Part shown: positions 1 through 64,000 of the stretch, in pieces
Layout of the letters: the number at the start of each line of letters is the position of its first letter
How positions within the stretch are numbered: position 1 is the first letter of the stretch
DNA from: Methanobacteriota archaeon
GTDB lineage: Archaea > Thermoplasmatota > Thermoplasmata > SG8-5 > JAGLSY01
Assembly (NCBI GenBank): GCA_020696385.1
Contig: JAEHCQ010000001.1
Span: forward strand, 512,001 to 576,000
Reading direction: 5' to 3'
DNA length: 64,000 nt
Notes under the pieces: model-generated
The model's input: the letters and a program-made list of their open reading frames with translations, nothing else
Database searches by the model: none
What the model was told of the DNA's origin: nothing
Program-made: the position numbers and the translations under genes

Positions 1-1
1 G

Positions 2-382
2 CTCATATTCGGGACAATGTTCGGTTGCACTGGAGCCATCCTGGAAGCGATCGGAGATATGGGAGAATTATGGATCCCATTGGCATCCCTCATAGTCGCC
101 ACCATAATAACAGCCATCACATTCGTGATCATGGTGAAGATATTCGTGAACAGCCAGGGAAGCACAGCCGTCGGCCTTTCTGACCTGGTGGAACTCGAAG
201 CTCTGGTCACCATAAAAATAACAAAGGAAGATCCTGGACAGATAGTGGCAACAACCGAACAGAGGGGGCGAGTGACCGCTTCTGCAGTTGCAGATGAAGA
301 TATTGCTACAAACAGTCAGGTGAAGATCACAGGAGTTATAGGTAACTCCGTTAGAGTAGAAAAATTGAACAAGGAGGAATAA
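2..382 (+). CDS. NfeD-like (YuaF-type) membrane protein with C-terminal OB fold; 5' end lies outside the window
   Basis: Frame is open from position 2; hydrophobic helices then a GxI..G..V.A.A...I.....V.I..V.GN.V.V pattern; directly upstream of a flotillin gene, the classic NfeD-SPFH pairing. Confidence 0.8.
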   Translation, partial: LIFGTMFGCTGAILEAIGDMGELWIPLASLIVATIITAITFVIMVKIFVNSQGSTAVGLSDLVELEALVTIKITKEDPGQIVATTEQRGRVTASAVADEDIATNSQVKITGVIGNSVRVEKLNKEE

Positions 383-384
383 AA

Positions 385-1773
385 TTGGAAGCAGAAACGA
401 TCATAATAACTATGATTATGCTAGCGGTAGCCGTATTTGTTGCACTTGTTGTACTGTACGCTTCTCGCTACAAGAAAGTACCACCAGACAGAGCGATGGT
501 AGTTTACGGGAAGAGAGGATTTAAGGTCATCACCGGAGGTGCGAAGTTCATTGTACCGATAGTTGAAGCTTATGAATTCCTTCCCTTGGACGTGAGAACA
601 CTGGACGTCAATGTCCAGGATATTGTTACAGATGTGACAAGAAGTGGAGCCAGGGTCAATATCAAATCAGTTGCCCAGGTCAAGGTATCAAGTGATAAGA
701 AAGTATTACACACCGCGGCCGAGCATCTACTTCACAAATCCCCATCCGAGATAGATGAGATCGCCATGAAGACACTTGAAGGTCATGTAAGAGGCGTATG
801 TGCCACCCTGACAGTCGAGGAGATCAACAGTGATCGTGACATGGTCGGAGGCAAGATCCAAAATGGAGCTGGCAATGACCTTATGAACATGGGAATCTCC
901 ATCAGATCCTTCGTGATAAGGGATCTTGAAGACGAGCACGGATACCTGAATGCCCTCGGTATAAAGAGGACCGAGGAGGTCAAGAGGGATGCGAGGGTCG
1001 GTAAGGCCAATGCCAACAGGGAAGCCACCATACAGGAAGCTATTGCTGCCCAGCAAGGGGAGCAGGCCAATGCCGAGGCTGAGGCACAAGTTGCCGTTTA
1101 CCACAGAGACAGGGACATGACCCGTCAAAAGGCTGAAGCTGAAGTTGAGAAAGAACGAGCCAACAAGGAGATATCCTACTCTATTCAGGATGCTAAAAGA
1201 AAGCAGGAACTGATCGTTGAACAGAGAAACATCGACATCAGGGACAAGGAGAAAAGAGTGGAGCTCCAGCAAAAAGAGGTTCTCAGGAAAACACAGGAGC
1301 AGGAAGCCGAGCAGGTTGTCCCAGCCAGAGCCATGGCCAGTGCGAAGATCGCCGAGGCAGATGGTGAAAGACAGAGACTGGCCCTTGTTGCCGCTGGTGA
1401 AGCTGAGAAGATCAGACAAGAAGGTAAGGCAGAAGCTGACGTCATAAGGATGAAAGGTCAGGCAGAGGGAGAGGCCATCCTGGCCAAAGGTCTTGCAGAG
1501 GCCGAGGCCATGGAAAAGAAGGCCCTTGCCTGGGAGAAATATGGCAAGGCGGCTTTGACAGAGATCATTGTCGGACAGCTACCAGCCATAGTTGCCGAGG
1601 CTGCAAAACCACTGCAGAACACCGAGAAGCTCATTATCATGGGTACTGACGGACCATCCAGATTGGTGGACAATGTGGTCAATATCGCGGCCCAGGCTCC
1701 AGACCTGGTGAAATCCCTGACTGGCATGGAAGTGAGTGAATTGGCCGGTAAGGTGAAAGATCTCATCAAGTGA
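385..1773 (+). CDS. Flotillin-like SPFH/band 7 protein
   Basis: N-terminal TM, SPFH domain (YKKVPPDRAMVVYG, TLEGHVR), long AEA/EAE coiled-coil flotillin region; TTG start after a GGAGG SD. Confidence 0.92.
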   Translation: MEAETIIITMIMLAVAVFVALVVLYASRYKKVPPDRAMVVYGKRGFKVITGGAKFIVPIVEAYEFLPLDVRTLDVNVQDIVTDVTRSGARVNIKSVAQVKVSSDKKVLHTAAEHLLHKSPSEIDEIAMKTLEGHVRGVCATLTVEEINSDRDMVGGKIQNGAGNDLMNMGISIRSFVIRDLEDEHGYLNALGIKRTEEVKRDARVGKANANREATIQEAIAAQQGEQANAEAEAQVAVYHRDRDMTRQKAEAEVEKERANKEISYSIQDAKRKQELIVEQRNIDIRDKEKRVELQQKEVLRKTQEQEAEQVVPARAMASAKIAEADGERQRLALVAAGEAEKIRQEGKAEADVIRMKGQAEGEAILAKGLAEAEAMEKKALAWEKYGKAALTEIIVGQLPAIVAEAAKPLQNTEKLIIMGTDGPSRLVDNVVNIAAQAPDLVKSLTGMEVSELAGKVKDLIK

Positions 1774-1804
1774 TTGGACAGCAAGATAATCGACAAACAG
1801 TAAA

Positions 1805-1853
1805 TGCCCGCCGTTAAAAGGCGGGCAAATTTTAATTTTTTAATTTCTTTTAT
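1805..1853 (+). terminator. Hairpin plus T-tract terminator of nfeD-flotillin
   Basis: TGCCCGCC-N7-GGCGGGCA perfect 8-bp stem followed by T runs. Confidence 0.7.
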
Positions 1854-1935
1854 TACCAGCAGTGTTTGTTTCGATATGAATTTGTTTTTATCCCATACCG
1901 AAAATATTATAATACTCGCGCTTATCCTTTCCATC

Positions 1936-2763
1936 ATGCGCTTCAGCGTTGTCATCATAGTACGAAATGGCGAGATATTCATGCGAGACGCACTGGATAG
2001 TCTCGCACATCAATCTGTCAAGCCAGATGAAGTCATCGTCGTGGATGCGGAGAGCACTGACCGCACACAGGATATTACCAAAGAATATGTGAAGAAATAT
2101 GATTTCATCAAGCTTTTCATCGAGCCTGGAACACGTGGCGAGGGGCGTAATTACGGAGTCAAGGTCTCAACTGGTGACATGGTGGCCTTCATGGATGCGG
2201 ACGCGATCGCCAATGGCCTCTGGGTGGAGGAGATGAAAAGAGCCATGGAGAATGCGGATGTCGTCGCTGGCCGTGAGGTGAGGCTGGGATACACTGGCTT
2301 CACATCCCTAAAACGTGTCGGCATGCTGCACAAAGGTGTGGATATCACATACCCCAGCGTCAATCTGGCCTACAAGAGGTCTGTATTCAATGCCATTGGA
2401 GGATTTGATTCATGGTTCAAGGAAGCTGAAGAAGTGGATCTCAACTTCCGAGCGGTGGATGCTGGCTACAAACTTGTCTTCAATGAGAAGGCGATAGTCT
2501 ATCATAGGGCCAGGGAGACCTTTACAGGTTTCTTGAAGCAATCCTTCTGGTATGGATTTGGCAGGAAGGAGCTCTCTCTGAGGCATGGAACATTATGGCA
2601 GACCTACGAACCATTGGAAATGGTCAAGGTCAGCAAGGATGAATCGGTGTGGAAATTAATTCGTCTGGGTGCATCCTTTTTCGGCTACATATTCTGCAAG
2701 ATCACTGGGAAAAAGGAGACCATGAAGAACAGGCTGAGAGAATCAAAGGCCAGTGAGAGATGA
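1936..2763 (+). CDS. Glycosyltransferase family 2
   Basis: MRFSVVIIVRN...EVIVVDAESTDRT...RNYG...FMDAD; likely start is ATG 1936 because the longer ORF from 1804 runs through the terminator. Confidence 0.9.
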   Translation: MRFSVVIIVRNGEIFMRDALDSLAHQSVKPDEVIVVDAESTDRTQDITKEYVKKYDFIKLFIEPGTRGEGRNYGVKVSTGDMVAFMDADAIANGLWVEEMKRAMENADVVAGREVRLGYTGFTSLKRVGMLHKGVDITYPSVNLAYKRSVFNAIGGFDSWFKEAEEVDLNFRAVDAGYKLVFNEKAIVYHRARETFTGFLKQSFWYGFGRKELSLRHGTLWQTYEPLEMVKVSKDESVWKLIRLGASFFGYIFCKITGKKETMKNRLRESKASER

Positions 2764-2798
2764 TAATATTTTTATTATTATCATAGTGAGATGAGATC

Positions 2799-3014
2799 AT
2801 GAAAATATCATGCAAGATCGAGATAGGATTTGACACCAAGGAAAAGGCAGATGCCGTGTCCAGTTCCATCAAGGTCGATGATGAGAATTATGTCAGAACC
2901 GATATTGTTGATAATGTGCTTGTGGCGACCATCACGGCTGATAGTGTTCCATCGCTGAATCACACCATTGAGGATTATATGGCGTGTTTGAGTATTGCGG
3001 AAAAAACTGTTTAA
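2799..3014 (+). CDS. pcc1: KEOPS complex subunit Pcc1
   Basis: 71 aa; A..V..SI.VD...I.ADS..SL..TI.DY..CL.IAE pattern of the Pcc1 family. Confidence 0.8.
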   Translation: MKISCKIEIGFDTKEKADAVSSSIKVDDENYVRTDIVDNVLVATITADSVPSLNHTIEDYMACLSIAEKTV

Positions 3015-3050
3015 TATATCAGCGATACTCAAGAGTATTGCGGAAAAAAC
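2990..3050. repeat. 18-bp direct repeat duplicating the pcc1 3' end
   Basis: GAGTATTGCGGAAAAAAC at 2990-3007 and 3033-3050; hairpin GCGATACTC-AA-GAGTATTGC at 3022-3041. Confidence 0.8.
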
Positions 3051-3087
3051 AATTGGAACAAACACTTATCTGATTGGTGAATAAAAT

Positions 3088-3140
3088 CGTGTTAGTTCTT
3101 CTAATCGCTAGTAATATACAGAATATAGGCGATTAGAAAA
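3088..3140 (-). repeat. Dispersed 10-20-10 inverted-repeat element, copy 1
   Basis: TTCTAATCGC (3099-3108), N20, GCGATTAGAA (3129-3138); its reverse complement is near-identical to the copy at 24353-24406. Confidence 0.9.
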
Positions 3141-3147
3141 TAGAATA

Positions 3148-5097
3148 TCAATCTGATTTTATTCCATCCCTTACCTTGATACCTATGCCGGCCTTGAAAG
3201 ATATCAATTCATCTCTTATCATACTGGTTCTACCGCATGCCACCAGTTTGTCATCTGTATCGACCACCAGTACCTCGTCCCCGGGTATGAGTTCCGGATC
3301 CGCATCAATCACGAACTTGGCGAAAACATTCAACCCATCTTGATTGAAGACAGCTGTTTCTTTATCAACAATAACACGCAGTTTAGGACTTGGCAGAGCC
3401 TTGTGAAGTAGTTTGGCTCCAGCTGGCTTTAGAGTGAAGAAGCCATCACCAGCCCTCATTGATAGGATATGATCACCATCGGCCATGACATTTCGTATCT
3501 TCCCTGTCTTTCGGGATTTCTTCAATGTCACCTCGCCTTTGAAGAGAATATCCGCAGAATCTTTGCCAAACTGAAGGTCCGCGACAGCCCGGATGCGGAG
3601 CATGTCCAGGTCAAAGCTGCCGGGTTCGGATGAAAGGAAACCGATATTATCAAGGGTTTCCTGGCCCTCCCAGTAAATTCCTTGTCCTTTGAAATAATCC
3701 TCGGATAATTCCTTCAAAAGATCATTCTTTTCCTTCAGGATAGTTCCTTCAAGGCGATCCGGTGTCATGGATTGAGCCAGTGGATAGGCCTCGTCCAGTT
3801 CGATGGGCACTGGCCCGAAATAAGAATCCACCCAGAAATGCACATCACCCTGGGCGATAGAATTTTTTATATTATCGACATGGGTCCTTGAATAAGGCTT
3901 ATTGCTCTCCGGGAAGATCACATAGATAGGTTTGTCTGGCTGTTCATAGCGCTGGACCACCCGCTTCTTGAACCTGGAAACAGTAGGTCTTTGATAGCTT
4001 AATGATGAATTATGAAGAAATGCCAGATCCCTGCTCAATGGCTCGTATTTTTCCAGAGTGTCTTGGTACTTTGCAAATCTTCTGAGAGCCTCCATCAAAG
4101 ATGGATGGTTACGGCATCTGGTCTCGGTAAATTCCCACAGATGTCCTTCCACAATGGCCTGCCTCACCCTCCTGATCTCGGCAAATGATGCATGGAGATT
4201 ATGTCTGGCCAGTAGTTTTTCCTTGTCTGGAGCGTCCTTCAGCTCCTGGACACTGTGAGAGGAGCATATCGGACACTCACATGGCAATGTTTCCAACTCT
4301 TCCAGGAATCTCGTGCCATCCGGGAACATCATCCTACCCTTATTGGCGAACTTCGCATAAGCTGCAGAATCAAAAAGGTCGCAACCCATGAGCGCGGCCA
4401 GGGAGAATATCAATGGATGTCCACATCCGAATAGATGTACTGGTATCCCGGGATCCAGATGTTTCTTGGAGGACATCACGACGTCCACTAAAGTGGCATA
4501 ATGTTGCTTTTCCATCAAAGGAACAACCCCGCCGATGGGAAATAGGTCTATATCGAGCTTGGACGATTCCTCGGCAGATCTTTCCCTGAGATCCTTGAAG
4601 ACCCCTCCCTGTATCGTGCCAGCGATCATCATGTCCCCTTTTGCCTCAACTGACATTTTTGCCCGTTCCAATGTGATATCTAGATCCTTGGATGCTTTGT
4701 CATGCTTGTCCTCGGGTTCGGTGAAGATATCCAGTATAGTGCCTATATCCGAGCCTATACTTTTCTGAAATTCAATGATCTCCAGGGGGTCCAGGGGGAC
4801 CTCGCCATAGATATGGGACTGGAAAGTACCGGAATCTGTCATAATGGTCCCATCAAAATCAAGAAGATCATGCAAGCCCGATTTCAAAGCCCGATCTCTC
4901 AGATCATCATTCTTCTTGATGATATAGGAATTTGTGATCAGAGCCTGGATGCCGAATTCTTCGACCATCTCCTTTGGGGTGATCAAAAGTAGATTTGGAT
5001 TGATGACTGGCAGTAATGTGGGAGTGTCCACTGTATTGCTTCTTGTTTTGAACCTGCATATACGTGACTGACCATCCCTGTGTCTTAATTCCAGCAT
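3148..5097 (-). CDS. tgtA: Archaeosine tRNA-guanine(15) transglycosylase
   Basis: TPTLLPVINP, MTDSGTFQ, HLFGCGHP, DLFDSAAY, CxCxxC Zn site, C-terminal PUA domain. Confidence 0.96.
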   Translation of the reverse strand: MLELRHRDGQSRICRFKTRSNTVDTPTLLPVINPNLLLITPKEMVEEFGIQALITNSYIIKKNDDLRDRALKSGLHDLLDFDGTIMTDSGTFQSHIYGEVPLDPLEIIEFQKSIGSDIGTILDIFTEPEDKHDKASKDLDITLERAKMSVEAKGDMMIAGTIQGGVFKDLRERSAEESSKLDIDLFPIGGVVPLMEKQHYATLVDVVMSSKKHLDPGIPVHLFGCGHPLIFSLAALMGCDLFDSAAYAKFANKGRMMFPDGTRFLEELETLPCECPICSSHSVQELKDAPDKEKLLARHNLHASFAEIRRVRQAIVEGHLWEFTETRCRNHPSLMEALRRFAKYQDTLEKYEPLSRDLAFLHNSSLSYQRPTVSRFKKRVVQRYEQPDKPIYVIFPESNKPYSRTHVDNIKNSIAQGDVHFWVDSYFGPVPIELDEAYPLAQSMTPDRLEGTILKEKNDLLKELSEDYFKGQGIYWEGQETLDNIGFLSSEPGSFDLDMLRIRAVADLQFGKDSADILFKGEVTLKKSRKTGKIRNVMADGDHILSMRAGDGFFTLKPAGAKLLHKALPSPKLRVIVDKETAVFNQDGLNVFAKFVIDADPELIPGDEVLVVDTDDKLVACGRTSMIRDELISFKAGIGIKVRDGIKSD

Positions 5098-5183
5098 CGT
5101 ATGTGGGAAAACGAACTTCAATATTATGTTTATGGGTTCTTGGATATGACTATGAAAATAGATCCATTATTGAATTGAAGGGC

Positions 5184-6329
5184 TTATCTGCGCCATCCTT
5201 CTCTGTAAACGGAGGAATCACTTCTCAGTCTGTGCTGTACAAGTCCTCCGACCAGGGCGATCAATAGACCAATAGCTATCTCGAATATTATGCTCGTCTC
5301 AGTACCATCAAATGGAAGCTCCGAGATCATCATCATGTAATGAACTCCACCCAGTATGAGGAAAGTGACTGCGATTATGGATGTGGTGATTATCCAGAAG
5401 GATTTGGGGATCATCTCTCTGCTTATCAAGGAATTGGCCAGATTCTTGGATTCGAAGACAAGAATGCTACCTGCGAACCAATATATTCCACCACTCATGA
5501 AAAGGATGGATCGATTGAATGCCCCCTCCGAAAGATCGGAAAGCTCCACTGTGGCACTATCATATCCTTTCAGAATACCAAAGAGGAATAGGAATAGGGA
5601 GAATATGAAGAAGGGTAATGTTAGATCGCCTTCGGACAATGATCGCCTGATCTTCCTTGGCCCATGCTTGAAGAAGTCTCCTATCCTGTAAGCACTCTGG
5701 AGCAGGAAAAGTCCAAGCATGAAGGAAAAGGTACCGAATGCTCGCTCGGAAAGTCCATTGATCCCCCCCTCAAAATTTCCCTGAAATATAAGATTGAAAA
5801 AGGGAAGTATGGAAATACCTCCATATGCGATAAGGATGATCGCTATTGGAGCGATGAACTTCTTCCTCATCTTCGCATCCTTGAGAACCTTGATTATATG
5901 ATAATAGAGGGATTCGATACTGCGAGACTGTTTGACCATCACGCTCCGGACTGAATCCACCTTGATCCTGGATGAAATTATAGGAAAAATGAATTCATCC
6001 TCGGCTCCATTGCTGACCAGTATGGCATTTGTGGCTCCCGTGGCCTCAATGGCCTCCTCAAGCTGTTTCGTGAGTATTATATCGGAATTATAACCAACAT
6101 CAGCATCTCCAAGAATGGTCGCTATGTCCACATCCAGTCCTCGTTTCTTAACATCATCATATGTGGATATGGCAGCAAGGATGGTGTTTGTATCCGCATC
6201 CTCTGGGTCCGCTATACCCAGAGCTAATGCGGCCTTAACATTTTCTTCCCGGCCTATAACCGGCCCTTCGAAATCCGTCTTGATCCCAAGGTCATTATCC
6301 CTATCAACACACAATACGAGAACTTTCAT
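5184..6329 (-). CDS. DUF373 family membrane protein
   Basis: N-terminal MKVLVLCVDRDNDLGIK...DPEDADTN, VKQS..IE, multiple C-terminal TMs. Confidence 0.88.
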   Translation of the reverse strand: MKVLVLCVDRDNDLGIKTDFEGPVIGREENVKAALALGIADPEDADTNTILAAISTYDDVKKRGLDVDIATILGDADVGYNSDIILTKQLEEAIEATGATNAILVSNGAEDEFIFPIISSRIKVDSVRSVMVKQSRSIESLYYHIIKVLKDAKMRKKFIAPIAIILIAYGGISILPFFNLIFQGNFEGGINGLSERAFGTFSFMLGLFLLQSAYRIGDFFKHGPRKIRRSLSEGDLTLPFFIFSLFLFLFGILKGYDSATVELSDLSEGAFNRSILFMSGGIYWFAGSILVFESKNLANSLISREMIPKSFWIITTSIIAVTFLILGGVHYMMMISELPFDGTETSIIFEIAIGLLIALVGGLVQHRLRSDSSVYREGWRR

Positions 6330-6509
6330 CGTCTCTGGACCATCCAGTATTTTTATTTTGTTATGACTATATAGATGTATGTACTTATTTAACTTTCCAT
6401 ACATATTTCATACATATTTAGCTAATAATTGATATGATATACTATCTGCATTGAACAAGTGTAGATCGGTCGAACTCCAACAGGTTGGATCAGATCAAAA
6501 TATTATATA

Positions 6510-7283
6510 TTATTTTGACCCAAGGTATCGGCCAAAGCACAGATATCCAGTATGTCCAAGCATCTGGAAATCAGGTCTTGTACCTTTTTCTCCCACGACC
6601 AGATTTCTCAATAGGGTCTCCTGAGCCCTTATATCACTAAAATTCCTTCCTCTGAGATCCTTCACCGTGGATTCTATCTGGTTCATTGACGGAACATAGG
6701 CACACAAGGATCCGCCAGGCTTCAATGCACCCTCAACCATGTCAAGGAATCTCCAAGGTTCGGGATTATCTATCACAGCTGCATCGTACATATCCCTGTC
6801 ATCACAACTGTGGCCATCCCTTGCTTGTATATCCACAATATCGGAGAAGCCAGCATTGACAATATTGCTCTTTGCCAATTTGGCCGCTCTCTCATTTATC
6901 TCATAGGATGTGATGTGACCCATTGGACCAACCGCCCAGGCCATCATCATGGTCAGGTGTCCGGATCCAGTTCCAATCTCCAGAACATTTGAGCCAGGTG
7001 ATATCCCGCATCCCATGATTATCTCGGCCCCATCCTTCTGCATGATGATCTGTGCTCCTCTTTTGGAAACCTCTATAATATCAGTGATCGAAGGTCTAAG
7101 GCAAATATACGGCTCGCCAGCGAATTCCACAGTATCGCCTATCGTGATATTGGCTAATTTGGATGTATCGATAACTCCCAGCCTGGAATATTTTTGCATC
7201 CCCTGATCTGGTCGTACCAGGAACTTCTCCATCTTTTTATTGATCAAGAGTATCTGTTTAACAGGATTTTCGTTATCTTGCAT
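6510..7283 (-). CDS. trmI: tRNA (adenine57/58-N1)-methyltransferase
   Basis: RGAQII..KD, VLEIGTGSG, D.PEPW, TRP...MLGHTGYL. Confidence 0.93.
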   Translation of the reverse strand: MQDNENPVKQILLINKKMEKFLVRPDQGMQKYSRLGVIDTSKLANITIGDTVEFAGEPYICLRPSITDIIEVSKRGAQIIMQKDGAEIIMGCGISPGSNVLEIGTGSGHLTMMMAWAVGPMGHITSYEINERAAKLAKSNIVNAGFSDIVDIQARDGHSCDDRDMYDAAVIDNPEPWRFLDMVEGALKPGGSLCAYVPSMNQIESTVKDLRGRNFSDIRAQETLLRNLVVGEKGTRPDFQMLGHTGYLCFGRYLGSK

Positions 7284-7522
7284 ACACTTCAAAAACACAT
7301 AATAGCATATATTACTATTTCTTCTATATGATCATGAATATATGTAGGCACAATTAATGGTTTCATATTTACTCCAAAACATAGGCAAACTTTTTATATA
7401 TTTTTTTCAAATAGAAACAAAATAATAATTAATATTAAGGTATGATGATATTATGTAATAAATTATTATATTTAATTAACTAATTATTGAATATTATTAT
7501 TATATTTATTTTATAAGAATGT

Positions 7523-7639
7523 CGAAATCTTTATATACGTTGAGAATTATGAATGACATAACTCGAACCCACACGCTAAAGCTAGGATGGGAACAAAAAA
7601 AGGAAGAGCAAAAACAGAGATTATAGGAGGAAAAACTCT
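7523..7639 (+). promoter_or_regulatory. BRE/TATA promoter and long 5' UTR with SD of the surface-protein gene
   Basis: CGAAATCTTTATATA at ~7523-7537 at the end of a very AT-rich spacer; GGAGG at 7626-7630. Confidence 0.55.
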
Positions 7640-10411
7640 ATGACAAATACTTGGCAGAAGGGAAGCGCCCTACTTATGGTAGGCGTGATGATGATCAGTA
7701 CACTGGTAGCATTTATTAGTGCGCCAGTGGTAATAGCAGACACAGAGATCACACAGAACATCGTTGATCTTGACTACAATACTAACTTCATGCTTGAAGA
7801 AGCTGTGTACAACATAGATCCTACAGATAACTCATACTATGAATTGGGTGAAGCTGAGGATCAAGCACAGGACTGGATAGCATCTGCAAACACAGTGGAC
7901 ATAACACTCAACAGACAAATAGGTGGTCTGGGAGATGTTACATTGGAAATAACAAGTTTCACACAGACTGTGTTCGATTTCCAGGATGCTGACGAGGCAA
8001 CACCTGTTCCAGGTAGCATTACCTGGGATGCAAATGCCACAGCAAGCGGAGTATTCAGATTCACATTTGATATTCTGGAAACCGCAGTACTGGGACATTC
8101 AGATTCAACAACAAGGCTCAGCATGAGGGCCAGCAATGTAACAGATTCCAACATTGGAACCTTTTACGTATGGATCCACATAAGCTCCATATTTGATGAC
8201 CCAGCTGGTGCTGTAGCATGGCCTGTTGTCGATGACATGGGCGTAGGTGAAGCAGACATGATGTTCGAGGCTGGCGATGTGTTCGCTCCAGCAAGAGTTC
8301 GATTCACCAACTTCGGTGACGAATCCATCAACAATCTTGAGTGTATCTTGACACCACCAACAGACAGTGGCATAACTGTTAGGAATGACAGAGCTCTTAT
8401 TGTAGAGGACATAGCAACTGGCACAACAGCTGATGCAACATACAGAATAGATGTTGCAAACAACACTGATGCAGGCATATACCCTTGTGAAATAGCTTTA
8501 ACATACACAAGGACAGATGGTGCAGGATTCACAATCACCGAGCCAGTAGACCAAGAGGTCGAACTGCTAGTGAACTACAACTTCTACACCACTGATCCAT
8601 ACCCAGCAACAAACACGGAATCACCATTCCAGTGCTACGCAAGCGAGGTCTCCATAGTCGGTATCGGCAATGATACAAGGCAGGATGTACCACCTTACAT
8701 GGCTACCACAATCGAGCAGAGCGTGGCCAGTGATGAGGAGATAACCTTCCAGGTTGACATAACCAACAACGGTAATGTAGACTTGGAGAGAGTCACCTAC
8801 ATGCTGGACATCGAAGACTCTGGTGCACCTTCAAACTGGGACTATTTTCGTAACCCTCAGATGTACTACACCTCAACAAGCGGCCCTGGTACTGTTACTG
8901 ATGATATCTCTATTATGTTTGATACACACCCAGTTGGAGAAGTACGAAGCTTCTTGATCACAGCATTTGTTGTGAACGACATACCAATAGGTGAGCACAG
9001 GCTTCCAATCATATACGATGGATTCTTCTTTGATGAGGCAGTTCTGGGAACATCAACCGATATGGCACCTATCGCCGGTGGCGATGGTATGACCACAGTC
9101 GGTGATGCAGATGCACTCGAGCTTGTCTTCAGTGTTATCGTCACAGATGTTGTTGAAATCGCATGCCACGTCGATAATATAGTAGCACCTGTAGCAGGCG
9201 CTGGAGCTAAGGCAGATATCACAGCAAACGATATCACCTTGGATCTACACAACGACGAGCAGTACGACTTCATCGATGTTCAGGTTAGAGGTAACTTCAC
9301 TGGCACACCATGGTACAACCCAGTCATAGGAATGGGTAGTCCACTTGTTTGGTCAGAGGAAGCAAACCCAGCAAGCCCACAAGACGTTTGGGGAGCTGGC
9401 GGCTTTATCGGTCTGACATTCACTGTCGACACCGATCCAGACCTGGTTCCAGACAGATACCCATTCTCATTGGAGATCACAGCTGTTATCAACAACACCT
9501 TGGAAGTTGTCGAGATAACCATCGACTACACACTTGGTGCAGTTGTTGACTTCGCAGGATACGGTCCAAGGATCAGCATCGAGGCATTCAGCAACAGCGA
9601 TATCATGCCTGGTGAGGAATTCAACCTCGACATCACCGTTACCAACTACGGCGATGACACACTGAGAGATGGATGGATCATAGTACCAAGTGATGACACC
9701 GTATTCCAGCAATGGGATCCAATCTGTGACTTCATTGGACAGATCCAGAGGGTCAGCGAAAACTTCACTGAGATTGACGACAGATCACTACCAGGTCCAG
9801 GCGACCCATACATTAACCAGTCTGAAGAACTAGTGAACACATGGGAAGGCGCACAGGTCACTCTCGAATCACTTGATATCGACAGTGCAAGGGAAATCAT
9901 TGAGTTGAACCTTTTCATCGATGGTGTCTACTCAAGCCCATCCGCAAGGATAACTGTGATCAGGTTGATCGATCTTGGCCCAGGTGAGAACTTCACAGCC
10001 AACTTCGTCATGTACGCAGACAAGGACATGGTCAACGGTAAGGCATACGTTATACCAGTCACAATGAGAGGAATAGACTCAGAAGATGCTGGAACACAGA
10101 TCATTCAGCAGATATCTGTTATGACCTCATTGCCTGGCGAGACATACGATGCGACAGAAGGCGACTGGTTTGACACAGGAATCAAGGCTCTCGGTCTTGC
10201 TCTCTTCTTTGTCATCATAGTTGCTTTGTTCTTGATGGTATTCAACAAGTACAAAGGCGACTCAGAATACGATGATGACTATGACGACGAGGATGAGTTC
10301 GGATTCGAGGACGATGATGACTACGAACCAATGGGTATGGATGAGGCTCCACCAGTGGAGACCCCAGAAGCACCACCATTGCCTCCAGAAGAGCAGCTCG
10401 TTGAGCCATAA
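7640..10411 (+). CDS. Large acidic secreted surface (S-layer-like, COG1361-type) glycoprotein with C-terminal TM anchor
   Basis: Signal peptide; D/E/T/V-rich and Lys-poor; repeated Ig/CARDB-like starts (FTNFGD, ITNNGN, VTNYGD); many N-x-S/T sequons; TM helix then D/E/P tail. Confidence 0.75.
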   Translation: MTNTWQKGSALLMVGVMMISTLVAFISAPVVIADTEITQNIVDLDYNTNFMLEEAVYNIDPTDNSYYELGEAEDQAQDWIASANTVDITLNRQIGGLGDVTLEITSFTQTVFDFQDADEATPVPGSITWDANATASGVFRFTFDILETAVLGHSDSTTRLSMRASNVTDSNIGTFYVWIHISSIFDDPAGAVAWPVVDDMGVGEADMMFEAGDVFAPARVRFTNFGDESINNLECILTPPTDSGITVRNDRALIVEDIATGTTADATYRIDVANNTDAGIYPCEIALTYTRTDGAGFTITEPVDQEVELLVNYNFYTTDPYPATNTESPFQCYASEVSIVGIGNDTRQDVPPYMATTIEQSVASDEEITFQVDITNNGNVDLERVTYMLDIEDSGAPSNWDYFRNPQMYYTSTSGPGTVTDDISIMFDTHPVGEVRSFLITAFVVNDIPIGEHRLPIIYDGFFFDEAVLGTSTDMAPIAGGDGMTTVGDADALELVFSVIVTDVVEIACHVDNIVAPVAGAGAKADITANDITLDLHNDEQYDFIDVQVRGNFTGTPWYNPVIGMGSPLVWSEEANPASPQDVWGAGGFIGLTFTVDTDPDLVPDRYPFSLEITAVINNTLEVVEITIDYTLGAVVDFAGYGPRISIEAFSNSDIMPGEEFNLDITVTNYGDDTLRDGWIIVPSDDTVFQQWDPICDFIGQIQRVSENFTEIDDRSLPGPGDPYINQSEELVNTWEGAQVTLESLDIDSAREIIELNLFIDGVYSSPSARITVIRLIDLGPGENFTANFVMYADKDMVNGKAYVIPVTMRGIDSEDAGTQIIQQISVMTSLPGETYDATEGDWFDTGIKALGLALFFVIIVALFLMVFNKYKGDSEYDDDYDDEDEFGFEDDDDYEPMGMDEAPPVETPEAPPLPPEEQLVEP

Positions 10412-10439
10412 GCACGTCTGAGATGTGAAATACAATTAA

Positions 10440-10491
10440 TTTGAGCCCTTAACTGGGCTCAAACCCTTTACTTTTTTTCATTTTATTTTTC
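10440..10491 (+). terminator. Hairpin plus T-tract terminator
   Basis: TTTGAGCCC-N6-GGGCTCAAA followed by T runs. Confidence 0.7.
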
Positions 10492-10534
10492 ATTAAGCTT
10501 GTGCTAATTTACAATAAATAGATTTTAGTATGCA

Positions 10535-11254
10535 ATGGTATTCACACTCTCAATGGCAAAGAAGAGAAGGAAGCATGAAGAAGAGAAGGAGGAGAAAGAA
10601 TACAAGTCTCCTGACTTCAATGAAAGAGAATTCCTAGAGGACGAGCTTCTCACAGGTAAAGCCACTATCATGGCCGCCCTGATATCATTACCAATAGGCA
10701 TACTCATATACATGATCGCAACACCCATGGGACAAGATAGTGCATGGATCGGCTTTGTGATGGGTATACTCGGTATCGGGTCATTATGGCTGATTCTTCC
10801 ACTCGTAAATGTAGACGTGAAGAAATTAAAACCAAAGCAATGGTTCGGCCCGATCTCGACCTACATATTCACTTTCCTCGCAGTATGGGTGCTTCTTGTC
10901 AATCCACCCTTCGCAGACCATGCTGGCCCACAATTTATCGGCATAGAAGCGGATATTGGTGGAGAATCAATGATGATTCTCGGATCGAACAACACGACCA
11001 ACAAGGTAAGTCTGAATGAGATTCATATCGATGCTGACTCTTTCGTGGTCATCGATGCGACCATCACTGACAATGATCTTATGGGATCGGCGGCCTTGTG
11101 GAAAGGAAATACACCCATTCCCATGGTGCCAGCAGGACCAGATACATACACCTGTGATGTGGGAAATATCACAGGGACAATTGTTCTGACACTTGAGGCT
11201 CGAGATTCAAGTGGGAACAATAGCACCTACGAGATCAAGGTATTTGTTGATTGA
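10535..11254 (+). CDS. Hypothetical membrane protein (about 3 TM plus C-terminal Ig-like domain)
   Basis: Charged N-terminus (PDFNEREFL), TM helices, NPPF.D motif, beta-rich C-terminus (A.D..GN). Confidence 0.75.
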   Translation: MVFTLSMAKKRRKHEEEKEEKEYKSPDFNEREFLEDELLTGKATIMAALISLPIGILIYMIATPMGQDSAWIGFVMGILGIGSLWLILPLVNVDVKKLKPKQWFGPISTYIFTFLAVWVLLVNPPFADHAGPQFIGIEADIGGESMMILGSNNTTNKVSLNEIHIDADSFVVIDATITDNDLMGSAALWKGNTPIPMVPAGPDTYTCDVGNITGTIVLTLEARDSSGNNSTYEIKVFVD

Positions 11255-11267
11255 TCATATTAAAAAA

Positions 11268-12611
11268 CTAACATACTTCCCAGGGCATTCTCTTATCCAG
11301 AAATTTGGAAAGAACATACGGTGATATCTTTTCGATAATCTCTTCATGGCCAATAAAGACCAGATCGTCCTTCAATTTGTTAAGGTTCTTTCCAATGTCC
11401 AGCTTGGGAAGATCCGATATTATGAGTTGAAATGCCCCAGTATATTTTCTTGCAATTATGACCTTCCAATTGCCATCCTCGATATAAGGGCCGGAAATTG
11501 TATTGTCATTCAATTTCCACCGCTGGATGAAGTCATTAGCATTATCATGGATCCACACAGGTGGGCCCATGTGGATCTTGGCCTTGGGAAGCGTAGCAGT
11601 TAACAATTCGATCAATATAGTTACTTTCCCCTCTTCTTCAAGAGAGGCGGAATGCAATGCACTGAAGTCATGGTTCTCCAATAATTGCACCATGCTTCTT
11701 TCGAATTTTCCCAGTTGACCATAGAATATATCGTCTATGATGTTCGGTCTTTCAAATTGAATGGCTATAATATCGGTCCTGTGGATCATTTGTCGCCTTA
11801 TCTCATCAATGGGCAGGGGCTGATAGGGCGCGGGGAAGAAGAAAGCCTCGTGAGGGTTTTTCAGGTATTCTCCGGCCGCATGTACGAACTTCGAGAAGGT
11901 ATCGAGAGAAACGGGAGATGCTACATTTCTCTTTGGATCGACTGGATCAATGAATATCAGGGCATCGGCGAACTTCGTGGAAGGTTTATCTTCAATGAAG
12001 ATCGTTTCATGCCTCCTCCACTTGCTGGCAGCTTTCAAAGAATCCTGGAATGAGCCGTATCTTATGACGAGCAATTCAGATAAATATCCTGAGAAGCCCT
12101 GGGTCTTTATCTCCGCGCCATAGACACCAGTGCCCTTCATGAACTTCTTCATCAACCTGATCTCATCCCTGATCCTTTCATCAGAGTGTTCGATCACGTA
12201 TTTGGTGTGAAATGGCGTGCGATCCACGGAAGTAAGCTTTTGACTGGCATTCATCAATCGATAGGCGGGTACGATATCGGTCTTCAGGCCCAGGAACTCA
12301 CCTTTGATGTATGGATGTTCGGCATAATGCTCCTCACCTCCCACGGCATCCTTACCAATGGATACCCCTATCTTCTCCATACTGGCTCTGTCGACAGATG
12401 GATCAAAGAGTAAGAAGAGATCAATATCCGGATTCTTCAGATGTGTGCCTTTTGCGATCGAGCCGACAAGACATAGTTCGATATCAGCCTCTTTGAAGCC
12501 AGATGTATTCATGACCTCTATTTTCAGAGCATCCACTGCATTGTTAATTTCATTTAGTTCCACCTCAGTGGGTCTTATCTTTGCAAGGATATCTTCCTCA
12601 AAGCTCATCAT
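11268..12611 (-). CDS. cca: CCA tRNA nucleotidyltransferase (archaeal class I)
   Basis: VGSIAKGT...DIDLF, YAEHPY, VDRTPFH, GFSGYL, DPVD..RNVA. Confidence 0.96.
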   Translation of the reverse strand: MMSFEEDILAKIRPTEVELNEINNAVDALKIEVMNTSGFKEADIELCLVGSIAKGTHLKNPDIDLFLLFDPSVDRASMEKIGVSIGKDAVGGEEHYAEHPYIKGEFLGLKTDIVPAYRLMNASQKLTSVDRTPFHTKYVIEHSDERIRDEIRLMKKFMKGTGVYGAEIKTQGFSGYLSELLVIRYGSFQDSLKAASKWRRHETIFIEDKPSTKFADALIFIDPVDPKRNVASPVSLDTFSKFVHAAGEYLKNPHEAFFFPAPYQPLPIDEIRRQMIHRTDIIAIQFERPNIIDDIFYGQLGKFERSMVQLLENHDFSALHSASLEEEGKVTILIELLTATLPKAKIHMGPPVWIHDNANDFIQRWKLNDNTISGPYIEDGNWKVIIARKYTGAFQLIISDLPKLDIGKNLNKLKDDLVFIGHEEIIEKISPYVLSKFLDKRMPWEVC

Positions 12612-12732
12612 TCTTCGCTAATAGCAAGACGATATTTAACTTATCCTAACATGCCCATACATTACCCAGTAAATTTCTCGTTATGACCCTAAGCAATTGG
12701 GTAATCTTTATATGGGGTAAGGATTTGCAGGT

Positions 12733-12813
12733 GATACGATGCCCGTAGGCACCCTACCTTGACCGAACTACTGTTTGGCTAACTGGGTTAGGTACCTGCA
12801 TTTGGGGGGTATC
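12733..12813 (+). ncRNA. Candidate structured small RNA or leader between cca and rps19e
   Basis: TTTATAT box at 12707-12713; nested pairings GATAC/GTATC, GATGC/GCATT, AGGCACC/GGTACCT, TTGACCGAAC/GTTTGGCTAA. Confidence 0.35.
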
Positions 12814-12920
12814 GATTCCAGAATGTGATGGTTTCCGACACACAAGTTAGAAAAATATCATATAATTTGGGCATCTTGGCCGAAAACCAAGATGGAAAAA
12901 TTCAATACTGGAGGACAAGT

Positions 12921-13376
12921 ATGACAACCGTATTCGATGTACCAGCAGACAGGTTGATCGAGCTATTGACCGAAGAACTGAAAACCAGGCCAGAGCTTAA
13001 AAAAGCAGACTGGATGGAATATGTCAAGACTGGAAGGCACAGGGAGAAAAGGCCAATGGACCCGGAATGGTGGTATAAGAGACTCGCCGCTATTCTCAGA
13101 AAGGTCTATGTACACGGCCCTGTGGGATCATCCAGACTCAGTGCTTACTTTGGTGGAAGCGCTGACAGGGGTGTGAAACCTAACAAAGCGACAAAGGGCA
13201 GTAGATCAATAGCAAGATATTCCTTAAAACAGCTAGAGCAGGCCGGACTCATCATCACAGATGGACACAAAGGCCGTAGGATCGCACCAGAGGGACAGAG
13301 GCTCCTGGACAATACCGCACACAAGGTATTGAAGGAGATGGTGAAAGACCAGCCAGAGATGGCCAAATATGATTAG
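12921..13376 (+). CDS. rps19e: 30S ribosomal protein S19e
   Basis: MTTVFDVPA, VKTG...E..P...WWY.R.AAILRKVY..GPVG; GGAGG SD before ATG 12921. Confidence 0.97.
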   Translation: MTTVFDVPADRLIELLTEELKTRPELKKADWMEYVKTGRHREKRPMDPEWWYKRLAAILRKVYVHGPVGSSRLSAYFGGSADRGVKPNKATKGSRSIARYSLKQLEQAGLIITDGHKGRRIAPEGQRLLDNTAHKVLKEMVKDQPEMAKYD

Positions 13377-13386
13377 GTGAACTGGA

Positions 13387-13722
13387 ATGGGAAGTGACGA
13401 TATAGACCTGGAAGCCATAAGGAAGAAACGATTGGCTGAGATACAGAATCAGCAACAGTCGCAGGTCGAGCAAGAGGCCATGAGAGATAGGGCGGAGCAG
13501 CAAAAACAGGCTGCAATGCGCCAGATCATGACCCCTGAAGCACGTGAAAGGTTAGCAAGGATTAAGATCGCCAAGCCAGAATTCGCGGAGCAGATAGAGG
13601 CACAATTGATAATGCTGGCCCAGAGTGGTCAGCTACAAGGCCAGGTCACGGACCAGATGCTAGTTCAGATACTTGAGAGGATCATGCCCGAAAAGAGGGA
13701 GATCAATATCAAGAGAATATAA
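13387..13722 (+). CDS. PDCD5-like DNA-binding protein (COG2118)
   Basis: [22 protein letters not shown]...KPE.A..IE..LI; conserved position after rps19e. Confidence 0.93.
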
Positions 13723-13735
13723 TGCGGGTGATAGA

Positions 13736-13891
13736 ATGGCAACGCACAAACCACTTGGAAGAAAATTAAGATTGATGAAGGCCACGAAGCAGAACAGGCG
13801 AGTACCAGCCTGGGTAATGCAGAGGACCGACAGAAGATTCACGCGCCACCCAAAGCAGAGGCAGTGGCGTAGAAGTAAGTTGAAGAGGTAG
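13736..13891 (+). CDS. rpl39e: 50S ribosomal protein L39e
   Basis: [27 protein letters not shown]...WRRSKLK, 51 aa from ATG 13736. Confidence 0.96.
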
Positions 13892-14006
13892 GGATTTGAA
13901 TGCGAGAACAAGGTGATTGTAATCAGAACTTCGGAAGATCCGAAGTTTTGAATACACGAATGAATTCGCGTATTCAAAATTCCGAAATACATTGGAGGAA
14001 TTAGAA

Positions 14007-14279
14007 ATGGCTGATGATACAGAAGTGATCATGGATGTTCCCCTCAAAGGGATCAAAAGGGTTCCGAGGACAAAGAGAGCACCGCATGCGATCAAATTGA
14101 TAAAGAAGCATGTGGCAAGACACAGAAAGGTTGACATTGAGGATATCTGGATAGATGACGTACTCAATGAACATATCTGGGCCAGGGGAATACAGAAACC
14201 CCCTGTCAGGGTAAGGGTCAAGACCTCCAAATGGGAGGATGGCCGAACTGATGTCATGCTCTATGATGAGGATGAGTGA
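14007..14279 (+). CDS. rpl31e: 50S ribosomal protein L31e
   Basis: VPRTKRA..AIK.IK..V.RH, LNEHIWARGIQKPP.RVRV. Confidence 0.95.
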   Translation: MADDTEVIMDVPLKGIKRVPRTKRAPHAIKLIKKHVARHRKVDIEDIWIDDVLNEHIWARGIQKPPVRVRVKTSKWEDGRTDVMLYDEDE

Positions 14280-14349
14280 ACTTGAAAGTGCGATTTGATC
14301 ATCTCCATCGATCAAATTGCACTTTCAAATCTTTCCATCGAGGATTAAC

Positions 14350-15015
14350 ATGTTGAAAAAATACCACATGCAGGGAAATTCCTTCATAGGAGTGTTCTCT
14401 GTCGCGAACGAATCCTTTGCTTTCATACCCAATAATTCGGATGTGGATAGCCTTACAGCGATAGCTAAGGATGTCCTCAAAGTAGAGGAGGTCATAAAGA
14501 CCAATATCAATGGTTCGACACTTATCGGATCATTCATGGCTATGAATTCAAATGGAGCATTGGTCTATCCAAATATCCATGGATCGGAGATGGAAGCGAT
14601 CAAGAAAGTTATTCCAGTAACGAAATTAACCGATAGGTTCAATGCCGCAGGTAATAATATAGTGGCTAATGACAACGGAGCACTGGTGCATCCTTCTTTC
14701 AATGACGCGACTTTGGAGAGAATATCCAAGGCCCTTGAGGTTCCTGTAGCAAGAGGAACCATTGCGGGATTCAGAACCGTCGGATCTGCTGGAATGGCGA
14801 CGAACAAAGGTGCGATATGCCACCCGCATGCGACAAAAGAGGAAATGGATATAATGAGAGAGATCCTGGATGTCGAGGTCAGCTACTGCACTGCCAATTA
14901 TGGTTCTGGATTGCTGGGAGCTTGCATGATGGCAAATTCAAAGGGTGCGATAATTGGAGAGGACTCCACACCCATCGAGCTTGGAAAGGTCGAAGAAGGC
15001 CTTAAATTGTATTGA
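14350..15015 (+). CDS. eif6: Translation initiation factor 6
   Basis: IGVF..ANE, LIGS...MNSNG, GN.I.ANDNGALVHP, VGS....TNKG. Confidence 0.95.
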   Translation: MLKKYHMQGNSFIGVFSVANESFAFIPNNSDVDSLTAIAKDVLKVEEVIKTNINGSTLIGSFMAMNSNGALVYPNIHGSEMEAIKKVIPVTKLTDRFNAAGNNIVANDNGALVHPSFNDATLERISKALEVPVARGTIAGFRTVGSAGMATNKGAICHPHATKEEMDIMREILDVEVSYCTANYGSGLLGACMMANSKGAIIGEDSTPIELGKVEEGLKLY

Positions 15016-15018
15016 GCT

Positions 15019-15069
15019 TTCTAATCGCCTTCGTTCTTTATATCACTAGCGATTAGAAGAGCTAATATG
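15019..15069 (+). repeat. Dispersed 10-20-10 inverted-repeat element, copy 2
   Basis: TTCTAATCGC (15019-15028), N20, GCGATTAGAA (15049-15058), then tail GAGCTAATATG. Confidence 0.9.
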
Positions 15070-15147
15070 TTTCTATTTTTAATCCTATCAAAGTATTTGC
15101 TACATGGCCTTGAATGGGAACTTTCAGGTCCTTTAGGATCTGATCGT

Positions 15148-15786
15148 TCACAGAGAAAACATCCATATCTCTTGTTCCTCGGGGATATCCTCGCCAGTGA
15201 ACTCGATCTCATTGCCCACCTTGATCAATTCCCGTTCACCAGCTCCCTCCAGGAAACCATCTATCGGAGCTATTGAAAGTGAAAGACCTCCGACACGATA
15301 ATGCATTGGAACTATCACTTTTGGCTTGATGGCATTGATCACATTCCACGCACCTTCGGCATCAAGCGTGAAGGTTCCTCCCACTGGACAGAAGAGCGCA
15401 TCGACATCTCCTATGGCCTTGACGGATTCGTCACTCAAAAGCTCTCCAAGATCCCCAAGATGGCAGAATCTCATGCCATTTATTTCGAATATGAAGATTA
15501 TATTGGAGCCACGCTTTTCTCCCTTCACCTCATCATGGAAGGTATTCACGCCATAGATCTTGATCCCATTCTCATCTCTGAGTTCGGGGGTGGAGATTAT
15601 CTTGACATTGGAGCCTCTCACCAGTCTTCCACAATTATGGTCGAAGTGGTCATGGCTCTGCAATACGATATCGGCAGTGACATCCGGAGGTCTTATGCCT
15701 ATTGATTTCCCATCATGAGCGTCTGTTACAATTGTAGTTCCATTTGATATTTCAAAACATGAATGTCCGTGCCATCTGATCATCAT
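15148..15786 (-). CDS. MBL-fold metallo-hydrolase
   Basis: W.GHSCF, SHDHFDH, HLGDLG, PVGG, PMHY. Confidence 0.9.
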   Translation of the reverse strand: MMIRWHGHSCFEISNGTTIVTDAHDGKSIGIRPPDVTADIVLQSHDHFDHNCGRLVRGSNVKIISTPELRDENGIKIYGVNTFHDEVKGEKRGSNIIFIFEINGMRFCHLGDLGELLSDESVKAIGDVDALFCPVGGTFTLDAEGAWNVINAIKPKVIVPMHYRVGGLSLSIAPIDGFLEGAGERELIKVGNEIEFTGEDIPEEQEIWMFSL

Positions 15787-15916
15787 TTTTAATCTCCCCT
15801 ATTTGGTATATGCTAATTGCTATCAATATATTTAATTTTAACTCGGTTTATTCAGTTAACCATGGTTTTTTAGATAAGGAAATAAAGCCAAAATGAAATA
15901 AGATGGGATAAATTGA

Positions 15917-18250
15917 TCATCCCATCTTATTCCAAAGGGTCTCTCGCCAGGCCTTATCCAATTTCTCAAGTTCAATGTCTATCAAGGTAGACCCATTATG
16001 GGATACCTTCAGAGACTGACCACCAGTTGTACCCAGCTTCGAGATTGGCATTCCGGACATCTTTTCCTCGAATTCCGTTTCAGCGCCTCGAACGACCTCG
16101 ACAAGCCATCTGGTATTTGATTCTGAATAAAGCTCGACAGAAGCAATCTGATCTGAATCGATATTCAGATCCGCCCCTACTCCGCCTCCGATACACATCT
16201 CGGAGATGGACACAGCCAACCCCCCATCAGATATATCATGACAGGCCAGGACATGTCCTTCATCCATCACAGCCAGTACTTTGTCGATGGAATTCTGCAA
16301 ATGAGCTATGTCCACATCCGGGGCATTGTTACAAAAGCCATCGTATTTGCGATATAGCAATGAACCACCCATCTCGTCCTTCGTCTCCCCGATCAGGTAT
16401 ATGGAACTGCCATGGGATTTGATATCGGCTGTTATCGCCTTTCTGATATCCGGAACTATACCAACGCCCATAACTGTGACAGTGGGCAGAATGCTGCCCA
16501 TAGCTGTCTCATTGTAGAAACTGACATTGCCGGATGGTATCGGAAGATCCAATGCCTCGGCAACCTCGCCCAGTCCTTTTACAGCTTGATGGAACTCCCC
16601 CAATCTTTCAGGGATCTCCGGATTGCCAAAGTTCAGGCAATTTGAAAGTGAATGGGGTCTACCGCCAACAGCGACAATGTTCCTGCACATCTCGTCCATC
16701 ACACTCTTTCCACCCTTCAGAGGGTCCACGGAAGTCAACCATGGATTTGCAGCAACCGCGATGGCGAGTCCTCGCCACGAATCTGCAACTGGCTTCATAA
16801 CAGAAGCATCGCCGTGAGTGCTATGTCGAATATCTCCCTGAAGTGGTTTTATCGCAGTCGAGCCTCTCACTTCATGATCATATTGCCTGATCAGCCATTC
16901 CTTCGAACAAACATTGGCATCGGATAGGAGATCGAGCAAAATATCGACATTATCACTTGGAAGCACTGGTAATTTGGTCTCGGCCTTCAGATCGGGCTTG
17001 ACATGTGCCATTGGTCTACAATATTCTGGTCCCCCAGTAAGGAATTCCAGGTCAACCTCGAGAATGACGGTGCCATCAAAGAACACACGGGCTATTTTCT
17101 CGGGGATCACCTTGCCCATGAGAGTGGCTGGTACATCATATTTCTTGAAGACCTGCATGACCTTGTCAATATTATCATCTGAAACAGCCAGCATCATCCT
17201 TTCCTGCGATTCGGAGACCCATATCTCCCAGGGAAGAAGTCCTTCTTCCTTGGTTGGGACTCGATCCAGATGCACATCGACACCATATCCGGCGGCAAAG
17301 GCCAGCTCTCCACAGACACATGATAATCCACCCCCACCCAGGTCTTTCATACCTGTGATAAGCTTCTTCTGACCAACCTCTAAGATGGCGTGTATAAGTG
17401 GCTCTTTCATAATGGGGTCGCCCAGCTGGACCGCCCCTCTTGATTCTGTTTCTGATTTGTCGGTAAGCACGGCGGAGGCAAAGGTAACGCCGTGTATTCC
17501 ATCACGGCCAGTGAATCCTCCCACCAGGATCAGATTATCTCCAACCCCTCCGACCTTATTCTCATAAAGGTCCTCTTTCTTGGCTATTCCCACACAGCCG
17601 ACATTGACCAGGCAATTGCCCAGATATGAATCGTCAAAATATACTCCACCGCTGACAGTGGGTATTCCGATCCTGTTACCATAGTCCCTGATACCCGATA
17701 CCACCCCGCTAAGAAGGTATGTGGGGTGTTTCGTACCCTTCGGGATCTGATCATGCGGATGATCCAGTGAGCCGAAGAAAAGAGGGTCTATGAGAGCTAT
17801 TGGCTGACATCCCATGCATAGGACATCCCTGACAATTCCCCCTATGCCAGTTGCTGCTCCCCCATATGGTTCGACAGCACTTGGGTGATTGTGTGACTCG
17901 ATTCTCAATGAGTACGCGTACTTCTCATCGAACTCCATCACACCGGCATCTCCACGGTCTATCACCTGTGAATTATCGATGCCGAATACGAAATCCCTCA
18001 AGATGGATTTCGAACTTTTGTAACAGCAATGTTCGGACCATGCCTGGCCAAGGGATTGTAACTCAACATCAGTGGGGTTTCGGCCTAGGGTATCAAAATG
18101 TAATTTGATCCTCTTGAGCTCGTCCACACTGAGGCCTGTTCCACTTTCCTGGCCAAGAGCCTCAAGGTCATCATCACTGGCCTTGTCAAGCAAGACCTCG
18201 AAGAAAGGGAATGAGGCTTCCAGTTTCTTGTACAGATGATCGGCTTTCAA
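15917..18250 (-). CDS. purL: Phosphoribosylformylglycinamidine synthase subunit PurL
   Basis: WSEHCCYKSS, ESHNHPSAVEPYGGAATG, DLGGGGL, SESQERM, SGNVSFYN, HDISDGG. Confidence 0.97.
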   Translation of the reverse strand: MKADHLYKKLEASFPFFEVLLDKASDDDLEALGQESGTGLSVDELKRIKLHFDTLGRNPTDVELQSLGQAWSEHCCYKSSKSILRDFVFGIDNSQVIDRGDAGVMEFDEKYAYSLRIESHNHPSAVEPYGGAATGIGGIVRDVLCMGCQPIALIDPLFFGSLDHPHDQIPKGTKHPTYLLSGVVSGIRDYGNRIGIPTVSGGVYFDDSYLGNCLVNVGCVGIAKKEDLYENKVGGVGDNLILVGGFTGRDGIHGVTFASAVLTDKSETESRGAVQLGDPIMKEPLIHAILEVGQKKLITGMKDLGGGGLSCVCGELAFAAGYGVDVHLDRVPTKEEGLLPWEIWVSESQERMMLAVSDDNIDKVMQVFKKYDVPATLMGKVIPEKIARVFFDGTVILEVDLEFLTGGPEYCRPMAHVKPDLKAETKLPVLPSDNVDILLDLLSDANVCSKEWLIRQYDHEVRGSTAIKPLQGDIRHSTHGDASVMKPVADSWRGLAIAVAANPWLTSVDPLKGGKSVMDEMCRNIVAVGGRPHSLSNCLNFGNPEIPERLGEFHQAVKGLGEVAEALDLPIPSGNVSFYNETAMGSILPTVTVMGVGIVPDIRKAITADIKSHGSSIYLIGETKDEMGGSLLYRKYDGFCNNAPDVDIAHLQNSIDKVLAVMDEGHVLACHDISDGGLAVSISEMCIGGGVGADLNIDSDQIASVELYSESNTRWLVEVVRGAETEFEEKMSGMPISKLGTTGGQSLKVSHNGSTLIDIELEKLDKAWRETLWNKMG

Positions 18251-18252
18251 TC

Positions 18253-18501
18253 CTACACCTCTTTGATGTTTATCAGAGGAATGTGGATAACCGGATTAGC
18301 GAGAAGCTTGACACACATATCATCCATCATGGCTTTGGCCTCGGCTTCCGAACTGGCATCCAGAGTTATCGTGAAAAACTTAGAGGTCTTCACTTCTGTA
18401 ACCTTGTCAAAACCCAATAGGTCCAATGCCTTCTTGGTATTCTTTCCCTCTGGATCGGCTACTCCTTTCTTTAGCTCCACTCTTACTTCTGCTTCGAACA
18501 T
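18253..18501 (-). CDS. purS: FGAM synthase subunit PurS
   Basis: LKKGVADPEG, LLANPVI. Confidence 0.95.
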   Translation of the reverse strand: MFEAEVRVELKKGVADPEGKNTKKALDLLGFDKVTEVKTSKFFTITLDASSEAEAKAMMDDMCVKLLANPVIHIPLINIKEV

Positions 18502-18532
18502 GGTATCACTGTGGAAGGTGATAACAACGAGC

Positions 18533-18912
18533 TATTAATTATTACCGAACGAGCATGTGAGGGCGAGTTTTTTTTTGGATTGGAAACCTTGTTCTTTTGG
18601 AGCCCGAGCCAGCACAGTGAGGTTAAAAGAAAAGGCTTCCGGGGGTAGCAAAGACATATTAATTATTACCGAACGAGCATGTGAGGGCGAGTTTTTTTTT
18701 GGATTGGAAACCTTGTTCTTTTTTAGTTGTTGACAAAGTCCATGCAACTATTTTGTCAAGCTTGCTTGATTAGGGAGCCCGAGCCAGCACAGTGAGGTTG
18801 AGGGCTCAATAAAGCTAAAGCATTGTGAGCCCTTATTGAATACATTCCAAGCTAATACCTAGGTATTATAGCTTGGAGATATTCGATAAAAGAAAAGGCT
18901 TCCGGGGGTAGC
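18533..18912 (+). repeat. Tandem modular repeat: compact copy (18533-18649) and copy with two hairpin inserts (18657-18912)
   Basis: Three blocks are identical in both copies; the second copy carries inserts 18723-18773 and 18800-18887; GCTATTAAT flanks the array (18531, 18918). Confidence 0.9.
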
Positions 18913-19025
18913 GAGGGGCTATTAATGATTTATTGAATAATCCTACTATAATCCTTAAGGATTACAGAATCTGAAAGCTATGTGTCAAAAACTTAATATT
19001 GGACATTTGTATTGACTCGAGTACA

Positions 19026-20588
19026 ATGCCTAAAGGAAAAATGAAAAGAATGGGTCGGAGAAGCTCCGGAATAAAGTCAGCATCCAAAGGGCAACAGGAC
19101 AAGCTTAATAAGAGAGCGAGAAAGCTGGCGGAAAAGCCCAGTCTGTTGATCCCAGAGTGCATCGGGGAATGCAGGAGCTGCGATCTTGAGAAGCTGGAAG
19201 CCAAACTCATCAAGATTAGCAAGTTCAGAGGTAATTCAAATGCACTTCAGAAGCTGGCCAAATCAGGAGGACAGCTGGAAAGAGCATATGCTGTGATGCT
19301 CATTCTTGATGAAGAGGATTCGGCCCCGTTCCTGGGAGTGGCCAAGATGCCCAGCGGGGAGGTCAGCTACGCCAATAGAGGCAAGGTGAAAAAGGAGATC
19401 CTGATAGGAGTTCAGCATTATGACGACACGAAGTTCGGACTTCTAGCCTATTCGGATTTCGCATTGAAGAAGAATCTTCATCTATACTACACTCCTGAAG
19501 GTATCAAATGTTCTGGCAAAGTGGCTGACTATCCAAAAGAGCTCATAGCCGCTGTACTGAAGGATGTGGACTATACTTTCAACAGATCAGGCAATACATA
19601 TCGATGCCAGCATTGTGCTTCTGGTGATGTTGGGGGAAAGCTGACATTGAGGATCAGATCTGCTGATATGACATTCGAAATATGTAGGACTTGCCTGAAA
19701 GATAAAGAGAACTTGTTCAGAGCATTCTCGAATAGAGCATTGGTGCAGGATCCAGAGGCAGATTTTGATATCGATCTGGACTACTCACTGACATGTGTAT
19801 CGGATAGCTGCTCTGTAGGAGATCTGTTCATAAAAACAAAGCAAATATTGAAAGCATATACTGCTGGTCAGATATCTGATAAGGCTTTGATGGATGCATA
19901 TTCCTCAGAAGTGATGAAGAAGATCCATGACATGGACACGAAGATGCTGGTCATTGGTGGCAGATGCTTCGAAGATGATACAGACAAGTTCATAGAGGCT
20001 CTCAGACCATCAAAAATTGAGAAGAAAGCTCTTCAATACGTTCTAGGCAAGGTCAAAGAGCCAGTCATTATAGATTCGGCAACAGCCAGCGCGGTTCTTT
20101 CCATGTATTGGGAGGAATTGGGAGAAGGCGCGATCAATGCGGTCATTGACGACATGCCTCTTGCAAAGAAGATATACTCCGGGGCAAAAGGATCGGGTAT
20201 CACACCATCTCATATTCTCAAGGATGCTGACGCACGTAAGAAAGCAGAGGATGCTCTGGGACAATTACCAGAGCTAAAGGAATTGGGGAAACTGTCCAAA
20301 TATGCTGATAATATAGTTCGAACCTACAGAGCTTATGGGACGGAAGAAACAATGAAGATCATAGAGAAGGGACAGGGCGGTAATACCAAGACCAAGTCCA
20401 TATCATGTAGTTTCTATGATGCCATGGGCTTGCTGAAGGGAAAGGAATGGCTCTTCACCAAGGAAGAATTAGACTATGGCCGATATCTATCAGAATTTTC
20501 CAAGATACTATTGGATGCCGAGCCAGATGATTATAAGGAAGCATTGCAGAATCTCATGACTGCCAGTGGCTCTGGCGAGACCATTTGA
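19026..20588 (+). CDS. Hypothetical Cys-rich (putative metal-binding) protein
   Basis: Long ORF with typical codon usage; CxxxCxxC, CxHC, CxxC and further Cys; no family recognised. Confidence 0.8.
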   Translation: MPKGKMKRMGRRSSGIKSASKGQQDKLNKRARKLAEKPSLLIPECIGECRSCDLEKLEAKLIKISKFRGNSNALQKLAKSGGQLERAYAVMLILDEEDSAPFLGVAKMPSGEVSYANRGKVKKEILIGVQHYDDTKFGLLAYSDFALKKNLHLYYTPEGIKCSGKVADYPKELIAAVLKDVDYTFNRSGNTYRCQHCASGDVGGKLTLRIRSADMTFEICRTCLKDKENLFRAFSNRALVQDPEADFDIDLDYSLTCVSDSCSVGDLFIKTKQILKAYTAGQISDKALMDAYSSEVMKKIHDMDTKMLVIGGRCFEDDTDKFIEALRPSKIEKKALQYVLGKVKEPVIIDSATASAVLSMYWEELGEGAINAVIDDMPLAKKIYSGAKGSGITPSHILKDADARKKAEDALGQLPELKELGKLSKYADNIVRTYRAYGTEETMKIIEKGQGGNTKTKSISCSFYDAMGLLKGKEWLFTKEELDYGRYLSEFSKILLDAEPDDYKEALQNLMTASGSGETI

Positions 20589-20673
20589 TAGGCCACCACA
20601 GAATATCATATAGCCAGGATTATGATTATATAATTAAATACAAAGTATAATATATAAACCCTTCAATTTACCT

Positions 20674-21270
20674 ATGGTGAATATTATGGATGATAAACCA
20701 ATCAATACGGGAGAAGTAGCACCGCCAGCACCTCAGGAGACACCAATGCCTCCGATGGAATCGGCACCTGCCCCTCCTCCCCAGGATGCGCCAGCACCGG
20801 AGAAATCCGGCGGTGGAAAGGGAATGATAGTGGCCATTGCAGTTATCGCGGTGGTTGCGATCGTGGTCATAGCCTTTGTTTTCATGGGAGCTGAAACTGA
20901 TGCAGAAAAGCTCGAAGGAACATGGTCAATAGGTGGCGGTTCGATCAGTGGATCAATGACCGTTAACAATGATACGGCCAATACCACGACCATCTCGGAT
21001 ACAATACCAGTCAATGAGAGTGTGACCATCACATTCGTGGATGGAACAGCATCCATCGAAGAAGTGCAACTAAAGGATTTCGAAGATGGTAAGTTCACGG
21101 TGCCAGAACTAGAATTTGGAGATGTTGAATTCGGCGAGGTCGAGGGTACATATGACCTTGACGGCGATGTACTGACCATAACCATAACCGCATCAACCAC
21201 CTTTGTAGATCCAATGGACGGCTACTTTGAAGTGGACATGACAATAACCGAGACCTTCAACAGAGTTTAG
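20674..21270 (+). CDS. Membrane-anchored hypothetical protein (Pro-rich N-terminus, TM, lipocalin-like beta domain)
   Basis: PPAP repeats, one hydrophobic helix, LEGTW motif and beta-strand pattern. Confidence 0.7.
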   Translation: MVNIMDDKPINTGEVAPPAPQETPMPPMESAPAPPPQDAPAPEKSGGGKGMIVAIAVIAVVAIVVIAFVFMGAETDAEKLEGTWSIGGGSISGSMTVNNDTANTTTISDTIPVNESVTITFVDGTASIEEVQLKDFEDGKFTVPELEFGDVEFGEVEGTYDLDGDVLTITITASTTFVDPMDGYFEVDMTITETFNRV

Positions 21271-21280
21271 GCAAACAGAC

Positions 21281-21323
21281 AGGTAATGGCCTTCGGGCCA
21301 CCTCTTTCCTTTTTCATATTTTC
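21281..21323 (+). terminator. cUUCGg hairpin plus T-tract terminator
   Basis: TGGCC-TTCG-GGCCA followed by a pyrimidine/T tract. Confidence 0.7.
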
Positions 21324-21422
21324 ATGCAATAGATAGAGCTCTCTTCTCGAAAATGTGTATATTATTGTAATAGCTCTCCTATCATTAACTATATATATTG
21401 TGTCCAATTTTTCCTTTTCCAT

Positions 21423-22187
21423 ATGATATTAGTAAAACTTGGGGGCAGTGTTATAACCGATAAATCCAGGGAGATGACTCCCAGGATGGATGTGATAGCC
21501 AGACTCACCCAGGAAATAGCGGATTCCGGACAGCAATGTCTGATCATCCACGGTGCTGGATCCTACGGTCATATCAAGGCCAAGCAATATTGTCTTCAGG
21601 ATGGTATTGGCCACCCTGAACACAAACAAGGTATCGATGAGGTCCAGATGGACATGAGAAAGCTCAATGGCCTGGTCGTTGATGCATTTCACGCCAGTGG
21701 AATGTCAGTTGCCAGCATACCGGCAGGTGCGATTTCCATATTCGAGGATGGAAAGATCGTGGAGCTTCCGGCCAATGTCTTCAAGCATTATCTGGACATT
21801 GGTATAACTCCTATCAGCTTCGGAGATGTGGTAGTTGACAGGAAAAGAGGGGTTTGCATCTGCTCGGGTGATGATATCATGACCCATCTAGCCAAGGAGC
21901 TGGATATTAAAAAATGCATATTTGTTACCTCCGAAGATGGTATATTCTCGCACTACCCGCCAGATGAGAATGAGGGCCCAATACCAGATATCAAGCATGG
22001 CCAGGATATTGAATTTACATCGATGAATACCGACGTAACCGGTGGTATGGAAAGAAAGCTCGAACTTATATTCAACATCACCTCTACAGGTTGTGATGTG
22101 ATCCTTCTGAATGGCCTTGTGCCAGGCAGATTAAAGGATGCTCTTGAAGGAAAGGAGATAACAGGAACGAAAGTTAGAGGTGACTAG
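21423..22187 (+). CDS. ipk: Isopentenyl phosphate kinase
   Basis: KLGGSVITDK, HGAGSYGH, SGDD, DVTGGM..K; adjacent to fni. Confidence 0.93.
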   Translation: MILVKLGGSVITDKSREMTPRMDVIARLTQEIADSGQQCLIIHGAGSYGHIKAKQYCLQDGIGHPEHKQGIDEVQMDMRKLNGLVVDAFHASGMSVASIPAGAISIFEDGKIVELPANVFKHYLDIGITPISFGDVVVDRKRGVCICSGDDIMTHLAKELDIKKCIFVTSEDGIFSHYPPDENEGPIPDIKHGQDIEFTSMNTDVTGGMERKLELIFNITSTGCDVILLNGLVPGRLKDALEGKEITGTKVRGD

Positions 22188-22188
22188 A

Positions 22189-23250
22189 ATGGTTATGCCA
22201 AGAAAAGCCCAGCATATTGATATATGCCTGAATGAGCAGGTGGATTCCGACATAGATTACTGGACGGATATTACGCTGATACACAATGCCCTGCCAGAGA
22301 TAGATATGGACGAGATAGACACCTCTATCGAGCTTTTCGGGAAGAAGCTGCAAGCCCCCATTGTGATCGCCGCCATAACTGGAGGATTCGATGGAGCGAC
22401 CGAGATCAACCGAAACCTGGCCATAGGAGCTGGCCGTGTGGGTGTCGGCATGGGGATAGGAAGCCAAAGAGCGGCCATTGAGGAACCGGAAATGGCCGGA
22501 ACCTATGATGTTGTCAAAGGGAACGATGTGCCTTTGATGATCGGTAATATTGGTGCCCCCCAGCTCATACAGCAAGGAGAAAAAGCTGCCTTTGGCATAG
22601 ATGCATGCGAGGCCGCGATGGACATGATAGATGCTGATATACTGGCTATTCATCTGAACTTCGCCCAGGAGATAGGGCAGATAGAGGGAGACACAAAGGC
22701 CAGGGGTTGCCTGGAGGCCATAAGGCAGGTTGCGGGAGAATTACCTGTCATTGCCAAGGAAACTGGAGCTGGCCTGTCAAATGACGTTGCAACACGCTTG
22801 AAAGATGCAGGTGTGCGAGGGTTTGATATTGGCGGCATGAGTGGCACCAGCTTCTCCGCTGTGGAATTCCACAGAGCCGTGAGGGACGATAATACAAGAT
22901 TGAAAAGAATGGGAGACACCTTCTGGAACTGGGGTATCCCCACACCGATATCACTCAAAATGGCAGATGTCGGTTTGCCCATGATAGCAACTGGTGGAAT
23001 AAAGAATGGATTGGATGTCGCCAGAAGTATCACGATGGGCGCATCCGCTGCTGGCATTGCCAAGCAGGTATTGGCAGCCGCGATGGATAGTGGGGATGCT
23101 GTGGAAGCAGAACTTAGATTAATAATATCAGAATTGAAGGGTTCGATGTTCCTAACAGGTTGCAGGAACATTGAAGAATTGGCTGGTACCAGCAAGGTAA
23201 TAACTGGTATCACCGCAACCTGGTTCGAAGGTCTTGGAGGGATGGGATGA
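22189..23250 (+). CDS. fni: Isopentenyl-diphosphate delta-isomerase type 2
   Basis: RKAQHI, HNALPE, TGG, GSQRAA, HLN..QE..Q.EGD, KETGAG, WGIPT. Confidence 0.96.
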   Translation: MVMPRKAQHIDICLNEQVDSDIDYWTDITLIHNALPEIDMDEIDTSIELFGKKLQAPIVIAAITGGFDGATEINRNLAIGAGRVGVGMGIGSQRAAIEEPEMAGTYDVVKGNDVPLMIGNIGAPQLIQQGEKAAFGIDACEAAMDMIDADILAIHLNFAQEIGQIEGDTKARGCLEAIRQVAGELPVIAKETGAGLSNDVATRLKDAGVRGFDIGGMSGTSFSAVEFHRAVRDDNTRLKRMGDTFWNWGIPTPISLKMADVGLPMIATGGIKNGLDVARSITMGASAAGIAKQVLAAAMDSGDAVEAELRLIISELKGSMFLTGCRNIEELAGTSKVITGITATWFEGLGGMG

Positions 23251-24347
23251 AAAGAATGAAAAGAAAAGAGATAAGAAGCAAATATATCACAGTGGATGGC
23301 ATAGAGAAAGAAAGTGAATTCCTCGATTTCCTTGTAGAAAATCGAGATGCCATCAAAGATGAGATATTCAATTTTGTTCCAAAGAAATCCGAGATCGAGC
23401 CAGAGGAATACGGGATGCATCACCACAAAGAGATGCTATCCGAATACCCTGATAGAGGTGGCAAATATGTTCGACCAGGATTGGTTCTTTTGTCCGCTAT
23501 GGCTAATAAAACAGATATGACAAAAGCAATGAAAACCGCTGCAGCCATGGAGATATCCGAGGACTGGATACTCATACATGATGATTTTGAGGATCATTCT
23601 CTGGAAAGGAGGGGGAAACCATCCCTGCCTGTTCTGTATGGGGATGAGCTTTCAGTGAACGCTGGAGACCACCTTCACCTTATCATGTGGGACGTCCTTA
23701 TGTCAAACCAGGAGACCCTGGGCATAGACAAGACCATGGAATTATATCATGAATTGAACAGCCTTTTGCAAAGAACCTGCGAAGGCCAGTTCCTCGAGAT
23801 AGGATGGACCACTGGTAGGAAGCTGATAACCGAGGATGAGTACTTCGCCATGGTGGACCGGAAAACATGCTGGTACACGATCATCGGACCTCTGAGACTT
23901 GGAGCTATTGTTTCAGAGAACAAGAAAGCGATGGATAGCTTGGTCGAATTCGGCCTTCCATTGGGAAGAGCATTCCAGATCCACGATGACTGGCTCAATG
24001 TCTTTAGCAATAATACTGGAAAGGAACTGGGCGGAGATATCGTAGAGGGAAAGCGCACACTTCTTCTGATAAAGCTTCTTGATGAACTGAAAAAAGCTGG
24101 AGAGGATGATAAACTTGCCTGGGTGAAGAACCTATTCAGTATGGACAGGACCCAGAGAGACTTCTTCATGACCAAGCAAATGATCGACCTATACGAAGAA
24201 TATGGCATCAGGGACATGGTCAGGAACATCACACTGGAATACGCTGAAAAGGCGAAGAAGCAGATAAGGAATATACCTGGCTTCAATGATAATCAAAGAG
24301 ATATATTCGAGGATGCTGTGGATTTCCTTGTGAACAGAGGCCATTAA
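23247..24347 (+). CDS. Polyprenyl diphosphate synthase (GGPP synthase-like)
   Basis: GGKYVRP, WILIHDDFED...RRGKP, GQFLE, KT..YT, FQIHDDWLN, DIVEGKRT. Confidence 0.9.
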   Translation: MKRMKRKEIRSKYITVDGIEKESEFLDFLVENRDAIKDEIFNFVPKKSEIEPEEYGMHHHKEMLSEYPDRGGKYVRPGLVLLSAMANKTDMTKAMKTAAAMEISEDWILIHDDFEDHSLERRGKPSLPVLYGDELSVNAGDHLHLIMWDVLMSNQETLGIDKTMELYHELNSLLQRTCEGQFLEIGWTTGRKLITEDEYFAMVDRKTCWYTIIGPLRLGAIVSENKKAMDSLVEFGLPLGRAFQIHDDWLNVFSNNTGKELGGDIVEGKRTLLLIKLLDELKKAGEDDKLAWVKNLFSMDRTQRDFFMTKQMIDLYEEYGIRDMVRNITLEYAEKAKKQIRNIPGFNDNQRDIFEDAVDFLVNRGH

Positions 24348-24352
24348 GGGTT

Positions 24353-24406
24353 TTCTTCTAATCGCCTATATTCTGCATATCACTAGCGATTAGAAGAACT
24401 AACACG
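24353..24406 (+). repeat. Dispersed 10-20-10 inverted-repeat element, copy 3
   Basis: TTCTTCTAATCGC, N20, GCGATTAGAAGAA (13-bp IR in this copy), then tail CTAACACG. Confidence 0.9.
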
Positions 24407-24421
24407 TATCTATTCAGTTAA

Positions 24422-25108
24422 TCATTTGAGTGTTTGTTCCATACATTCAAGGCCATTCCCAGTGATCTTGACAATGGCCTTCTTACCCTCGGCCCTCGAC
24501 CTGTGCTTCATGATAACAACTTCCCTTAGACCGGAACCTATCTTATCCATTCTTATTATGGTCTTGGCATTGTGATGCAGAACATGACCACCCAAGGGCT
24601 TGAATATTCCAACATCCACATCTGTGAATACCTGACTTGTGAGGATCACGGCGATCCTTTTCTTTCTACAAAGCCGAAGCAGGGCTGTTATCTGCTTCGT
24701 TAGGGAGCGCCGTTCACCGCGCTCCGTATCATGACTGGATTCAATTCGATAATGCAAGGTGGCAGAATCAAGTATCACCAATCCAATATCATCATTCTTC
24801 TGAGAAAGGTTCACTGCCTTGTCCACGATATTCTCCTGCTCATCAAAGGCATATGGCTCGAATATCAATAGATTCTTCATTATCAGATCGCAATCATCAC
24901 CGCATATCTGATCTATCCTGTCCTGGGACAGACCTTCAGTGTCGATGTACACGACCTTCTTTCCAGATAGGATCGTTTCCTTCGCTATCTGGATGCAGAA
25001 ATTTGTCTTACCGCTTCCTGCTTCACCATAGACAAGGGAGATGGTCCCCAATTCGACGCCGCCTCCAAGAAGCTCGTCTATCACATCACAACCAGTAGAA
25101 ATTCTCAT
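24422..25108 (-). CDS. radB: DNA repair and recombination protein RadB
   Basis: ISTGC..IDELLGGG, GEAGSGKT, YIDTEG, LDS, C-terminal KHRS motif. Confidence 0.95.
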   Translation of the reverse strand: MRISTGCDVIDELLGGGVELGTISLVYGEAGSGKTNFCIQIAKETILSGKKVVYIDTEGLSQDRIDQICGDDCDLIMKNLLIFEPYAFDEQENIVDKAVNLSQKNDDIGLVILDSATLHYRIESSHDTERGERRSLTKQITALLRLCRKKRIAVILTSQVFTDVDVGIFKPLGGHVLHHNAKTIIRMDKIGSGLREVVIMKHRSRAEGKKAIVKITGNGLECMEQTLK

Positions 25109-25185
25109 GCCGACCTCCATGATAATGTGATAAGGGACATTAAACCTTCGTTTATAACGTACTTACTTCGCCATCGCGGCTTCCA

Positions 25186-27540
25186 TCATTCCATCATCTT
25201 CTTCACAGAGATGATGTCTTCCTTGGCTCCCAGGCCCTGGAAGATGGCCAGTGCTTTTTCCAAATACGTATCCCGTTCTTCAGGGATCACTTCCGCCATG
25301 CCTCTGTATGCCTCGGCGATCTGCCACTTGAAACCCAGTTCCTCGGACAATTGAATGCACCTTTCATAAAATCTTCTGGCCTCGGACATATCTCCCTTGA
25401 ATTTGTAAGAATCCGCGATATTGCTGTAAAGAATTGAGATGAGTTTATGATCCTCATCCCTTTCCGCCAACTTCATCGCTTCCGCGTACAGCTCGAGAGC
25501 TCTGTCATGGTCTTCAGCCTCGCAATGAAGTATTCCAAGATTATTGAGGGCGCGCACAATGCCCTCAATATCATTCCGGTCTCGAGATATGGCAAGGTCT
25601 TCCTCATAGGAGGCTCTGGCCAACTCTGACTTACCCAATCTCCAATATATCACGCCCATGCTATTATCTATCTCGGATCTCAATTTGGACTGTTCCTTTA
25701 CCAATTCGATTGCTTCTACAAACTGCTCCAAAGCTTCCTCCAGGTCTCCTCTCCGATATAGTATAACACCCAGCTGATGAAGGCTTTTAGCCTTCATCAG
25801 ATCATCACCCATCACGCTGGCCAGCTGCAATCCCTGAGAGAATAATATTTTGGATATTGGCCAATTGCCCATCCGGGTATGCGCCAGACCTGCCAGCATA
25901 TTCAATTCAAAAGCATTCTCAAACTCATTCACATCATCCAGCATACCTGTCTTTGATATCATTTCAAAGAGGTTGACGATCTCATCCTGATAGCCCTGCT
26001 TCAGCCAGCTCCTGCCTTCTGTCCTCATCAGGAATATCGCGGTCTCCGCATCATCAGCCATGATTAAGTGATAGGTCTCTTCGATCCTATCACTTACCAG
26101 TCTTTTTGAATTGTAATATTCCGATGCCATCTCATGCAATGAAAGCCGGGTTCCAAAAAGCTGGCGATCGTAGAAGAAATTACGAAGAAGGCCATGTGTG
26201 GACCAGCCACCATCCTTCATCACCAGTGACCGCCCGGCCAGATCTTCCAAGATGTCATGGTCATTATGATCAAGTACCACTGCTTCTGAATTAACTGGTT
26301 CGCGAAATACAGAAAGGCGAGCCAGCATCTCTTTCTCAGTCTCTCCCAATTGATTGAAGATATCATTGGCCAGTATCTTCTCTATATCATCGGCAGCTCC
26401 TGGATTGGCATCCTTTATCAGAGATAGATAAAGGGGGTGCCCCCCGGATTTGCCAGCGATGGTCCTGGCCTGGATCTGCAAGAACCCCCGCTCCTTCAGA
26501 AGCTCGATGCTGGACTCTTCAGAAAGTCCAGTCAGATCCATCTTCATACATCTGGCATCTTGCAGATATTTATTCTCAAGGATTCCTGGATCACTCCTTC
26601 CGAGAAGGAATAATCCAATATTTTTGGATGCAAGACCAGCCGAGGCCAGCATCTTCAAGAATGTCAGGAATTTCTGACTGGCATTGTGTATATCATCAAA
26701 TGCCAGCATGATATTGACATTCAAATTCACAAGGATGTCATGTACATCCGCCATATCCGGATCTTCATGGGCCAGCATATATTTTTTCAGTCTCGGGTCG
26801 CCCATCCGGTCCAGGAAATTCCCAAGGTGCATCGACGTGTTCCTTATACTGCTCCATTCGCCAATATCGAACCAGAAGACCTCTGAAGATCGTTCCGAGG
26901 TCTTTAGAGCCTGAGCCAGTAGAGCGGTCTTTCCAATACCCCCTATGCCAGTCACCATCATGATATTCCGCGATGAGGAAATTATCTTGTTTATCTCGGC
27001 CAATTCATCTTCACGGCCGATAAATAATGAAATATTGGGAATTTCTTTCGATATCCTATGGCTTTGATCTTCATCGGATATTTCCGAAAGGTGCACGACT
27101 CCTTCATAAGTGTGAGTGAGTATCCTGGCCAGGCTGAAAGACTCGTCTATTTTCTCAAGAAGTTTACTTATTTCACCCTGGAATTCCTCTCCATTTTTCA
27201 TCATGAAGCTCACTTCTTGTTCCAGGAACGCTTTCTCAAGCTCCATGGCTCTAGCATATCCTCCTTCTGTCAAGAAATATGATTTACGCTTTCTGGTCTC
27301 GCCCTTGACATGGCATTTCTTTTCTTCGATGAAGTCCCTTTTCTTTGCAGAATCCAGGGATGTGGATATGTGACTTCTTCTTATTCCCAGACTTCGGGAA
27401 ATGCCCATCTGGCTAACAGATAATGGCACATCGGCCTCTTCCCTGTATCTGGAATAATCCTTCAGATACACCAGGATAGCCTCTTCCACTGTGGCCAGTC
27501 TCTTCCTCTTCATTAACTCTACATCGTTCTCATATTTCAT
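25186..27540 (-). CDS. wHTH-STAND NTPase-TPR protein (MalT-like putative regulator)
   Basis: N-terminal HTH (SQMGISRSLGIRRSHIS), FIGREDEL, GIGGIGKT, FDDIH, GGHPL, C-terminal TPRs (NNLG/HQLG). Confidence 0.85.
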   Translation of the reverse strand: MKYENDVELMKRKRLATVEEAILVYLKDYSRYREEADVPLSVSQMGISRSLGIRRSHISTSLDSAKKRDFIEEKKCHVKGETRKRKSYFLTEGGYARAMELEKAFLEQEVSFMMKNGEEFQGEISKLLEKIDESFSLARILTHTYEGVVHLSEISDEDQSHRISKEIPNISLFIGREDELAEINKIISSSRNIMMVTGIGGIGKTALLAQALKTSERSSEVFWFDIGEWSSIRNTSMHLGNFLDRMGDPRLKKYMLAHEDPDMADVHDILVNLNVNIMLAFDDIHNASQKFLTFLKMLASAGLASKNIGLFLLGRSDPGILENKYLQDARCMKMDLTGLSEESSIELLKERGFLQIQARTIAGKSGGHPLYLSLIKDANPGAADDIEKILANDIFNQLGETEKEMLARLSVFREPVNSEAVVLDHNDHDILEDLAGRSLVMKDGGWSTHGLLRNFFYDRQLFGTRLSLHEMASEYYNSKRLVSDRIEETYHLIMADDAETAIFLMRTEGRSWLKQGYQDEIVNLFEMISKTGMLDDVNEFENAFELNMLAGLAHTRMGNWPISKILFSQGLQLASVMGDDLMKAKSLHQLGVILYRRGDLEEALEQFVEAIELVKEQSKLRSEIDNSMGVIYWRLGKSELARASYEEDLAISRDRNDIEGIVRALNNLGILHCEAEDHDRALELYAEAMKLAERDEDHKLISILYSNIADSYKFKGDMSEARRFYERCIQLSEELGFKWQIAEAYRGMAEVIPEERDTYLEKALAIFQGLGAKEDIISVKKMME

Positions 27541-27638
27541 ATATCTATGGATATGAAATCTTGACATGTCAAGAGTGGAATTATATACGCTCAGTTACAA
27601 AGTCTATCATGCAGGAAAAACCTGCAGGAGGACAAAAC

Positions 27639-28160
27639 ATGAATAGAAGAAGAACGAAGAATATATGGACGATCCGCAAGGATTCGGATGCTGTGTCGCC
27701 AGTTATCGCGACCATTTTGATGGTCGCGATAACCGTCGTACTGGCAGCCGTGTTGTACGTGATGGTGATCGGCTTTGTACCACCAGAGGATGTTACCGCC
27801 GGAACGTGGAAGTCAATTAAATCTACTTCACAAACATCGGCCAGAGCGGAGTTTGGAACATTCGTTGGAGTGATGAAACCGATTGATCTGCAACTATATA
27901 TAAGTGCGAATGGGACTGATATTGGGTACATATCCTGGGGAAGCAATACCGACCCAGCTCTTGTCAGATGGAATGATGGGCCGGAAGGTGCGACTGTCAC
28001 TTACAGAGACTTCAATCCTACGAAAGGTGAGATAAGTCAGGGAGATTACTTTGATCTGAATGGTCTTGAACCCGGAACTTTGTATGAGATAGTGGCCTTT
28101 AATTCCGCACTAGATACGACCATCACTGGAATGGATAACTCATTCACAACTCCAACGTGA
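27639..28160 (+). CDS. Archaeal type IV pilin (class III signal peptide)
   Basis: Basic leader then DA/VSPVIATILMVAITVVLAAVLYVMV; GGAGG SD before ATG 27639. Confidence 0.9.
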   Translation: MNRRRTKNIWTIRKDSDAVSPVIATILMVAITVVLAAVLYVMVIGFVPPEDVTAGTWKSIKSTSQTSARAEFGTFVGVMKPIDLQLYISANGTDIGYISWGSNTDPALVRWNDGPEGATVTYRDFNPTKGEISQGDYFDLNGLEPGTLYEIVAFNSALDTTITGMDNSFTTPT

Positions 28161-28203
28161 GTTATTAGCTCCTAAAGATGGGATGTCCAAACCCATGGAA
28201 TAA

Positions 28204-28242
28204 TGTGGGTGTAATTAAACACCCACAATTTTTCTTTTTTTT
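28204..28242 (+). terminator. Hairpin plus T-tract terminator after the pilin
   Basis: TGTGGGTGT-N6-ACACCCACA perfect 9-bp stem, then T runs. Confidence 0.7.
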
Positions 28243-28289
28243 CTCCCAATACTAAAAATCATTTTAAACCTGAAGATTCTTATCACCTC

Positions 28290-28784
28290 GTGGCTCACAT
28301 GGAAGAAAAATTCGATTACGAGCATTTGCTTTTCTTCATAAGAAGTATCTATATCTCAGTTTTCTTCGTTTCTATAATATTGATCATAGCCAGTACTTCC
28401 TTCGATGCTTTGCATATTGGGCTTTTTATTCTTCTATTCTTAATCTACCTTATCGTATTCGGCATATCACCCGCCATGACCGGCCACGGCATATCTGATG
28501 AACATCTGATACTGAGGCAGGGAATATTGTTCAAAGTGGAGATCACATGGAAAGATGTCCAGAGCGTGGAAAGAGCAGACGCCTTATCACTGGGGTATGG
28601 TGTCACCCCCAGTTTTAGAAAGCCCATTATATCAATGGCCACATCCAAAAACAATGCGGTGAAGATCAAGCTGAAAAAGCCCAGGCGATTCATGTCCGTG
28701 CTGGGCAAACTGGCAGATGAAATAATGATAGATCTGAATGAGCCAGATAGATTTATAGAGAAAGCGATGGAACATATAGTTTGA
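28290..28784 (+). CDS. Membrane protein with bacterial PH-like domain
   Basis: Two TMs then L.LRQG...VEI.W.DV.SVE...I.L..P..F pattern. Confidence 0.65.
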   Translation: MAHMEEKFDYEHLLFFIRSIYISVFFVSIILIIASTSFDALHIGLFILLFLIYLIVFGISPAMTGHGISDEHLILRQGILFKVEITWKDVQSVERADALSLGYGVTPSFRKPIISMATSKNNAVKIKLKKPRRFMSVLGKLADEIMIDLNEPDRFIEKAMEHIV

Positions 28785-28880
28785 TACAATACTGAATATT
28801 GATCGCATACTCATAATTATGAAGTTCGGACTTGAATACGAATCAAAGCTTTTACACCCACGCTCAGTATTGATACAAAG

Positions 28881-29306
28881 CTAAGCTACGCTAACGCTTT
28901 GTATTTTATGATGTCTGTATATCATATCCCTGGCAATCTTCAAGTTCCTACCAGCTTTTCCAATGGCTTTGGCCTTGAGGAGTGGGTTGACTGTCACGGT
29001 CGCATGTGTCAGTTCTCCCCTTTGCTCTATATCCACTGCACTGGCCTCATATGGATGGAAAACACTTTTGATGAACTGTACGGGGTCATCAGAGTACTCG
29101 ACGATCTGGATGGTCTTGGATAATTGTTTCCTCAGTTTGGACACATTTTCTCCTTTAATTCCAACCGCCTTGCTTATCTGTCCTGCCTTCACGACAAAGA
29201 TTATCCTGTCGTCTGTTTCAACACAGTCCTTTATCGTGGTTCGGGTCATTCTCTCAAAGAAAGTGATGTGAAGGAGAGTTTGATTGTCGAGTACTATATC
29301 TGACAT
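28881..29306 (-). CDS. nusA: Transcription factor NusA (archaeal)
   Basis: KH motifs (KAVGIKG, KAIGKAGRN); position after rpl30e. Confidence 0.95.
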   Translation of the reverse strand: MSDIVLDNQTLLHITFFERMTRTTIKDCVETDDRIIFVVKAGQISKAVGIKGENVSKLRKQLSKTIQIVEYSDDPVQFIKSVFHPYEASAVDIEQRGELTHATVTVNPLLKAKAIGKAGRNLKIARDMIYRHHKIQSVSVA

Positions 29307-29311
29307 TAGAT

Positions 29312-29586
29312 CTACCTTTTTGGCAATATTTGAGATTCGCCGGGATCAAGAACTGTTACCACGGATATTGCAAATGGCTTACCACAAGCTGCTCCGAGTT
29401 CCATATTGGTTCCCGGGAAATCCATGGATGGTACTTTACTCTGTTCTTTCAATACCGGATCTGGGGAGTTATTGGCCAATATTATCAGCTTGGCTTCCTT
29501 GGTCTCTATTGCTTTCTTGGCCTGATCGGCTCCAAATAGCAATTTGCCGGTCTTGGTCGCACTCCTAAGGGCTCTGTTAAGATCCA

Positions 29587-29587
<1 letters not shown>
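29312..29587 (-). CDS. rpl30e: 50S ribosomal protein L30e
   Basis: TGKLLFG, KLIILANN, ELGAACGKPF, DPGESQI. Confidence 0.96.
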
Positions 29588-33774
<4,187 letters not shown>

Positions 33775-33778
<4 letters not shown>

Positions 33779-36700
33779 TTCAATTCCTCCAGCTGAAGAC
33801 GCATGGCAACACCAAGCGAAAGTAGTTCATCCATCAACAGTTTGAATGCATAACTGGTCTGAACCGGGTGGACACTTGAATTGTTTCCACATACCGGACA
33901 TCTCAGAACACCTCTGCGATCCAATATGGCTATATGACCACAAGCGGAATTACCACAGACATACTGGGTGGTTCCATCTGATTCATCCAATAGCCTATCC
34001 TTGATCACCATTGCGGCCCCATGGCCGATAAGACAGTCACGTTCCATCTCACCAAATCTCAATCCACCCTGCCTTGATCTTCCTTCGGTAGGCTGTCTGG
34101 TAAGTATCTGGACCGGCCCTCTGGATCTCATGTGTAGCTTTCCAGCCACCATGTGATGTAGCTTCTGATAGTAGATGACACCGACAAATATATCGGCATT
34201 TATGAGCTGGCCAGTGCGGCCATCGTACATGACCTCTCTGCTATTGTGCTTGAAGCCAGCATTGACCAGTTCCTTTCTGATAACTTCCTCTTTTTCTCCG
34301 CTGAAGGAAGTTCCGTCTATGAAACGGCCTTTCATGGATCCCATTTTTCCGCCCACCATCTCAAGAACGTGGGCGATGGTCATACGGGATGGAATACCGT
34401 GTGGATTGATTATAAGATCCGGGGTTTGACCGGTTTCTGTGAAGGGCATGTCCTCCATATCCACAAGAAGTCCTATAACTCCTTTTTGACCATGTCTGGA
34501 TGCGAACTTGTCGCCAAGTTCCGGAATACGGGGATCCCTGACCTTGACCTTCACAAGACGGCTTCCATTCTCAGTCTCTGTGAGCATAACGCTGTCAACC
34601 CAACCCTTTTCTCCTGGGCGGACCGTCACCGAGGTCTCCCTTCTCTTCTGAGGAGTAAGGAAATCCGTGTCCTCTTCGAGGAATCTGGGTGGTGATGTCT
34701 TACCTATGAGGACATCTCCGCCTTTGATATTAGTCTCTGGGCTTATCAGACCATCTTCATTCAGACTGTTATAGGAAAGGTCTGCTCTTGCGCCCCTGAC
34801 ATCGGGACTAGGTATCTCCAGATGATCCTCCTGACCACCAGGATATCTCCTCTCTTCAGCCTTATATGTCCTGAAGAAGGTGGAATGTCCCAGACCTCTC
34901 TGGATAGATGATTTACTCATTACGAGGGCATCCTCCATATTGTAACCATGATGGGTTGCGACGGCAACCACAAAGTTCTGGCCACCAGGTCTCTTTGTGA
35001 AGTTCACGAAATTCATGACCTCTGTCTGCACCATCGGCCTCTGTGGGTAATGGAGAAGGTGAGCTCTCGTATCCGGTCTTATCCTGTAATTGGAACTGCT
35101 AAGTCCGAGAGACTGTTTGGCCATAGCTGAACCCATTGTGATCCTTGGTGACGAATTGTGTTCTGGATATGGAACAAGACCTGCACACACTCCCAAAATG
35201 AGCATGGGGTCTATCTCCATATGTGTATGATCGTTCTCGAGGAGCTTGTCAACCTTCATGACCTTTTCACAATGCTTGCACCTTAGCTTGACCACATCAT
35301 CTGGAACTCCGATATTCTCCCAGGTGGTGTCTGTGCTTGCAAGAAGACTATCACAATGATCACACTTGGTTGGAGAGTTGAAGGCTCTTACAGCGATGTA
35401 AGTGTCCTCTTCTTCTTCCGCATCCAGCCATTCGATTATGCCCTCGCGGACAATATCCTGTGTCTTTATCTTTCCAGATTTCAGGCCATCCATATGCTTT
35501 TTGTTAAGCAGAAGCCTTCCATCTTTGGATACTATGAGGGGTCTTCTCAACCTTCCCTCATCACAATTGATTATGACGTCATTCATATCCTCGTCATATC
35601 TGAGATTCACTTCATTGGAGATCATGCCGCTTCTTCTTCTCTGGCGTACCTCCTCTACAAGGTCTTTCGGCCTGTCATGTGTACCTATCAGGTCACCATT
35701 GACATATACCTTGGTGCTCTTGGTCTGCTGGCCCTTGACCTCTTTTATGCCAAGATCCTGCAGAAGCATCTTGACGATGTGATCATGTGATCTTTCCGAG
35801 ACATCCACAAGCAAAGCGCAGTTCTTGACAAGACCACAATTTTGACCTTCAGGGGTCTCATTCGGGCATAATCTTCCCCACTGAGTTGGATGAAGATCCC
35901 TGGCCTCGAAATGCGGCTGGGTCCTGGTCAATGGAGATGTGACCCTTCTCAAGTGACTGAGTGCGCTCATATTGGATGTTCTGTCCAGAAGCTGGGAAAC
36001 TCCAGCTCGTCCACCGACCCAATTACCAGTGGAAAGCGCATGCAGAAGTCTCTGGGTGAGCAGATCCGGCCTTATGGCGGATGTTATCTTCATACCCTTC
36101 TTCTTGGCATATCCTCTCTCAAGCTGATATTTGAGATCCTTTACAAGGTTGGTGAATGATACCCTGAAGAGATCTTCCATTAGATCCCCAGATAGCTTCA
36201 ATCTCTTGTTTGCATAATGATCCTTATCATCCTCTCCCCTCATGTCGAGGGAGAGTTCGAGCACGGTCCTGGCTATCCTTCCAAGGAAGATTGCTTTCTT
36301 CAACCTGTCCTCTGGAGCATCACCAAGGTGAGGCAATAATGATTTGTCCAGTATGGATTCTACCTTCTTTATTCTGTATTCCTTGGCCTGGCCTGTTGCG
36401 AACTTCTTCTCAAGCCAAAGTATAGCATCCTCTGTGGTGAAAACACCATCTGGAGGGCAATGCTTTGGATCCTGTACTTCCTCTATGTTAGCATAAAGGA
36501 TATTCGCCATCGCAGGATCAGATACTACAGCATTGTAGATATCTTCATCGTTTTCCAATCCCAGTGCTTTCATAAGCAATATAAGAGGGATCTTACCGGA
36601 TGCAGCTGCGACCGAGACATGCAAGATACTGTCCCTTTTCTTCTCGACCAGTGTGAGGGCTCGGTATCCTTCTTTTTGTGAGAACACCTTGGCGACCTCT

Positions 36701-37383
36701 GTCCTTGTTCCATATCTCTCACTGTATTCAACGAGAACTCTGTTAGGAGCAAGATCTTCAAGGGATATCAGAACACGCTCTGTACCGCCAACAATGAAAT
36801 ATCCGCCTGGGTCGTATGGATCTTCGCCAACACCACTGAGCTTCTCATTAGAAGACATCCTGGCCAATTCCTCATCGCTCTTCAATTTGAACATGAGGTC
36901 GATATTATTGTCATGGATATTGCACTTCTTTGATTTTACCATGACCGGTAAATTACCTATGTGAACGGCCTCTGGCTCTCTCTCAATGCCGTTCTCGATA
37001 ATAGTTATTGTCAGATCGATGGGGGCCATGTAGGTGAGGTTCCTCAGACGGGCCTCCATAGGGGTCAATGGATTGGTAGCACCATTGGCCTCTTTGACCC
37101 TTGGTGACCCAATGTACAATGTGGGTTTAGAATGAGAGTCTATGGCTCCATTCTTGTCCCTCTTTCTACCTATCCTCACATCAACGATATTACCGTCTGT
37201 TTTATCCGAATCCAGACGTATAACACCTCTCAGGACCTCTTCTTTGGATACCCTGATATTATCAACGATCTGCTGCATTCTGCTATTTGGATTGTCTATG
37301 GTTGGCAGAAAATCGTTGTAAGATGCGATATGGTGGTTTACAATGCTCCTGTCCTTAAAAAAGGCTTCAACTAGTTCTCTCAT
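33775..37383 (-). CDS. rpoB: DNA-directed RNA polymerase subunit B (Rpo2, unsplit)
   Basis: [33 protein letters not shown]. Confidence 0.98.
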
Positions 37384-37391
37384 TGGAACAC

Positions 37392-37646
37392 CTATCCTCT
37401 TATTACTACTCTGTAAGCTACTGATACTCCAGCTATGGGATTCAGCCTTACAACTTTGATCACTCTACCCTCTGCGATCTCATCACCGATTATATGTTCC
37501 AGTGTTTTGATACAGGGGTCATTCTTTCTGATCTTCGGGAGCTGGTCCTTTCCGATCTTATAACCTTTTAGAACTGCCTTCTCCTCATCTTCAGAAAGAA
37601 GATGATGCTCCGGCACCATTTCATGTTCGAGTACATTGAATTCCAT
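37392..37646 (-). CDS. rpoH: DNA-directed RNA polymerase subunit H (Rpo5)
   Basis: HEMVPEH, QLPKI...DP, YRVV. Confidence 0.96.
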
Positions 37647-37715
37647 ATTACTGCCTCCAAACTAAATTGAATAATCAACTCCTCTTTTATTATCCACACT
37701 TTTCTCATATAGGTT

Positions 37716-37875
37716 TGGCGAGCCCGAAGGGATTCGAACCCTTGACCACCTGGTATCTTTCCAACCAACGAATCGCATTCGTTAGCGCACATTGGTCAGA
37801 TAAAAGCCAGATGCTCTTTCTAGGACTTACGCGGATATTCAATCGCGAAAGTCAACCTAGCTGAGCTACGGGCCC
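37716..37875 (-). tRNA. tRNA-Lys(UUU) with two introns (37-nt at 20/21: 37818-37854; 46-nt at 37/38: 37755-37800), CCA encoded
   Basis: Spliced sequence GGGCCCGTAGCTCAGCTAGGT^AGAGCATCTGGCTTTTA^ACCAGGTGGTCAAGGGTTCGAATCCCTTCGGGCTCGCCA (77 nt) folds as a cloverleaf; both introns have BHB-type boundaries. Confidence 0.9.
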
Positions 37876-38124
37876 ACACCTGAGTCAAATGATGGATAGC
37901 TCACCTCCGAAAACGTTATTATATATAAACATTACCATGCGTACGTGTTATTAATTAATGTTAGGGGCATTTTTACCTAAAAAATCAACATGTTTTTCTT
38001 AAATAATTGTTAATTCCAGAAAGTATTATATATGACTGATTTAAAAAATCCACTTTTCTCAGTGATCCATGAATTTGATGAAAATATGAAAACCCTTTAA
38101 TCCTTTACCGTATTGAACCTGTGA

Positions 38125-39519
38125 ATGTATATCATCGTTGCAGGAATGGGGCAAGTTGGGCTCCAGATAACCGAGACGCTGTTGGAGGAAGGGCATAATC
38201 TCGCAGTAATTGAGAATGATTGCGAGAGAATCAAGATCTTTGAAAATCTAGATATGCTATGTGTCAATGGGAATGCCGCAAGCTTGTCCACCCTGATAGA
38301 GGCTGGAATCAGCTCGGCTGATATCTTTATCGCGGCAACTGGCTCGGATGAAGTGAATATAATAAGTTCTGTCATTGCCAGGACCAAAGGATGCCGAACA
38401 ATGGCCAGAATAAATGGCAAGGACTACATGCCAGAGGATATGATCTCTGGCAAATTGGACCTGTTTGGAATAGATCTGGCCATATGTCCAGATAGAGTAA
38501 CGGCAAAGCATATGGCGAAAATGCTCCTGCTTCCTTCACTTGTGGAAAGCGAGGTCGTGACCAAGGAAGGGGGTTTGATAATAAATTTCATATTACCTGA
38601 AAAGACACCATTGGTCTCGATAAGCGTGGATGGTCTGACCCTGCCCAAGGGATGCCTTATCTCTGCCATATCACGTGCAGGTGTTGTTGTGGATCCAGAC
38701 CTGGCAGGTAAGTTCAGGCCTGGAGATAAGATATTCATTACCATTGACTCCAAGGATAAGATACCGGAGGTGGAGAAGACTTTCAGATTGGATATCAGTG
38801 TCTGCACCGTTGTGGGAGATAAGATGGAAGTCGGCATGGACAAGATAATGATAATGGGGGCCAATAATATCGGCATAAATCTTGCCAAAAGCCTGGAGAT
38901 GTCACGATTGGTACTCCTGATGGATGAGGATGAAGAGCGATGTGAAAAGGCATCGACCCAATTGGACAAAGGCCTGGTCATTCACATTTCCGGCATCGAT
39001 GATAAAGCTCTCAAAGAAGAAGGAATTGAGGATGTCGGTGCTTTTGTAGCTACCACCGATAGCAGTGAGTTCAATATGCTAGCTTGCCTGATCGCCATGA
39101 GATTGGGAGTGAGGAAGACAATGGCATTGGTCGAGGACCCGGAATTCATCCCCCTGTTCGAGCAGATAGGGATAACAGTGGCTCTGAGTCCGAGGATGAT
39201 AACTGCCAATTCCATGCTGAAGCACATTGCCAAGCCTGGAGATAAAAGACCCACGATGAAACAGATCACGAGCTTGCCAGCAGACGAATCAAGGGTTCTG
39301 GAGATCTTCGTTTCCAAGGATCTATGGATAGTTGGAAAAGAATTTGGAAAAGTGAAGCTCCCCAACAATAGCTTCATAGGCTCGGTTATAAGGAATGGCA
39401 GTGTTCTTAGACCCACACAGTTCGATATTGTAAGGTCTGGTGATCGATTGATAATATTTGCTGGCGTTGAATCCCTGAAAAAGATCGATAAACTATTCAT
39501 GCGCTCAAGAAAAGGCTGA
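38125..39519 (+). CDS. trkA: Trk system potassium uptake protein TrkA
   Basis: Two RCK_N/RCK_C units; GMGQVG, AATGSDEVN. Confidence 0.93.
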   Translation: MYIIVAGMGQVGLQITETLLEEGHNLAVIENDCERIKIFENLDMLCVNGNAASLSTLIEAGISSADIFIAATGSDEVNIISSVIARTKGCRTMARINGKDYMPEDMISGKLDLFGIDLAICPDRVTAKHMAKMLLLPSLVESEVVTKEGGLIINFILPEKTPLVSISVDGLTLPKGCLISAISRAGVVVDPDLAGKFRPGDKIFITIDSKDKIPEVEKTFRLDISVCTVVGDKMEVGMDKIMIMGANNIGINLAKSLEMSRLVLLMDEDEERCEKASTQLDKGLVIHISGIDDKALKEEGIEDVGAFVATTDSSEFNMLACLIAMRLGVRKTMALVEDPEFIPLFEQIGITVALSPRMITANSMLKHIAKPGDKRPTMKQITSLPADESRVLEIFVSKDLWIVGKEFGKVKLPNNSFIGSVIRNGSVLRPTQFDIVRSGDRLIIFAGVESLKKIDKLFMRSRKG

Positions 39520-39527
39520 GGTATCTG

Positions 39528-40994
39528 ATGAGAAAGGATGGCATAATGGCGGTCATGGGGTACATTATCCTTCTTTTCAGCTTCGCGTTCATTCTTCCAC
39601 TTATTACTGGAGCGATATATGGTGAATCTGCCACTTTCCTATTGAAGACATACATCGTGCCCATGTTGATTTCCATTTCTTTAGGGTTCATAATGTGGTA
39701 TTACACAAAGAACTGGGGTGATGATCTCAGAGAAAGAGAGGCCTTTGTGGTGGTTGGCATCGGGTGGCTGGTCATTGCCGCTCTGGGAGCCCTGCCCTTC
39801 CTCTTTTCCGGCTCCATAACCAGCCCGATAGATGCTTATTTCGAATCCATGTCCGGCTTCACCACGACCGGGGCAACGATACTGGACCCTTCCGTCGGGG
39901 ATTATATGGACATATATCCGCACAGCATACTCATGTGGCGGGCGGTGACCACATGGCTTGGTGGTATGGGTATCATTGTCTTCAGTGTCGTGATACTGGC
40001 GAGGTTCCTGGAAGGGGGCGTGCATCTTTTCAAGGCCGAGGTGGCAGGTGCGTCTGTCACACGCCTTAGACCCAAGTTACATCAGACAGCGAGAATACTG
40101 TGGGGTGTTTATGGTCTGTTCACCCTGCTATCGATAATTTTATTGTTAATAGCAGGGTTGTCGCCATTTGATTCGGTGGCGATATCCTTTTCCACCCTTT
40201 CCACAGGCGGGTTCTCCGTGCACTCGGACAATATCGGATTCTACAATAGCCCGGGTGTGGAACTTATAGTTATTATGTTCATGATCATAGGTAGCACCAA
40301 CTTCATCCTCCATTACAGAGTTATCACTGGCAAGTACAAAGAAGTGATCATGGATCCTGAACTGAGGGCTTTCCTCATCTGGCTCGGGATGCTTTCTTTC
40401 ATTTCGATATTCGCACTATACCTCTCAGGAGAATTTGGGTTTGGAGAGTCTTTCAGAAAGGGAATGTTCCAGATCATATCCGCGGGAACCACCAGTGGAT
40501 TCTCAACAGCCGATGGTATCGCTCATTGGCCACCGATCGTGCATGCACTTATCATCCTCGCCATGTTGGTAGGAGCTACACTTGGCTCAACAAGTGGAGG
40601 ATTAAAGATATCCAGAATACTCATTCTTCTGGAGAATATGAAGAATGGCATATTGAGATCCATCCATCCAAGAGCTGTCCTGACAGTGAAGTTCAATGAC
40701 AGGGTGATCCCGGAAAAGGTGGTGGCACGGGTGCAATTACTCTTTTTCAGCTATCTACTTGTGCTTGTAGTGGCCGTGGTATTGATATGTGGAACAGGGG
40801 TCGATATCGAGACATCAATATCCGCAGTTGCCAGCTGTCTATCCAATTCAGGACCCAGTATTTTCAGGCTTGGAGAAGGGTTCCACACTCTGAATTCCAT
40901 GACGAAGATGATACTGACATTTTGTATGTGGATAGGTAGACTTGAAATATTGACCGGTCTAATTGTACTGTCCCCAAGTACCTACAGGACATGA
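39528..40994 (+). CDS. trkH: Trk system potassium uptake protein TrkH
   Basis: FESMSGFTTTGA, WLGGMGI, STGGFS, GSTSGGLK, GRLEI. Confidence 0.95.
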   Translation: MRKDGIMAVMGYIILLFSFAFILPLITGAIYGESATFLLKTYIVPMLISISLGFIMWYYTKNWGDDLREREAFVVVGIGWLVIAALGALPFLFSGSITSPIDAYFESMSGFTTTGATILDPSVGDYMDIYPHSILMWRAVTTWLGGMGIIVFSVVILARFLEGGVHLFKAEVAGASVTRLRPKLHQTARILWGVYGLFTLLSIILLLIAGLSPFDSVAISFSTLSTGGFSVHSDNIGFYNSPGVELIVIMFMIIGSTNFILHYRVITGKYKEVIMDPELRAFLIWLGMLSFISIFALYLSGEFGFGESFRKGMFQIISAGTTSGFSTADGIAHWPPIVHALIILAMLVGATLGSTSGGLKISRILILLENMKNGILRSIHPRAVLTVKFNDRVIPEKVVARVQLLFFSYLLVLVVAVVLICGTGVDIETSISAVASCLSNSGPSIFRLGEGFHTLNSMTKMILTFCMWIGRLEILTGLIVLSPSTYRT

Positions 40995-41035
40995 GCTGGC
41001 ATAATGAAAAAGCCAGAGCTTGTCAGAATATTAGA

Positions 41036-41341
41036 TCAAGCTTTGTTCGCTCTCTTCTTTCTCTCTTTTGATGTGAAGCCAGTTGCCCTCAGAAGGAAAT
41101 CATTGTATTGCTTTATAGTGTCTGAAGCAACATCATTTTCGACATTGGGGTTCATCACAGTCTCGACACTGAGCTTCTTCTTACCATCAAACCCGACAAT
41201 GAGCTTGTCAAGCGCACCGTATGTGGAGACAAAATTATCGCCATCCTTTTTGGCATTCCCAAATATATCTTTCATCAAGGCCTTGAGCTTGTCGCCCTCG
41301 ATATTTCCAAAATGTCCTCTTTTGATATCGTATAATGTCAT
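41036..41341 (-). CDS. DUF5611-like conserved archaeal protein
   Basis: Y.IKRG, YGAL, YNDFL..ATGFTSKERKK. Confidence 0.75.
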   Translation of the reverse strand: MTLYDIKRGHFGNIEGDKLKALMKDIFGNAKKDGDNFVSTYGALDKLIVGFDGKKKLSVETVMNPNVENDVASDTIKQYNDFLLRATGFTSKERKKRANKA

Positions 41342-41534
41342 TTTTACATCTCCATCCTTTCAATAGGTAAATATTACAATCCTATAATGCACTTCTCATG
41401 TTAATAATTTACATTAATCGAGTTTCTTATGTTGGTTTGATTGGGGGCACGCATGAATGAGCTACGCCATTCATAAAAAATTCGAAAAACCTCACTTTTT
41501 GTTTCACAAAAGCTCGGTTATTCAAAGAAAAAAG

Positions 41535-41618
41535 TGCGGGGGAAGGGATTTGAACCCTCGAAGGACTAACCACTAGGCCCTCAACCTAGCCCCTTTGGCC
41601 ATGCTCGGGTACCCCCGC
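41535..41618 (-). tRNA. tRNA-Leu(GAG)
   Basis: GCGGGGGTACCCGAGCATGGCCAAAGGGGCTAGGTT-GAG-GGCCTAG...GAGGGTTCAAATCCCTTCCCCCGCA; long variable arm, CCA not encoded. Confidence 0.95.
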
Positions 41619-41682
41619 ATTGTGCGTATACTTACCTCATCATCTTAGCTGTGAGGCAAACCCAACAATCAAGCATCAATAT

Positions 41683-41952
41683 TTAACCCTTTTTCCAAAG
41701 GACCACTGTATTGCCTCTGACATCGATAAGCTCTGATTTGGTATGGGATGATAGTTCTGTGGCTATCATCTTCACTTCGTTCTTATCGCAGCCAAGTATC
41801 TTGATCTTTATGAGATTTTTATTGGAAAGCTGGTTCTTGATCTCGTCTATCAATTGTTCCGTGATACCGGACTTTCCGACACGGACCGTGGGCTGGATGG
41901 CCTGCGCCTTGCCCCTCAGTTCTCTTTTGGTCTTATTGTCCATTTGGCTCAC
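41683..41952 (-). CDS. yhbY: YhbY/CRM RNA-binding protein
   Basis: P.VRVGKSGI, LIKIK, RGNTVVL. Confidence 0.9.
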   Translation of the reverse strand: MSQMDNKTKRELRGKAQAIQPTVRVGKSGITEQLIDEIKNQLSNKNLIKIKILGCDKNEVKMIATELSSHTKSELIDVRGNTVVLWKKG

Positions 41953-42298
41953 TTCCCTTTATCGTTCCATTGTTATTAACTGTGTATGGTCTTCTGTATA
42001 TGTCACCACACTTCAGACAGTGTGTGGTTATGTGGCCACGTGATATCCGAACCCGGGTGTTCCTTGAAGGTACCCGGTATGTGCCACAGTGTTTGCAATA
42101 TTTATGTTTGAAGGTCCCTGGCAAGCTGATATTGTATTTCTTTCCGATCTTCCTTGCCAGATATCCATATCGGCTGGCCCTATCCAATTTGCCCGAAATT
42201 GCCTCCTTATCGGCCAATTCCAGTAGTATGGCTATTCTTTCACCAGCGATCTTCTTTCGCCGGTCCTTCTGCTTGGCGTATCTTCCTTTTTTGCCCAT
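41933..42298 (-). CDS. rnp4: Ribonuclease P protein component 4 (Rpp21)
   Basis: IA.ERI..L, CKHC...CLKCG...R.PY. Confidence 0.92.
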   Translation of the reverse strand: MGKKGRYAKQKDRRKKIAGERIAILLELADKEAISGKLDRASRYGYLARKIGKKYNISLPGTFKHKYCKHCGTYRVPSRNTRVRISRGHITTHCLKCGDIYRRPYTVNNNGTIKGSEPNGQ

Positions 42299-42361
42299 AG
42301 CATAGCCTACCTTTGGAAATAGAGCATATAGAAATAAATGAATATTACTGGTATGCTGATA

Positions 42362-42628
42362 TTAGATAAGACCCATGTCCTCGACATCGGCATTCTGGAC
42401 ACCAGGAACATCACGTATTAACTGTTCCAGTTTGTCCACCACGCCCTCGCCATCCTTCATGATGACCTGAACGATCAATGCTTTCAGTCCAAAAGCCAGT
42501 GGTCTTTCCTCTATGCTGTTCACTCTGCATATTTTGATCAATTCTTCAGTCAAATTGGTTTTCAATTCTACTAGATCTACTTCCAATCCGTCTGGCATGA
42601 CCTTGTAAGTTATCGCTACATCTCCCAT
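42362..42628 (-). CDS. ef1b: Elongation factor 1-beta
   Basis: MGDV...KVMP, PLAFGLKAL. Confidence 0.95.
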   Translation of the reverse strand: MGDVAITYKVMPDGLEVDLVELKTNLTEELIKICRVNSIEERPLAFGLKALIVQVIMKDGEGVVDKLEQLIRDVPGVQNADVEDMGLI

Positions 42629-42636
42629 TATATCAC

Positions 42637-42804
42637 CTACGGGCCCTGAAATCCACATTCGGGGCATTCATAGCTCACACTCTGATCTCTGCATCTGATG
42701 CATCGGCCGATCGTGAATTTACTACAGCTGGGGCATTTGAATACTGAGCTTCCTGTTTCGATCAAAGGAATCTTGCAAGATGTACAGACTACTTCTTCAT
42801 CCAT
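42637..42804 (-). CDS. Small zinc-finger protein (COG2888/HVO_2753-like), absent from the ORF track
   Basis: MDEEVVCTSCKIPLIETGSSVFKCPSCSKFTIGRCIRCRDQSVSYECPECGFQGP (55 aa, four CxxC); conserved position upstream of ef1b. Confidence 0.92.
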   Translation of the reverse strand: MDEEVVCTSCKIPLIETGSSVFKCPSCSKFTIGRCIRCRDQSVSYECPECGFQGP

Positions 42805-43104
42805 TTATTTCACCAATGGGGCGGAACACATCATCATCTATATACTTTTTTACACGCTTTGACGTAAAATGAGGGCTCCCCAACCTATAAGAGTAGGAGT
42901 GAATGCAGATTTCTCTGTATTTTCTGAGCTCTGATTCTACCCAAGCTTGGGGATGATTCAATCAAGATAATATATTCAGCATTTATGCATTACTTATAGT
43001 ATATATTATAGAATATATCATAAGATTATATTATTACATCTTATATTCATTAATATTTATATCATACTAGTAAAGATAGTAGATGGTCAAGATCAAAGGG
43101 TCAG

Positions 43105-44931
43105 TTATTTCAAATGAGTGAGTATGGTTGATTCTCCGCCTTCCAGCACGACTTTAACATCTTCCATGGTAATTTCTGGATTGGTATAATATGCTGATAT
43201 TATCTTGGCAATTTGACGGTTCGTCTTCAGACCGATCAGCTTCATGTATTCCAGCAGATCAATACGTCGCTTGACCTCCCGCAACATCTCCCTCTGGGTC
43301 CAGTTCTTGCTATCTGCTATATTCTCGTAGATGTAGCTGTGACCACTGTAATTGAATGTGTCATCCGCAGGATTCCATGTATAGACAGAGTTCGTTATCA
43401 GATCTCCAGAATCTGGATCCATGCCAAATATCTCAGTAAGGGACTTGACACGACGTGTCATCCCATCTCCCACTTTCACCTGGGCTTGCATAAGAACAAG
43501 ATCCAACGCTGTGAGCAAAGCCCTCGGGATCTCGATCGGGGGCTGTTCCATCCTGTTCACCATTGCCTGGACATTCTCTGCGTGGAAGGTGGTGTACGCG
43601 CTCTTACCTGTGGCCATCGCCTGGAACACCACACTGGCTTCTGAACCTCTTACCTCACCGACCATCATGTATTGTGGCCTCTGCCTTAAAGCCGCCATGA
43701 GAAGATCGAACATGTCTATCTCTCCAGCTGCCTTTCCGGTGGCGTCTTTTCCACCAAAGCCAGATCTTGTAAGAAGTGGAACCCAATTCTCATGAGGCAA
43801 ATTCAATTCTCTCGTATCCTCTATACTGACGACCTTCATCTGGGCCGGAATAAATATCAGTACCGCGTTCAAAGTGGTGGTCTTACCACTCGCAGTACCA
43901 CCACAAACTAGAATGGATTTCCCATTCTCAATACATAGCCAGATATAGGCCATCATGTCCGGTGACATAGTCTTGAACCTTACAAGGTCAAGCGGAGTGA
44001 AAGGATCTTCCTTGAATCGCCTGATAGTGAAAGAAGAACCTCTTTTTGTAACATGCATACCCAGAGTGGCATTCAACCTTGAACCATCCGGAATGGTAGC
44101 ATCGAGCATTGGCTCCGCCACAGATATGTGTTTACCACACTTCTGGGCCAGCCAGACAACGAAACCATCCAAGCTCTCGGCTGTATCGAACTGGATATTT
44201 GATTGGATCGAGCCATACTGCCTTGTATAGATATAGAAAGGTACACCGACACCGTCACAGGAAAGATCCTCCACTCCCCCTTCGATCATCGGAACATCAA
44301 TGGGACCGTATCTGATAAAGTCCCTTAGAATGTAATATATCACCCTTTCCTTGGATATGGGGTTTAGAGTCACTCCCATGTCCTTCAGAAGACTATCAAC
44401 ACCCTCCCTGAGGTATTGCTCCCTTATCTCCTCTGTTGCATCTTTTATAGTTTCCAGAGTGTCAACCAATATTTCCTTGAGCACCTCAAGAACATCCTCC
44501 TCTTCTTCCTTCAGAGATGGTTCAATACACTCGTAGAAATAATCACTGGATATATTATCATAAAGGATCCTGACATAAGAATATCCATCGATAACTGGAA
44601 TTATCTCGATCTCCTGCAAATTCTTCTCCCTTATCTTTGGGATCGTGGTGATATCCTTCACCTGAGACCTTTCCTTGGCTCCCTTCGATACCTTGACCTT
44701 CATCGCTTTCTTTCCACTCAACATGGTCATGTATTTCTTCTTCAGGTCGTCAAAGGCTGAGAATGTAGAGGCTTGCTTGCGCTCTTCCAATGATTCGAGT
44801 TCGGCCTCGGTCTGTGCCTCCTCATCTTTGAGCTCATCCAGTTTTTCTTCGGCCGCTCTTTTCTCGTCGTCAATGGCCTCCAGTTCTTTCTGGTGCTCGC
44901 TCATGGATTTTTTCTCCGCTGCATCTGCCAA
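43105..44931 (-). CDS. Type IV pilus/secretion ATPase (VirB11/FlaI family)
   Basis: EDLSCDG, GGTASGKTT, IEDTRE, LRQRP..MVGEVRG, TFHA; N-terminal coiled coil. Confidence 0.93.
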   Translation of the reverse strand: MADAAEKKSMSEHQKELEAIDDEKRAAEEKLDELKDEEAQTEAELESLEERKQASTFSAFDDLKKKYMTMLSGKKAMKVKVSKGAKERSQVKDITTIPKIREKNLQEIEIIPVIDGYSYVRILYDNISSDYFYECIEPSLKEEEEDVLEVLKEILVDTLETIKDATEEIREQYLREGVDSLLKDMGVTLNPISKERVIYYILRDFIRYGPIDVPMIEGGVEDLSCDGVGVPFYIYTRQYGSIQSNIQFDTAESLDGFVVWLAQKCGKHISVAEPMLDATIPDGSRLNATLGMHVTKRGSSFTIRRFKEDPFTPLDLVRFKTMSPDMMAYIWLCIENGKSILVCGGTASGKTTTLNAVLIFIPAQMKVVSIEDTRELNLPHENWVPLLTRSGFGGKDATGKAAGEIDMFDLLMAALRQRPQYMMVGEVRGSEASVVFQAMATGKSAYTTFHAENVQAMVNRMEQPPIEIPRALLTALDLVLMQAQVKVGDGMTRRVKSLTEIFGMDPDSGDLITNSVYTWNPADDTFNYSGHSYIYENIADSKNWTQREMLREVKRRIDLLEYMKLIGLKTNRQIAKIISAYYTNPEITMEDVKVVLEGGESTILTHLK

Positions 44932-44940
44932 TATGTCACC

Positions 44941-46062
44941 TCATGTAAATGTTAATATCAAGATCCCAAGCAGGATCAATATGAAGCTGTGCTTCAATCC
45001 TTCAGACACCCTTCCATTCTGAAGCACTCCCGCCATAACACCATCTCCAACCGCGTGTATCATGGATGCAAGGAAAAAGGCCACCTCGATCTGAGGTATG
45101 ACCGATACATCCAATGACATACCACCGACACTCGCACTGCCTAGACCAGCAGCTTCAGCTGATCTTGCTACAGCCATTCCAGCAATTCTGATCTTTGGAA
45201 GGAAGGTTGCATTTAGAATAATAATAGTGACCAGGAACACGAAGAAAGCTATGTAAATAACAGCCAGATATGTACTCATCGCGATCTCCCTCTCTGCTTG
45301 CATCAACTGTTCTTCCTTGGTATCATGTGCCACCATTGTAAGAACATCCGCCACACTACCGCCCGCATCATTGGATTTTATAACGATGGCCACAACCCTG
45401 TTCACCAATGCTGTATCCATTCTTTCCGCGAAGAGCCTCAATGCTTCCGTGGATGTAACACCCCATTCGATCTGGGCTGCCATCTTCTGAATTTCCGGAG
45501 TTAATTTCCCATATCTACCGGATGATGCGACCATGATAGCATCTGACAGGGTCATACCAAAACGACCTGCCTCGGCCACATCTCTGAGAAAATCAGGTAT
45601 TCTCTTCTCGATAGCTTCAATATTCTTAGCTTTTGTTGAGGCATAGAAAGCCCAAGGACCGAAAAGGAAGGCCGCACCCAGGAATAGGAATTGGAGGAAC
45701 CTCATCATAGGTGTTTGCCCTTGATCAGGTATCTCATCGACTCCCGCTTCATCATAAATCCCATCCCCATCTACGTCATAAGAGTCATAGGCATCATAAC
45801 CAGAATTAGCATCCCATTTATCTATAACACCATCTTCATTATTATCGAGGCCCACCTCTTCAGGTATCTGGATTATGCCATCTTCATTCAAGTCAGTTGT
45901 TGGCAACTTCTTGAAAGACATGTCGACCTGATTGGTGAGATTCAATATTCCAAGCAGCAGGAATACTGAGAAGATCACGACTCCTATTACGACCATTGTT
46001 CGGGTAAGGTCCTTTTTGGTGGATATCGCCAGTTTCCTCATTTCTTCCTTTGATGCTGCCAT
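44941..46062 (-). CDS. TadC/T2SSF-family pilus platform protein with DxDxDG-rich loop
   Basis: IPDFLRDVAE...GMTL, YGKLT.EI, AGG.V.DVL. Confidence 0.88.
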   Translation of the reverse strand: MAASKEEMRKLAISTKKDLTRTMVVIGVVIFSVFLLLGILNLTNQVDMSFKKLPTTDLNEDGIIQIPEEVGLDNNEDGVIDKWDANSGYDAYDSYDVDGDGIYDEAGVDEIPDQGQTPMMRFLQFLFLGAAFLFGPWAFYASTKAKNIEAIEKRIPDFLRDVAEAGRFGMTLSDAIMVASSGRYGKLTPEIQKMAAQIEWGVTSTEALRLFAERMDTALVNRVVAIVIKSNDAGGSVADVLTMVAHDTKEEQLMQAEREIAMSTYLAVIYIAFFVFLVTIIILNATFLPKIRIAGMAVARSAEAAGLGSASVGGMSLDVSVIPQIEVAFFLASMIHAVGDGVMAGVLQNGRVSEGLKHSFILILLGILILTFT

Positions 46063-46075
46063 TCTTTCTACACCT

Positions 46076-47095
46076 CTACTCTTGACTCATGCTCCATACT
46101 ACGAATATGAAACCGAATTGTGACATTGGAATCATAAGCCCAATGACCATGAATAATATATTTGTCGTGGACTGAGCAGTTCCACCAATGATAGCCATTA
46201 TCGCGAGAATGACCACCAAGAAAAGTGGAAATGCCACGACCACTGTGACGAAACTTTCGGCCAGCATAGCCATGGTTTCCATGGTCTGCTTCATCATCAG
46301 CTTGTTCTCTTTCTCAAATTGCTCGGATTTCATGATAAAATATGGTTTTAACTGACCACCAGAGGTCGTCGTGGTGACAACACCCTGAAGGAAATCCTGG
46401 AATTTTGTGGATGGTGAGCGCAATGCTCCCCTTCTGACGGCTGTGAGAATGTCAATACCAAGAAGCTCAGTGTCTCGTGTTATCCACTCAGCCTCGTTCT
46501 GGATCTCACCATACACTTCCTGCTTGGAAAGTTCCTTGAATATGACATCGACCGGGACATTGGCTGAAGCCATGGCAGATATGAAACTCATAACACCAGA
46601 TATTCTCTTATCTATATCCCTACCTCTGGCCTTTGCCTTACCACCTGGTGATCCTTTGACGCCCATGAATCCCATCACTGGAAGTCCCACTGCAGCCCCT
46701 ACACCGATAAGAGCTCCCAAAAGCAATCCCAAGCCCAGCATGGAGAATACTATCGGAAGGACTATTGCCATAATGATGCCGACAATAGCCAGTATAACGG
46801 CCATCGTATAGGCCACTGCCATGTGTTCCTCCGGCCTTATTGGCATATGGGCTTTCAGAAGACTGCTTTCAAGTTCTTCATCACCCTTGTATTTTAATTT
46901 GGCATAATTGCCCATTAGACCCCATGAGAATTCCTGGAAAGGTGTAAGGTTTATGTAATCCGGCACCGAGCCCTTCTTCAATCTTATGATATGAGGGCCA
47001 CGCTCGACATCCTCATATTTCCTGCTTCTCTTGGTCTTGAGATGAGCATCCTTATTGTCGAATTTTGAGAATGCGTCAACCGTCTCATGCGCCAA
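46076..47095 (-). CDS. TadC/T2SSF-family pilus platform protein
   Basis: L.KAH....PE, YGEI..E...I.RD.ELLG.D, PS..F.DFL.G......GG.L..Y. Confidence 0.88.
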   Translation of the reverse strand: MAHETVDAFSKFDNKDAHLKTKRSRKYEDVERGPHIIRLKKGSVPDYINLTPFQEFSWGLMGNYAKLKYKGDEELESSLLKAHMPIRPEEHMAVAYTMAVILAIVGIIMAIVLPIVFSMLGLGLLLGALIGVGAAVGLPVMGFMGVKGSPGGKAKARGRDIDKRISGVMSFISAMASANVPVDVIFKELSKQEVYGEIQNEAEWITRDTELLGIDILTAVRRGALRSPSTKFQDFLQGVVTTTTSGGQLKPYFIMKSEQFEKENKLMMKQTMETMAMLAESFVTVVVAFPLFLVVILAIMAIIGGTAQSTTNILFMVIGLMIPMSQFGFIFVVWSMSQE

Positions 47096-48770
47096 GACCA
47101 GACACCTCCTCTTCACCATATACAGGCTCCACGACCCAGCCCATTTCGTCCCTTATCTTCTGGACGGTCTCAAGTGGTTCTTTGTAATATGCAACGATGA
47201 TATTGGAGATCGCGATGAAATCATTTATCTCCTTTTCCACCATGTAATTGATGATATCTACCCTTCTCTTGAATTCCTCATCCATCTCATCATGGGTGAG
47301 ATTCTTCACTTCCATCATACCATCCAGGATAAAACTGTGGCCTTTGTATAGGAAGGAATCGCTACGTTGATCCCATAGATATGTGGTATTAGTGACGATC
47401 TCATTGGTATCTGCTTCATAGGCCACGAGCTCGACGATCTCCGTTATCCTACGAACGATGCTGTCCCTGACCCTCACATGCTTCTGGATAACAATGAAAT
47501 TAAGAGCTGTAAGCAATATTCTTGGTGTGTTAATAGGTGGATTCTCCAGCCTATTAACCATAGATTTAACAGAATCCGCGTGCATCGTGGAGTAAGTGGT
47601 GTGACCTGTGGCCATTGCCTGGAACATGGTGGATGTTTCCTTACCTCTGACCTCTCCCACTATGATGTAGTTCGGCCTCTGCCTCAATGCACCCCTGACG
47701 AGTTCGTACATATCGATCTCGCCCTCGGCCTTTCCATCCGCATCTCTCTCACCCTGGCCGGTCCTTGTCGTACCTGGTATCCAGTTCTCATGCGGTAGGT
47801 TCAATTCCCTGGTATCTTCCATGGTAACTATTTTCGCACCTGGCCTGATGAAAAGAGCGGCTGCGTTCAATGTAGCTGTCTTTCCACTTGCTGTTCCTCC
47901 AACGACCAGCATGGATTTACCGATCTCGACAGCCAACCAAAGATAGGCAACCATCTCAGGAGAGGCTGAATTGAAGTTAATAAGATCGACAGGCGTGAAG
48001 GGCTTATCTTTGTATCTTCTAATGGTGAAAGAAGAACCTCTGGTAGTGACCTCGGTGGCATATGTTGCTTGTACCCTGTGACCCTCGCCAGTAGTTCCAT
48101 CAAGGATAGGCATGGAAACAGAGACCTGCTTTCCACATCTCTGGCCTAATTGAACAACAAAGCTGTTAAGTTCATCCTCATCCTCGAAAAGTGTAGCGGT
48201 CTTGATGGATTCGTATTTCTGGTGGAAAACAAAGAGAGGGACCGCAGTTCCATCGCATGAAACATCCTCTATCTTATCATCGTGCATGAGGGCGTCTATG
48301 TGCCCGAAATCCACAAAATCTCGCAAAATGTAGTAATCGATCTTCTGCTTGGTCTTTGGATCGATCTTCATACCTCTAGTAGTTATGAAGCTGTTTATCG
48401 CACCTTTTAGGTATTCTCTCTTATCCTTGAGCCCCATCTTGTCCATTTCATATTCCAGAGCCTTTTCGAAGGTATCCATTATCAAAGCTATGGTCTCCTT
48501 CTCTTTGGGAGTTAATTCAGGCTCAATAACCTCGTATATGAATTCACTCAATTCATTATCATACTTTATACGGGCATAACTGAAAGGCTCATTGATCGGA
48601 TAAACCTCTTTCTCTGTAAATTTATCGTCTTTAAGATCAGGAATGGGTGTAAGCTCAGAGCCTCTACCGACCTTGAACTCCTGCTCCTTCAGCTTCTCAC
48701 CTACAGGTACCCTTACCTTAAGCGACTTAGAACCTAGAAGTTTTTTCATGAAAGCTTTTTTGAGCACCAA
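47085..48770 (-). CDS. Type IV pilus/secretion ATPase (VirB11/FlaI family)
   Basis: EDVSCDG, GGTASGKT, EDTRE, LRQRPNYIIVGEVRG, TMHA. Confidence 0.93.
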   Translation of the reverse strand: MVLKKAFMKKLLGSKSLKVRVPVGEKLKEQEFKVGRGSELTPIPDLKDDKFTEKEVYPINEPFSYARIKYDNELSEFIYEVIEPELTPKEKETIALIMDTFEKALEYEMDKMGLKDKREYLKGAINSFITTRGMKIDPKTKQKIDYYILRDFVDFGHIDALMHDDKIEDVSCDGTAVPLFVFHQKYESIKTATLFEDEDELNSFVVQLGQRCGKQVSVSMPILDGTTGEGHRVQATYATEVTTRGSSFTIRRYKDKPFTPVDLINFNSASPEMVAYLWLAVEIGKSMLVVGGTASGKTATLNAAALFIRPGAKIVTMEDTRELNLPHENWIPGTTRTGQGERDADGKAEGEIDMYELVRGALRQRPNYIIVGEVRGKETSTMFQAMATGHTTYSTMHADSVKSMVNRLENPPINTPRILLTALNFIVIQKHVRVRDSIVRRITEIVELVAYEADTNEIVTNTTYLWDQRSDSFLYKGHSFILDGMMEVKNLTHDEMDEEFKRRVDIINYMVEKEINDFIAISNIIVAYYKEPLETVQKIRDEMGWVVEPVYGEEEVSGLGA

Positions 48771-48950
48771 CCGGTTTCACCCCTATCTCACTTCAAGTGA
48801 CTACTTCACCCACACAGATTAGCCCATCCACTAATGACTTTGTTATGAAAAAGCCACTTGTTTCCTCCACCTTTTATTACATTATCCATATATATAGATG
48901 TCGCATTGGTATAATATATAATGTCCTGCCATTTCTTTTTTGATCGTTCC

Positions 48951-50087
48951 CTATGATTCGTGAGGATAATCGGCTTGTCGATTTTGGAAAGATAATATCT
49001 GAGATTTTTGAATCACTCCCTTATTAATTACCACCGCACGCCGAATGGTTTCATTTTTGCTCCAACTCTCAGGACCCTCAAGAACTGTTTTTAAATACAC
49101 GATTAAAGCCGCTGATATTGAGCGAGATGCACTCTCCCATAAGTAAGATGGTGTATGATCTACACCATAGTAGTCCACACTGCCAACCTTGAACATTGGC
49201 TCGTTGAATGTTGTTGGTTTTGCAAAAGGAAATCCCATGCCTTCATCGCAACTGACATCAATGATCAGACTGTTTGGCTTGAGATAAGACATCTCTTCGG
49301 AGGTGACAAACATATATGGAGATTCAGGATCTTGAAAGCTTCCGTTAACAATTATGTCTGCCTCGCTGATTAATTCCTTAAAGGGTCGCCTGCTTCCGTC
49401 ATGTTCAACGGCCACCAATCTGGCTTCGTTGTCTATACCATCTTCAATTCGAATATAGTGGCAGTCCAAGACCTCTTCTCTAACCTCATGGTCAGGCCTT
49501 TGAATACAAATGGTAATATCCCTAAAACCTCGGGCCTTGAGGGCGTAGATAGCCCCTCTGCTGACGGCTCCAAAACTAAAAATAAGGACTTTCCGCTGGT
49601 CTCCATAGTGGCCATCGATTCCCTTTAACTGCAGAGCATGTAATATCGCGCTGTAGCCAGCGAGTTCATTATTTTTGTAAAATGTGTGGCGCCCGATTTC
49701 CCCTTTGGGCCCCCAGACAAACATCTCTTCAAATGCAATAAGTGTGAGCTTTCGATCGATTGCCATTTGGGTGATGGGGCGTTGTTGAGCACAGTGTGGG
49801 TATCCCCACATGATTCCTCTCTCCTTCAGGGTCTCAAGGTCTGAAAGAACAGGTTTGGTAACTATCACATTTCCAATTTCTGATAATAATTGATCCCGCT
49901 GCATCGTGCTACCGCTAGATAGTTCAGCAATTTCATCATCCGTCATGTGAAAGGGCTCTCCGTAGCCTCGCTCAAATACGAGTTGGCGGCGTATGTTTTC
50001 AGGCAGACGTTTCAAGTGGTCTGGATGTATTGGCACCCGGCACTCGTTTTCCTTTTTCGATGTCCCAATAACTCCGAATTTAATCAT
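48951..50087 (-). CDS. AlaDH/PNT-superfamily oxidoreductase (N5-(carboxyethyl)ornithine synthase-like)
   Basis: KENE.RVP.HP, FE.GYG, NNELAGY, IIDVSCDEGMGF, YGVDHTP. Confidence 0.8.
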   Translation of the reverse strand: MIKFGVIGTSKKENECRVPIHPDHLKRLPENIRRQLVFERGYGEPFHMTDDEIAELSSGSTMQRDQLLSEIGNVIVTKPVLSDLETLKERGIMWGYPHCAQQRPITQMAIDRKLTLIAFEEMFVWGPKGEIGRHTFYKNNELAGYSAILHALQLKGIDGHYGDQRKVLIFSFGAVSRGAIYALKARGFRDITICIQRPDHEVREEVLDCHYIRIEDGIDNEARLVAVEHDGSRRPFKELISEADIIVNGSFQDPESPYMFVTSEEMSYLKPNSLIIDVSCDEGMGFPFAKPTTFNEPMFKVGSVDYYGVDHTPSYLWESASRSISAALIVYLKTVLEGPESWSKNETIRRAVVINKGVIQKSQILSFQNRQADYPHES

Positions 50088-50196
50088 GATACACTAACAA
50101 CTCCTGGGTTTATAAGACAACGGGGTAATTAAATTTAATGAGTTTGTTTTTCCCATTTCCTTCAGATTGACGTTAAAGTCAGATTAAGAAAAAAAA

Positions 50197-50276
50197 TGGA
50201 CACAGCGGGATTCTACAACTAATTCGCTTTGCTCATTAGTCTTGTACGCGATGGGGGCATCGCGCATGAACCTGCG
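50197..50276 (-). repeat. Duplicated tRNA-Ala 3' end interrupted in the T-loop by a ~54-nt double-hairpin insert
   Basis: TGGACACAGCGGGATT at 50197-50212 is identical to 50301-50316; the match resumes as TGAACCTGCG after the insert. Confidence 0.8.
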
Positions 50277-50300
50277 ATTCAAATCCCTGAAAAATAATAA

Positions 50301-50374
50301 TGGACACAGCGGGATTTGAACCCGCGGCCTCTGCCTTGCGAAGGCAGCGATCTTCCGAGCTGATCTATGTGCCC
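50301..50374 (-). tRNA. tRNA-Ala(CGC)
   Basis: GGGCACATAGATCAGCTCGGAAGATCGCTGCCTT-CGC-AAGGCAGAGGCCGCGGGTTCAAATCCCGCTGTGTCCA; G3:U70 identity pair. Confidence 0.95.
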
Positions 50375-50471
50375 ATATTGTATTGCTTAGTATAACACTG
50401 GAATGATGATATGAATATAAACTTTTACCAATAATGTAAAAGCGAATTACTTGTTGATGATGTTTGAAACA

Positions 50472-51812
50472 TCATCCATTAATGATGTCCGCGACATCAT
50501 CAACAATCTCAGCCGCCCTTCCAGTGTAATTGGCCGCATCAAGTATAACATCCAGTTCTTCCGGTGTCCATAGATCGGATATGATCTCATCCTGCATCGC
50601 GCCGGTCCGAATATCATGCCCTTCATCAATGCATTTCATGGATATTCGTCTGGTCACCTCGTGTGCGTCCTGACGGCCTATTCCTTTCTTCACGAGAGCC
50701 ATCATGAGAGCTTCGGCCATGATCAAACCCTTGCTCATCTCGATATTCTTCTTCATGTTCTCGGGGAAGACCGCGAGGTTGGCAAAGACCTTGTTCATCT
50801 TCACCAGCATGTCATCCACCAGGACACAACTGTGACCTAATGTGAAACGCTCGGCCGATGAATTCGAGAGGTCTCGCTCATGCCAGAGCGGTGAATTCTC
50901 CAGAGTTGGGATTATGAAAGCGCGCTGAACCCTTGCCAATCCAGTAATGTTCTCGCACATGATCGGGTTCTTCTTGTGAGCCATTGTGGAACTGCCGACC
51001 TGTTTTTCCTTATCAAATGCCTCGGCAACCTCGCCTATCTCACTGCGCTGGAGATTCCTAATCTCCACCGAGAATTTTTCGAGAGATGCAGATATATTTG
51101 CTAATATCGCGATAAATTCCACATACCGATCCCTGCCCACTAATTGAAGACTGGCCTCTTCATATCCGAGCCCAAGTTCTTCCATTGTGATAATCTGCAA
51201 GTCCCTCGCATGTTCTCCAAGCGCGGCTCCAGTACCCACCGCGCCACTTAATTTCCCGACGCAGATCCTGGGCCTGGCTTCCTCCAAACGCTGGAGATGT
51301 CTGTGTGTCTCCAGGGCGTAGGCCGCGATCTTCATTCCAAAAGTAAGTGGTATGGCGAACTGGCCATGTGTTCTGCCGACCATGACCGTGTGCTTGTGTT
51401 CCTCTGCCAAATCGATCATCGTATGCTCCAATAGCATCAGGTCATCGATGATCATCTCGATAGCCTTATTGAACTGAAGCGCTGTAACCGTGTCCACGAT
51501 GTCATTGGATGTCGCGCCCAGATGGACATAGTCCCCGGCTGGCCCACATTGTTCCGTGAGTGCTTTGACCATGGCCATGATATCGTGGTTGGTATCCTTC
51601 TCGATCTCCCAAACACGCTCTAACTTCACTATCTGGCTATTGGCCTTTTGAGTGATAGTGTCCGCGTGCTCTTTGTCGATATTCCCCACCTTCGCGTGGG
51701 CCCTGGCAATAGCTGCCTCGACATCCAGCATGAGCTGCAGACGTACTTCTTCATCGAAAATCCTCTTCATCTCTTCTCGGCCATATCTGAATTCAAGCGG
51801 GCATACGGGCAT
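50472..51812 (-). CDS. purB: Adenylosuccinate lyase
   Basis: VHLGATSNDI, GRTHGQ, GSSTMAHKKNP, HERDLSNS. Confidence 0.96.
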   Translation of the reverse strand: MPVCPLEFRYGREEMKRIFDEEVRLQLMLDVEAAIARAHAKVGNIDKEHADTITQKANSQIVKLERVWEIEKDTNHDIMAMVKALTEQCGPAGDYVHLGATSNDIVDTVTALQFNKAIEMIIDDLMLLEHTMIDLAEEHKHTVMVGRTHGQFAIPLTFGMKIAAYALETHRHLQRLEEARPRICVGKLSGAVGTGAALGEHARDLQIITMEELGLGYEEASLQLVGRDRYVEFIAILANISASLEKFSVEIRNLQRSEIGEVAEAFDKEKQVGSSTMAHKKNPIMCENITGLARVQRAFIIPTLENSPLWHERDLSNSSAERFTLGHSCVLVDDMLVKMNKVFANLAVFPENMKKNIEMSKGLIMAEALMMALVKKGIGRQDAHEVTRRISMKCIDEGHDIRTGAMQDEIISDLWTPEELDVILDAANYTGRAAEIVDDVADIING

Positions 51813-51900
51813 ATTAACACCGAACCTGTATACCACCTATGAATTATATGTGGGTTTCGGTGGGTTGGAGAAGAAACCTGCTCATCATGTTTAGAATTAT

Positions 51901-52027
51901 AGAAAGATGGACCTCCCCGCCCTTTGGACGGGGTTTCGAATAGAGAACTGTCACTCGCTGGCACATCACTGAGAGTACCCCGCCCTCCTTGGTTCTATCG
52001 GCTCAATCAGACGGGGCATGCTTGCAT
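51901..52027. mobile_element. ~127-bp non-coding element with IS200/IS605-like hairpins (PATE/MITE-like), copy 1
   Basis: CCTCCCCGCCCTTTGGACGGGGTTTC and TACCCCGCCCT...AGACGGGGCATGCTTGCAT; homologous to 60539-60664. Confidence 0.65.
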
Positions 52028-52045
52028 GATCATCGCTCTGCATAA

Positions 52046-53323
52046 TTATTGAATAAGCTCTTTCCCGCCCATATATTTGCGCAAGACCTCTGGAATTGTA
52101 ATTGTTCCATCCTCATTTTGGAAATTTTCCAAAATGGCCACCATAGTTCGGGAGGTGGCCAGTGCGGTATTGTTCAGCGTGTGGGGGATGGTCTTTTCCT
52201 TTCCGCCTACCTTGCCCATGCGGATCCCCAGTCGCCTGGCTTGATAGTCGGTGCAATTGGAGCAGGATGCGACCTCGCCATATTTGTCCTGGCGAGGGAA
52301 CCATGCTTCTATGTCATACTTTTTAGCTGCCAGGTTACCGATGTCCCCGGTGCAGACATTTACCACACGATATGGAATTCCAAGTAATTGGTACATTTCT
52401 TCTGTATTGGCCAGTAGTTCCTCATGATACTTCCAGGAATCCTCCGGTTTACAGAATATGAATTGCTCTATTTTGTTGAACTGGTGCATGCGGAACAGAC
52501 CTTTCGTATCCACGCCGTGGGCCCCGATCTCTTTTCTGAAGCAAGGGGAGAATCCGACCAGTTTCATGGGCATCTTTTCCTCATCCATTATCTCGCCCTG
52601 GAACATGGCGGCCATCGGGTGCTCGGAAGTGGCTATCAGATACAGGTCCTCGCCCTCTATCTTATACATCACATCCTCGAAGTCGCCCATATCCGTGACC
52701 CCTTCATACGGCTTGCGCTTGAGCATGAAAGGGGGCTCAACCAGTGTGTAGCCCTTACCGATCATGAACTCGGCCGCGAAATTTATGATGGCCAGATCCA
52801 GATAGGCCAGATCGCCCAAGAGGTAATTGAATCCCGCGCCGGAAACCCTACCGGCGCGGTCGAAGTCCGCGATGCCAAGATCTTCGGCCAATTCGGCGTG
52901 TGGTTTCAGATCGAAATCGAATTCCGGGGGCTGTCCCCACTTCCTCAGCTCCACATTCTTTTGATCATCCTCGCCCACTGGCACGCTTTCATGGAGAATG
53001 TTTGGCAAGATCATCTTCTTGCTATCGACTGAATCTTTCAGGTATCTGGTATCCTCATCCAACTTTTGAATTTCATCATTTATGTCCTTCATTTGATCAA
53101 GTTGTTTCGAGGCATCACCGCCAGCTTTCTTAATGCTGGCGATCTCCTTGGATATCGTATTGCGACGGGCTTTGAGCTCGTCGGCCTTGATATTCGATTC
53201 TCGCCATTTGGCATCATCCGCCAGAATGTCCTCGAGAACCTGCAATTTGTCCTCATCCTTTCGCTTGCGAAGGTCAGCCCTGATGATGTCTGGGTTATCT
53301 CTTATCAACTTGATATCCAACAT
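52046..53323 (-). CDS. serS: Serine--tRNA ligase (bacterial/standard type)
   Basis: MLDIKLIR, LIATSEHP, CFRKE.G..G.DTKGLFRMHQFNK, SCSNCTDYQARR, HTLN. Confidence 0.97.
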   Translation of the reverse strand: MLDIKLIRDNPDIIRADLRKRKDEDKLQVLEDILADDAKWRESNIKADELKARRNTISKEIASIKKAGGDASKQLDQMKDINDEIQKLDEDTRYLKDSVDSKKMILPNILHESVPVGEDDQKNVELRKWGQPPEFDFDLKPHAELAEDLGIADFDRAGRVSGAGFNYLLGDLAYLDLAIINFAAEFMIGKGYTLVEPPFMLKRKPYEGVTDMGDFEDVMYKIEGEDLYLIATSEHPMAAMFQGEIMDEEKMPMKLVGFSPCFRKEIGAHGVDTKGLFRMHQFNKIEQFIFCKPEDSWKYHEELLANTEEMYQLLGIPYRVVNVCTGDIGNLAAKKYDIEAWFPRQDKYGEVASCSNCTDYQARRLGIRMGKVGGKEKTIPHTLNNTALATSRTMVAILENFQNEDGTITIPEVLRKYMGGKELIQ

Positions 53324-53375
53324 TTGTCATTCTCCTCGATACATGATATCGAGAGAGAATGATAAGATATAAAAT

Positions 53376-56132
53376 TTACACCGTCTTGGCCTTTGCGGGC
53401 TTGGCAGGGGTCTTGTGCATCTTTCGGCGTATGACCTTTTCCAATTCCACTGCGAAGAACACGGAGCTGGATACCAGCACACACAGTCCCAATTCAAAGC
53501 CGTTCAATGCCGTTGTCCTGAAGACCTCGGCCAGTGGTGGCAAGTACACGACAGATAGCTGAAGAGCCGCACTGAAAGCAACTGCCCCTATGAGCCATGG
53601 ATTGACAAAGAACCTCTTCGATATCACGCTCTTCTCTTCCACATGCATGGCCATCACGTGCCACAATTGGAAGAAAGCGATAGTGATGAAAGCCATAGTT
53701 CTCGCATGATTATCAACGTACTCGGGAGTTCCCGTGGTCACACCATGCGCCCACTGGAATATTCCCAGTGTTCCGATGGTCATCAATGATCCGACCCAGA
53801 CGATGTGATAAGTGATCCCGCCGGCGAATATGGATTCCTTTGGATCCCTCGGCGGCCTCTTCATAATACCTTCCTCAGCCGGTTCAACACCAAGGCTGAG
53901 GGCGGGGAAACCGTCTGTTATGAGATTGATCCAGAGTATCTGAATCGCAATAAGTGGTAGCGGCATGCCGATCAAGGATGCGAGGAATATGACCAAGACC
54001 TCTCCTGAATTGGTGCTGAGCATGTACTTGACGAATTTACGAACATTATCGTAAATCGTACGTCCCTCGCCAATGGCCTCGACGATGGTGGCGAAATTAT
54101 CATCCGTGAGCACCATTTCAGAACTCTCCTTGGCTACATCTGTTCCGGTGATACCCATCGCGACACCAATATCCGCTGCTTTCAGAGCAGGTGCGTCATT
54201 GACACCATCACCTGTCATGGAAACTATATGGCCTTTGGCCTTCAGAGCTTTGACGATCCGCACTTTATGCTCGGGCGAAACTCTGGCATAAACATTCACA
54301 TCATCGACTATATTTTCGAGATCAGCATCAGACATGGCCTCGAGATCAAGGCCACGGAGGCTCTTGCCCCCCTCTGTGAAAATACCTAGTTCTGTAGCGA
54401 CAGCCTGGGCGGTCAATTGGTGATCGCCTGTTATCATCACCACCTTGATGCCAGCCTCTTTACATTTGGCCACAGCTTGCACCGCGTCAGATCTGGGGGC
54501 GTCCATCATGCCGATCATGCCCAGCAGGACGAAGGAGTGCTCCATTGACTCGTTCGCTTCTGGCTCCCCTTCTGGAATGTCTTTGTAAGCGATGGCCAAT
54601 ACTCGCAATCCCCTGGATGCCATCTCGTGATTCTGATCAACTATCCTGTCATATTCTTCTTTCGTGAATGGGACTGGCTGACCATCTTTCAGTATCTGAT
54701 CGCACTTATCGAACACGTACTCCGGCGCGCCTTTCATGTAAGCTATTATGTCATTGTCACGATTGTGGAAAGTGGTCATGCACTTTCTTTCTGAAGTGAA
54801 GTCCACCTCTCCCACTCTGGGTTCGAGCTCTTCGAGTTGCTCCTTATCAAGACCTGCTCGTTTGCCAGCTACTATAAGCGCCCCTTCCGTGGAATCACCA
54901 TGTATCACCCACAGATCGTCTTCTTTGATTATGGAGGAATCATTACAGAGTACCCCCGCCCTGAGCATGAGGTCCAGTTGGGAATGGTCCTCCAGTGATA
55001 TGTGCTGTGAATCATGCGTGAGCGTACCCTCTGGTTTGTAGCCATCACCCTTTATCTCGAATGTATTGGAATCTATGAAGACCTCTCTCACGTTCATCTT
55101 TCCTTCCGTCAGAGTCCCGGTCTTGTCACTGCATATGACGGTCACCGCTCCCAGTGTCTCCACTGATGGCAAACGGCGCACGAGAGCGTTCTTCTTAACC
55201 ATCTTCCTCATGCTGAGAGCTAATGAGATCGTGACAACGGCTGGCAATCCTTCAGGAACAGCCGCGACTGCCAAACTAACAGCGGTCAGGAATTCCTCCA
55301 CAACATGGGTCGGGTCCTTGATGTAGCTGACGAAAAAGACCACCGCGCATATACCGAGTATTGCCGCGCCTATGTTCTTGCCCAGCTTACCCAGTCTCTT
55401 CTGCAATGGAGTTTCTTCAGTCTCCTCGGCCTGGACCATACCAGCGATCTTTCCCAGCTCCGTGCTCATACCGGTCTCGATAACTATTCCCATACCGCGA
55501 CCGCGCTCGACAATGGTGCTTGTGAAGACCATGTTCTTTCGATCATTGATTATGACATTTCCACTCAGCGTGGAAATGTGCTTGCTGGTAGGTACTGATT
55601 CTCCGGTAAGTGAGGCCTCGTTCACCTGTAGATTTATAGCCTCTATCAAACGGCAATCGGCAGGCACTTTGGTACCCGCTGACAGGATCACTATGTCGCC
55701 CGGAACAAGATCCCTCGTGGGTATGACCTGGCTTTTCCCATTTCGGATGATGGTCGCTTGCGGAGCCGTCATCGCCTTCAGGGCGGCCATTGCTTTTTCG
55801 GCTTTGTACTCCTGAACAAAGCCGAAGACCGCATTGAACATCACTATGACCATGATGACCGCAGCATCGTACAACTCTTCATGTCCTTCTGTACTTTGCC
55901 AGCCTATAAATGCGGATATACCAGCAGCTATCAGAAGAATGATGACAAGAAAGTCTGTGAACTGTTGCAAAAATAGGCGAAGTGGAGATCTTTTCTTGGC
56001 TTCCGTGAGCTCATTTGGACCGTACTTTTCCAACCTTCCAGATACTTCGGTCTCGTTAAGACCATCCTTTGAAGAAGCAAGCTTATTGAATGTTTCTTCC
56101 ACCGATAGAGAGTGCCACTGACTGTCTGTCAT
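53376..56132 (-). CDS. P-type cation-transporting ATPase (type IIA, Ca2+-like)
   Basis: [46 protein letters not shown]. Confidence 0.95.
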
Positions 56133-56185
56133 ATATGCCTGTATCTAATTGTTATACATAAAGATGTAGATGGGAATACCCTATA

Positions 56186-56232
56186 CCCGGAAGCCTTTTC
56201 TTTTATCCTCGCCCGACACTGCTCGCTCGATA
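56186..56232 (-). repeat. Relative of the purS-upstream modular repeat
   Basis: Reverse complement contains the exact 22-mer GATAAAAGAAAAGGCTTCCGGG (=18885-18906) preceded by TCGAGCGAGCAGTGTCGGGCGAG, which resembles CCGAACGAGCATGTGAGGGCGAG. Confidence 0.8.
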
Positions 56233-56340
56233 AATTGAGAATGCTGGAGATGAAGCTGAGTAGGTCATGGCATAGCAAATTACTATTTTTCACCAAGCCA
56301 TAAGCTGAGGTATAGACTGCTTATGGATGATCAAGGCCAC

Positions 56341-56625
56341 CTACTCAGATTTTTCAGCTGCGTCTTCGGCTGGAGCCTCGCCTTCTGCTCCTTCCTCGCC
56401 CTCGGTCGCTGCTGCTGCATCCTCTGCCTTGGCTGCTGCTGCCTCTGCGTCGGCTGCCTTGGCTTCTGAAGCGGCTGCGGAGGCAGCGGCTGAATCGGCT
56501 TGGATCTTTGCCATTTCCACCTTGCTGACGTACTTGCCCGCGTCCTTGTTGCATCTCTTACACAACATCAATATGTTCAACAGCCTTTTTCGGCCACAAC
56601 CCTTACATGTCCTGAGTACTTTCAT
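56341..56625 (-). CDS. Small basic Zn-ribbon protein with Ala/Glu-rich tail, function unknown
   Basis: CKGC-x11-CKRC, K/R-rich head, AAEA/EGE tail; GAGGA SD; follows DUF655 on the same strand. Confidence 0.8.
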   Translation of the reverse strand: MKVLRTCKGCGRKRLLNILMLCKRCNKDAGKYVSKVEMAKIQADSAAASAAASEAKAADAEAAAAKAEDAAAATEGEEGAEGEAPAEDAAEKSE

Positions 56626-56662
56626 ATTAATTCCTCTGTTATATTTTCAAATGTGATCTTTT

Positions 56663-57211
56663 CTATTTTGCCACAAAGATGTGGTATTTCTGCTCCGCCT
56701 CTGAAAGTTCCTGCTCGATCCGCTTGGCTATCAGCTTATCTGGATGATGCACGGATGAAACGCGCTCACCAAGTTCTTCGAAGGAGACGAAAGGCTTCTT
56801 TTTCCTTTCATCTATGATCGCCCACATGGATTTCTTACCCAATCCAGGGAGCAATTCCAGCATGTGGAAGCGTGTGGTGATAGCCCTGGCATCATTGTAG
56901 AATTTGACAAAGAAATCCTCTCTGTCCTTTACAATTTCCAGAAGCACAAATGGCAATTCACTATGGGATGCATTTGTAAGATCCTCATATCTTATCCTGC
57001 GCTTGACATGCAATATATCATGCCTCAGCTCAGCATTTTTGCCAATATACACTCTATCGCCTATTGTCAGGGGGGCATTGTCTTTGGGTGTGAGCTCGAA
57101 TAATTTGAACTCACTTTCGCCTACAGCATATGCTATTGGTTCACGACGGAAGCCTCTTTTATCAGCTCTCCCGTGTGGTAGATGATCCAATATAAATGCG
57201 TAGTCTTCCAC
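56663..57211 (-). CDS. DUF655 (COG1491) predicted RNA-binding protein
   Basis: EDYA.ILD.LP.G, H.LELLPGLGKK, KY.IF; conserved position after rpoF. Confidence 0.92.
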   Translation of the reverse strand: MEDYAFILDHLPHGRADKRGFRREPIAYAVGESEFKLFELTPKDNAPLTIGDRVYIGKNAELRHDILHVKRRIRYEDLTNASHSELPFVLLEIVKDREDFFVKFYNDARAITTRFHMLELLPGLGKKSMWAIIDERKKKPFVSFEELGERVSSVHHPDKLIAKRIEQELSEAEQKYHIFVAK

Positions 57212-57221
57212 AATATCCCGC

Positions 57222-57542
57222 CTAATCACTCTTCCTTATCGTCTCCAATATCTGCTCGATCAGATTAGCATCTAGCGCGAACCTTTCTTTCGCAAAGATG
57301 GTCCTGACCTCATCGGGATATCTAGGCATTATATCTGCCAACTTACAAGCGTGAAGCTCTGACAAAGGTTCTATCTTCTGGAGCTCTTCTACCAATTTTC
57401 TGGAAGCCTTGGCATCAAGTTTGGCGAATTTCAGGGCGTGAGCCAGTGCATAGTTCTGCTCCGTGTTAAGCTCACGATTTTCCTGTTCTTTCTCGAGCAA
57501 CTCCTTTACCTCTGCTAAAGTCAAACACTGTGTTTCAGAAAT
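57222..57542 (-). CDS. rpoF: DNA-directed RNA polymerase subunit F (Rpo4); probable ATT start (alternatively TTG 57524)
   Basis: LTLAEVKELL, EQNYAL.HA.KF, K.ADIMP....EVR.IFAKE; lies between rpl21e and DUF655. Confidence 0.92.
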   Translation of the reverse strand: MSETQCLTLAEVKELLEKEQENRELNTEQNYALAHALKFAKLDAKASRKLVEELQKIEPLSELHACKLADIMPRYPDEVRTIFAKERFALDANLIEQILETIRKSD

Positions 57543-57546
57543 AATA

Positions 57547-57840
57547 TCACCCCTGCTTTTTCAGGTGCTCTGGAGCGACAATAAGCTGCTTTTCCTTGTT
57601 ACCGTGCTTCAAAGTCACGACGAAAGCATTGCCCTGCTTGCCAGTTATGATTCCGCATAAGCCTTGGAACCTGACATGCGGCATTCCACCATGAACACTT
57701 GGCTCAATAACTATATTGACCCTCTCGCCATTTTCAAAATTAGCGAATGTTTTGGTCAGTGGCGGCATGCCCTTCTGTCTCACGGATTTCCGCAAGATCA
57801 TTCTTGATCTACTTCTTATTCCTCTGGACCTTTTCACCAT
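57547..57840 (-). CDS. rpl21e: 50S ribosomal protein L21e
   Basis: MVKRSRG.R..SR, PSVH.GMPH.RFQG, PEHLK. Confidence 0.96.
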   Translation of the reverse strand: MVKRSRGIRSRSRMILRKSVRQKGMPPLTKTFANFENGERVNIVIEPSVHGGMPHVRFQGLCGIITGKQGNAFVVTLKHGNKEKQLIVAPEHLKKQG

Positions 57841-57841
57841 T

Positions 57842-59113
57842 TTAATCAGCCCCTGGATCATGACTGTCTAATATTTCCAGTACATCCAGTTCTTCTACTT
57901 TGATCTCCACACCCAACTCACCGGCGATGCTTGGGATGGTTCGGCCATCATCCCCGTGGACCAGTTCCTTGATATAGGTACCAGCTTCCGCGGTAATGGC
58001 AAATGCCACCCGATCTCCAGACAGTTCAAGAATGGAAATTGTTTTTACTTTCCTTTTCCTGATCTTATCTGCCCTTCGATGCTTCACTCTAGTGGGGGTC
58101 TTTTGATCGATCGTTTTCTCACCAAGAGATGCAACTACTTCTTTAAGCTTTTCCTCGGAGAAGTCACCTTGAATTATGCCTGATATCACATATTGTTTAT
58201 CTGACCTGGCACTCTTGATACGAACCACCTCGTCATTATTGGATGGTCGCATTTCTGTAGCCGAGGCTCCCAGATCAGAGTTTTCCAGAGCTTCCATTAT
58301 CTTATCCAATGGGAGGTCCCTTTTCTTCGGCTCCTTGATCTCGACCACAAATGGTCTACCCCTTCCTTTCATGAGGGCATCGATATCTTCCCTGCCCATA
58401 CCGTGGAATCTATGATCCTTTCCTCCGGAATACTTCATGACCTCCTGGGCGATGATCTCCTCCACACTGGTCTGATAAAGTTTGCCAGTATTGTTACATT
58501 TCTCGCAGCCTTTGCCCATGCAATGTCGACATGGCCATCTGGTCTGCGGAATCCCCCTCGTGTATTTTGTATATCTGCCATAAAGATACAATGACGCGAT
58601 CTGAAGACTAACGGACTCATACATCGTGTCTATGACGGTGACAATATGTGGCTTATTGAACTCCGGTTCCTTACCAGTTTTGGCATACACCAGCTTGCCA
58701 ACTTCCCTATTGAACTCGGCTTTTATAGGTTCGCCGAACTCCCCGGATACCTCCGACCATAACAGTTCCTCCTTCTCCACCAATTCGGCATCGAACTTGG
58801 ACCCGATCAGGAAGGTGTCATACTCCCATTCATTCATCTTTTCGATCGCCATGGAAGCAAATCTTGGATAATCATCGGTTATGCCTTCGCAGAGCCAGCA
58901 ATTTTCTGGCTCCGTGGGGTCGGGCACATCCTTCATTTTCTTTATTTCCTGTCCCCTTGCCAGATTGGACAGGCCTTCTTCAGCTCCATCCTGCCCGAGC
59001 TTGGCAAATGCCCTACCCAGGCATGTGAAACACACCCTGTTATCCTTCAGAAAATCAAAATCGATCTGATCCAATAAAGGTTCTATTCCGTCGTGAAAAG
59101 TCTTCAAAGTCAT
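57842..59113 (-). CDS. pus10: tRNA pseudouridine(54/55) synthase Pus10
   Basis: GRY.K..RGIPQTRW, FHGMGREDIDA.M...GRPF, QKTP.RV..RRAD, GTYIKELVHGD.GRT.PS. Confidence 0.96.
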   Translation of the reverse strand: MTLKTFHDGIEPLLDQIDFDFLKDNRVCFTCLGRAFAKLGQDGAEEGLSNLARGQEIKKMKDVPDPTEPENCWLCEGITDDYPRFASMAIEKMNEWEYDTFLIGSKFDAELVEKEELLWSEVSGEFGEPIKAEFNREVGKLVYAKTGKEPEFNKPHIVTVIDTMYESVSLQIASLYLYGRYTKYTRGIPQTRWPCRHCMGKGCEKCNNTGKLYQTSVEEIIAQEVMKYSGGKDHRFHGMGREDIDALMKGRGRPFVVEIKEPKKRDLPLDKIMEALENSDLGASATEMRPSNNDEVVRIKSARSDKQYVISGIIQGDFSEEKLKEVVASLGEKTIDQKTPTRVKHRRADKIRKRKVKTISILELSGDRVAFAITAEAGTYIKELVHGDDGRTIPSIAGELGVEIKVEELDVLEILDSHDPGAD

Positions 59114-59168
59114 TGGAAGCACCAGCCTATTAAATTATGTTATATATTATTCTAATCCATTGATCCGA

Positions 59169-59444
59169 TCATTCCTTCCTTAAATAGATCTCGATGGACG
59201 ATACATTCGACTTCCTGCCATCTTCATTCTCCAGACTTTCGGTGTATATCTTGATATCATCCACCACGGCCGTTGTTATTACCTTGTTCCTTGTTATCTC
59301 GGCCACATCGACCGCCTTGCTTATGCTTCTACCCCTGGCCTTGATGGTCACCTTGCCAGCATCCCCATTGAGCTGGCCTGTCACTGCCAGAACATAGCTC
59401 ATTGTTTCTTTTTTGCCGATATATATTATATTGTCATCTGCCAT
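59169..59444 (-). CDS. albA: DNA/RNA-binding protein Alba
   Basis: IYIGKK..M.YVLA, KARGRSISKAVDVAE, NVSSIEI. Confidence 0.96.
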   Translation of the reverse strand: MADDNIIYIGKKETMSYVLAVTGQLNGDAGKVTIKARGRSISKAVDVAEITRNKVITTAVVDDIKIYTESLENEDGRKSNVSSIEIYLRKE

Positions 59445-59711
59445 CAATTCAGCTCCTGGGTTGATCATATACTTATTATAAGATTAACAATAAGTGATGA
59501 TATAAAAAGATATAGTTGGACAAATCTTGAGAGAGAGTGTGGAAGTGATGATGTTAAATTTAATTATTATTCAATATTATTAACGATAGTAATTGATTTA
59601 TTGTCAAAATGACCAGCCAGAATTATCCATATTGACACTTTTGACATATTCAATAACCGATAGGCTTTTATCATTATAGTGAACTATGGGAATCGAATTG
59701 GAGGAAGCTCA

Positions 59712-60407
59712 ATGAAGATCAAAAGAGTTAAGACCTTTATAAAGGGACTGGACAAGGAAATGAGTGGAGGCGTTCCAGAGGGTAGTGTTATACTTATAGC
59801 GGGAAAGCCTGGAACAATGAAATCTTCACTGGCTTTTAATATTCTGTATCACAATGCGAATATTGAAGATGTCAGTGGTGTCTATGTCACTTTGGAGCAG
59901 AGTAGAGAAAGCCTTTTGACCAATATGGACGGCCTGGGAATGAAGCTGGGCGGTCTGGAAAAAGAGATCAGTGTCCTTGATTTGGGAATGATAAGGAAGA
60001 AGCTCACCCAGCTCACCAATCAGACCTGGATGGAAGTCTTCAAGATGTACATCCAGAACCTGAAAAAGAACATGGACATCAAGGTCGTGGTAATTGATTC
60101 ATTACCAGTTCTGGAAGTCATGGCCAGGTTCCAGCATCCGAGAGAAGAATTATTCCATTTCTTCGAATGGCTGAGGGACATGGATGTCACAGCCTTCCTG
60201 ATAACCGAGATGCAGCAGGGATCGGACCAGTTCTGCAAGTACGATGAGGATTTCCTGTCGGATGGTATCATGCACCTTGACCTGAAAAGGGAAGGGAACC
60301 AAGTTAACTTATTCCTTGGTATTGTGAAGATGAGGCAGACCAGCCACAAGAGAGGGTATTCACCACTGATATTCGACAAGGATGGATTCGAGATAGTTTC
60401 GGATTAG
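59712..60407 (+). CDS. Single-domain KaiC/RAD55-like RecA-family ATPase
   Basis: VKT.I.GLD..M.GG.P, GKPGTMKS, YVTLEQ, VIDS, LITE, KMR.T.H. Confidence 0.88.
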   Translation: MKIKRVKTFIKGLDKEMSGGVPEGSVILIAGKPGTMKSSLAFNILYHNANIEDVSGVYVTLEQSRESLLTNMDGLGMKLGGLEKEISVLDLGMIRKKLTQLTNQTWMEVFKMYIQNLKKNMDIKVVVIDSLPVLEVMARFQHPREELFHFFEWLRDMDVTAFLITEMQQGSDQFCKYDEDFLSDGIMHLDLKREGNQVNLFLGIVKMRQTSHKRGYSPLIFDKDGFEIVSD

Positions 60408-60538
60408 TTCGAGCAGTATGTCATATAAATTGTTCAATATTCAGCGTAAGCCAGTATGAGCTCCGAGCAGGGGGACGGGTGCGAACCAGCGCAGGAGTGC
60501 AGGGTGGGGGAGTATCAATTGAATGGGGTGGGTGTTTC

Positions 60539-60664
60539 AGAAAGATTGACCTCCCCGCCCTTTGAACGGGGTTTCGAATAGGGGCTGTCACTCACTGAGA
60601 TATAGAATATAGTACCCCGCCCTCCTTTGGCCAATTGGGTCAATCAGACGTGGCATGCTTGCAT
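60539..60664. mobile_element. ~126-bp non-coding element with IS200/IS605-like hairpins (PATE/MITE-like), copy 2
   Basis: AGAAAGATTGACCTCCCCGCCCTTTGAACGGGGTTTCGAATAG...GTACCCCGCCCTCC...TCAATCAGACGTGGCATGCTTGCAT. Confidence 0.65.
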
Positions 60665-60726
60665 TAATCCGCATACACATTGATGAGAATATGCCATGCA
60701 GGCATACGATGTGCGGGCATATGCCT

Positions 60727-61920
60727 TCAATTCTTGGCCATGAGGAAGAACACTATGGCCGGGAAGACCAGCAGACCACCGATGACCATCATATTGCCCG
60801 GACCCATGGAATCCGTAAATAGTGAAATTACCACATCTCCAATAAGCAAGCCGATCGCGAAAACCATGTTCTTAAAGGATCCCATTGTCGCTCTGATCTC
60901 CGTTGGGAGGATATTCTGGAAATAAGGCTCGAATATCGGGCCAAAGGTCGACCATCGTATACTAAGAATTATGAGCACCAATGCGGCCAGCCAGGCCATG
61001 TCTACGAAGAAGATAATGACCATGACGAGGCCGAAAATAAGAGTGTGTACTGCGAGATACACACTCTTTTTCTTCGCTCTTTGGCCAATGGCCTTGGCAA
61101 GGAAGGGGATCCCGACACAGATCGCCGCGCCTATCGCGGTTATGTATCCGAAGAACTCGCGAGGAATGCCCATGACCTCCATGTAAGGCTGCCTGAGGAT
61201 CATGATGAACTCCCCACTCAGTGCGATGAATATCATGGCCAACAGTATGTAGAACACCTGCTTGTCACTGATAGAGAATCTCGCCCCCTCTCTGATATTC
61301 TGGCCAGTTTGTTTCATCGTTCCCCTGAGGTTCATTTTCGTGGGTACATGATGCTCCTTCTGCATTGCCAGAATGGGAAGGGTGGCAAGCATGGATATCC
61401 CACTGATATACCACACCATGTCCATACTCCAGTATTTCACTACAAGACCGGCCATTATGGATGCGAATATGAAACCCAGCATATTTATGGACTGGTCCTT
61501 GGCAAAGAAGTCATCTATCAGATCTTCTCTGTCAACTGCCTTGAAATTGTCCACCACCCAGGCCTCGACAGCCCCGGATATGAGAGTGACTGGCAACCCC
61601 CAGGCTGTGAATACGATTATCAGCAATATTGGGTCAGTGATGCTCGGGATGATCAGGAGAACGGATGCGAATCCAATGTAGCCAAGAATGGTCGATGCCT
61701 TGCGACCGAAAGCATCGGCCAATGCCCCAGTGGGAACTTCCAGCAGGGTCATTGAAAGCCCATTGAGACCCAGGGCGATGCCAATCACGGCAAAAGAAAA
61801 ACCCTGGTCCATGAGAAAGACTACCCAGTAGATCCAGATAAGGGCAAAACTGGATTCCAATATACTGTGAAGATAGAAAAGCTTGGTATGCTGTAATTCC
61901 CCGTCCTTGAATAGTCTCAT
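60727..61920 (-). CDS. MFS transporter
   Basis: About 12 TMs; LEVPTGALADAFGRK (motif A), SGA.EAW..D, RAT..S. Confidence 0.9.
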   Translation of the reverse strand: MRLFKDGELQHTKLFYLHSILESSFALIWIYWVVFLMDQGFSFAVIGIALGLNGLSMTLLEVPTGALADAFGRKASTILGYIGFASVLLIIPSITDPILLIIVFTAWGLPVTLISGAVEAWVVDNFKAVDREDLIDDFFAKDQSINMLGFIFASIMAGLVVKYWSMDMVWYISGISMLATLPILAMQKEHHVPTKMNLRGTMKQTGQNIREGARFSISDKQVFYILLAMIFIALSGEFIMILRQPYMEVMGIPREFFGYITAIGAAICVGIPFLAKAIGQRAKKKSVYLAVHTLIFGLVMVIIFFVDMAWLAALVLIILSIRWSTFGPIFEPYFQNILPTEIRATMGSFKNMVFAIGLLIGDVVISLFTDSMGPGNMMVIGGLLVFPAIVFFLMAKN

Positions 61921-62039
61921 TGTTCAGGTTCTAATATCGCCCACGATATAAGGGTTACCAAGGTATGCATGATCGTAGGAAAGATAACATAAATCATATA
62001 TGCTCGAAAGGCGGTCATCAATGATATAGGAGGGAAAGA

Positions 62040-64000
62040 ATGAGCTTGGAAGGTTTTATTGGACGGGAGAAGAAACTGGCTGATCTTAGAGAAGGACTAA
62101 ATAAAGCTATAGAGGGAAAGGGAAATACCATCTTGATCTCTGGAGAGGCAGGTCTGGGAAAGACCACATTGATAAGGAAATTCCTAGCCTCTTCACCCAA
62201 TGATCCATTAGCTGTACTTTCTGGTACAGCATTGGAAGAATCATCTGAACCATTCCAGATATTCTCAAGAGCTCTTTCAAATAGGGGTAATAAACCTCTA
62301 TTTGAACAACATGAATACAGATCTTTTACCGAACTCTTTGCAGTAGATAGGGCAGGCATACTTGTAGGACAGGCGGCCCCGGATGATGAAGGACTGGATG
62401 GCGACATATTTGCAGGCATGCTCTCCGCAGTTCAGGATTTTGTAAGGGATTCTTTCGATAGGAGTTTGGAGAACAAAAATACCCTAGGTCGTTTGGAATA
62501 CGGCAATATGAAAATAATAATCGAACATGGAAATCATATCTTCTTAACAGCGGTTTTTACTGGCTCGGAACATGAGAACATGAAATCCACGGTTCGCAAC
62601 TCTTTGGATAGGATCGAGAGCAAATATGGCCATATACTAGAAAACTGGTCTGGCGATACAAGGGATATCAAAGGGATACAGGAGGAGATCGTTCTTCTAG
62701 CCCGATCGAAGTTCCTAGTTCGAAAGAGCCTGGAAGGTATAATCCTGGAACAGGAGAGGACCAGGATAGCGGAGGAGGTACTGGAGACCCTTCATGCTCT
62801 AAGCAGTGACAAGAGCATGATATTGCTATTAGAGGATCTTCAATGGGCTGATGAATCCTCGATATTTGTCCTGAATTATATATCAAGGAACATTCGAGAC
62901 CGAAGAATCATGATATTGGGCACCCTTAGACCCCGAGAAGGAAAACATGTGCTGGATGCCTTAGAGGACATCAGAAAGTATGGTGGGATCAATGTTTTGG
63001 ACCTGGATAAATTCGATGAAGGGGACATTGAAGATCTGACCTCTGCTCTTTTCCCCAATAATAAATTTCCAAAAGATTTTCTTGTAGACATGGCATCACA
63101 GAGTGGCGGTAATCCTTTTTTCGCTTCCGAGCTCCTGAAATCACTTAGGGGCAGCGGTAGCATTGTGGAGAAGGACGGCAAATACTATCTTGATGATGAT
63201 GACATATCGATGCCAGATTCCATAGAGGCTGTGGTGCATCATAGATTGGAAATGCTCGATTCCAGCTCTTTGTCCATGATGGAATTCGCATCCTGCGTGG
63301 GAAAGGAGTTCGACAGTGAGATATTATTATCCTCCGTCTCACTGAAGGAACCTGAAATTGTAATTGAAAGGATGAACAAAACAGGAATATTTACCAGGAT
63401 CAATGGCATAGATCAATTCGCCCATGCCATGTTCCAGAGCATCGTGTACGACAGCCTGCCAGAAAGATGGAAGATGCTCCATCACAAGGAGATCGGTGAG
63501 TGGTACGAGAAGGAATATGCATCCAAACAGGACGAGGCGATCTATGAGCTGGCGAGACATTTCTCCAATTCAAGGGAGCATACGAAGTGCTTTAATTATT
63601 GTAGATTAGCTGGCGAGAAAGCAGAAAGCTCTTTCTCACCTGACTTTGCCACGGAATTTTACATGAAGGCCGTGGACGTGATACCTAAGATGAAATTAGG
63701 ACCTCAGGCCAAAGGTCAGGAGTTCATGCTCTTGGAAAGGGTGGGTGAAATGAAAGGCCTGCTAGGATCTTCTGACAGTTCCCTTGAGACTTATTCCAGG
63801 GCACTTGATTCTGCAGAGGATGATGCATCAAAGGCCCGGATACATAGGCGCAGGGCTTACATCATGACAACGCATGGACAATTTGATGATGCGTTAGCTG
63901 AGCTTGATACTGCCGATACTTTGCTTGAGGGCACGGACCATGATGAAATGGGATTCTTGCTCATAGCCAGATCTTTCGTGAACCTGAATAAAGGGCACTT
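62040..64000 (+). CDS. STAND (AAA_16-type) NTPase-TPR protein with inserted longin/roadblock-like domain; truncated by the window end and absent from the ORF track
   Basis: GGAGG SD, ATG 62040; MSLEGFIGREKKL, GEAGLGKT, LLLEDLQWAD, SGGNPFF, F.HA.F...VY, ELARHF, helical repeats; no stop codon seen before 64000. Confidence 0.88.
   Translation, partial: MSLEGFIGREKKLADLREGLNKAIEGKGNTILISGEAGLGKTTLIRKFLASSPNDPLAVLSGTALEESSEPFQIFSRALSNRGNKPLFEQHEYRSFTELFAVDRAGILVGQAAPDDEGLDGDIFAGMLSAVQDFVRDSFDRSLENKNTLGRLEYGNMKIIIEHGNHIFLTAVFTGSEHENMKSTVRNSLDRIESKYGHILENWSGDTRDIKGIQEEIVLLARSKFLVRKSLEGIILEQERTRIAEEVLETLHALSSDKSMILLLEDLQWADESSIFVLNYISRNIRDRRIMILGTLRPREGKHVLDALEDIRKYGGINVLDLDKFDEGDIEDLTSALFPNNKFPKDFLVDMASQSGGNPFFASELLKSLRGSGSIVEKDGKYYLDDDDISMPDSIEAVVHHRLEMLDSSSLSMMEFASCVGKEFDSEILLSSVSLKEPEIVIERMNKTGIFTRINGIDQFAHAMFQSIVYDSLPERWKMLHHKEIGEWYEKEYASKQDEAIYELARHFSNSREHTKCFNYCRLAGEKAESSFSPDFATEFYMKAVDVIPKMKLGPQAKGQEFMLLERVGEMKGLLGSSDSSLETYSRALDSAEDDASKARIHRRRAYIMTTHGQFDDALAELDTADTLLEGTDHDEMGFLLIARSFVNLNKGH

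Follow-up and report, generated by a model that had tools for sequence, protein, structure and literature searches.

The 64,000-nt stretch of archaeal DNA analyzed here (the window) ends within a forward-strand gene for a predicted STAND ATPase, whose P-loop domain appears to enclose a longin-like domain (LLD). Positions 62040–64000 (+) hold the first 653 codons of this 972-aa gene, starting with the ATG at 62040; in the genome the gene extends over C11:574040-576958, and its last 958 nt lie past the window end (to C11:576958). The first-pass annotation had described it as a STAND NTPase-TPR gene running off the window, and both statements hold: the open frame continues to 972 aa in the genome, and the protein matches Pfam AAA_16 above the cutoff as well as TPR families. 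The features of the locus are as follows.

59679..60407, + strand: single-domain KaiC-like ATPase gene (ORF, Pfam and neighbor comparison)
60727..61920, − strand: MFS transporter gene, between the KaiC-like and STAND genes (ORF, neighbor comparison)
62040..64000, + strand: STAND(AAA_16)-LLD-TPR gene, 5′ 1961 nt (ORF, genome placement, Pfam)
62040..62309, + strand: N-terminal half of the P-loop domain, aa 1–90 (AF2 model of aa 1–480, AAA_16 stretch)
62142..62165, + strand: Walker A motif GEAGLGKT, aa 35–42 (sequence, alignment of homologs)
62310..62324, + strand: entry strand of the insert, aa 91–95 (DSSP strand in the AF2 model)
62325..62702, + strand: predicted longin-like domain, aa 96–221 (AF2, fold searches, family alignment)
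62709..62723, + strand: exit strand of the insert, KFLVR, aa 224–228 (AF2, homolog alignment)
62724..63059, + strand: C-terminal half of the P-loop domain, aa 229–340 (AF2, homolog alignment, paralog comparison)
62820..62852, + strand: Walker B motif ILLLEDLQWAD, aa 261–271 (sequence, homolog alignment)
63060..63479, + strand: helical arm and winged-helix-like region (aa ~395–480) of the STAND module (AF2, alignment, Foldseek)
63480..64000, + strand: start of the helical/TPR sensor region, which runs to aa 972 outside the window (Pfam TPR families)

The ATPase Host Protein and Its Gene Neighborhood

The AAA_16 (PF13191) match to the 972-aa protein scores 64.5 bits against a cutoff of 32.6 and is split into two stretches, the better of which covers aa 6–134; in homologs, the Pfam match spans the insert (aa 6–287, model positions 1–165). 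In the AF2 model of the NOD module (aa 1–480, pLDDT 85.5), the N-terminal P-loop half comprises a helix (aa 10–24), strand 1 (29–34), Walker A, a second helix (41–51), and strand 2 (58–63), and the C-terminal half comprises a helix (233–254), the Walker B strand, a strand at 290–296 with R297, and a strand at 317–321. Both ATPase motifs are intact, conforming to the patterns GxxGxGK[ST] (Walker A) and hhhhD/E-D..W.D (Walker B); among 56 homologs, G35, G38, G40, and K41 of Walker A are invariant, and D266 and W269 of Walker B are nearly so. A GNPFF motif (GxP, aa 357–361) in the helical arm is also conserved among homologs, and Pfam TPR families (TPR_12, TPR_1, TPR_MalT, and others) cover aa ~560–950. 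Only the helix at aa 10–24 precedes strand 1 and the P loop in the model, in agreement with the first-pass annotation that there is no N-terminal effector domain, and no nuclease, protease, TIR, or other killing domain was found in the 972-aa protein by Pfam or in the AF2 model of aa 1–480.

A Foldseek search with the NOD module gave the STAND protein PH0952 of Pyrococcus horikoshii as the best match (6mfv_A, E 1.4e-7) and also matched Orc/Cdc6 and CED-4, with TM scores that are low (0.3–0.4) because the model has several domains. PH0952, AfsR, and MalT-type proteins have in common with the window protein the AAA_16 domain and a MalT-like TPR region, and AfsR and PH0952 also match it by sequence in the TPR part. 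They differ from it in having a short linker where the window protein has a whole domain, and in carrying DNA-binding or other effector domains, none of which is present in the window protein. The best explanation of these observations is that the product is a cytoplasmic STAND ATPase of the AAA_16/MalT-like type that senses through its C-terminal TPRs, lacks a separate effector, and carries the LLD as the sole module added to the ATPase and the TPRs.

The neighbors of the gene encode Pus10, the KaiC-like ATPase, the MFS transporter, an M50 peptidase, an Lhr helicase, and an M20 peptidase; it thus lies amid housekeeping genes and not in a defense island. The KaiC-like gene is directly upstream of the orthologous STAND-LLD gene in a genome of the same genus, and KaiC-like paralogs adjoin a pair of GTPase genes and another LLD gene. 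The MFS transporter gene is probably not part of the system, because no counterpart was found at the same place in the sister genome.

Position and Fold of the Insert

About 159 extra residues separate the Walker A and Walker B motifs of the window protein. The genome also encodes a paralog without the insert (C11:14251-16716, 821 aa), which aligns to aa 6–79 and 239–876 of the window protein, has an acidic low-complexity linker of ~60 aa at the LLD position, and matches AAA_16 contiguously (residues 13–201, model positions 2–165, in Pfam). Because this paralog aligns on both sides of the LLD, we conclude that the LLD is an insertion. By the AF2 model and the paralog comparison, it is a module of its own that follows strand 2 of the P-loop domain and precedes the Walker B strand. 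The strands that lead into and out of the insert (aa 91–95 and 224–228) may pair to form a two-stranded neck in the model; F225 and V227 of the exit strand are nearly invariant in the homolog alignment. RuvBL1 and RuvBL2 (Rvb1/2) are also P-loop ATPases with a whole domain, the OB-fold domain II, inserted between Walker A and Walker B, and they featured prominently in the Foldseek results for the NOD-plus-insert model. Unlike the window protein, they have an insert of the OB fold, are hexameric AAA+ proteins rather than STAND proteins, and are not known to be linked to GTPases.

When modeled by AF2 on its own, the LLD gave a pLDDT of 86.6 and a pTM of 0.80, with the order beta-beta-alpha-beta-beta-beta-alpha-alpha. 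Its predicted elements are b1 (aa 98–103), b2 (108–112), a1 (121–140), b3 (151–154), b4 (157–163), b5 (167–174), a2 (181–201), and a3 (207–221). By DSSP, both AF2 models have the longin order b-b-a-b-b-b-a-a without an N-terminal helix. The beta-beta-alpha-beta-beta-beta-alpha pattern that had been read from the sequence in the first-pass annotation is therefore recovered, with one further helix. That annotation had bounded the module at 62322–62657 (aa 95–206); the domain is real, but this span ends too early, and in the AF2 model the domain covers aa 96–221 and includes the second C-terminal helix. Its proposal of an embedded longin/roadblock-like fold agrees with the AF2 models and the fold searches, in which the insert folds on its own, neither within AAA_16 nor with an unrelated fold.

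We compared the LLD model with 48161 chains using VIA-align. The longin domains of Fuzzy (7q3d_C, Z 12.3, 120 residues aligned, rmsd 2.7, model residues 2..129) and VAMP7 (4afi_B, Z 12.3) and two further longin chains (2vx8_A, Z 11.8; 3egd_C, Z 11.2) are tied, to within 1 Z unit, with the roadblock proteins MglB (3t1r_A, Z 12.1, 109 aligned) and Asgard Roadblock3 (9jue_D, Z 12.1). Nearly all of the 61 chains at Z≥8 are longin, roadblock, or adaptor sigma/mu domains, and a Foldseek search of the LLD returned 79 matches at E≤0.001 with MglB (6hjm) on top. The roadblock structures cover only model residues 1..~110, and the helix that precedes b1 in roadblock domains (order a-b-b-a-b-b-b) is absent from the LLD, which begins with a strand. 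Judged by its predicted structure, the LLD (~126 aa) belongs to the roadblock/longin superfamily and has the longin topology.

The bacterial roadblock-domain regulator MglB, with its Ras-like GTPase MglA, is among the closest known systems. The LLD shares the MglB fold core, LLD genes as a family are associated with small GTPase genes, and some stand-alone LLDs of relatives pass the cutoff of the roadblock family Robl_LC7. In contrast to MglB, the LLD has two C-terminal helices in place of the roadblock N-terminal helix, its candidate partner GTPases are Rab-like and not MglA-like, and it is embedded in an ATPase, whereas MglB is a free dimeric protein. Alignment over the whole bbabbbaa domain is obtained with the longin platforms (Mon1-Ccz1, TRAPP C1/C4, CPLANE Fuzzy, VAMP7/Sec22, and AP sigma/mu; 7q3d_C, 4afi_B, 9rs7_A, and 8yqg_B, Z 10.4–12.3), and association with Rab-type GTPases is a further likeness to the eukaryotic and Asgard platforms. 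The LLD differs from those platforms in that it reaches no longin Pfam family and in that its hosts, judged by record names, are Thermoplasmatota-type archaea and not Asgard archaea.

At the level of sequence, homology of the LLD to roadblock or longin families is weak. Searches of the window LLD against Pfam (E≤10), NCBIfam, and PDB sequence profiles gave chance-level matches only. The window copy had no match to a Pfam longin family, and one of the 19 genome copies fell on Fuz_longin_1 at E 0.057, under the cutoff. Robl_LC7 (PF03259) likewise did not match the window copy and was touched by 2/19 genome copies (best E 0.064); stand-alone LLD proteins of relatives score 23–29 bits against its cutoff of 23, at the same places as their LLD matches. 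An hhalign comparison of the LLD profile with 18 local roadblock proteins gave a sensible register over 62 columns (E 0.002), at a probability (13.9%) too weak to claim homology to roadblock proteins by sequence. In the ESM Atlas, the clusters nearest the LLD are unnamed and archaeal (0.92); a “Roadblock/LAMTOR2” cluster from Asgard archaea, in which 22% of members carry Fuz_longin_1, appears only at 0.87 and is a lead only.

The LLD Family and Its Link to Rab-like GTPases

In a profile scan, the window LLD segment had 20 further matches elsewhere in its own genome (E 1e-10 to 1e-50), and it is because of these matches that the insert can be called a domain far beyond chance. The genome holds 21 copies, of which 11 are in STAND-TPR paralogs; the other hosts include the cytoplasmic tails of giant surface receptors, DUF835 proteins, HerA-like proteins, and stand-alone forms. 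A single-protein scan for relatives returned four loci, two of them true relatives. The LLD profile matched 6256 protein clusters at E≤0.001, and the first-pass suggestion that the embedded domain might be found in other proteins has thus been answered both within and beyond this genome. The STAND-LLD-TPR architecture is not singular: the STAND architecture is present in at least 70 of the best 150 LLD-matching database clusters. The LLD is reused in at least six architectures other than STAND (those listed are TM receptor-LLD, DUF835-LLD, HerA-LLD, and the stand-alone form). The family is multi-copy and forms tandem arrays in relatives; it is conserved throughout an order, where orthologs keep their gene context.

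Among the 11 paralogs, the LLD is the best-conserved segment, with a mean identity of 43% compared with 30–35% elsewhere; within it, conservation is highest in a1 and b3 and lowest in a2/a3. In FastTree, a split with support 0.81 had 79/81 STAND-type LLDs on the same side, a quick IQ-TREE tree needed five changes of state, and an AU test did not reject a single clade for these LLDs (p 0.528). These trees are compatible with a single origin of the STAND-type LLD but are no proof of it.

The first-pass annotation had also named small GTPases as possible partners. Candidates do exist, and they are tightly linked to the LLD family by co-occurrence and gene neighborhood. The genome encodes ten Rab/Ras-like GTPases, whose best PDB sequence match is a Thorarchaeota Rab (E 3e-32), followed by Rab21, Ypt6, and Rab1. 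Among 201 sampled genomes from the phylum, which are related and thus not independent of each other, the LLD was found in 35 and strong Ras-family matches in 37; 34 genomes had both, one had the LLD only, three had Ras only, and 163 had neither. This co-occurrence could reflect a shared “large signaling repertoire” and not direct partnership.

A GTPase gene lies within 400 bp of 3/21 LLD genes in this genome (random mean 0.47, P about 0.009). Operons that combine the gene for an LLD protein with adjoining GTPase genes lie at C49:32754-36000 and C33:9982-14417. In regions that were chosen for closeness of the two matches, and that therefore illustrate the link without measuring it, cassettes of one to three GTPase genes stand beside a receptor-LLD gene (six of seven regions inspected, in four other genomes), and three distant genomes (L076, L077, and L080) have STAND-LLD-TPR genes that directly adjoin GTPase genes. 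By a crude match-to-match distance in five relatives, 8/53 GTPase genes are <2 kb from an LLD match (~2.3 expected) and 14/53 are <6 kb away (~6 expected), which is a modest enrichment. None of the 11 STAND-type LLD genes in this genome is within 8 kb of a GTPase gene, and the GTPase gene nearest to the window STAND gene is >500 kb away. The long GTPases have an extension of ~100 aa, in which a genome-wide scan with the LLD profile (E≤0.001) found no match that would indicate a Rag-like C-terminal roadblock domain.

The components of a conservon are a membrane sensor (histidine-kinase-like), a roadblock protein, and a small GTPase, made as separate proteins. With its sensor in the membrane, its protein of the roadblock fold, and its Ras-like GTPase, such a prokaryotic cassette resembles the receptor-LLD and GTPase cassettes described here. 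The LLD, by contrast, is joined to the receptor tail or built into a STAND ATPase. The actinobacterial conservon is named in the available part of PMC4316618. The available part of a report on Asgard fusions of GTPases with longin or roadblock domains does not include STAND inserts or receptor tails among those described (PMC10933270).

Proposed Function and Alternatives

We favor the interpretation, at a probability only a little above one-half (about 0.55), that the insert serves as a docking platform of the longin type, through which a TPR-sensing ATP switch is connected to signaling by Rab-like GTPases. The LLD would be the output or docking module of the STAND protein. By analogy with MglB, Ragulator, TRAPP, and Mon1-Ccz1, two LLDs may pair through b3/a1 into a platform, the single-helix face of which could bind either a Rab-like GTPase or a membrane receptor through its LLD tail. 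Binding of a ligand by the TPRs would lead to ATP-dependent assembly of the STAND protein, which would bring LLDs together and thereby let the ATP switch act on the GTPase switch; the reverse is also conceivable, with GTPase docking beside the nucleotide site gating the ATPase. The 11 paralogs, which share a conserved LLD and have divergent TPRs, could act as parallel sensors that feed one shared GTPase network, which may also take in the surface receptors with LLD tails. Longin and roadblock folds also bind partners other than GTPases, such as SNAREs and dynein. In the available part of a 2013 review, a1 and b3 are the elements through which longin/roadblock platforms dimerize and bind GTPases (PMC3747258), and these are the most conserved elements in the LLD. 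We suggest more tentatively, and at somewhat less than even odds, that this non-Asgard, Thermoplasmatota-type lineage runs a eukaryote-style network in which giant receptors and STAND ATPases load or unload the ~10 Rab-like GTPases via the LLD, with V4R (Bet3-like)-DUF835 proteins and KaiC-like ATPases as further parts.

The LLD might instead be a homotypic adaptor only, with heterodimers that join receptor tails to STAND ATPases, as death-fold and TIR domains do in NLR pathways, and with GTPases acting elsewhere in the pathway without touching it. Longin and roadblock domains characteristically dimerize via b3/a1, according to the available part of PMC3747258, and these are the most conserved LLD elements; the domain is common to receptors, STAND ATPases, DUF835 proteins, and HerA-like proteins, as adaptor domains are; and the STAND-type genes of this genome are not beside GTPase genes. 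By itself, however, this explanation does not account for the near-perfect co-occurrence with Rab-like GTPases or for the operon-like cassettes of GTPase and LLD genes. Dimerization and GTPase docking go together in known systems, and pairing of LLDs is more a part of the docking proposal than an alternative to it; we regard adaptor function alone as unlikely. The predicted position of the LLD, inside the P-loop domain beside the Walker B helix (AF2), would also be a good place for allosteric input, and a V4R domain protein, from a family that binds small molecules, occurs in the same neighborhoods as the LLD family. The LLD could then be a sensor of small molecules or peptides, with a pocket like that of the related GAF/PAS-type folds, that gates the ATPase allosterically and is linked to GTPases indirectly. 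The top structural matches are nevertheless all protein-docking longin, roadblock, or adaptor domains, a sensor is already supplied by the TPRs, and strong conservation of the LLD while the TPRs diverge is the pattern of a shared output and not of a varied input, which makes a sensor role very improbable.

Less probable again is an antiviral, NLR/Avs-like defense sensor in which the LLD would be an effector or a decoy for a viral protein. The STAND and TPR architecture, the multi-copy family with its tandem arrays, and the presence of Avs3 and CED-4 among the Foldseek matches of the NOD module are in keeping with such a sensor; the lack of a killing domain, the housekeeping neighbors, the conserved context of orthologs across an order, and a PADLOC search that yielded generic TPR matches only argue against it. 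We give the lowest probability of all to a passive structural or oligomerization element, a lineage-specific decoration of the variable AAA_16 linker with no signaling partner. AAA_16 proteins do tolerate variable linkers at this position, as the acidic linker of the insert-less paralog illustrates, but the LLD is autonomous, is reused in other architectures, and is under stronger constraint than the ATPase itself.

A search of open-access article texts found no paper on a longin or roadblock domain inside a STAND ATPase, or on LLD-receptor and GTPase cassettes in Thermoplasmatota. The STAND-LLD-TPR architecture is thus apparently undescribed, as the first-pass annotation had surmised. According to the available part of the 2013 review, prokaryotes have no longin domains (PMC3747258); longin domains have since been reported in Asgard archaea, where the available part of the report counts them as eukaryotic signature proteins and describes them as not generally operon-linked to GTPases (PMC10933270). 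The LLD would add a family of longin topology with thousands of members in an archaeal phylum other than Asgard, one that has no annotation in Pfam or NCBIfam. Its presence in genomes matches that of Rab-like GTPases almost one-to-one, and its genes often lie next to theirs. Its loci offer tractable, operon-defined candidate pairs of regulator and GTPase, which the Asgard report describes as lacking in its own material (PMC10933270).

If the LLD does dock Rab-like GTPases, the longin-Rab regulatory pairing would be neither an innovation of eukaryotes and Asgard archaea nor confined to membrane traffic, and a platform embedded in a P-loop domain would be a new way to couple an ATP switch directly to a GTP switch. 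For STAND/NLR biology, the design is new in that the candidate output domain lies within the nucleotide-binding domain instead of at a terminus. Proteins of the LLD family are currently labeled “TPR protein,” “AAA family ATPase,” or “hypothetical,” and a large block of archaeal proteins thereby gains a name and a testable role.

An extra domain between the Walker motifs

From an ATG at 62040, a reading frame on the + strand runs for 653 aa without a stop until the window (C11:512001-576000) ends, and when it is extended along the contig it encodes a protein of 972 aa. Pfam detects AAA_16 (64.5 bits, cut-off 32.6) in two stretches, the better of which covers aa 6–134, and many TPR families across aa ~560–950. 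Walker A (GEAGLGKT, aa 35–42) and Walker B (ILLLEDLQWAD, aa 261–271) are spaced by ~220 residues. A second protein encoded in this genome, of 821 aa (C11:14251-16716), aligns to aa 6–79 and 239–876 of the window protein; in this paralog an acidic linker alone replaces the insert, and the AAA_16 match is unbroken (aa 13–201). Because the insert-less paralog has only a linker and a contiguous AAA_16 domain, the first-pass annotation was correct in describing a STAND-TPR protein with an extra module between its Walker motifs, in agreement with Pfam and the motifs themselves, but the module ends at aa 221 (window 62702) and not at aa 206.

We modeled the fold of the insert from an alignment of 19 copies, all from this genome, and obtained the order strand-strand-helix-strand-strand-strand-helix-helix (pLDDT 86.6, pTM 0.80). 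When the model was compared exhaustively by structure with 48161 PDB representatives, using a tool with which unmatched models typically peak at Z 7–8, Fuzzy (first longin domain, 7q3d_C; 120 residues, rmsd 2.7) and VAMP7 (longin domain, 4afi_B) shared the top score, Z 12.3. MglB (3t1r_A) and an Asgard Roadblock (9jue_D) scored Z 12.1, followed by Sec22, Mon1-Ccz1, LAMTOR, and adaptor sigma/mu subunits, and 61 of the 48161 chains reached Z≥8. Foldseek returned 79 matches at E≤0.001, with MglB ranked first. The longin rows span the entire model, the roadblock rows end near residue 110, and an N-terminal helix is absent; full coverage and the lack of this helix correspond to the longin arrangement as described in sections of PMC10933270 and PMC3747258.

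By sequence, matches in Pfam, NCBIfam, and PDB sequences were at chance level only and placed the insert in no curated family: two of the 19 copies touched Robl_LC7 (best E 0.064), one touched Fuz_longin_1 (E 0.057), and hhalign against local roadblock proteins gave a probability of 13.9%. The precomputed Pfam lists of 104 proteins with this domain contain no roadblock or longin family. Several stand-alone members from related genomes do score high enough (23–29 bits) for the gathering cut-off of Robl_LC7, and these matches coincide exactly with those of our own profile. As the structural matches and the topology fit longin and the sequence is essentially unannotated, we name the insert a longin-like domain (LLD); in its modeled fold, which belongs with the longins, it is a member of the roadblock/longin superfamily.

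A model of aa 1–480, built from 56 homologs (pLDDT 85.5), places the LLD within the ATPase module.

Elements of the ATPase module in the model of aa 1–480 (gene on the + strand)
aa 10–24, helix
aa 29–34, strand 1, with the P-loop next
aa 41–51, helix after the P-loop
aa 58–63, strand 2
aa 91–95, strand ahead of the LLD, preceded by a short helix
aa 98–221, LLD
aa 224–228, strand after the LLD, with conserved FLVR
aa 233–254, long helix
aa 260–265, Walker B strand
Following these, the remaining P-loop domain, the GNPFF-bearing helical arm, and a region resembling a winged helix

We infer from this model that strands 91–95 and 224–228 form a two-stranded neck flanking the LLD. The homolog alignment shows little or no variation at the Walker A glycines and lysine, at D266, W269, and R297, and in the GNPFF motif, and the ATPase is therefore probably active. 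Among solved structures, the whole module comes closest to those of the STAND-TPR protein PH0952 (6mfv_A, E 1.4e-7), Orc/Cdc6, CED-4, and Avs3. RuvBL1/2, AAA+ proteins in which an inserted domain separates Walker A from Walker B, were also among the matches.

Size and spread of the LLD family

A profile search of the genome found 21 LLD genes.

Architectures of the 21 LLD genes
11 of 21, STAND-TPR paralogs, all 11 with Walker A
1 of 21, STAND-like paralog without a P-loop
2 of 21, giant surface proteins whose N-terminus is signal-like and whose LLD is C-terminal, with a single TM helix
1 of 21, six-TM protein with the LLD at its C-terminus
Among the 21, DUF835-LLD-TPR and HerA(DUF87)-LLD proteins
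Among the 21, one form with a coiled coil, one stand-alone LLD with a zinc ribbon, and two further proteins

The paralog at C22:244512-246944 (L085), a STAND-LLD-TPR protein that lacks Walker A and in which only the C-terminal tail of AAA_16 is detectable, may be a degenerate, ATPase-dead family member.

Among 1.84 billion cluster representatives, the LLD profile matched 6256 proteins at E≤0.001, of which 4360 also fell within E≤1e-10. In the 150 best matches, a ranking that favors STAND types (11 of the 19 profile rows), 70 proteins have Walker A upstream of the LLD at a distance of at most 140 residues, in 39 a TM helix is followed by a C-terminal LLD, 4 have a TM helix and an LLD with further sequence behind it, 5 are short, and 32 are of other kinds, many with two or three LLD repeats, CARDB, and DUF5915. 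In their source records these proteins, mostly from Thermoplasmata archaea, are called "tetratricopeptide repeat protein," "AAA family ATPase," "predicted ATPase," or "hypothetical." The LLD repeats of one set of the repeat-bearing proteins (P0003–P0023, 1100–2400 aa, with CARDB and a C-terminal DUF5915 match) are explained by none of those domains.

The LLD is present in 29 of 31 related genomes, with ~10–26 copies per genome within the order, and in 35 of 201 genomes (25 of 112 genera) in an even sample of the phylum. FastTree placed 79 of 81 STAND-type LLDs on one side of a split and a single clade was not rejected by the AU test (p 0.528), which is compatible with one insertion event and a subsequent expansion of STAND-LLD genes. 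Tandem or near-tandem arrays of these genes in relatives (four in G006:C20, three each in G012:C6 and G124:C24) and in this genome (two, C11:643806-652435) suggest that the sensor family has recently expanded by local duplication.

Association with Rab-like GTPases and a proposed role

Ten proteins of this genome give strong Ras-family matches (E 1e-26 to 1e-41), with canonical G1–G5 motifs; the one searched against PDB sequences (C50:8746-9273) matched a Thorarchaeota Rab best (E 3e-32), with eukaryotic Rabs next. Ras-family GTPases at E≤1e-15 occur in 37 of the 201 sampled genomes: 34 have both GTPases and LLD, 1 has LLD only, 3 have GTPases only, and 163 have neither. These genomes are kin, so that the counts carry no probability, and the agreement persists taken family by family. 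Part of PMC4915359 reports single Rab-like proteins in a Thermoplasmatales archaeon and Aciduliprofundum.

A GTPase gene lies within 400 bp of 3 of the 21 LLD genes (0.47 expected, P about 0.009) and within 8 kb of none of the 11 STAND-type ones in this genome. In six of seven regions from five other genomes of the order, all chosen for closeness of LLD and GTPase matches, one to three GTPase genes directly adjoin an LLD gene of the receptor type; the seventh shows a gap of 1.9 kb. Unselected match-to-match distances show a modest enrichment, with 2 kb or less between an LLD match and 8 of 53 GTPase genes, versus about 2.3 expected; the count is lowered by the distal position of the LLD in very long genes. 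STAND-LLD-TPR genes directly adjoin GTPase genes in three more distant genomes (L076, L077, L080), two of which have a TPR-Ras fusion divergent from the STAND-LLD-TPR gene. The sections of PMC4316618 on Rup-type GTPases give MglB coupling as 0/121, and those of PMC10933270 describe GTPases of an Asgard archaeon that lack general operon linkage to roadblock or longin genes.

Among the 11 paralogs, mean identity is 43% in the LLD, 34–35% in the ATPase halves, 32% in the winged-helix region, and 30% in the TPRs. At the level of sequence, an LLD that stays conserved while the sensors diverge is what one would expect if the output were shared, and it would seem improbable that the LLD is itself a ligand sensor. 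Because of this pattern, and because the window protein has no other effector domain, we favor (probability about 0.55) an LLD that serves as a docking or output platform. TPR triggering would lead to ATP-dependent assembly that brings the LLDs together, and the assembled LLDs would then bind Rab-like GTPases, receptor LLD tails, or both. The LLD lies beside the Walker B helix in the model, where coupling of two nucleotide switches might be possible in either direction.

The most conserved LLD elements in 81 STAND-type copies are a1 and b3 (3.6 and 3.9 bits), and the least conserved are the two C-terminal helices (1.8–2.0 bits); according to part of PMC3747258, longin/roadblock pairs dimerize via b3 and a1, and GTPases dock on the single-helix face. 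A purely homotypic LLD-LLD adaptor is the alternative we take most seriously, though at well under half the weight of a docking platform. An antiviral NLR is a shade less credible than the ligand sensor, as PADLOC was negative and both an effector domain and a defence island are absent. Least credible is a passive structural element, given the conservation of the module.

Both components, the AAA_16 STAND-TPR protein and the longin/roadblock fold, are already known. What appears undescribed is the presence of a complete longin-type domain within a STAND ATPase's P-loop domain, how large and architecturally varied the LLD family is outside Asgard archaea, and its coupling to Rab-like GTPases and surface receptors; searches of openly accessible full texts found nothing on this combination.

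Other loci near GTPase and LLD genes

Further loci (strand where noted)
C33:9982-14417, C49:32754-36000, C33:165654-167276 (outside the window), and L038–L043 in relatives, cassettes of one to three Rab/Ras-like GTPase genes adjoining membrane/surface-protein genes that end in a cytoplasmic LLD
L077:1237-2265 (-) and L080:2843-3865 (+), TPR-Ras fusions with N-terminal TPRs and a C-terminal G domain, in two genomes of different families
C44:30762-33094 (L027:3763-6095), V4R + DUF835 protein encoded immediately downstream of two Ras-like GTPase genes in tandem
Window 59679-60407, C11:50190-50891, and C22:164921-165625, KaiC-like ATPases
Window 60727-61920 (-), MFS transporter

The cassettes frequently pair a ~275-aa GTPase that has a ~100-aa C-terminal extension with a ~170-aa GTPase. 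Since V4R is described as a relative of TRAPPC3/Bet3 in a section of PMC10933270, a second TRAPP-like component may be linked to the tandem GTPases of L027.

The immediate neighbors of the window STAND gene are housekeeping genes, except for the KaiC-like ATPase; in a same-genus genome (L034), the KaiC-like gene is directly upstream of the STAND-LLD ortholog. In the window the MFS gene separates the two; L034, a 78%-identical ortholog locus, showed no counterpart of it at that position, so that a recent local gain or loss has taken place. The ~10 single-domain KaiC-like paralogs include one that is separated from a GTPase pair by 62 bp and one that precedes another LLD gene by 40 bp.
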